From an uncultured archaeon (GTDB lineage: Archaea > Asgardarchaeota > Lokiarchaeia > Sigyniarchaeales > SOKP01): DNA of 35,149 nucleotides. Each line of letters begins with the position of its first letter. Within the stretch, counting starts at the first letter, position 1. The translations under genes and the position numbers were made by a program. Positions 1-35,149 of this stretch are shown here, in pieces. The DNA lies in NCBI GenBank assembly GCA_964508365.1, contig CAZDTP010000032.1, positions 9,344 to 44,492 of the forward strand, written 5' to 3'. Under the pieces are notes generated by a model, which worked only from the letters and a program-made list of their open reading frames with translations, did not search any database and was not told the origin of the DNA.

Positions 1-129
1 TATGAATATTTGAAGTTTTATTAAAACCTTTTTCTAATATTATATTTTAAATAGTAAAATTTATCTTAAATTACACGTTTTAACAAGTATTTAATGCATT
101 ATGTCCTATTTAATGAGTTATAAAGTGAA

Positions 130-969
130 ATGATACCCTTAAAACTTGATATTCTTGAAAAGAGTGAACATAAATTAGTTTTAGTAGTTGAAGGAATTTC
201 AGTTGAAATGCTAAATGCTTTAAGACGAATAATGCTCACAGAAGTACCCGTAATGGCTATTGACGAAGTAATCATTTTGAAAAATGATTCTCCTTTATAT
301 GATGAGATTATTAGTCATAGACTTGGCTTAATACCCTTGAAAACTGATTTAGATGTGTATAAACTCCCTAGGGAGTGCGAATGTTCAGGTTATGGATGTC
401 CCCTCTGCCAAGTTTCCCTAACATGCGAAGTTACCAATACCACCAATGCTCCATTAGATATCTACTCAGGTGATTTAAAATCTAATGACCCTAAAATAGT
501 ACCGGTTGATAATTTTATCCCTATTGTCAAAATTGATAAAAACGATAAAGTTATTATCGAAGCTTATGCAATCTTAGGCTTGGCAAAAGACCATGCAAAA
601 TGGCAAGCTGTATCGAATGTAGCATATAGGCTTTATCCTGATGTAAAGTTCAATGCGAACGCACTTAAGGACGCAGAAGAGAATGATTTAATAATTAAAA
701 TGTGTCCTGAGAAGTTATTCGAACTAACTAGTAATGGATCACTCAAATTAAAGGATGATTACTGGAAATATTGCACTTTATGCAAGTCTTGTGAGAAAAA
801 CTCTGATGGTAAGATAAGTGTAAGTTCAAAGGAAGATATGTATATCTTTTCTATAGAGAGTGATGGTGTGCTGGATTATGATGTGTTAATTAAAAAAGTT
901 TTTGAGATCTATAACGAAAAGATCGATGAATTTGTAACAGAATTAGAGGAACTCGATATAGAATCCTAA
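130..969 (+). CDS. rpoD: DNA-directed RNA polymerase subunit D (Rpo3/Rpb3 homolog)
   Basis: LNALRRIMLTEVPVMAID, NDSPLYDEIISHRLGLIP and GLAKDHAKWQ motifs; CECSGYGCPLC Zn-type motif; CPE...CTLCKSC Fe-S motif; lies upstream of L18e-L13-S9 as in the conserved archaeal cluster. Confidence 0.97.
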   Translation: MIPLKLDILEKSEHKLVLVVEGISVEMLNALRRIMLTEVPVMAIDEVIILKNDSPLYDEIISHRLGLIPLKTDLDVYKLPRECECSGYGCPLCQVSLTCEVTNTTNAPLDIYSGDLKSNDPKIVPVDNFIPIVKIDKNDKVIIEAYAILGLAKDHAKWQAVSNVAYRLYPDVKFNANALKDAEENDLIIKMCPEKLFELTSNGSLKLKDDYWKYCTLCKSCEKNSDGKISVSSKEDMYIFSIESDGVLDYDVLIKKVFEIYNEKIDEFVTELEELDIES

Positions 970-972
970 TCA

Positions 973-988
973 ACCGCAAATTTATTAA
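973..988 (+). promoter_or_regulatory. Probable BRE + TATA promoter for the L18e-L13-S9 genes
   Basis: ACCGCAAA directly followed by TTTATTAA, resembling archaeal BRE-TATA (ACCGAAAA-TTTATATA type), about 60 nt upstream of the rpl18e ATG. Confidence 0.5.
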
Positions 989-1047
989 AATATTAAAAAT
1001 TTTAATGTTTATAATTTTTCAATTAAAAAGTAAAATGATTTAGTAGT

Positions 1048-1404
1048 ATGAGCCATCGCATTACAGGACCAAGTAACTATTACAATAGAAAGCTGATCCG
1101 AGAATTATGGAAAACTAAGCGGAGGATTTGGAAAAAGGTTTCAAAAAAGTTATCAGGTCCCCGAAGAGAGAGAATTGAAGCAAATCTCTATAGAATCAAC
1201 AAAAAAACCAAAGAAAATGAAGTTATTGTGGTTCCGGGCAAGGTATTAGGGATTGGCGAAATTGACCATAAGTTAACTATAGCTTGTTTAAATTGTTCCA
1301 AAACTGCTAAAAAAAAAATAGAAACTTCAGGAAGTAAGCTATTATCAATTGAGGAATTATTTGAACAAAATCCTGAAGGTAAAGATGTTAAAGTGTTTTA
1401 TTAG
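1048..1404 (+). CDS. rpl18e: 50S ribosomal protein L18e
   Basis: Basic 118 aa protein with IWKKVSKKLSGPRR..NLYRIN and VVPGKVLGIG motifs; position between rpoD and L13. Confidence 0.95.
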   Translation: MSHRITGPSNYYNRKLIRELWKTKRRIWKKVSKKLSGPRRERIEANLYRINKKTKENEVIVVPGKVLGIGEIDHKLTIACLNCSKTAKKKIETSGSKLLSIEELFEQNPEGKDVKVFY

Positions 1405-1426
1405 TAAAAAATAGAGTTGAGAATAG

Positions 1427-1897
1427 ATGCACGAATATCTTTTATTGAACGCTAAGGATAAAATTTTAGGAAGATTTTGTAGCCAAGTAGCTAAAAAGGC
1501 ATTATTAGGTGAAAAAATCGTCATTATAAATGCTAAAGACGCAATCATAAGTGGTACTAAGAGTAATATTCACGAGAAATATCTAGAAAAACTGAATATT
1601 AGTACAGCAACTAATCCCAGGCGTGGTCCTTTCTGGCCTAGACGACCAGATACCTTTATGAGGAATATAATAAAAAAAATGCTCCCTACTAAAAAGATTA
1701 GAGGTAAAGAAGCTTTAAAAAGAGTTCATGTATATATCGGAGAAATTCCTGATCGCTTCCGAAAAAGGTATCAGACTTTAATTCCAACAGATATACCGAA
1801 TTCAGAAAAGAAAAGACTTTCTTATTACAACAAATTTATTACTCTAGAAAATCTTTGTACGAGAATTGGATGGAATAAATTAGAAATGGAGGCTTAA
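1427..1897 (+). CDS. rpl13: 50S ribosomal protein L13
   Basis: LNAKDKILGRFCSQVAKKALLGEKIVIINA, GPFWPRRPD and IKKMLP motifs of archaeal uL13. Confidence 0.96.
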   Translation: MHEYLLLNAKDKILGRFCSQVAKKALLGEKIVIINAKDAIISGTKSNIHEKYLEKLNISTATNPRRGPFWPRRPDTFMRNIIKKMLPTKKIRGKEALKRVHVYIGEIPDRFRKRYQTLIPTDIPNSEKKRLSYYNKFITLENLCTRIGWNKLEMEA

Positions 1898-1902
1898 TAA
1901 TT

Positions 1903-2319
1903 ATGTCTGAAAAAACAAAAGTAATACAGTCTTCAGGAAAGAGAAAAACAGCTATCGCTCGAGCAGTTTTAAAATATCCTGCTAAAGGACAGATAAAGAT
2001 AAATAATGTGCCTTTAGAAAATTATGAACCGGATATAGCAAGAATGCGTATTCAGGAAGTATTAGATGTAATCGACCACCCTAAAATAGAAAAATGTGAC
2101 ATTAATATTAGTGTAAAGGGTGGTGGAACAATGGGACAAACGGATGCAGTTCGAATAGCAATCGCTAAATCTTTAAATAAATTTATTGGAACGAAAACAA
2201 TCGAAAAAACTTTCAGAGAATACGATGAATCTCTACTCTCAGGAGATTCAAGAAGGACTGAACCTAAACATTTTGGGGGAAAAAAAGCAAGAGCTAGACG
2301 TCAAAAATCGTTTAGATAG
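1903..2319 (+). CDS. rps9: 30S ribosomal protein S9
   Basis: SGKRKTAIARA, VKGGGTMGQTDAVRIAIAK and DSRRTEPKHFGGKKARARRQKSFR. Confidence 0.97.
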   Translation: MSEKTKVIQSSGKRKTAIARAVLKYPAKGQIKINNVPLENYEPDIARMRIQEVLDVIDHPKIEKCDINISVKGGGTMGQTDAVRIAIAKSLNKFIGTKTIEKTFREYDESLLSGDSRRTEPKHFGGKKARARRQKSFR

Positions 2320-2335
2320 CCTACCTTAAGGCAAA

Positions 2336-3670
2336 TTATTCTACTAATTCTACATTTGCTCCTAATTTTTTGATATGTTCTACGAAATTCGGATATGAAT
2401 CTTCCACAATCTCTATATCATCAATTTGGGATGGGCTTTGAGCAAACAAACTTGCTATAGTTAAAGCCATCGCAATTCTATGATCGTTTTCATGATTAAA
2501 TGAAGCTCCTCTTAATTCCTTGCAGTGATAAATTATGATCTTATCTTTTTCCTCTATCACTTTGACACCCATTTTACTTAGTTCTTTAGCAATTATCGAA
2601 ATTCGATCACTTTCTTTATTTCTAAGATTTAACGCATTGTATATTTCTGTCTTGCCCTTAGCAAATGCTCCGATAATAGATAAAATTGGAAATAAATCGG
2701 GAGTGTCTCTGATATCTATATTTATACCTGTTAAGGGATTTTGATTAATATTGCCATTTACAATAAGACTATTATTTTCTTTCATAATTTTTATATTCGC
2801 ACCCATCTTTTGTAAAATCTTAATAATTCCTTGATCACCTTGCGGTTTTTCAAAATTTAAATTTTTTATGATAACCTGTGATTCTTCAGGAGTTAATATT
2901 GTCGCAGCTAATATAAATGAAATCGAAGAAAAATCGCCAGGTATTTCGTACGTTTGCGCTCTATAGTTTTGTTTACATGAAATTAAATAAGAACCTACTT
3001 TCTCATCGTTTAAACGCTCTTGAATTTTAATGCCAAATGACCTTAATACATCCAAAGTGATTTTAATATATGGATAGGAGGTTATGGGAGATGTAATTTT
3101 TACAATCATTGAATCCCTTTTCTTACAATCTAACAAAGGACACATCATAAGTAGAGCTGAAATAAACTGAGAACTAATATCTCCGGGAATGTTTATAATA
3201 TCACATTTTTTGCCTTTTCGCTTTACAACTAAATCTTTTTCGGTTAATCTATAATTACATCCGATACTTTCTAATGCCTTTAGTAAAGGAATAATCGGTC
3301 GCCGCCTCTTTATGAATTCCCCTGTAAAAGACAACCCACCATCGATTAGCATTGCAAGTGCAGTAAATATTCTGATGGATGTGCCAGAATTCTGGCAATC
3401 TAACAATTTTTTAACTGGCTTGTAATTTCCATAGTTACTTTTAACAATGAAGGAATGGTTTGATGCTTTTGAAACTTTATGACCTAATGCTTCTAAGATT
3501 TTAATCGTCACGCCAACATCACCAGAAATTAAAGGATTTTTAATGATTGAAACGCCTTTTGTTAAGCTAGAAACGATAAAAACACGATGAGAATAACTCT
3601 TAGAAGGTGGAGCATTTATGGTACCAATAAGTTTTTTAGTTGGAGCTATTCTAAGCTTCATTTTTTTCAT
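2336..3670 (-). CDS. aroA: 3-phosphoshikimate 1-carboxyvinyltransferase (EPSP synthase)
   Basis: PSKSYSHR, NSGTSIR, SSQFISALL, PGDFSS, KESDRI and NDHRIAM motifs. Confidence 0.95.
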   Translation of the reverse strand: MKKMKLRIAPTKKLIGTINAPPSKSYSHRVFIVSSLTKGVSIIKNPLISGDVGVTIKILEALGHKVSKASNHSFIVKSNYGNYKPVKKLLDCQNSGTSIRIFTALAMLIDGGLSFTGEFIKRRRPIIPLLKALESIGCNYRLTEKDLVVKRKGKKCDIINIPGDISSQFISALLMMCPLLDCKKRDSMIVKITSPITSYPYIKITLDVLRSFGIKIQERLNDEKVGSYLISCKQNYRAQTYEIPGDFSSISFILAATILTPEESQVIIKNLNFEKPQGDQGIIKILQKMGANIKIMKENNSLIVNGNINQNPLTGINIDIRDTPDLFPILSIIGAFAKGKTEIYNALNLRNKESDRISIIAKELSKMGVKVIEEKDKIIIYHCKELRGASFNHENDHRIAMALTIASLFAQSPSQIDDIEIVEDSYPNFVEHIKKLGANVELVE

Positions 3671-3865
3671 ATACTGAGTGATTTAAATAGATGCTAAGTA
3701 AAATTAAATGAAAGCTTTGATTATAATTTTGTTTTTATTAGTGTAATAAGTTTAAATAGAGATGGATGACATAAATTATAAGATTCATAAAACATAATAG
3801 ATGCAGACTACTCATTATATATTAATTGATTTATATGGTGAGTATGGTTCAAACATATCACACAT

Positions 3866-4987
3866 TTGATGGTTATAATGGGAGATAACACGTTAGGAAC
3901 AAGATTTAAAATTTCTTCGTTTGGAGAGAGTCATGGTAAAGTAATTGGAGTTTTGATTGATGGTACGCCCGCGGGATTAAATTTTGATTTAGATTTTATT
4001 CAGCATGAATTAGATAAACGAAAACCTGGACAATCGCACCTAACGACAGCCCGGAAAGAATTAGATAAAGTAGAGGTTCTATCGGGAATTTTTAATGATA
4101 AAACAACTGGTGCTCCAATTTGTTTAATCATCAAAAATAAATCGTTTGATTCAATAAAATACGATAAATTTAAAGAACTATTAAGACCTTCTCATGTAGA
4201 TTATGTTTTAATAAAGAAATATGGTGGATTTGCTGATTATCGTGGATCAGGAAGGTTCTCAGGGAGGATAACTGCTGGATTTGTCATGGCAGGTGCAATC
4301 GCGAAACTGATTTTAAACAAATTCAGTATCTCTATTTTTGCATATACAGAGAGTATTGGGAAAATTATAGACCCTACTGAGTATTCTACTGATAATATTG
4401 AGCAACTTACTAAGATTAGGGAAGAATCTCCTGTAAGATCTCTAAATGGAAAATTTTCACTGAAAATGGAAAATGAAGTCGAACATATCAAAGATTCAAA
4501 GGACTCAGTAGGTGGAAGCATAAAGTGTATCGTTAAAAATCTTCCCCCAGGTATTGGTGGACCAATCTTCAATAGCCTTGAATCTAAGATTAGCAGAGCT
4601 ATTTTTGCGATTCCGGCAATAAAAGGCATAGAATTTGGTGCTGGTTTTAAAGCCGTGAATATGAGAGGATCAGAACACAATGATCCTTGGATTATAAAAA
4701 ATGGGGAGGTAGCAACCTTAAAAAATGATTCTGGGGGCATTATAGGAGGTATTTCTACAGGAATGCCGTTAAATTTGCGAGTTGCTATAAAACCAACAGC
4801 ATCTATAGGAATACCACAAAAAACTGTCAACATTAGAACTATGAAAGAAACTGAGATTGCGTTAGAAGGAGACCATGACCCTTGCATAGTTCCTAGAGCA
4901 GTTGTAATAGTAGAATCAATATTAGCAATTGTACTATTAGATCAATTATTAATTGAAGGTTTTATTCCAACCGTATTGAATAGCTAA
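3866..4987 (+). CDS. aroC: Chorismate synthase (true start may be the ATG at 3869 or 3878)
   Basis: FGESHG, RKPGQS...R.E.D, RPSHVD, GRFSGRIT, IPAIKGIEFGAG, GGIIGGISTG and HDPCIVPRA; divergent from aroA. Confidence 0.95.
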   Translation: MMVIMGDNTLGTRFKISSFGESHGKVIGVLIDGTPAGLNFDLDFIQHELDKRKPGQSHLTTARKELDKVEVLSGIFNDKTTGAPICLIIKNKSFDSIKYDKFKELLRPSHVDYVLIKKYGGFADYRGSGRFSGRITAGFVMAGAIAKLILNKFSISIFAYTESIGKIIDPTEYSTDNIEQLTKIREESPVRSLNGKFSLKMENEVEHIKDSKDSVGGSIKCIVKNLPPGIGGPIFNSLESKISRAIFAIPAIKGIEFGAGFKAVNMRGSEHNDPWIIKNGEVATLKNDSGGIIGGISTGMPLNLRVAIKPTASIGIPQKTVNIRTMKETEIALEGDHDPCIVPRAVVIVESILAIVLLDQLLIEGFIPTVLNS

Positions 4988-5161
4988 TAGAGAATAGAGG
5001 GTAAAATATCGCTCGCGTTTCCTATGGAAATAATATCATCAGACATTTTAACTTTGAGTAATTATAAAAATCTTATTTATTTTTTATAGATAGTGTGTTA
5101 TTTTATAACTATAATAAGATAATCCTAGTAAAATAGCGTTTTATCAAAAGAGAAATAGAAA

Positions 5162-6625
5162 ATGAACGAAGAAGAAGAAAAAACTCAGACTGCGATTTTA
5201 ATTGGAGCCGGAAATAGAGGAATGACTGTTTATGGTAATTATGCTTTAAGATATCCTAAAAAATTAAATTTTATCGCTGTTGCAGAGCCAATTACCTATA
5301 GGAGAGAGAAGTTTGCAAAACTTCATAATATTCCTTTAGAGCGTTGCTATGATAGTTGGGAGCCCATTTTAAGAGAGAACAAGTTTGCTGATCTTATTTT
5401 CGTCTGTACTCAAGACCAAATGCATGTGGAACCTACTTTAAAAGCTCTCGATAAAGGTTATGATATTTTATTGGAAAAACCTATGGCACATACTCTCGAA
5501 GGCTGTTATAAAATCGTAGATCGGGTTAAAAAAACAGGAAGAATTTTAGGAGTTTGCCACGTTCTAAGATACACTGCTTTTTTTTCAACAATTAAGAATG
5601 CAATTCGTGAGGGCTCATTAGGAAATCTTATTAACATTTCACATAGAGAAAATGTCAGTTGGTATCACATGGCACATAGTTTTGTTAGGGGAAACTGGCG
5701 GAATGCTAATGAAGCGTCCCCTATGATACTTGCAAAATGCTGTCATGATTTAGATTTGCTTTTTTGGATGGTAGGAGCTTTACCAAAAAAAATAAGTTCG
5801 TTTGGAAGTCTACTACATTTTAGAATAATAAATGCTCCTAAAAATTCTCCAGATTATTGTGTGGAAGGATGTCCTATAGAAGATATTTGTTTATATTACG
5901 CTCCAAGAATATATATTGACATCGTACCTATAACTCAAATCTTAGAAAAAAGTGAAATAACCTTTTTTAAATTTCTCGCTAATTTAAGAAAAAAACATAA
6001 AAAAGTATTAGCGATACTAAGTAGGCTAATCAAACTATTAAAAAGTTTAAGATATTGGAGAGATTGGCCAGTAGAACCACTATATTCTGGACTACCTGAA
6101 GAAGCGAGTGAAGATTATTCTGATGAAACTAAAATGAGAATATTAAAAACGAGTCCTTACGGAAGGTGTGTATATAAGTGCGATAATAATGTAATTGACC
6201 ATCAAGTAGTAAATATTGAATTTGAAAATAATGTTACTGCGAATCTTATAGTACATGGATTTAGTGAGAGAGAGGGGAGGACTTTGCGAATAGATGGAAC
6301 AAAAGCTACTTTAATTGGAGAATTCTTTGATTCCGGGCAGAAAATTACAGTTTATAATCATTTTACGGGCACATCTAAAGTGATTTTTTCTGAAAAACTA
6401 TCAATTAATTATTCTGGTCATGGAGGAGGTGATTTTTCTTTAATTGATTCTTTTTTAGAAACGCTTACCAACCAAGAAAAGACTCAACCTTTAACAAACG
6501 CCGACGATACTATTGAAAGTCATCTCATGGCTTTTGCTGCTAATGAATCCAGGTTGAAAGCAAAAGTAATTGAAATGGATGAGTTCCGAACTAGATTAGT
6601 TAAATCGAAAAATACAAATTTTTAA
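5162..6625 (+). CDS. Gfo/Idh/MocA family NAD(P)-dependent oxidoreductase
   Basis: IGAGNRG Rossmann motif, LLEKPMA, HVLRY, HSFVRGNWR, LAKCCHDLD and GHGGGD. Confidence 0.9.
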   Translation: MNEEEEKTQTAILIGAGNRGMTVYGNYALRYPKKLNFIAVAEPITYRREKFAKLHNIPLERCYDSWEPILRENKFADLIFVCTQDQMHVEPTLKALDKGYDILLEKPMAHTLEGCYKIVDRVKKTGRILGVCHVLRYTAFFSTIKNAIREGSLGNLINISHRENVSWYHMAHSFVRGNWRNANEASPMILAKCCHDLDLLFWMVGALPKKISSFGSLLHFRIINAPKNSPDYCVEGCPIEDICLYYAPRIYIDIVPITQILEKSEITFFKFLANLRKKHKKVLAILSRLIKLLKSLRYWRDWPVEPLYSGLPEEASEDYSDETKMRILKTSPYGRCVYKCDNNVIDHQVVNIEFENNVTANLIVHGFSEREGRTLRIDGTKATLIGEFFDSGQKITVYNHFTGTSKVIFSEKLSINYSGHGGGDFSLIDSFLETLTNQEKTQPLTNADDTIESHLMAFAANESRLKAKVIEMDEFRTRLVKSKNTNF

Positions 6626-6668
6626 TTTATCTAGCTTTATTAGATAATTATACCTATAAAAAAACAAT

Positions 6669-6914
6669 GTGTTTAATATGAGTTGGAAAATCGATACTGC
6701 TGGACAGTTCATAGAGTTCTATGTTAAGAAAGGGCATTATTTAGTTGAACTTTCAGAAAACCACTTTAAGAATAAAGAATACAAAAAATGTCTTGAGCTA
6801 CTTTCGCAAGCACACGGAATGTTTGAAAAAGGAGGCGCCAAAGATGAAGCGGAGAAGGTAAAAGTTAAGTTTAATGACATAAAAAACAACTTCTTCACAA
6901 GCACTAAAACTTAG
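6669..6914 (+). CDS. Small alpha-helical hypothetical protein (TPR-like hairpin); likely start at ATG 6678
   Basis: Fills the gap after the oxidoreductase; helical pattern KGHYLVELSENHFKNKEYKKCLELLSQAHGMFEKGG resembles a TPR/SNAP-type repeat. Confidence 0.6.
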   Translation: MFNMSWKIDTAGQFIEFYVKKGHYLVELSENHFKNKEYKKCLELLSQAHGMFEKGGAKDEAEKVKVKFNDIKNNFFTSTKT

Positions 6915-7411
6915 TTTTTGGTCATATCTTGTATCCTTCTATTAATATCCGCTATATGTGGTCCATTCCAAAATACTTTTCTACATGTAGGATTAACACA
7001 TTGAAAAAATTCATTGTAGTTTAAAAAAGTTTCATGTTTCACTAAGTTTTTTATCAAAATCTTATTAGTAACTTCTTGAAGAGGTGAATTGCAAGTCGAG
7101 CATCTTGCATTCTGAATGTTAAAATTTAATTGCATTTTTAATTTTTGTTTAAGTTGATTTAAATACGAATATACTCCCTCCCCTTCAAGAAGAATTGCGT
7201 TGTCCATAGTATCCTTATAGAACGGGAGATCCTTAGTTATGACTATTCTGTTAGTTAATTGTGCGTATTCTTTTAAGTTATTATCAGGGACAGGATTAAT
7301 GTTATAGTATTCTATTAAATCGTTAGCATATACTGTATCATATCCAAAAATTCTTAAGAATCTCGTAAGTTTACCTAACATAGCATCTACAAGAAATTTC
7401 ATCCTTACCAT
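6911..7411 (-). CDS. Mut7-C RNase domain protein (DUF82, PIN-like plus Zn ribbon)
   Basis: KFLVDAMLGKLTRFLRIFGYDT, IVITKD, RCSTCN and C..CRKVFWNGPH. Confidence 0.92.
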   Translation of the reverse strand: MVRMKFLVDAMLGKLTRFLRIFGYDTVYANDLIEYYNINPVPDNNLKEYAQLTNRIVITKDLPFYKDTMDNAILLEGEGVYSYLNQLKQKLKMQLNFNIQNARCSTCNSPLQEVTNKILIKNLVKHETFLNYNEFFQCVNPTCRKVFWNGPHIADINRRIQDMTKN

Positions 7412-7469
7412 AAATATATTTAAGTTATTAAAAAATTATATAATTGTTATTTTTATATATTTTAAATTT

Positions 7470-8012
7470 ATGAGCAGATTTCAAGTGAATATTAATGATT
7501 TAATGAAGAAGGCTGCAGTATTTCATGGTCATTTATGCCCAGGTATTACTATTGGGGTGTTAGCAGCTAAATACGCCTTAGAACAAGGTTATGAACACTC
7601 TCTTGATGAAGAAATTATAGCAGTTGTAGAGACAGATAATTGCAGTGTAGACGCTCTCCAAGTATTATTAGGCACAACTTATGGTAAAGGAAATCTCGTG
7701 CATTTGGATTATGGTAAAAATAATTATAGTTTTTATAATAGAAAAACTCAGAAAGGAATAAGGTTAGCTTTGAAGAAAGAGATTTCAAATTTTGAAAATT
7801 TGTCGCGAGATGAAAAGATCCAAAAACTTCTTGAACTTGAGCCAGAAGTCGTTTTTGATATACGGGAAATCGAATTTAATCCTCCTGGTCTTGCCATGAT
7901 AGAGGAATCGGTTCCTTGTAAAATGTGTGGTGAACTTACTATGGAAAGTCGATTTATGAACTATGAAGGAAAGAATATTTGTATACCGTGTTATAAAGAA
8001 TTAAGAAAATAG
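7470..8012 (+). CDS. FmdE family protein with C-terminal C4 zinc finger
   Basis: FHGHLCPG, VETDNCSVDALQ, GTTYGKGNL and CKMCGE...CIPC. Confidence 0.9.
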   Translation: MSRFQVNINDLMKKAAVFHGHLCPGITIGVLAAKYALEQGYEHSLDEEIIAVVETDNCSVDALQVLLGTTYGKGNLVHLDYGKNNYSFYNRKTQKGIRLALKKEISNFENLSRDEKIQKLLELEPEVVFDIREIEFNPPGLAMIEESVPCKMCGELTMESRFMNYEGKNICIPCYKELRK

Positions 8013-8345
8013 AGGTACATGTTAACTTTTAAATATACCTAAATGAATCCTGAAATATGATGAAGAATCAATCTGCAATCAACCTAATCTCAGAGGATAA
8101 ATTTTTTTTCTTTAAAATAGATTGGGTTTTAAATCTCATAATATAATGTAATAATGGAGAAATTAAAGTTGCACTCAGTATTATTAAAGTAACAATTTTG
8201 AAACGAAAAGAAATTTAACAATTTTTAAATTATAATATTTGGCATTGTAAGAATATCAAATTTAAGGAAAGAAAAAGTATATTTCTGTTAGTTAATATGT
8301 ATCAAATGTAAGGAGAGAAATAATTATCATTTAATATGGGATGAT

Positions 8346-9563
8346 TTGAGGAAAATCATGATTCAAGAAGTGCAAAAAGATCACACTCTTTTAGTAAAAG
8401 GCCCTTCAAGAGTTACTTTATTAGAAGGAAAGGTTGAAGTGTTTGGAAAGGAATTTACACCTAAGAAAAGCGAGGAAGAAAACACTATTATTGTACCCAG
8501 TGCTAATAGTTTTCCGTTATTCGCCTTGGAATCATCGAAATTAGAGATTTTTACAAATAGTAGAGAAAATATAGAAATAGTAGAAGAAAACACCATAAAC
8601 AAAGAATGGGTTAAAATTAAGGATTCTGTTATACAGGCAATTAGGAAAAAGGGGGGAAAAAAACCATTAAAACTGATGGTTTTAGGCTTGAGCAATGGTA
8701 AAACTACTCTCATTAAATATCTAGCAAATAACATACTTAAAGAAGGATTGAAAGCAGCTTTTTTGGATTCTGATTTAGGACAACAATTACTATACCTTCC
8801 TACAACTCTTAACATTGGAGAAATTAATAAGAACATCGTTTCGAGCGCTGAAATTGATGTTGAAGAAACAGTATTTATTGGAAGTACATTCCCAAAGGCA
8901 AATTTCAAATTTATTATAGCTCATTCTTGTATTGAATTAATAACTAGGTTTTTATCAAAGCATGAAAATTTAGATATCATTCTTATTGATAGCGACGGAT
9001 GGATAAAAACTGAGGCAGGAATAATATATAAGAACTTTTTCATAAAAACCATTGATCCTGATATTTTAATTGTATTTCATGATGATAGTATTGAAGAATT
9101 AGGAGAAATTGAAAAGAACGCATCTAAATCGAAGAAAAGAACTATATTCTATTTAAAGGAAGAAAACAAATATTTCTACGAAAAAGATAAGGAAGAAAGA
9201 AGATTTTTACGGCAGAGTCAATTTGCAAAAGTTTTAGAAAATTTTAGAAAAATATCGATACCCTTAGATGGAATTAAGTTCATTAAAGCAGGTTATAACC
9301 CTGAGGAAGATAAAATTACAGAAGAAGAAATCGATCTCAATGATTTAAGTAATCTCCCTTATCATTATGTAATTTCTGCACTATTAACAGAGGATTCAAA
9401 GCTTATTCGAATAGGTTTACTTTTCGTAATTAATTTGCAGAAAAATTACGTTCTTCTTTTTTCAGATTTAAATTTTAAAGAGCAGAGTAGAGTAAGAAAA
9501 ATCTTACTAGGTAGTCTAAGATTAAGTATAAAAGGAAATCACCAAGGTTATCTTTATTTATAA
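8346..9563 (+). CDS. Clp1/Grc3/Nol9-family polynucleotide 5'-hydroxyl kinase-like protein (start possibly ATG 8358)
   Basis: N-terminal TLLVKGPSRVTLLEGKVEVFG; P-loop-like GLSNGKTT; DSDLGQ and IDSDGW family motifs; R..LRQ lid. Confidence 0.85.
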   Translation: MRKIMIQEVQKDHTLLVKGPSRVTLLEGKVEVFGKEFTPKKSEEENTIIVPSANSFPLFALESSKLEIFTNSRENIEIVEENTINKEWVKIKDSVIQAIRKKGGKKPLKLMVLGLSNGKTTLIKYLANNILKEGLKAAFLDSDLGQQLLYLPTTLNIGEINKNIVSSAEIDVEETVFIGSTFPKANFKFIIAHSCIELITRFLSKHENLDIILIDSDGWIKTEAGIIYKNFFIKTIDPDILIVFHDDSIEELGEIEKNASKSKKRTIFYLKEENKYFYEKDKEERRFLRQSQFAKVLENFRKISIPLDGIKFIKAGYNPEEDKITEEEIDLNDLSNLPYHYVISALLTEDSKLIRIGLLFVINLQKNYVLLFSDLNFKEQSRVRKILLGSLRLSIKGNHQGYLYL

Positions 9564-9638
9564 ATTAAAGCTTTAAGAATTTGTAAGTAAAATTGGAATA
9601 TGGGCTAACTGGTATTAAATCACGAGTGAGTGATATAA

Positions 9639-11078
9639 TTGGGAGAAAATTTATTAACCAAATTCCTTAAATTAATGTCAAAAGACATAACCGACTCTGA
9701 TTTAGAATTGGTTCCATTGGGAAGGTCATTAGGTCTTGACTTAATTTCTTTTGCTAAACTTCGAGCATCACAAGAGGATGATTTTTTAGATAAAATTAGA
9801 AAAAATGCGTTGAAAAAATTAACTAAGCATAATGATATTTGCATAGCTAATAATGACTCATTTTATGCTGGTAGCATAGATTTTATGGTGGGCGATAGTC
9901 CTTATAACAAAAGTTTTTTTCTTCTTGAAACCAATGGCGGTTCTAACCGAGGTCTATCAATACTTACGAAAAAACAACAAGCATTGATGTATGATGGATA
10001 TTTTGAATCTATTTCTCAAGCTATAGAAAAATCGATTGATAAAGATTTAAAAATTTTGGTGTTAATTGGAGTCCCCGTAAATGATGCTCTAATTCACGAA
10101 AAAGTAATAATGGTTGAATATTTTAGGAAGAAAATTAGATCATTAGGATTGTCACTAAAAATTTTTAACTCCGATACTTATAACAAGAATCATAAAGCAA
10201 AAATTGTGTTTCTGATATCCGATTATGAACAATTAAGTAGAGCGTTGTCATTTAACGATACAGACATGAAATATCTGGGTGAAAAAGTAAGCGTTTTGAT
10301 AGGAGATGGGATAGCCAGGAGATTCAACGATGAAAAGTTTATCAATATGATTCGAGAAGATTATCGGCAAATTAGTTCAACAATCGTAAATCCTATCTTC
10401 AAAATAACGGACGATAAATCCCTCACATATTTAGCTAGCCATTTAATAAAGAATCGACTCGAAAAATATAATTTGAAAAGTTTAGTTTTTGCCAAAGCCT
10501 ATGATGAGAAGGATTTAATCGATAAAGTAACCAGAATGGTAAAAACCTTTAAAAAATCATTTATAATTAAACCAAGCGGAGGATCTGGAGGAGCAGGAGT
10601 GATACAAATTCTTGAAAATTATGATGTGATGGAGATTAAGAAGAAATTAGAGGAAAGTAAAAAAGAATTTTATGTAAAATTCTCAACTAAGCGAAATCCT
10701 TTCCCTTACACAATTCAAGAAAAAGTCCATTTTTCACTTATTAATTGGGAAGGCTATAAGCATACATTTGATGTACGTCTATATTTTGCTCTAAACAAAA
10801 ACCAAATTATGCCTATTGGAGGATTAGCTCGTATCGCAAGGGGTCGATATTTTAAAGGTTTAAACAAAGAAGAATTTGTTGTGAATTTATCAGGGTACAA
10901 TGGAAGAATAGAAGTTAATCGTGGAATTGGTTTATCAGAGGAGAGCAGCAAGCTATTAAGTTTAAAATCTACAGATTTTACCAACTTATTTTGCATTGGA
11001 GCTTTAATTTTTAAAAGTATGATCGAGAATTACAATGACATCATACAATTCTCAGATTGGAGTAATTTTTTGAGCTAG
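9639..11078 (+). CDS. Circularly permuted ATP-grasp amide/peptide ligase, substrate unknown
   Basis: N-terminal GSIDFMV...FFLLETNGGS (metal-binding D and ExN), then FIIKPSGGSGGAGV, YTIQEK, FDVRLY, GGLARIA and VVNLSG, with no C-terminal ExN. Confidence 0.75.
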   Translation: MGENLLTKFLKLMSKDITDSDLELVPLGRSLGLDLISFAKLRASQEDDFLDKIRKNALKKLTKHNDICIANNDSFYAGSIDFMVGDSPYNKSFFLLETNGGSNRGLSILTKKQQALMYDGYFESISQAIEKSIDKDLKILVLIGVPVNDALIHEKVIMVEYFRKKIRSLGLSLKIFNSDTYNKNHKAKIVFLISDYEQLSRALSFNDTDMKYLGEKVSVLIGDGIARRFNDEKFINMIREDYRQISSTIVNPIFKITDDKSLTYLASHLIKNRLEKYNLKSLVFAKAYDEKDLIDKVTRMVKTFKKSFIIKPSGGSGGAGVIQILENYDVMEIKKKLEESKKEFYVKFSTKRNPFPYTIQEKVHFSLINWEGYKHTFDVRLYFALNKNQIMPIGGLARIARGRYFKGLNKEEFVVNLSGYNGRIEVNRGIGLSEESSKLLSLKSTDFTNLFCIGALIFKSMIENYNDIIQFSDWSNFLS

Positions 11079-11109
11079 ATCCAATTAGATTATACATAAA
11101 CTCAAAAAG

Positions 11110-11295
11110 CTATTCCGATACTGGAGTTAAAAGTGAGCTTTTGTGATGCTCTGAAGTAGGAATACATTCCGCATGAAAGTAAAGAACCTTTTCACCTTTA
11201 AACACTCCATTGATAAAATCACCTAAAGTTATTTGAAAACATTTATACAAATTCTGCTCTTTTAGCTCCTCTGAACAAAGGGGACACTTTATCAT
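11110..11295 (-). CDS. Small putative zinc-finger protein (CxxC...HxxC)
   Basis: ATG start, CPLC and YFHAEC motifs, fills the intergenic gap; a TTTAAATA TATA-like box lies about 42-49 nt upstream on the minus strand. Confidence 0.65.
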   Translation of the reverse strand: MIKCPLCSEELKEQNLYKCFQITLGDFINGVFKGEKVLYFHAECIPTSEHHKSSLLTPVSE

Positions 11296-11378
11296 TAAAA
11301 GTCATTATCTTAATTTAGAATATTTAAAAGAGAGCTTATTTAAAGTAAACATTTTATAAGGTCTGTGAAATGGGTTAC

Positions 11379-12380
11379 TTAAGAGTTAAAGAAATCTAAT
11401 GAGGCTGCAACTAAGAGTAATTCATTTTTCTTTTGTGTATGACCGCCTTTTTTAAGGATTAATGTATTTTTTTCTGTGATACCAAGTAGTGCAACATTTT
11501 CTTTGAAATTTTTGAACTTAATTATTCTATCATTTCGAGCATGAATAAGGAAAACCTTTCGAGAGTAATAATCCCATTCTTCATCTGAAATTGAGTTCTT
11601 AAATTGTTCAATAACAATATATGGTGAAAGTTCTTCATTTTCTTTTTTATTTGGAAACAATTTAACTCCTTTCATTAAGTAGCTGAGCATGACAATTAGA
11701 TTATATTTTGGTAAATTTTGTTTATAATAAGACATAGACGATATCGCTACAATTTTCTCTATGCTTTCACTTGAAAACCCACCACATAGAACAGTAATAG
11801 CTCCGATACTGAACCCAACAGCATAAATTTTATGCGATTTAAGCTCGTTATTATTTTCAATCCAACTAATTATTTTTCTGAAATCATCTATTCTTTTTAT
11901 AAACTGGCTCCTTTTTCCAACTTTTTTAGATTCTCCAGTACCTCGGGCGTCATATACGAGAATAGTATATCCTTGATAAGCTAAAGGTAAATAGTAATAT
12001 TCGAGCTTTTCTTTTTTATCTGAAAATCCGTGACAAACAATTACAATAGTGTCTTTTGATCGATCTTTATTATTTTCACTAAATGATATTAAAAGCCCTC
12101 CAAGATATTTACCTTTTCCTTTTTTGCCTTGTTCAACTCTGATTTTTATTTTAGATGTATTTAAGTTATTATATTTGATTGGAATCCACCGATCAAAATA
12201 AATATCCCTAAAGCTCCAATATATCTCAAATGGTGTGTAAATGATTAAAAAAGTCGTTGTTGACAAAACAAGACATGTAGAAAAAGTGTTCCCCCACGAG
12301 GCATTTACATTCCATATATACGCACTAAATAAAATATCAAAAAAGATAAGGATAACACGTTTTTGATTTTTAGAAAGCAT
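11379..12380 (-). CDS. Membrane-anchored alpha/beta hydrolase (esterase/peptidase-like)
   Basis: Two hydrophobic N-terminal segments; VCHGFS oxyanion motif, YDARGTGES, nucleophile GFSIG, HARND and GGH triad residues. Confidence 0.85.
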   Translation of the reverse strand: MLSKNQKRVILIFFDILFSAYIWNVNASWGNTFSTCLVLSTTTFLIIYTPFEIYWSFRDIYFDRWIPIKYNNLNTSKIKIRVEQGKKGKGKYLGGLLISFSENNKDRSKDTIVIVCHGFSDKKEKLEYYYLPLAYQGYTILVYDARGTGESKKVGKRSQFIKRIDDFRKIISWIENNNELKSHKIYAVGFSIGAITVLCGGFSSESIEKIVAISSMSYYKQNLPKYNLIVMLSYLMKGVKLFPNKKENEELSPYIVIEQFKNSISDEEWDYYSRKVFLIHARNDRIIKFKNFKENVALLGITEKNTLILKKGGHTQKKNELLLVAASLDFFNS

Positions 12381-12439
12381 TTTTAAAAGTAAACATCTTA
12401 AAATTTAAATAAAAAATAAGAGGATATAATTTAGGTTAA

Positions 12440-12766
12440 TTATGGCTTGTTAGGTTTTGGACAGCCGTGATCGTGCGCTATAATACAACCAGGTTTACTC
12501 TTTAAACCCGGACAAGGGTCGCATTTAACTTTTCTTAGCATTTTTACTACTTCATCGACTTCCATTCCGAATTCTTCGTCTTCTGTCTCGTCTGCTAACA
12601 TTTCATCTTCGATTTCGCTTAAATCGTAATCGAGATCCTCTTCGAGATTATCAGCTTCATCGTATAAATCTAAAATTTCATCTCCATCTTCGTCAACTTT
12701 CCCAACAGGAACATCTTCTGCTTCAGTTTCATCTGGCATTTTCTTTTTTTTAGCCATTGATTTCAC
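12440..12766 (-). CDS. Highly acidic hypothetical protein with C-terminal Cys/His cluster (likely start ATG 12757)
   Basis: Long D/E-rich stretch (32 of 61 residues) and CDPCPG...CIIAHDHGCP tail; G+C richer than the flanking intergenic DNA, consistent with coding. Confidence 0.75.
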   Translation of the reverse strand: MKSMAKKKKMPDETEAEDVPVGKVDEDGDEILDLYDEADNLEEDLDYDLSEIEDEMLADETEDEEFGMEVDEVVKMLRKVKCDPCPGLKSKPGCIIAHDHGCPKPNKP

Positions 12767-12979
12767 GATTAATATAATTTTTATATTTTAATATTAATAT
12801 AAAAAGAATGGATAATATAAAATTTAGATTTTATTGTTTTTTTTTTTAAAAGTAAAAATCCGATTTTAATTCAATATAGAAATCTGAATTTATAATCGCA
12901 GTATTTTTGCTGATAATAGCTATTAATAATTTTAATAACTTTTTTACTATAAATAAAAAAAAAGAAATTAATGAATTAC

Positions 12980-14422
12980 TTAATTATTAGGATCCTTTGA
13001 AGCTTGCTTTTTCTCTAACTCCTCTAGTTTTGAATGTTTCTCACTGTGTAAAATTAGAATCTTTTGCTTGATTTCTGCTAAATATTCTCCTTTTAAGGGG
13101 TAAAGTTGTAGAATTAGAATCTCAATATACAATGCAATAGCGGGAATTAAACCAATAAAGGCTCTAATCGCAAAATCTACTTCAGTTGGGTGTGTTTGAG
13201 GTTGAATAACTCCCAATGCATCTCTAGGGACGAAATGAGCGAGAGTTAACATGATTGCTGGAAGTGAAAGCGCTACGCTTTGAGCAGGTTTAGTAATAAG
13301 AGCGTTCATTCCAAAATAAACTGCTTCCCTTCTTACCCCAGTTTTAATCTCATCTTCATCACAAACTTGGGCCCACATCACATTAGTCAACACTAATGGC
13401 CCCACGAGTCCTATGCCGGCTAATGCTAAACTGAAATACATAAACTCCGGGGGAAGAAAGATAATTAATAGTAAACCAGTAGCTCCAATAAATAACAATA
13501 ATTGATCAGCTCTTACTACTCCAAATTTTTTAATTAACTTTGGTGTTATCCACACTCCCAAAATTAGTGGTATAAAAATAGCTACAAGTAATAGAATCGA
13601 GGAAGATTGAGTAACATAGTCAGCTAAATAAAACATTGAGCCCAGAATCATCTGTTGGATAAAAATACTCATAAAATTTGCTAACACTAATACAACAAAT
13701 GATTTGTTTTTAAGAGTGTATTTTAGAGCATCTTTAATACCGAGAGGTTCGTCTACTTTTGTAAACTCTGGACGTTCTTCAAATTTATAAGTAGTGTATA
13801 AAATAAAGAGCGTACCTACAATCCCGAGAGCTACCATAGCCATTTGTAAGGGAAATAACCCTTGTTCTTTTCGAAACAAGTCTGGAATTAAAAAGCCAAT
13901 TATGGTCCCTAATAAGCTAAAAAAGGAGGCGAAAACTGATAAGTTGTTTCTTTCTTGCTCATCTTCAGTTATTTCTGGAAGCAGCGCAGAATATATTAAA
14001 AACACAATGGTATATCCAGTGTCATAGAGAAGTGTTGTTATTAGCATCCACCAAAATACAGCAAATTTATCGGGTCCAACGGGAGCGAACCAAACTAAAA
14101 TAAAAAACAATCCAAGAAACGGTGCTGTATATCGCATAAATGGTATTCTTCTTCCTTTTTTTAGCTTAGCTCTATCTGAGTAAAATCCAAACAGAGGATC
14201 ATTAACAGCATTCCAAACAGCATAAATAATGCTCATCACGACAACTAAATAAGCGTAAGGTCCAACAAGACCCAAATAATCTACATAAAATATAGAAAGA
14301 AGCGATGCATAAGTACCACTTATAATAGATCCTCCAAAACTCGCTAAACCCCAATGAATACGCTGTTTAGTAGAAAACTTTGGGGGAGCGAGACTTGATA
14401 CATTTGATTTAGAACTTGCCAT
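12980..14422 (-). CDS. MFS transporter, glycoside-pentoside-hexuronide (GPH/MelB) family
   Basis: WNAVNDPLFGFYSDR...GRRIPF, YSALLPEIT...ER and DEDEIKTGVRREAVYFG; about 12 hydrophobic segments. Confidence 0.92.
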   Translation of the reverse strand: MASSKSNVSSLAPPKFSTKQRIHWGLASFGGSIISGTYASLLSIFYVDYLGLVGPYAYLVVVMSIIYAVWNAVNDPLFGFYSDRAKLKKGRRIPFMRYTAPFLGLFFILVWFAPVGPDKFAVFWWMLITTLLYDTGYTIVFLIYSALLPEITEDEQERNNLSVFASFFSLLGTIIGFLIPDLFRKEQGLFPLQMAMVALGIVGTLFILYTTYKFEERPEFTKVDEPLGIKDALKYTLKNKSFVVLVLANFMSIFIQQMILGSMFYLADYVTQSSSILLLVAIFIPLILGVWITPKLIKKFGVVRADQLLLFIGATGLLLIIFLPPEFMYFSLALAGIGLVGPLVLTNVMWAQVCDEDEIKTGVRREAVYFGMNALITKPAQSVALSLPAIMLTLAHFVPRDALGVIQPQTHPTEVDFAIRAFIGLIPAIALYIEILILQLYPLKGEYLAEIKQKILILHSEKHSKLEELEKKQASKDPNN

Positions 14423-14519
14423 ATCTTAAACCATTTTTTCTAAAAATTTTGTTATTAATTATTATATTACTACGGATTTTATATAAATTTTAAAGTAGAA
14501 GCATATAATTTTGTAAATT

Positions 14520-14531
14520 TTATCGCGATAA
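14520..14531. promoter_or_regulatory. Perfect 12-bp palindrome TTATCGCGATAA upstream of the MFS gene, candidate operator
   Basis: Self-complementary sequence seen directly; about 35 nt upstream of a TTTATATAAA TATA-like element on the MFS side. Confidence 0.3.
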
Positions 14532-14678
14532 TTGAATTTTTAATCTAACGGTAAAGTTATTTTGCTTTATTTTCAAAAATGCAAACTAGTGCTAAGTTCA
14601 AAGATTTACCCTATAATGTTAAAAATAGCAAGCCAATCCTTAATCAAGATTTTTCTATCTATCGAGGAATTATAAATT

Positions 14679-16700
14679 TCAATTTTTTATCTCATGTATA
14701 AGATCCAGATTATTACGTAAAATTTTAGAACAAGAATAAATTTGGTCAATATTTTCTCTCAATTCTCTATTCGTATATTTTACATATTTGGGTAAATCAA
14801 ATTGAGGATGGAAGTATTTAAACTTAATATGTGGTAACAAATTAGCAGATTTCAATAATTTATTTAGTTCAATAGCCCCCTCAGAACGCATATATAATTG
14901 GTAAACTAATGAATTAGATAGTCTAATGTAAAATTCTAGTAGGTTACCGATATTTTTTGAGTTTATTTCATTTTTGAACGAGGTGTTTGATTCTTGCAGA
15001 AGAAAAAATACTAATTGGGATAAAAACTGGTTAATTCTACCTATTTTTGATAAAATTATAGGAAAACTTTCGGGCATCGGAAGTGTTCTTATAAAACTTC
15101 CGTTATATCTAAGGTATTTTCCTGACATATGTAATGTCCCGTACAACGAATTAAAAACTTGATTAAGGAAATCTGAATTCAGTATTGACAACAAACAAAA
15201 ATAATCGTCTGTTTTAAATGATGGTACATTCAAAAAATACAGACCGGTTAAATTAGCGAAAATTCCAGGATCGTATACACAAGTAATTTCTTTTGATATT
15301 TCTCTAAAAACTAACTTTTCACTTGAGAGTTTGCTCCATACTTCTTTGTATTCTGGTTGGTAACTAAAATAAGATATCTCTTCATTGACCTTGGCAATCT
15401 TTATTCGCTTATCAAAATTAATGAAATATTTACCTACATTTCCAGTTCCCAATAAAAGGAGATCTTTATCAGATGCCTTATGCTTATTCATATATTTAAA
15501 ATTTTCTGCCCATTTAATAAATCCAAATGGTCGGTATAGAATATTAAGGTCCTTTATTGCGTTTGATAAAGGTTTAAAGTTAGCATAAAGGTAATTAATT
15601 AAATTGGCATTAGAATTTAATGGGATTATAAACGAAGGCAAAGAATGGATTATACTTTGAGGAAATTTAATTAGTTCCTTGCTGTGAAGGTTTCTAAAAT
15701 CGATAATGGTGCCATAATTTTTAATCGCAATAGTATTTTTGGTGTTGATGTTTTTTTTGCAAGATAGAATTATGGGATAGGCTGCTGTGTTTTTAAAAAT
15801 TGGTAATGAAGATATATTTATTATTTCTTTAATCTCTGTAGTTCGCAATAATAATTCTCTTATTTTCAAGCCATATTCTGCTGATAGAAATTTATTGGTG
15901 GTTAGAAAGGAAAGACAACCAATTCCACTTTTTAGGATTTTTAAAGATTTTTCAATAAAAACTACACTTAAATCATATAATCTATAAGCGGACTCAAAAT
16001 TCTTTTTTATTTCTTTCTTAAATTCTTTATCACCAATTTTTTTATTTTCTACATAGGGGGGGTTACCAATGATTATATCAAAATTTTGGTCATCATACTC
16101 AATTAAATATTCCATATTAAACAAATTAAAGTTGAGATCTATACTATTAACAAAATCTTCAATTTCTCCTAATGTTGGATGAATTTCTTTATTTTCATTA
16201 AGCTTAATCTCGTTTTTCGAATAAATCCATTTTATTAACATTAATTTTGACATCAATATAGATGTTTTATCAATGTCAATTCCGAATATATGATTCTGAA
16301 TAATTTTTTTCTTAAGATCGAAAGAATTTTGTTCCGGTTCGCATATTTTATAAAAATTGAAAAGTAAATTGGCAGCAGCAATTAAAAACCTTCCAGTTCC
16401 GCAAGCAGGATCTAAAATTTTTATACACTTTAGCTTTGCTTTAAGCTTATTATTAAGATTTTTATGTTCTATAAAAAATTTTGAAAGGTTAAGTAAAGTA
16501 TTAAAATTTTCACCCGTATTTAATATTTCTGAAATATCGCTAACAAAGATTCTAAAAATATTTAATACCATTAGATCAGCAATCGGTTGAGGCGTATAAG
16601 TTACCCCACGATCGCGGTTCTTGATTTTTTCACCAATTCTTTTTTCTTCGAAACTCTTAATTACCGATTCTAAGGTAAATGTAGTGTTTTTAAATGACAA
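14679..16700 (-). CDS. N6-adenine DNA methyltransferase (gamma class, TaqI/Eco57I-like), apparently orphan
   Basis: GVTYTP, ILDPACGTGRFL (motif I), FGIDID, DIIIGNPPY (motif IV), C-terminal LVFRE...ILNS...LPMP TaqI_C-like recognition domain; no adjacent endonuclease gene. Confidence 0.9.
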   Translation of the reverse strand: MSFKNTTFTLESVIKSFEEKRIGEKIKNRDRGVTYTPQPIADLMVLNIFRIFVSDISEILNTGENFNTLLNLSKFFIEHKNLNNKLKAKLKCIKILDPACGTGRFLIAAANLLFNFYKICEPEQNSFDLKKKIIQNHIFGIDIDKTSILMSKLMLIKWIYSKNEIKLNENKEIHPTLGEIEDFVNSIDLNFNLFNMEYLIEYDDQNFDIIIGNPPYVENKKIGDKEFKKEIKKNFESAYRLYDLSVVFIEKSLKILKSGIGCLSFLTTNKFLSAEYGLKIRELLLRTTEIKEIINISSLPIFKNTAAYPIILSCKKNINTKNTIAIKNYGTIIDFRNLHSKELIKFPQSIIHSLPSFIIPLNSNANLINYLYANFKPLSNAIKDLNILYRPFGFIKWAENFKYMNKHKASDKDLLLLGTGNVGKYFINFDKRIKIAKVNEEISYFSYQPEYKEVWSKLSSEKLVFREISKEITCVYDPGIFANLTGLYFLNVPSFKTDDYFCLLSILNSDFLNQVFNSLYGTLHMSGKYLRYNGSFIRTLPMPESFPIILSKIGRINQFLSQLVFFLLQESNTSFKNEINSKNIGNLLEFYIRLSNSLVYQLYMRSEGAIELNKLLKSANLLPHIKFKYFHPQFDLPKYVKYTNRELRENIDQIYSCSKILRNNLDLIHEIKN

Positions 16701-16857
16701 AGTTTTTCATTAAACCGATTTGGAAATTATTTCTTTAAAGGTTTATATTATATCTACTTTTATAATCATAGCCCTTATTTATAAAACTGTAATGTATTAA
16801 TTTTAAAATATCGACATTATTATTAGAAATTTGTAAACAAGCAACATAAAATCGTAT

Positions 16858-17760
16858 GTGAAAATGATAGAAAAATCATTCTTAATTAAAATAATAGAAA
16901 ATCCATATTTAATAGCTAAATTAAATTTTAATCAACTTATTTTAGTTTTTCGTGAAGCAGTTAAGCTATTTAGAGAAGAAACTATGATATTGGAGTTAAA
17001 GAAAGAAAATCCACAAGATAATATACTTGTAATTGGAGACATCCACGGGGATTTGAAAAGTTTGATAAGATTGTTGGAAATAATCAGATTAGAGAACCCA
17101 AAATATGTTATCTTTTTAGGTGATATTGTTGATCGGGGTTTATATCAGTTAGAGTGTTTTATTTTAGTCCTAGCATTAAAAATTAAAGATTCTAAGAGAT
17201 ATTATCTTCTAAAGGGGAACCACGAAACTTTAGAAGCTAATAAGAATTATGGATTTTTTCAAGATTTTTTGAATCGGTTTGAGGATCCTAAGAAATTTAA
17301 CCAGATTTTAGCTATATACGACGCTCTTCCCTATTGTGCTTTAGTAAATGAATCCATATTATGTCTTCATGGAGGTATTCCAGAGGATTTTAATGCAATT
17401 AATAGATTAAGGGGTATTAAAACAATAGAAATTAACTTAATTTATGAAAACACAGCTAAAAGTCTGCTACAAATTTTATGGAACGACCCTAAACCCAATC
17501 TAAAAGGCTTTACAGAAAGTTTTAGAGGTAGAGATATAAAATTCTTTGGAGAGGATGTATTTACAGATTTTATGCAAGAAAACAAATTGGAATACTTGAT
17601 AAGGGCTCATGAAAGATTCCCTGACGGTTATAAGTGGTTTTTCAATAAACGATTGTTATCAATTTTTTCTTCTGCTAATTATCGAGGTATATTTACACCC
17701 ATTCCCGCATCATACGCAATTATTAGAAATAAAACTGTGATACCAAAGATTATTTCTTAA
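16858..17760 (+). CDS. Ser/Thr protein phosphatase, PPP family (PP1/PP2A-like metallophosphoesterase); start possibly ATG 16864
   Basis: GDIHG, GDIVDRG, GNHE, HGG, WNDP, IRAHE and FSSANY motifs. Confidence 0.93.
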   Translation: MKMIEKSFLIKIIENPYLIAKLNFNQLILVFREAVKLFREETMILELKKENPQDNILVIGDIHGDLKSLIRLLEIIRLENPKYVIFLGDIVDRGLYQLECFILVLALKIKDSKRYYLLKGNHETLEANKNYGFFQDFLNRFEDPKKFNQILAIYDALPYCALVNESILCLHGGIPEDFNAINRLRGIKTIEINLIYENTAKSLLQILWNDPKPNLKGFTESFRGRDIKFFGEDVFTDFMQENKLEYLIRAHERFPDGYKWFFNKRLLSIFSSANYRGIFTPIPASYAIIRNKTVIPKIIS

Positions 17761-17837
17761 TTATGTGAACAGATCGGGAAAATTTCTAATGAAATTAGAA
17801 TCTGAGGAGCTACTAATTTTCAATTTTTGCTCTCATT

Positions 17838-18092
17838 TTACATAATTTGAGAAGCATCTGGTTTTATAAAAAGCAAATTATTACCACGTATAAAAATTTC
17901 GTTGTATTTCGCCACAGGACTCCCATCCATGATTTCAGTTGCGTTCTCTAAAATCATATTCATGTAAGCATCGATTTCTTTTAATAAACCCTTATATTCC
18001 GTACCATCTTTTAATCTGAGCAAGATTTGACTGTTTTGAGCGTCTTGTAATATTTGTAAAGGGTTCCTATTTCTATTATTCTGATTTGGCAT
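17838..18092 (-). CDS. Sm/Lsm RNA-binding protein (SmAP2-like)
   Basis: Sm1 motif LRLKDGTEYKGLLKEIDAYMNMIL and Sm2 motif IFIRGNNLLFI; PVAKY segment recalled from crenarchaeal SmAP2. Confidence 0.93.
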   Translation of the reverse strand: MPNQNNRNRNPLQILQDAQNSQILLRLKDGTEYKGLLKEIDAYMNMILENATEIMDGSPVAKYNEIFIRGNNLLFIKPDASQIM

Positions 18093-18185
18093 TCTTTATC
18101 ACTTATCAAAAAAACATTTATATTATAATTATTGAAAAGATAATTTAAAGAAAAACTTTTTTCAATTAAAACCTTTCTAAGAATA

Positions 18186-18791
18186 TTGAACCCTCTAAGT
18201 AAAGATTCAGATAAAAAAAAAAAAAATATTGTCGCTAAGTATGATTCAACCTCAAGCTTCTATGATGATAGATATAGGAACATCCAGAATTCGAAATTCA
18301 CACTACTTCTAAGGGATTTTAAATTTGATAATAAAATCATATTGGATGCGGGTTGTGGAACTGGGCTTCTTTTTGAATTTTTCCTTAGATCTAATCAGCA
18401 AATCCATAATCGGAAACTAAGATATATCGGTTTAGATATTTCCTGGAAAATGTTGAAACAATTCTTATACAAGTTAAATAAGGTAAAAAATATCAAATAT
18501 GTGAATTTAATTTTAGGGGATATAGAAAATCTACCCTTTAGGGAGGAAACAATTCACCAAATTTTTGCGGTTACATCTTTGCAGAATTTGCATAATATTG
18601 AGAGAGGATTGAGAGAATTATTTCGAATTGGTCAACAAGGAACCTCATTAAATTTATCGATCTTGAGAAAAAATTTGAATTTTAATAAAATATTTTCGTG
18701 CCTAAAAACAGAAATCGTAGATTTAAATTTAATAAGGTTGGAAATGGTTGAAGATGTAATTATTCAGGGTAATCTTTTTAAAAAAAAATGA
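18186..18791 (+). CDS. Class I SAM-dependent methyltransferase
   Basis: ILDAGCGTG, GLDIS and GDIENLPF motifs. Confidence 0.88.
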   Translation: MNPLSKDSDKKKKNIVAKYDSTSSFYDDRYRNIQNSKFTLLLRDFKFDNKIILDAGCGTGLLFEFFLRSNQQIHNRKLRYIGLDISWKMLKQFLYKLNKVKNIKYVNLILGDIENLPFREETIHQIFAVTSLQNLHNIERGLRELFRIGQQGTSLNLSILRKNLNFNKIFSCLKTEIVDLNLIRLEMVEDVIIQGNLFKKK

Positions 18792-18793
18792 AC

Positions 18794-19681
18794 TTAATTC
18801 TTTTTTTTTTTTAATGATTGAATAATATCTAAAGGATTGCTTTCTATATTGTATTTTTTTTTAAAGAAATTACACACATTTCTTATATCTCTTTCTAAAA
18901 GCGAATTAGCATTTGGATGATCTGAGGGAACCCATTGTAACCAATCAATAATTAAGATATTATCTTTATTATCTACTACAATATTGAACTCTCCAAGATC
19001 TCCGTGTATCATTTTTGCTTTTTGATAAATAATTTTAACTTGCTTGATAATTTTGTTAAATAATTTAATTGGATTTTTTATATTGCTATGATAGGCTAAT
19101 TCTTTTCCTCTTAAGTAAGACATGATAATGATGTGTCTATTAAATCCAATTGGTTTGGGTGTATCTAATTTAAGTTCATAAATCATGCCTAATGCTTCAA
19201 ATTCTTTTTTAGCAGCAAGTCTATTTATATACAACCAAGATGCGTGTTTTCGATTTCCAAGGAAACTCCTTAGCTGTTTAATATTTTTAAAGCTAGTTCT
19301 CCCTATTCGATAAATTTTTAATGCGAAAATATTCCCATTATCATCCATACACCCATATACATCTGATTCTTTTCCTTTACCAATCAATGGTCCTAACTGT
19401 CCAATTGTCTCCTTTTTCACTAAAGTATGAAGAGCTAAAATATCATAACCAATTGAATTAAGAGTGTATGCTATTTCACTTTTAGACGAATCTCTTATTA
19501 TTAAATCTAATTTATGAACCTTTTTAAGGCGAAATAAAGTCTCTTCCATAGGATACCTTGAATAGAATTTAATGTTATTTATTGTAACAAATTCTGATCG
19601 TTTCATACCGATCTCAATTGCCATTAAAATTCTTAGGTCTTCCTTTTCCATATCAGGAAGAATTTTGGCTGCTTCGGTCAT
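18794..19681 (-). CDS. rio2: RIO2-type Ser/Thr kinase (winged helix plus RIO kinase domain)
   Basis: N-terminal EDLRILMAIEIGMKRSEFV wHTH; IGKGKESDVY, ALKIYRIG, HGDLGEFNI and IDW. Confidence 0.93.
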   Translation of the reverse strand: MTEAAKILPDMEKEDLRILMAIEIGMKRSEFVTINNIKFYSRYPMEETLFRLKKVHKLDLIIRDSSKSEIAYTLNSIGYDILALHTLVKKETIGQLGPLIGKGKESDVYGCMDDNGNIFALKIYRIGRTSFKNIKQLRSFLGNRKHASWLYINRLAAKKEFEALGMIYELKLDTPKPIGFNRHIIIMSYLRGKELAYHSNIKNPIKLFNKIIKQVKIIYQKAKMIHGDLGEFNIVVDNKDNILIIDWLQWVPSDHPNANSLLERDIRNVCNFFKKKYNIESNPLDIIQSLKKKKN

Positions 19682-19722
19682 TTTGTTTTGTCTTTATTTT
19701 GGCATTAGTTTAAGATCGTAAA

Positions 19723-20508
19723 TTAAAGAATAAATTTATGATAGACTTTAATGAAATTGATAAGTTCTGCAAGATTTGGTATTTCATATATAGCGATTCC
19801 AAAAACGATTATTACCAGAAATAATAGTATATCGCTTTGTTTAATATAGTAGATTGAAGCTGTTGATCCATCTTGAAATAAAAACAAGAATATTCCTTGT
19901 TGGAGATAGATAGCAATGCCACTAGAAACCACAAGTCCTATAATTGAATAAGTTATTATGTTGTATTCGATTTCGATGATTCCTATAGTTAGGATAATCG
20001 CAAATGATATTATTGTAAGGATTATAAAAAATAAGGAAATTGATAGCCAATTATCGTAAAATCCTGAACTTACTTCATAATTAAATCCCGTTTCTCTCCA
20101 AACTAGCGAAGTACTTAGATTTAAAAATGAAATAAGTGGAAAAATTAATGCAGGGAATGAAAAAATGAAATAAAGCCTTAAAGTAATAAATCTTGAAAAT
20201 TTATAGAATTCCTTTTTATCTTCTTGCTTAATTTCGCTCAACATTTTATCTAGTCTAATCTGAACATAATCTGGAACTTTTTCATTCAATACAGAGATTT
20301 GAAAATTGATATTGGGGTAATTGGAAATGAGGTTATTTAATAATTCGTATCCTTTTTTTAATCTTTCTTGAGAACTTTTTGGTCCGTTCCATACATAAAT
20401 AATATTGCGTTCCTCGTCCAAAAGTGCGCAAAGATCGTGATAAAGTAAACTTGATTGCTCTTCAATCCAATTTTTATTAGGTTCGTCGAAAATATATGTT
20501 TTGAGCAT
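19723..20508 (-). CDS. Gelsolin-like domain protein with about 4 C-terminal transmembrane helices
   Basis: N-terminal SLLYHDLCALLDEERNIIYVWNGPKSSQERLKKGYELL matches the gelsolin repeat core (D-x-x-x-L-D ... IYVWxGxxS); four long hydrophobic segments follow. Confidence 0.7.
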   Translation of the reverse strand: MLKTYIFDEPNKNWIEEQSSLLYHDLCALLDEERNIIYVWNGPKSSQERLKKGYELLNNLISNYPNINFQISVLNEKVPDYVQIRLDKMLSEIKQEDKKEFYKFSRFITLRLYFIFSFPALIFPLISFLNLSTSLVWRETGFNYEVSSGFYDNWLSISLFFIILTIISFAIILTIGIIEIEYNIITYSIIGLVVSSGIAIYLQQGIFLFLFQDGSTASIYYIKQSDILLFLVIIVFGIAIYEIPNLAELINFIKVYHKFIL

Positions 20509-20641
20509 AGATATTCAAATAATTTTAACTCTGAGTAATTTATATCTTTTTCTATATGGTTACATCATATTAAAGGAACAAAAAATTAAAAACAAATATT
20601 AAATAAAAGGACTAAAAATATGAGATGTAAATGATGTAAAA

Positions 20642-21541
20642 TTATTCATTTTCTATTCTTTTTTGAATCTGTTTCCAATGATCCTCAATATAACTCTGAT
20701 GTCTCTCAATATCTTCATTAGATATGCTTTTAAATCTTTTTTGAGTATTTAGATACTCTATGATAGGTTTCCGTTTTTGAGGATCTAAATATTTACTACT
20801 ATCTTTTGATAATTCAAATTTACCCTCAATTACTTCATAAAGGGGCCAAAAACCGGTTTGAACCGCTAATCTCCCAATCTCAATTGAATCTTTGGGATTA
20901 TATCCCCAACCTGGTGGGCATGGAGCAAGAATGTGAATATATTTTGGACCATTAATTTTCATAGCGTTTTTAAATTTCTCGTATAAATCAAGAGGGTAGG
21001 AAGAAATCGCTGTGGCTACATAAGGTATTCCATGTGCTTCTAAAATTTTAGGCATATTTTTCTTATATCCTGTTTTACCATTCGGAGTAGTAGTACTATA
21101 AGCACCAAGTGGGGTACTTCCACTCCTTTGGACTCCAGTATTCATATAAGCTTCATTATCGTAACAAGCGTAAATAAAATTCGTACCTCTTTCAACAGCT
21201 CCACTTAGACTCTGAATTCCGATATCTACGGTACCACCATCTCCTGCAAACGCAACTACGTTAACATCGTTAGCTAATCCTTTGTCTTCAAGTGAAGCAA
21301 CGATTCCCGACGCTGAAGCACCTGTAGTGGCAAATGGAGTATGAAGTACTGAAACTTTAGTAGTACAAAACCCTTGCATTCCATGTAGAACAGTTAAGCA
21401 CGATGCAGGAACAGTAATTATCGTCTTTGGTCCTAAAGCTTTTAGGGCAATTCTATAAATTAGTGCCATTGAACATCCCGCGCACGCTCTAGTACCAGGA
21501 TATATAAATTCCTCTTCAGGAATTTCCATTAGTTTAACCAT
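20642..21541 (-). CDS. porB: Pyruvate/2-oxoacid:ferredoxin oxidoreductase beta subunit (TPP-binding)
   Basis: GTRACAGC, AGDGGTVDIG, YDNEAYMNTGVQRS and HILAPCPPGW. Confidence 0.93.
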   Translation of the reverse strand: MVKLMEIPEEEFIYPGTRACAGCSMALIYRIALKALGPKTIITVPASCLTVLHGMQGFCTTKVSVLHTPFATTGASASGIVASLEDKGLANDVNVVAFAGDGGTVDIGIQSLSGAVERGTNFIYACYDNEAYMNTGVQRSGSTPLGAYSTTTPNGKTGYKKNMPKILEAHGIPYVATAISSYPLDLYEKFKNAMKINGPKYIHILAPCPPGWGYNPKDSIEIGRLAVQTGFWPLYEVIEGKFELSKDSSKYLDPQKRKPIIEYLNTQKRFKSISNEDIERHQSYIEDHWKQIQKRIENE

Positions 21542-21546
21542 TTTTT

Positions 21547-22842
21547 TTATCCTCCTTTAAAATAATCTGCTTCGTCATAATCACCAAGATTTTCTAATTT
21601 TAAACCGATAAAATCGGTTTCATGAGATATAATTCCTTTTTCTGATTCCTTAATTGCTTTGGTCACTCCTTGGATTATATGCTGATCAGTGACATCTCTA
21701 CCACCTAATCCTACTATAAAACCTTTAATAAACGGGCTTTGCTTTAAACCGTATAGAGCTGCCTTTAATTCGTACGATAAAACTCCTTCATAGCCGTAAC
21801 CAATATCCCTATCAAAAACTACTACGAGTTTCGTATCATTAAACAACTTTCTCAATTGCAAAGCGGGGAAAGGTCTGAATAATTTTAAACTAACTAAACC
21901 AACTTTTAATCCGTCTTTACGAAGTTTACTAATAATATTTCGGGCTTGAGAAGCAACTGACCCCATCGCGAATATTAGGACATCAGCGTCTTCAGTTAAA
22001 TAGGTTTTATAAATTCCATTTCCATAAGATCGTCCAAATTTCTCTGAAAATTCATCGTGAACATTCATTATGATTTCAATTGAATTTTCAAGAGCTTTTT
22101 GCATAGCATATCTATATTCAAAATATCCCGGAGCGATACCTTCTGACCCTCTATCTCTTAAATGAGGAGTAGTCACTGGATCAATCCCTTTTACTACAGA
22201 AACATCAGAAAGATTGTAATGATGTTCTAATGGAGGTAAGAAATTATCAATATCTTCTTGGTTCTCTATAGAAACTGGCATCATTGTATGAGATAATATA
22301 TAACCATCATAAGCCACGATCGCTGGAAGAAAAACCCGAGAATCTTCGGCTATCTTGAAAGCTTGTATGTTAGTATCGTAAATCTCTTGATTGTCCATAC
22401 AAAACATCTGAATCCAGCCGACATCGCGTATTGTTATAAAATCTTGATGATCTGTCCAAACAGACCATGGAGCACCAGTTGCTCTTGTTGCTAAGTTGAT
22501 TATAATCGGGAGTCTATTTCCAGAAGCCCACGGTAAAAGCTCATACATATACATCAAACCATGTGAAGAGGTTGCTGTACCCACTCTAGAACCTGTAGCG
22601 GAAGCCGCGCAACATACCGCGAGTGCGGAATGTTCTGATTCTACTTTAACGAATCTTGCTTTTAGTTTTCCTTCTGAAATAAATTCTGCGATTTTCTCCA
22701 CAACTGGACTCTGTGGAGTTATTGGATAAGCTGCTATAACTCCAACTTTCACTTGTCTAAGGGCGTGGGCTGCAGCATGATTCCCAGTCAAAATTTTTAT
22801 TTTTTTATCGCTTATTTCAGATTTTTTTTCTGTAATTGTCAC
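21547..22842 (-). CDS. porA: Pyruvate/2-oxoacid:ferredoxin oxidoreductase alpha subunit
   Basis: TGNHAAAHA, AYPITPQSP, ESEHSA, TATSSHG, DGYILSH, RPFP and GLGGRD; the GTG start overlaps the porD TGA stop. Confidence 0.93.
   Translation of the reverse strand: MTITEKKSEISDKKIKILTGNHAAAHALRQVKVGVIAAYPITPQSPVVEKIAEFISEGKLKARFVKVESEHSALAVCCAASATGSRVGTATSSHGLMYMYELLPWASGNRLPIIINLATRATGAPWSVWTDHQDFITIRDVGWIQMFCMDNQEIYDTNIQAFKIAEDSRVFLPAIVAYDGYILSHTMMPVSIENQEDIDNFLPPLEHHYNLSDVSVVKGIDPVTTPHLRDRGSEGIAPGYFEYRYAMQKALENSIEIIMNVHDEFSEKFGRSYGNGIYKTYLTEDADVLIFAMGSVASQARNIISKLRKDGLKVGLVSLKLFRPFPALQLRKLFNDTKLVVVFDRDIGYGYEGVLSYELKAALYGLKQSPFIKGFIVGLGGRDVTDQHIIQGVTKAIKESEKGIISHETDFIGLKLENLGDYDEADYFKGG
21551..21556 (-). 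promoter_or_regulatory. Shine-Dalgarno AGGAGG for porB, embedded in the last porA codons
   Basis: Minus strand reads AAAGGAGGATAAAAAAAATG; 9 nt spacing to the ATG. Confidence 0.6.
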
Positions 22843-23138
22843 TCAATTTTCACCTCTTCCATTGAAATTGCTTTTACAGGGCATTCCTCCTGGCAGATTC
22901 CGCATCCCTTACAAAATTCAAAATCTATTTCTGGAGGTATAGTTCTAGTTACTACTGCTTCTGGACAATACAACCAACAATTAAAACAACTAGGTTTTCC
23001 AGACTTTGCGGGAATGCATTTTTCTAGATCTATTATGGGTTTCTTAGGACTCCATGTTCCAGTTTTTCCAGCTTCTCCTTTAACAGGTTTTTGAACTGAT
23101 CCCAAGATTTTTTGATAATCTTTTTTCGTATCAACCAT
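22839..23138 (-). CDS. porD: 2-oxoacid:ferredoxin oxidoreductase delta subunit (2x[4Fe-4S])
   Basis: GKTGTW..KKPIID, C...CFNCWLYCPE and CKGCGICQEECP; I chose ATG 23138 over GTG 23150. Confidence 0.92.
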   Translation of the reverse strand: MVDTKKDYQKILGSVQKPVKGEAGKTGTWSPKKPIIDLEKCIPAKSGKPSCFNCWLYCPEAVVTRTIPPEIDFEFCKGCGICQEECPVKAISMEEVKIE

Positions 23139-23404
23139 GATATCACACAATTTAATGAATAATAACCGATATAAAAATTAGTATCTATTGTAATAAAACT
23201 CTTCCTATTAATAGAAATAGGGATTTACCTCAAATATTAAATAAAATATCATTTTTTCTTTTTTACGAGAAAGAAACTGAATATTTGATTCCTAATAATA
23301 AGAATTTAGAATTTTATCTTTTGGAAATCGAAAGAAATTTATATTCAACAATTTCATTATCTCTTTATAAAAACACCAATCATGAATAAATATCACATCT
23401 TTAG

Positions 23405-25657
23405 GTGATAGAGATAGAGTATAATAAAGAAAAAGTTAGAGAAAAATACAAAGAACTTTTTGAACATTCGTTAGACTTAATTTATGTGAACGATTTGAAT
23501 GGCAATTTCCTTGATGCTAGTGATTTAACATTAATTACTCTTGGTATGGATAAAGAAGAAGTCTTGAATTTTTCTTTTATTGATTTACTGGACAGAGAAA
23601 ATTTGAATAAAGCATACAGAGTAACGAAGGAAATAATAAAAACAGGAAAACAATCTGCCCAGAGCGAGTATAAACTTAAAACAAAAATGGGCGATTCGAT
23701 TTACATAGAAACTTATGGGATCCCTCTTAAGAAAGATGGTGAGATATATGCCATATTAGGGGTAGCTAAAAATATAACGGAACGTAAAAATGCAGAAAAA
23801 AAATTAAAAGAATCAGCAGATATGTTCAAGGCATTGTTCAAAGAAGGATCGATACCTGCGTATACTTGGCAAAATGTGGACGGAAATTTTGTTTTAGTTA
23901 ATTACAACAACGCTGCGGCAAAATTAACACATGGAAGCGTAGAAAACTTTTTAGGAAATAAAGCTTCTGAGATGTACAAAGGTCGCTTAGACATTTTAAA
24001 TGATTTAAATTTATGTTTGAATAATAAAACTCATATTAGGCGAGACATTAGTTATCGATTTCAATTCTCTAATGAAGAAAAATTTCTCCTTGTGAATTAT
24101 AGTTATGTCGATCCAGATTTAATAGTTGTGCGTACCGAAGACATAACAGAAAGAAAGAAAGCAGAAGAGCGGTTAAAAGAATCCGAGCTTAAATATCGTA
24201 ACATGATTAATAATCTTGATGTTGGTTTTTATCAGGTTACTTTAGATGGAATAATGTTGAATCATAATCCGGCACATAATAAGATTTTAGAGTACGACCT
24301 TTCAGAGAGTTTAATTGGTAAAAAGGTGACAGATTTTTGGCAATTTCCCGAAGATCGAGAGCAATATTTAGAACAGATATTAAGAGATAATTATGTCAAG
24401 AATTTCATATGCCCGTCTTTGACAAAAAACGGTAAGAAAGTTGTTGTTCAATTAAACTCTCATTTAATGTTAGATAAAAAAGGAAATACATATGGAATTG
24501 AAGGAACCTTTATCGATATCACAGAAAGATACAAATTAGAAGAAAAACTTCGAGAATCAGAAATAAAATATCATAATCTTTATGATAACACGCCATTTTC
24601 GGTAGTACTAATCAACACTCAAGGAGTTGTTGTAGACATCAACCCAAAAGCTGAAGAAATGTTCGGATACGATAGAAATGAAGTAATAGGTAAAAAATTT
24701 ATGACTCTATCCATAATACATCAAGATTATTTACCAAAGATTCTCTCCGTTTTTAGAAAGTTCGTTAAAGGCGAAAAATTACATCGAATGGATATTATAA
24801 TAAATAGAAAAGATGGTGTGGTATTTTGGGCAAATCTACAAGCAGCTTTAACAAAAATTAAAGAAGAAACATACGTTCAAGCCTTATTTACAGATGTAAC
24901 AGCAAAGAAAGAGGCTGAGATACTTATAGAAAAAGAAGTGATAAAATTAAAAGAACTTGACCAACTAAGGAAAAATTTGATTTCGAGAGTGTCCCACGAA
25001 CTAAAAACACCTCTTGTTTCTGTAAGTGGAGGTTGCGAACTTCTTTTAACACTTTATGGAGAACAATTAAGTAAAGAAGAATTAGAGATTATTGAACTAA
25101 TAGAGAAAGGAGGAAAAAGACTAAAACATTTAGTCGAAAATTTAATTGATAGCTCCAGAATAGACTATGAGAAATTTAAAATTGTGAAAAAACCAGACGA
25201 TCTCAGTGCCATAATTCGGGAAATATCTAAAGAATTAAATTTTTCGATTAAGGATAGAAAAATCAATTTAATGCTTTTATTACCAGAATCGTTCCAGATT
25301 AATTTAGATCACATTAGGATTGAGCAGGTGATTATGAATCTATTATCTAACGCAATCAAAAATACACCACCAAATGGAGAGATTGTGATCAAATTGATAA
25401 AGAAAGAGAATTTTGCTGAATTTTCGATACATGATACTGGTATCGGTATATCTCCAGAGGAAATGGATATGTTATTTACGAAATTTGGCAAATTAGAGCG
25501 ATACGGGGAAGGGTACGAATATATTGATATTCAAGGCTCGGGTTTGGGATTATTTATTTCAAAAGAAATAATTGATTCTCACGAAGGAGAAATAAGAGCT
25601 GAATCCGAGGGAAGATATAAAGGTAGCACATTCATTGTAAGACTACCAATTACATGA
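23405..25657 (+). CDS. Soluble sensor histidine kinase with 4 PAS domains
   Basis: Repeated PAS-linker ends (ITERKNAE, ITERKKAE, ITERYKLE, VTAKKEAE); H-box SHELKTPL, N-box NLLSNAIK, DTGIG and GSGLGL; no TM segment and no receiver domain. Confidence 0.95.
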   Translation: MIEIEYNKEKVREKYKELFEHSLDLIYVNDLNGNFLDASDLTLITLGMDKEEVLNFSFIDLLDRENLNKAYRVTKEIIKTGKQSAQSEYKLKTKMGDSIYIETYGIPLKKDGEIYAILGVAKNITERKNAEKKLKESADMFKALFKEGSIPAYTWQNVDGNFVLVNYNNAAAKLTHGSVENFLGNKASEMYKGRLDILNDLNLCLNNKTHIRRDISYRFQFSNEEKFLLVNYSYVDPDLIVVRTEDITERKKAEERLKESELKYRNMINNLDVGFYQVTLDGIMLNHNPAHNKILEYDLSESLIGKKVTDFWQFPEDREQYLEQILRDNYVKNFICPSLTKNGKKVVVQLNSHLMLDKKGNTYGIEGTFIDITERYKLEEKLRESEIKYHNLYDNTPFSVVLINTQGVVVDINPKAEEMFGYDRNEVIGKKFMTLSIIHQDYLPKILSVFRKFVKGEKLHRMDIIINRKDGVVFWANLQAALTKIKEETYVQALFTDVTAKKEAEILIEKEVIKLKELDQLRKNLISRVSHELKTPLVSVSGGCELLLTLYGEQLSKEELEIIELIEKGGKRLKHLVENLIDSSRIDYEKFKIVKKPDDLSAIIREISKELNFSIKDRKINLMLLLPESFQINLDHIRIEQVIMNLLSNAIKNTPPNGEIVIKLIKKENFAEFSIHDTGIGISPEEMDMLFTKFGKLERYGEGYEYIDIQGSGLGLFISKEIIDSHEGEIRAESEGRYKGSTFIVRLPIT

Positions 25658-25676
25658 TTTATTTGCAAAAAAAGAT

Positions 25677-26264
25677 TTACAAAAGTTTTGCCATCTTAAA
25701 ACCTTGCTCAATCAGATCAAAGTTTAGGTTTCCTAATTGTTCTCCCATTTTATTTAATACAACATCTTTAAGATCCTTCAATTGTAGTTCTGGTAATGCT
25801 TTTGATAGTAAGCCTAAAATAGGGGTATTGATAACGGGGTTTCCATCGATGGTTAAGTTCTTTTCAAGGGCTAAGTTACTAATATTAGCTACAATAATCC
25901 TTGTATTGCTACTAAGGTTAAATTTTTCAACAAAATATTCGGGATTTTTATCAGAATTAACGATAAAAATGCCACGATCCTCGAGGGAATTAACATCTTC
26001 TTGGGTTAAAACACTATCATCAAAAATAATTAGTATATCTGGATTTTCAATTTGTGCTCTATCATATACTTTTTCATATCTAGATAACTTAACATACGCT
26101 TGAACTGGGGCCCCTCTTCTCTCAGCTCCAAAAGAAGGATATGCATGGACATCAATGAAATTCCCACTTAAATAAGCGGCTTCCGCTATGATTTCACATG
26201 CCGTTACTATACCCATACCTCCTCTACCAAGTAGTACAATTCTAATCAATTCTAAATTGCTCAT
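25677..26264 (-). CDS. porG: 2-oxoacid:ferredoxin oxidoreductase gamma subunit
   Basis: GRGGMGIVTA, SFGAERRGAPVQAY, PDILIIFD and NTPILG. Confidence 0.93.
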   Translation of the reverse strand: MSNLELIRIVLLGRGGMGIVTACEIIAEAAYLSGNFIDVHAYPSFGAERRGAPVQAYVKLSRYEKVYDRAQIENPDILIIFDDSVLTQEDVNSLEDRGIFIVNSDKNPEYFVEKFNLSSNTRIIVANISNLALEKNLTIDGNPVINTPILGLLSKALPELQLKDLKDVVLNKMGEQLGNLNFDLIEQGFKMAKLL

Positions 26265-26467
26265 CTTTAAAACCTAATATAAATACACATTATTGCTTGG
26301 TAGGAATCTTATTACTTAAAGAGTTTATTCAAAAATTAAAAACTTTTGCAATTTATAGTTTTAGGACTTCACGATTCATTGAATAAATTCAATGATGATA
26401 AAAAGTATAAAGATAATGAATCATAACAATGAATATTCGATCAAAAATTTTCTACTAAATTAAAGAA

Positions 26468-27325
26468 ATGATTAACCAAAACGGTTTTTTTGAAGGTAGA
26501 GAAACTAAGAAGTTATTTTATCAGAATTGGCTACCAGATTCGGGAACAATTAAAGCTTACATAATTGCATTACATGGATGGGGAACGCATTCAGATAGAA
26601 TAATTATTCCAGCAGAATATTTCACAGAAAAGGGTTATGCCATCTATGCTTTCGATATCAGGGGACATTGGAGAAATTCAGGAGACTTCCCTGGGCATAT
26701 CGATAGTATGGATCATATTCAAAAAGATATCGTATTATTCATGGATTTAATAAAAAAACAAGCTAATGACGTGAAAATTTTCTTAATGGGTCACGCATTT
26801 GGAGCCTTAATATCTTTAATTTTTGCTATAAATCACCCAGCTATACCAGGTGTAATAGCATCTTCACCCTTATTAAAGTATATCAAAGATTTTTCACTTA
26901 GTAGAAAGCTGGGTAGAAAAATTTCTGGACCAGTCTCAATGATTTCTCCGAATAAAACAATTGAAATGAATATTGAACAGAATCTCCTGACAAGCGATAT
27001 TAAAATTTTACGAAAACACATTTCGGATGATAAAAGAATTAATGAGATATCTTGGAGATCTGCTGCTGAGATGGAAAGGTCAATGAAGTGGACTTTCGAA
27101 AACGCACCGAAATTACTATGTCCTACTCTTATCTTACAAGCAGGAAATGATAAGCTGGTTGATAAGGGAACAAATAGAAAATTCTTCGAAAGAATCAAAA
27201 GTACTGATAAGACATACCGGGAATATGATGGGTTACTTCACGAATTATGGCAAGAAAAGGGGAGATCACAGGTTTTTCAAGATATGTTTATATGGCTTGA
27301 AAAACACATTAAATCACAAAAATAA
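26468..27325 (+). CDS. Monoacylglycerol lipase/lysophospholipase-like alpha/beta hydrolase with nucleophile Ser replaced by Ala
   Basis: LHGWGTHS, DIRGH, GHAFG (instead of GHSxG), QAGNDKLV and GLLHEL. Confidence 0.88.
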   Translation: MINQNGFFEGRETKKLFYQNWLPDSGTIKAYIIALHGWGTHSDRIIIPAEYFTEKGYAIYAFDIRGHWRNSGDFPGHIDSMDHIQKDIVLFMDLIKKQANDVKIFLMGHAFGALISLIFAINHPAIPGVIASSPLLKYIKDFSLSRKLGRKISGPVSMISPNKTIEMNIEQNLLTSDIKILRKHISDDKRINEISWRSAAEMERSMKWTFENAPKLLCPTLILQAGNDKLVDKGTNRKFFERIKSTDKTYREYDGLLHELWQEKGRSQVFQDMFIWLEKHIKSQK

Positions 27326-27350
27326 GGCAATTTTAAAAATTATTTGATAT

Positions 27351-28151
27351 TTACGGATATTTGCTATATAATTTTTTTATATATTCATCAAGTTCCTTCA
27401 TCGTTTTCTTATCGTAAGCTATCTTACCGCATTCATCCTCCAGATCGTACCATCTCTCAATATATTTCGTGTTCATGATATTTAGCGAGGATTTAATCAA
27501 AAACATAAAAGAATCCATTCTCTTACTAAAAGTTCTCACAAATTTCTTAGTTTCTATTTCTAATTTGTCTAAAGGGAAAATTCTTGTCGGGAAATTAAAT
27601 TTTTTAAGGTCCTCCAATCCGAACTCATCAGCTGTAAACAAAATATTCTTAGCATATGATAGACCAAATGCTAACAAAGGTAGAATTGTCGCTCCTGTTT
27701 GAGGATATATAGAGATTGCTATTTCCGGCATTCTAAAGAACATTTCCTCTTTTGGTCTATCGGCAAATATTCGCAGGTCAGATGCCATTATTAATTCCAT
27801 CCCATACCCGATAGCGGTGCCTTGAACCTGAATAATTATAGGTTTTTTCATAATTAACATTTTCTGTGTGATGTTTCTTCCATACACCTTCATTTCATCG
27901 AAATATTCTTTATTATCCTCAAGAGATTTAGATTTAATATCAATTCCGGCGCTGAACATTCGATTACCGGTACTTTTTAACAATATACACTTAACTCTTT
28001 CGTCTTCATCGGCTTCTACGAGCTTAGTATATAATTTTTTCATCAAATCTAAATTAAATGAATGAGCTGCAGCTGGTCTATTTATTTCAATAGTTGCAAC
28101 CCTACCTTTCAATTCATATAAAATAATATCTTCTTCAAACATTCTTCTCAA
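27351..28151 (-). CDS. Enoyl-CoA hydratase/isomerase (crotonase) family protein
   Basis: IEINRP, FSAGID, VQGTAIGYGMELIMASDLR and MPEI; both catalytic-type Glu positions present. Confidence 0.88.
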   Translation of the reverse strand: MRRMFEEDIILYELKGRVATIEINRPAAAHSFNLDLMKKLYTKLVEADEDERVKCILLKSTGNRMFSAGIDIKSKSLEDNKEYFDEMKVYGRNITQKMLIMKKPIIIQVQGTAIGYGMELIMASDLRIFADRPKEEMFFRMPEIAISIYPQTGATILPLLAFGLSYAKNILFTADEFGLEDLKKFNFPTRIFPLDKLEIETKKFVRTFSKRMDSFMFLIKSSLNIMNTKYIERWYDLEDECGKIAYDKKTMKELDEYIKKLYSKYP

Positions 28152-28477
28152 TATTTTGATATTTTAAAATTATAAATAATTTAAAAAATAAAAATTTTAA
28201 GCGATTAATTCATTTTTAAAAGGCTTTATATTGACATAATTTAGGTTTGATGTGTTTCACGAAAACATATTTGATTGGGTTGATTCTTTCAGAGTCGATA
28301 ACCAAGGAGGACATTTTGCAGTAAACAGAAATTAATTGGTTTTATTGTTATAAGGTTAAACCGATAGGATTTAATGAAACATGATATATTATTAATTTTC
28401 TAATAAAAATTATAAATTTCTTTTAAAAACTTATACACTTGTAATATTTAATTCTAAAAATTGATTCTTTTGTTATA

Positions 28478-31420
28478 ATGCCTAATGAAGATTCGATAGA
28501 CGATAAGAACTTTAAAGATTTAACTCCAATGATGAAACATTGGTACAGTGTTAAGCAGAATCATAAAGATAAGTACCCCGACCATATTATTGCCTATCGA
28601 ATGGGAGATTTCTATGAGTTTTTTTATGAGGATGCTGTAAGAGTTTCTAAGCTTTTAGGTATCACCCTAACTAAACGAAAAATAGGAAGCGATGCCTACC
28701 CCCTTGCTGGAATTCCTCACCACGCAGGTAATTATTTAAAAAATTTAGTGAATTTAGGTCAAACTGTCGTCGTTGTCGATCAACTAGAGGATCCTGCTAC
28801 GGTTAAAGGTAGGATCGTAAAGAGGGGCGTGGTACGAATACTTTCTCCAGGAACTATTACTGAATCTGATATGTTAAAATCAGACGAGAACAACTACATC
28901 TGTTCAATTGTTAAGGGAAGAAATGGTTTTGGTATCGCGTTCGTAGATCTTTCTACAGGCGAATTTTTTACAACTGAATTTTTAAAAAAGGAACAAGATC
29001 CTTTTGAAGAAATACTAAGTACCTATTCTCAATACGATCCAGTGGAACTGATAGTACCTACTGGTTTAAAAAAGGACGAGCGCCTTTTTATGCTATTATC
29101 AGATTTGAACGATGCTTTAATTAAAACCTACGATGATAGTGTGTTTGATTTTGATGAATCGTATGATCTTCTCAAGAGACATTTCAATATATCAAACTTA
29201 AACTGTTTTGATTTAGAAAGTAGTGAACTAGCAGTTCGAGCTTCAGGAGGATTATTAGCGTTTTTAAAAGAAACTCAAAGAGATGTAATTCCAAACCTTT
29301 TCAAGATAAATTACATTCGAGAAGAAAGACTATTACATATAGATTATATAACGCAAAGGAACTTAGAGCTAGTTAACTCTTTATGGGAAAAGGGGAGAGA
29401 TTTCACATTGTATTCGATTTTTAATCAGACACATACGCCTATGGGATCTCGATTATTAAAGAAAATTATCCTGCAACCCTTAACAGATCTAAATGAAATA
29501 AACCAAAGAATTAATATTGTTCAGAAATTTAAGGATGATGTTTTCTTAAGATCGCAATTAAGAGAGGAATTAAAGGCAATAGGTGACCTTGAAAGATTTA
29601 TCAACCGAATTAATTATGCTAGAAATAGCAATGCTCGCGAATTGATAAACATCAAATACGCATTGGAAAGAATACCCAAAATTAAGAACTTATTAGAAAA
29701 AACTAATATTCCAGAAATCTCAAAATTCAACGACAAAATCAATGATTTTCAAGAAACGAGAACTTTAATAGATGTTTCTATGAAAGACAATCCTCCTACT
29801 ACAGTTAAGGAAGGCAATCTTATCAAAACGGGGTTTAATGATAAGATCGATGAATTAAGAGACATTCTCCAAAATGGCAAGAATTACATTCTTGAATACG
29901 AAAAAACTCAGAGAGATAGGTGGAAGTTAAATTCTGGTTTCAAAGTAGGACACAACAACATACTAGGTTACTACATTCAAATCACTTTAAGAACTCTTAA
30001 AGAGATTCCAAAAATACCTGACGAATATGTAGAGCGACAAACGCTTAAAAATGCTAAAAGATATACCACTAGCCAACTTAAAAAACTTGAAGAAAAAATC
30101 ATCCAAGCTGAAGAGCAAATAAGCGAATTGGAATACGAAGTCTTTTCTATTATTAGAGAAAAGATTATAGGAAAAACATTGGATATATTAGAGACCGCTA
30201 GAAATATAGCTTTTATTGATGTGTTTGCTTGTTTTGCGGAAGTTGCTGAGAAATACAATTATTGTAAACCTAAGATGAATACAGAAGACACTATCCTTAT
30301 TAAGGAAGGAAGGCACCCCGTAGTAGAACAAATTAATATGTCTGAAAGGTTTATACCAAACGATTGTTATTTGGACACGAGTAAAGAGCAGATTTTAATC
30401 ATTACAGGGCCAAACATGGCTGGTAAGAGTACTTTTCTCAGACAAGTTGCGTTAATCTGTATTTTAGCTCAAATGGGGAGCTTCGTACCAGCAAAATCTG
30501 CAAATTTAGGCATAATTGATCACATTTTTACTCGAATTGGAGCTTCTGACGATTTAGCAAGGAAACTAAGCACATTCATGATAGAAATGACGGAGACTGC
30601 AAAAATATTGAATTTTGCTACTCAAAAAAGTTTGGTAATCATTGATGAGTTAGGTAGAGGCACGAGCACTAGTGATGGCCAGAGTATTGCTTTGGCCACA
30701 TTGGAGAAATTACACGAATTAAAGGCAAAAACTCTTTTTAGTACTCATTATCACCAGTTAACAGAAATTGATTTACCGCGAATTAAAAATTATCACCTTG
30801 ATATTATTGAAAATGAAGATGGAAGCATAAATTTCATTCGGAAATTGAAACTAGGAAGTACAGATAAATCTTATGGAATTCATGTCGCAAAAATTGCGGG
30901 AATTCCAGACGATGTCATTATAAGAGCGTTCGAAATACTAGATCAAATCGAAGTAAAAGATCCGTTTAAGGCTACTGTTAAAAATAACGGTAATGACATA
31001 TTACAGGGTAAATATCACGACAAATTTATTTTAGAAAAACAAATGATGTTAGATCGATTGAACTCCGCCTTAGAATTGAAGCAAAACGAATTATCTGAAT
31101 GTGAAGATAAGATGATTCTCATAAATAAGGAGTTAGTAAAAAAGAAGAGCGAATTACAGAACATCCCGGACAATAGAGCTAATTCAGCAATTCAATTAGA
31201 TATCAGACAGCGTAATGATGTAAAAAAAGAAAAGAAATATGTGCAGACTACTTTTTTTAAACCGAAAATCATGATAGAAACGCGATCTGAAGATGAGGTT
31301 AAAGAATTGTTAAAAATCGTTAATGGTATCGAACTTGATTCATTAACTCCTGTTGAAGCGATGAAAAAACTAATTATTCTTAAAGAAGAGTTATCTAAAC
31401 TCAAAATAAACGATAAATAA
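28478..31420 (+). CDS. mutS: DNA mismatch repair protein MutS (MutS1 type)
   Basis: TPMMKHW, GDFYEFF mismatch-binding motif, GRHPVVE, GPNMAGKST Walker A, DELGRGTST and SYGIHVAKIAG. Confidence 0.97.
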   Translation: MPNEDSIDDKNFKDLTPMMKHWYSVKQNHKDKYPDHIIAYRMGDFYEFFYEDAVRVSKLLGITLTKRKIGSDAYPLAGIPHHAGNYLKNLVNLGQTVVVVDQLEDPATVKGRIVKRGVVRILSPGTITESDMLKSDENNYICSIVKGRNGFGIAFVDLSTGEFFTTEFLKKEQDPFEEILSTYSQYDPVELIVPTGLKKDERLFMLLSDLNDALIKTYDDSVFDFDESYDLLKRHFNISNLNCFDLESSELAVRASGGLLAFLKETQRDVIPNLFKINYIREERLLHIDYITQRNLELVNSLWEKGRDFTLYSIFNQTHTPMGSRLLKKIILQPLTDLNEINQRINIVQKFKDDVFLRSQLREELKAIGDLERFINRINYARNSNARELINIKYALERIPKIKNLLEKTNIPEISKFNDKINDFQETRTLIDVSMKDNPPTTVKEGNLIKTGFNDKIDELRDILQNGKNYILEYEKTQRDRWKLNSGFKVGHNNILGYYIQITLRTLKEIPKIPDEYVERQTLKNAKRYTTSQLKKLEEKIIQAEEQISELEYEVFSIIREKIIGKTLDILETARNIAFIDVFACFAEVAEKYNYCKPKMNTEDTILIKEGRHPVVEQINMSERFIPNDCYLDTSKEQILIITGPNMAGKSTFLRQVALICILAQMGSFVPAKSANLGIIDHIFTRIGASDDLARKLSTFMIEMTETAKILNFATQKSLVIIDELGRGTSTSDGQSIALATLEKLHELKAKTLFSTHYHQLTEIDLPRIKNYHLDIIENEDGSINFIRKLKLGSTDKSYGIHVAKIAGIPDDVIIRAFEILDQIEVKDPFKATVKNNGNDILQGKYHDKFILEKQMMLDRLNSALELKQNELSECEDKMILINKELVKKKSELQNIPDNRANSAIQLDIRQRNDVKKEKKYVQTTFFKPKIMIETRSEDEVKELLKIVNGIELDSLTPVEAMKKLIILKEELSKLKINDK

Positions 31421-32324
31421 TAGGTAGAATCATCACTACTATGCTTATATAGATATAGAATGCAACCAGAATCAACACAACTGCGGTTCTGATCTGATCT
31501 CTTTTTTTATACTTTTCAAGACTTTCAAATATTATGACAAGCATAAACCCTAAAAACATTAAATGTGAAGGTTGAACCGCTTTCCATATTATAGGATCAA
31601 GAAATGTAAGGCCTTGAATCCCAGGAGTATTATTTGTCCAATTATTTAACATATGGAGAAAATAATCTGGAAATATGATATATGGTAAACACAAAAGTAT
31701 GAAGGGTATAACATAGTAAATTAAATCTTTGACTTTAATTTTTTTTACTATTAACAAAACTGGAAGAAATAGAATAGAGTTGATTTTTATAGTGGAAAGA
31801 GCAAAAAGAATTCCAGACAACCACATCTTATCTTTTTCTAAAGAAGTGTAAGAAAGAAGTAGGAAGAAGATGATAAGAAAATTACAATTATTGTACCAAC
31901 CGTCAATGAGAAAACCAACTAATATAGTAAAGTAAAAGTATAAGAGATTTCTTCTGTTTTTGATTATTTTAAAACCCTTGAGGACAATATAACTACTGGT
32001 AATTAATCTTAATATATCCCAGATGTATACACTTACTTCAAACGGAATCAAACCCATTGGATAAAATATGAAGTACCAAAAGTAAAGGTAATAAGGAGGC
32101 CAGTCGGGAACTCCTTCTGGAACTGCAACTGGATCGTAGAAATTTACTAAGCCGTTTTTTAATCCTAGTAGAAGTATTTTAAAATCTACATCTCTTGAGC
32201 CTTCAAATAGCAGTGGAAAGTCAAATATATTAAGAAGGATTCTCGTGATGAATAGAAAAATGGTGACTGAAGCCAGTAGAATGACCATATTTCTATGAAT
32301 GGTATAATGTATCTCTTCACTCAT
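31401..32324 (-). CDS. Polytopic membrane glycosyltransferase, GT87/DUF2029-like (GT-C fold)
   Basis: Highly hydrophobic; D in the first loop (RDVDF), WPPYYLYF..IFYPMGLIP...IW and GILFALSTIK patterns typical of DUF2029/GT87. Confidence 0.65.
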   Translation of the reverse strand: MSEEIHYTIHRNMVILLASVTIFLFITRILLNIFDFPLLFEGSRDVDFKILLLGLKNGLVNFYDPVAVPEGVPDWPPYYLYFWYFIFYPMGLIPFEVSVYIWDILRLITSSYIVLKGFKIIKNRRNLLYFYFTILVGFLIDGWYNNCNFLIIFFLLLSYTSLEKDKMWLSGILFALSTIKINSILFLPVLLIVKKIKVKDLIYYVIPFILLCLPYIIFPDYFLHMLNNWTNNTPGIQGLTFLDPIIWKAVQPSHLMFLGFMLVIIFESLEKYKKRDQIRTAVVLILVAFYIYISIVVMILPIIYRLF

Positions 32325-32493
32325 GATTCCATTTAAAATGTTATATCATAAAATCTTAATAGTAAGTATTAATAGAAATTTAAAAGAATTTTGTTGCTGT
32401 CGGTTATATTTCAATTAACTGCAATTATTTAAATCTTAATAGAGTTTTATTTTAAATTCTATAATTACATGATTATATATACTCGAAAAAAAA

Positions 32494-34419
32494 TTGAAGA
32501 GGATAAATTTGAGTAGACCAAAAATAAAGAAAATTATCGATGCTGAAAAGATAGCGGCCGGAGAGGTGGTAGACAGACCTGCAAATGTAGTGAAAGAATT
32601 ACTTGAAAATAGTATCGATGCGGGAGCTAAAGAAATTAGGATTGTTGTTAAGAAAGCGGGGAAAAATTTAATTCAGGTTATCGACGATGGATACGGAATA
32701 CCCTCGGATGAAATATTAATAGCGTTTGAGAGACATACAAGCAGTAAAATAGTAAAAATCGAAGATTTAGAAAAACTGTCAACCCTAGGTTTTAGAGGAG
32801 AAGCATTAGCTAGCATTGCAGCAGTGAGTCAAGTTGAAATTACTTCCAAAGTTAAGGAAAATGAAAGAGGAGTTAATATAATTATAAAGGCAGGGAAATG
32901 TGTTGAAAAAAAGGAAATTTTTTGCCCTATTGGAACCGATATTAAAGTAAAAAACATATTCTATAATATTCCAGCAAGAAAGAAGTTTCTTAAACAAGAT
33001 TCTACAGAACTTGGTCATATAACTGATATTATACAGCGATATTCCTTAGCTTATCCTCAAATTCATTTCATTTATAATCACAATGAATTAAATATACTAA
33101 ATTGTCCGGGTTCAAACGATTTAAGAACCACCGTTTTCCATATTTATGGGAAAAAAGTAGCAAATTTAATGGAGCTAATCAACTATGAAGGAGACAACAT
33201 AAAACTAAACGGGTTAATTGGGCACAGTGAAATCTCTAAAAACAACAGAACGCAATCGAGCTTGTTTTTAAACAAACGATATGTAATTAGCGATCTATTA
33301 TTTAGAGCTGTTCAAGAAGCATATAAAGGCACATTAATGATCGGAAAATTTCCATTCTTTATTTTACATTTAGAAATAGATCCTTCAGTAATAGATTTTA
33401 ATGTACATCCTAAAAAATTGCATATTAGGTTTGAAAACGAGGAGTACGTCTACAACAAAGTTTACAACATTGTTCGCATGTTTGTTGAAGAGAAATTTAT
33501 AGAAAAGGAAATTATTCACACATATTCAGACTTAAGTGAATTCTCTCAAAATGAAAAAGACCTCGACGAGACTGCTTTCTACAAGGATTCTGAGAGTAAT
33601 AGTATTGCGAAAGGAAAGCATCCCAAAGTTATTAATGGTGAAGAAGTAAATAAAAGAGAGATTGAACAATTAAAACCGTTATCACTAGAAGAAGTACCTA
33701 CGGAGAAAACTGTTCAACTAAATTTGAGCGATACTGATAACATTAATGAAAGAATTGATAAGTCTTCAGTGGAGTCGTTTTTGAGAGGAGATTATATCTT
33801 AATAAAAAACTTTCCTAAATTACGCTTGATATCCCAAACGGGTCAATTGAGTAATAAAACATATATTGTGCTAGAGGGAATAAATGAAAATGGAGAAGAG
33901 GGGTTTTTCATTTTAGATCAACACGCAGCGTCTGAGCGCGTAAATAAAGAATATTTTTTTAATTATTATCAGAACTCTAAAAAAGAAAAGCAAAATTTAA
34001 TTAATCCCCTTAAAATCGAAGTAAGTCCAAGTGAAAAATTCTTCTTAGAAGCTAATTTAAAAGAAATTTCCAGGTTAGGATTTGATTTTGAACATTTTAG
34101 AGGGAATACATTTGTTTTGAGAGCTGTTCCTACAATTATGGGAAAAGTACCTAACATCAAGATAATTACTGAAATTATGAGCGATATCTCTGAAATTGGT
34201 AAAGAAGCAAGTTTTACAGAAAAATTAGATGAAATTATTAATTATTTGGCATGTCACAAAAGTATTCGAGGGGGCGATGACTTGAGCTTGAAGAGTATTA
34301 GAAAGTTAATTATAGACCTCGGAAATTGTAAGGATTCATTCCATTGTGCACATGGAAGACCAACGCTAAGGTTTTTCTCATTTAAAGAATTAGATAAGCT
34401 TTTTAAACGAATAGTTTAG
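32494..34419 (+). CDS. mutL: DNA mismatch repair endonuclease MutL
   Basis: VVKELLENSIDAG, DDGYGI and GFRGEAL GHKL ATPase motifs; DFNVHPKK; endonuclease motif DQHAASERVNKE; ACHKSIR and CAHGRPT. Confidence 0.97.
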   Translation: MKRINLSRPKIKKIIDAEKIAAGEVVDRPANVVKELLENSIDAGAKEIRIVVKKAGKNLIQVIDDGYGIPSDEILIAFERHTSSKIVKIEDLEKLSTLGFRGEALASIAAVSQVEITSKVKENERGVNIIIKAGKCVEKKEIFCPIGTDIKVKNIFYNIPARKKFLKQDSTELGHITDIIQRYSLAYPQIHFIYNHNELNILNCPGSNDLRTTVFHIYGKKVANLMELINYEGDNIKLNGLIGHSEISKNNRTQSSLFLNKRYVISDLLFRAVQEAYKGTLMIGKFPFFILHLEIDPSVIDFNVHPKKLHIRFENEEYVYNKVYNIVRMFVEEKFIEKEIIHTYSDLSEFSQNEKDLDETAFYKDSESNSIAKGKHPKVINGEEVNKREIEQLKPLSLEEVPTEKTVQLNLSDTDNINERIDKSSVESFLRGDYILIKNFPKLRLISQTGQLSNKTYIVLEGINENGEEGFFILDQHAASERVNKEYFFNYYQNSKKEKQNLINPLKIEVSPSEKFFLEANLKEISRLGFDFEHFRGNTFVLRAVPTIMGKVPNIKIITEIMSDISEIGKEASFTEKLDEIINYLACHKSIRGGDDLSLKSIRKLIIDLGNCKDSFHCAHGRPTLRFFSFKELDKLFKRIV

Positions 34420-34501
34420 TTTAATTCCCTAAAATTTCAGTTAATTTTATTGAATAAAAATACAAAAATGTACGGAATATATTAAACAGAATTGTAAAAA
34501 T

Positions 34502-34768
34502 TCACGCTTTACTGAAAGCTATCCCTTCAATTCCTTGTATTCCTTCAACTTGTTTAAAAAGTCCTTCGATTTTGTCTGTACCGCCCCATTCTTCAGGGTA
34601 TCTAACGCGAACCCTAGCTTTTTGTAAACCAAATGCCACTGGTTGTATGTCGTAGTGTTCTATTACAGCTGTTTCAGGTAAGACACTTTTTAGCTTTGAT
34701 ACAAATTCTTCAAAATCCACATCTATATCTTCTGGAACAACATCTATTAATGCTACAAATTCTCCCAT
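34502..34768 (-). CDS. ef1b: Translation elongation factor aEF-1 beta
   Basis: PVAFGLQK, GGTDKIE and IQGIE motifs; start reassigned to ATG 34768 because the 16-residue extension in the track overlaps the upstream gene. Confidence 0.92.
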   Translation of the reverse strand: MGEFVALIDVVPEDIDVDFEEFVSKLKSVLPETAVIEHYDIQPVAFGLQKARVRVRYPEEWGGTDKIEGLFKQVEGIQGIEGIAFSKA

Positions 34769-34794
34769 TTTACTCAGCTCTTTAATGTCATTAT

Positions 34795-34971
34795 TTATGG
34801 TCCAATGAATGAACACTTAAGACATGTATATTCATTTCCCATAGTCCTACATCGTTCGCATCTCCAAATAGTAACATCTCCACACTGGGGACATGGAAAG
34901 TGAACTGCAGCTTCGTAAGGGGCTATGGGTCGTCCACAAGAGAAACACATATTCTTTTTATATGCTGACAT
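34795..34971 (-). CDS. Archaeal zinc-ribbon protein, DUF1610/HVO_2753 family (58 aa; not in the supplied ORF track)
   Basis: My translation: MSAYKKNMCFSCGRPIAPYEAAVHFPCPQCGDVTIWRCERCRTMGNEYTCLKCSFIGP*; four CxxC pairs, terminal GP, and the conserved position upstream of aEF-1 beta. Confidence 0.92.
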   Translation of the reverse strand: MSAYKKNMCFSCGRPIAPYEAAVHFPCPQCGDVTIWRCERCRTMGNEYTCLKCSFIGP

Positions 34972-35149
34972 CGTAATTACAGTTAGTCATAGTTATCTTT
35001 AATGGATAATAAAATATCCAATAACTTTAATTATTTTCGATTTTAAAGAATAGTATTATCTACTATTTCGCGGTTGTATTCGTAATCAATATTTATATAA
35101 ATTCACAACATAATTATTATAAAGCTTATTTTATTTTATACGAAAATTA

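Follow-up and report, generated by a model that had tools for sequence, protein, structure and literature searches.

A gelsolin domain joined to a four-helix membrane module in a Lokiarchaeial order: a candidate link between actin and the membrane

A conserved gene downstream of porB

The window, i.e. the whole stretch of 35,149 nucleotides of Lokiarchaeial DNA that was analysed, carries on its reverse strand a gene for a protein in which a gelsolin domain is followed by a basic tether, a four-helix bundle and an outer sheet (Table 1). Retranslation of its open reading frame yielded a 261-aa product with no internal stop, identical to that given by an earlier reading of the DNA made without database searches (here termed the sequence-only reading). 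A word-indexed search retrieved 116 homologues with 40-91% identity, nearly all of 259-263 aa, which are without exception derived from Lokiarchaeota/Promethearchaeota metagenomes and are unnamed or annotated as 'hypothetical'. Because the homologues are this numerous, span this range of identity and are constant in length, the gene is, as judged from sequence conservation, real and conserved. Further full-length relatives, of 270-320 aa and with 22-30% identity, came from an exhaustive HMMER search of 1.84 billion representatives, and the alignment of 36 members was shown to contain 17 invariant columns, located in both halves of the protein. One database entry, HUW90146.1 (P0193, in the same 90% cluster as P0001), was deposited under a 'Candidatus Nanopelagicaceae bacterium' MAG, and its source is almost certainly a mis-binned Lokiarchaeial contig.

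The membrane-gelsolin gene is separated by 133 nt from the preceding porB and by 41 nt from the Rio2-type kinase gene that follows, within a region (positions 16858-23150) that encompasses porD-porA-porB, the membrane gelsolin, the Rio2 kinase, a SAM methyltransferase, an Sm-like protein and a PPP-family phosphatase. T-rich runs after the porB stop, together with a TATA-box-like element (Table 1), weakly suggest a promoter specific to this gene, in a region of 28% G+C. The gene order from porD to the phosphatase was observed to be conserved across the taxonomic family (membrane gelsolins at 36-49% identity), was partially retained in one genome of a neighbouring family and was not found in the cultured species. 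The arrangement is best read as inherited synteny without apparent functional logic, and a functional hint from the window neighbours was set aside on this basis. No actin, profilin or gelsolin gene was present in the neighbourhood. Linkage to an actin gene was likewise rejected: in several relatives one contig carries both genes at a distance of 17-58 kb, but in closed genomes they are far from each other. An Eco57I/MmeI-type methylase gene occurs nearby (14679-16700), and the cultured species likewise have such a gene beside their clade B members.

Several genes elsewhere in the same genome were also noted. A 376-aa protein (L007:1387-2517(+), contig C41) combines an N-terminal gelsolin-like domain with two C-terminal DNA-binding motifs of the HeH/LEM/SAP type (Ish1, E 1.4e-11; HeH; SAP), a domain combination that could link actin and chromatin. 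Two Lokiactin-type genes with 83% identity were identified (L008/L029:1498-2640(-) and L009:1474-2523(+)): the canonical one, which starts MAEEESFLNAK and hardly varies across the order, is truncated at a contig end; the other is complete and falls into a less common group of paralogues, with 84-90% identity in a few relatives. The gene beside the actin paralogue (L008:211-1458(-)) encodes a protein of 415 aa, which contains a helix-turn-helix of the TrmB type (E 9.5e-12) and an N-terminal domain of 170 aa without assignment. The genome's own 2DGel (L001:721-1737(-); 338 aa; Gelsolin, 93.8 bits) contains an LKDV motif and a C-terminal extension that ends in a zinc-ribbon-like CxxC...CxxC motif.

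Table 1. Features of the membrane-gelsolin gene, with positions in the window, and tandem gene pairs of clade D in related genomes
Feature	Positions	Strand	Remarks	Basis
TATA-box-like element	20537..20546	(-)	GATATAAATT; ~34 nt upstream of ATG	read directly
Whole CDS, 261 aa + stop	19723..20508	(-)	clade A (short form) of the membrane-gelsolin family	
Gelsolin-fold domain, predicted cytoplasmic, aa 1-94	20227..20508	(-)		Pfam, alignment, AF2, Foldseek, VIA, profile
Basic juxtamembrane linker, aa 95-106	20191..20226	(-)		AF2, K+R count
Membrane helix 1, aa 107-136	20101..20190	(-)		hydropathy, AF2
Outer loop 1 with beta-hairpin, aa 137-147	20068..20100	(-)	W137 invariant	alignment, AF2
Membrane helix 2, aa 148-179	19972..20067	(-)	W154 invariant	alignment, AF2
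Membrane helix 3, aa 182-203	19900..19965	(-)	G197, Y201, L202 conserved	AF2, conservation
Outer loop 2, aa 204-223	19840..19899	(-)	with strand 219-223	alignment, AF2
Membrane helix 4, aa 224-261	19726..19839	(-)	D226, F230	alignment, AF2
Tandem clade D/AIPS-like loci			L027, L028, L089, L091-L096, L098-L100, L104-L108	

Gelsolin domain and membrane module

Structure prediction with AF2 on the whole protein, using 36 homologues, gave a pLDDT of 88.2, and the N-terminal domain was predicted to comprise five strands (2-8, 13-16, 26-31, 36-41 and 70-73), a long helix (47-62) and a further helix (80-94), in keeping with the gelsolin fold, in which a long and a short helix enclose a mixed sheet. 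When aa 1-110 were scanned alone, Pfam PF00626 (Gelsolin) matched residues 19-65 with 21.7 bits (E 1.8e-4; curated cut-off 21 bits), and the score of the whole 261-aa protein was 19.5 bits, under the cut-off; relatives from clades B and C scored 12-14 bits or gave no match, and an NCBIfam scan of the protein returned none. Searches with phmmer against PDB sequences retrieved villin (E 1.9e-5), gelsolin and CapG, and the profile of the membrane-gelsolin family retrieved Thor ProGel (E 5.7e-5). Foldseek placed aa 1-94 closest to the chain of Thor ProGel bound to actin (7c2f_B; E 3.6e-5, TM 0.70, 87/88 residues), with a probability of 1.00 for more than 40 gelsolin-family chains; the remaining matches listed were exclusively chains of gelsolin, villin, severin, adseverin, CapG and Asgard 2DGel. 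VIA gave Z values of 9.5-10.4 (rmsd 2.5-2.9 A over 84-92 residues), the best matches being gelsolin G2, adseverin A4 and ProGel (Z 10.3-10.4, rmsd 2.5-2.7 A), and no Sec23/24 chain was among the Foldseek or VIA matches listed.

The DWG motif, regarded as the mark that separates gelsolins from cofilins (Akil et al., PMC7444086), is represented by D31, W40 and G42, which are invariant in the 36 clade A sequences; across 34 sequences of the wider family, G42 remains invariant and D31 is retained in 26. According to the predicted model, aa 1-94 is a gelsolin domain. The sequence-only reading had noted a resemblance to the gelsolin repeat core and proposed a check of the fold; Pfam, phmmer, the family profile, Foldseek and VIA agree on this resemblance beyond chance, and the two structural methods returned gelsolin-family chains only among the matches listed.

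The four hydrophobic segments described in that reading (approximately aa 110-129, 154-178, 184-202 and 227-241) coincide with Kyte-Doolittle peaks and with the AF2 helices at 107-136, 148-179, 182-203 and 224-260. Predicted separately from 41 sequences, the membrane module (residues 101-261) reached a pLDDT of 94.5 and a pTM of 0.87 and was shown to form an antiparallel, up-down-up-down four-helix bundle, in which the two outer loops build a three-stranded sheet; in the whole-protein model, the linker that precedes it falls below a pLDDT of 50 at aa 96-100. Invariant E179 ends helix 2 at the cytoplasmic turn, and helix 4 runs into a conserved amphipathic cytoplasmic end (P244, N245, F252 and Y256). 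Lys and Arg residues average 5.4 before helix 1 (aa 85-106) and 3.3 after helix 4, compared with 0.8 and 0.9 in the outer loops. Since the N-terminus is polar and not hydrophobic, a signal peptide is absent, as had been stated earlier. Based on this charge distribution and on the presence of a folded N-terminal domain without a signal peptide, both termini and the gelsolin domain are predicted to be cytoplasmic, in agreement with the placement proposed from the letters alone.

Mean pairwise identity was 48% for the membrane module and 51% for the gelsolin domain, and 24 module positions are at least 90% identical, including the polar residues E179, Y201, Q212 and D226, located within the bilayer or close to it. 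Conservation across the whole protein peaks in the motif G-I-F-L-F-L-F-Q (205-212), which is located in outer loop 2 and faces outwards. Given conservation on a par with that of the gelsolin domain, the module probably has a function of its own, beyond acting as a passive anchor, and the anchor role assigned to it in the sequence-only reading falls short, as this degree of conservation exceeds the needs of a tether. In the searches run, the module resembles no known family: Pfam and NCBIfam gave no match, which was considered with respect to the four-pass families claudin/PMP22, MARVEL, tetraspanin, connexin and PRA1, a VIA-wide structural search yielded nothing beyond four-helix bundles of a generic or de novo kind (Z up to 14.5), and ESM-atlas searches by shape and by features returned only its own family or cluster and weak rows (connexin rows, TM 0.34). 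A claudin-like fold, in which four helices are likewise combined with an outer sheet, was considered and dropped, as structure searches gave no support; the PRA1 and Claudin_3 profiles matched relatives only at E >3.

These properties bear on a reading in which the gelsolin fold has acquired a second use, as a cap that docks partners to, or regulates, a membrane module with the main job, e.g. as an oligomeric channel, as a scaffold or as a receptor for an extracellular factor, without a link to actin or lipid synthesis and comparable in this respect with the gelsolin-like domain of Sec23/24. The reading is rather doubtful. It would account for the strict conservation of the module, including its polar positions and the outward-facing motif, and for the finding that module and domain never occur apart (see below). 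Furthermore, the family's own conserved polar set in the gelsolin domain (W14, E16/17, H24, D25 and K44) includes a polar cluster, E16/17, H24, D25 and K44, that lies outside the canonical actin-binding helix face. However, neither structure nor sequence connects the module to any channel, transporter or receptor family; its best matches are generic bundles, its atlas matches are weak, and the absence of Sec23/24 chains from the structural matches listed weighs in the same direction.

Distribution of the family and the clade D gene pair

When 399 genomes of the phylum were searched with the wider-family profile, full-length matches were confined to the window's own Lokiarchaeial order, where 133 of the 152 other genomes carried a match (116/134, 1/1, 12/13 and 4/4 in its families); outside the order, the same search gave weak matches of gelsolin-domain size only. 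The fusion for which a search across Asgard genomes had been proposed was thus found, in this single order only. A profile of the module, run over 267 genomes of the phylum, matched no stand-alone module, and the exhaustive representative search revealed no other fusions, only full-length proteins or fragments, the longest of 384 aa. Because the module profile matches solely open reading frames of 257-328 aa of the same order, the module and this type of gelsolin domain are, across the genomes searched, always together. Exact look-up identified the members of Lokiarchaeum ossiferum (NEF87_002464, UYP46179.1), Promethearchaeum syntrophicum (DSAG12_00505, QEE14692.1) and Harpocratesius (K9W44_05135).

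A maximum-likelihood tree of 68 members resolved four clades. Clade A (support 100/97) represents the short form and includes the window protein, the only clade found in the window's genome. Its sister (98/90), clade B (100/99), is a long form with a cytoplasmic tail, [KR]P[ST]ILRDK, and contains both cultured species; clade C (100/98) is a long form with a P-I-S-W-K-E-W tail, and clade D is split from the other clades with support of 99/89; L. ossiferum also has members of clades C and D. The clade B tail, absent from the window protein, reads more fully [KR]P[ST]ILRDK..V.LKEIE (P0187:248-283, P0189:249-286 and 11 more), and its T-I-L-R-D-K resembles the WH2-like T-L-L-K-D-V of the own genome's 2DGel. 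For a WH2 assignment of this tail, Pfam and a search of the tail profile against the PDB gave no match, and the resemblance is without statistical support.

The clade D gene was found directly upstream of a gene for a CDP-alcohol phosphatidyltransferase, the best model of which is archaetidylinositol phosphate synthase (AIPS; NF040950, 111-136 bits, under the equivalog cut-off of 180 bits; also PF01066). Among the 23 loci examined, 22 of which carry a clade D gene (L103 does not), 17 from five genera have both genes in the same orientation, either separated by 11-33 nt or with 17 nt in common (Table 1). In three loci from two other families (L024, L090 and L097) the genes are adjacent on opposite strands, 365-450 nt apart, in one further locus they are separated by 1.2 kb, and in two, one of which is L103, no enzyme gene was detected. 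The pair is operon-like and points to a link with lipids, and it represents the only functional association found for any member of the family.

A lipid-linked role, in the metabolism of membrane lipid head groups, would place the gelsolin domain over the cytoplasmic membrane surface, where the protein could act as a partner or regulator of the AIPS-like enzyme, or could sense or bind the anionic, inositol-phosphate-type lipid made by that enzyme; direct binding of actin would not be required. We regard this role as possible, although somewhat doubtful. Besides the gene pair, it is favoured by the net basic charge of the long helix in all four clades, which is highest in clade D (+4.5). Conversely, the gene link is limited to clade D, and the clade A gene of the window lies between porB and the Rio2 kinase gene. 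The own genome contains the orthologous AIPS-like gene (L109:1489-2127(-)) with its other neighbours; only the clade D gene is missing, and cleanly so. Furthermore, the basic positions of the helix vary between clades, and an inositol-type head group is a tentative assignment for the enzyme, because it is one of four AIPS-like paralogues in that genome and scores under the equivalog cut-off. Since eukaryotic gelsolins are themselves controlled by phosphoinositides, which is also a point for the lipid-linked role, links to lipids and to actin are not mutually exclusive. The expression of PIP-synthesis genes by L. ossiferum (L. ossiferum preprint) speaks for both the lipid-linked role and this compatibility.

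Actin binding and relation to known systems

To explore the actin-binding potential of the long helix, a comparison set was drawn from genomes of the same order, with 28 distinct gelsolins that are soluble and consist of a single domain. These share the pattern R48-x-K50-F51-[IMLV]52-A-A-x-x-A-P-x-I60-R61-D62, in which R48, K50, F51, [IMLV]52, R61 and D62 are each present in all 28 (100%). The membrane family has E/K/T, L/F, K/R/E, K, V/I and S at positions 48, 50, 51, 52, 61 and 62, respectively, and the conserved long-helix surface of ProGel/1DGelX-type gelsolins is absent. Positions 48, 51, 55, 58 and 59, assigned to the exposed face by helical periodicity and not by coordinates, are of high entropy (2.5-2.7 bits at 48, 55, 58 and 59) and mostly charged, and the counterpart of gelsolin I103 is a charged residue (E/K/R) in 75% of sequences. 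The type-2 Ca2+ site, composed of an Asp at the start of strand 3 and a Glu at the start of the long helix, is incomplete: D25 is kept in 35 of 36 sequences, and the Glu position (49), set by alignment to the E of the own genome's 2DGel, is K20/R14/S2 in clade A, i.e. Lys or Arg in 94%. The domain resembles the soluble gelsolins of its own genome in the strand core only (hhalign probability 24-48%).

Because the helix positions conserved in soluble relatives are charged or variable and the Ca2+-ligand Glu is replaced by Lys or Arg, a canonical actin grip is unlikely on the basis of the alignments. In its strong version, the sequence-only reading had envisaged a gelsolin-G1/ProGel-type capper, severer or nucleator of actin fixed in the membrane. 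The closest solved structure, ProGel bound to actin, and the retention of the DWG motif and D25 are in its favour, but with the hydrophobic helix positions and the R/K/F/I/R/D set missing, this version is very improbable. That reading had itself named a degenerate actin-binding helix across orthologues as evidence against it, and such degeneration was found at the five exposed positions; capping, nucleating or anchoring actin in the known way is not supported. Binding of actin through another surface is possible, judging from the helix composition. Every Asgard gelsolin-domain protein assayed so far binds actin (PMC7444086; L. ossiferum preprint).

The most likely role, put forward tentatively, is that of an actin-membrane adaptor with a non-canonical interface. 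The gelsolin domain, held by its 12-residue basic tether at the cytoplasmic face of the bundle, would dock the Lokiactin cytoskeleton to the membrane without the gelsolin-G1/ProGel grip, in which the hydrophobic helix face is inserted into the actin cleft. Docking would occur through another, probably electrostatic, surface, because the long helix is net basic (+2.9) in an acidic domain (net -2.2) and the N-terminus of Lokiactin is acidic. The conserved membrane and outer parts may hold the link in position or connect it to a partner within or outside the membrane, and the calcium switch of true gelsolins has probably been replaced by a fixed pair of Asp25 and Lys/Arg49. The adaptor role is favoured by the gelsolin fold, by the actin binding of the Asgard gelsolin-domain proteins assayed, by the 2DGel-like tail motif of clade B and by the retention of the family in cultured species that form actin-filled protrusions; the altered helix face, the restriction of similarity with soluble gelsolins to the strand core, the whole-protein Pfam score under the cut-off, the conservation of the module beyond the need of a tether, the lack of actin, profilin and gelsolin genes nearby and the position of clade D genes beside a lipid synthase gene rather than a cytoskeletal one are points against it.

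A broader proposal, in which the four-clade family couples inositol-type lipid synthesis or signalling to membrane actin, with clade D working with the AIPS-like enzyme and clades A and B attaching Lokiactin filaments in the protrusions of cultured Lokiarchaea, is unlikely. If true, the family would be a prokaryotic forerunner of the phosphoinositide-gelsolin control of cortical actin.

Actin-filled, moving protrusions are the most eukaryote-like trait of Asgard archaea. To our knowledge, the mode by which actin filaments are attached to the membrane in these organisms is not known, and the Asgard actin regulators investigated to date are soluble proteins. A protein that is integral to the membrane and has a genuine gelsolin fold represents a concrete, cloneable candidate for this attachment, and the conservation of the family across the order that holds both cultured Lokiarchaea makes each of the readings testable. 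If actin is not bound, the gelsolin fold already had a second, membrane-bound use in archaea, and the operon-like link of clade D to an inositol-lipid-type synthase provides a second lead.

The membrane-gelsolin architecture is new: no description of a membrane or transmembrane gelsolin in Asgard archaea was found in the literature searched, and a search by accession and locus tag gave no mention of NEF87_002464, DSAG12_00505 or K9W44_05135. The statement in the sequence-only reading that no characterised example was known is borne out within this literature. The published gelsolin inventory of L. ossiferum lists soluble proteins only, and the published Lokiactin pull-down is acknowledged to be biased against membrane proteins (L. 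ossiferum preprint). In the proteome tables of the preprint, which use GNAMCCOK identifiers, the nearest candidates for UYP46179.1 were ambiguous, one having the wrong mass.

Among known systems, Thor ProGel (7C2F chain B; Akil et al. 2020, PMC7444086) is the best match by both structure and profile (VIA Z 10.3, rmsd 2.5 A over 84 residues, 20% identity). Like ProGel, the N-terminal domain is of Asgard archaeal origin, spans ~90 aa and forms a single domain of the gelsolin/cofilin type, and the two share the DWG core and an N-Y-P turn after the long helix. However, ProGel is a free soluble protein, whereas the membrane family adds a four-helix membrane module; ProGel has L-M at positions 51-52, where the membrane family has K/R/E and K, and a K in place of D25. 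The same fold and core motif are found in Asgard 2DGel and in eukaryotic gelsolin and villin (7C2G, 7WHG, 1RGI and 9JUS), with a VIA Z of ~10 against gelsolin G2 and adseverin A4, and the conserved D25 matches gelsolin D66/D187, the Asp of the type-2 Ca2+ site. Those proteins consist of two to six repeats with a WH2-like linker and a Ca2+-ligand Glu at the start of the helix, whereas the membrane family has one repeat, K/R in place of the Glu, a charged equivalent of I103 and an integral membrane part. The gelsolin-like domain of Sec23/Sec24 (COPII), unlike that of the membrane family, lies within a large soluble multi-domain coat protein. Possible functional analogues are ERM proteins, talin and supervillin, which provide membrane-fixed actin sites, often tuned by phosphoinositides; supervillin is a tightly membrane-bound member of the gelsolin family. 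These proteins are peripheral and recruited by lipids or receptors, and they are not homologous in architecture to the membrane gelsolin, which is, according to the model, an integral four-pass protein and a candidate actin binder.
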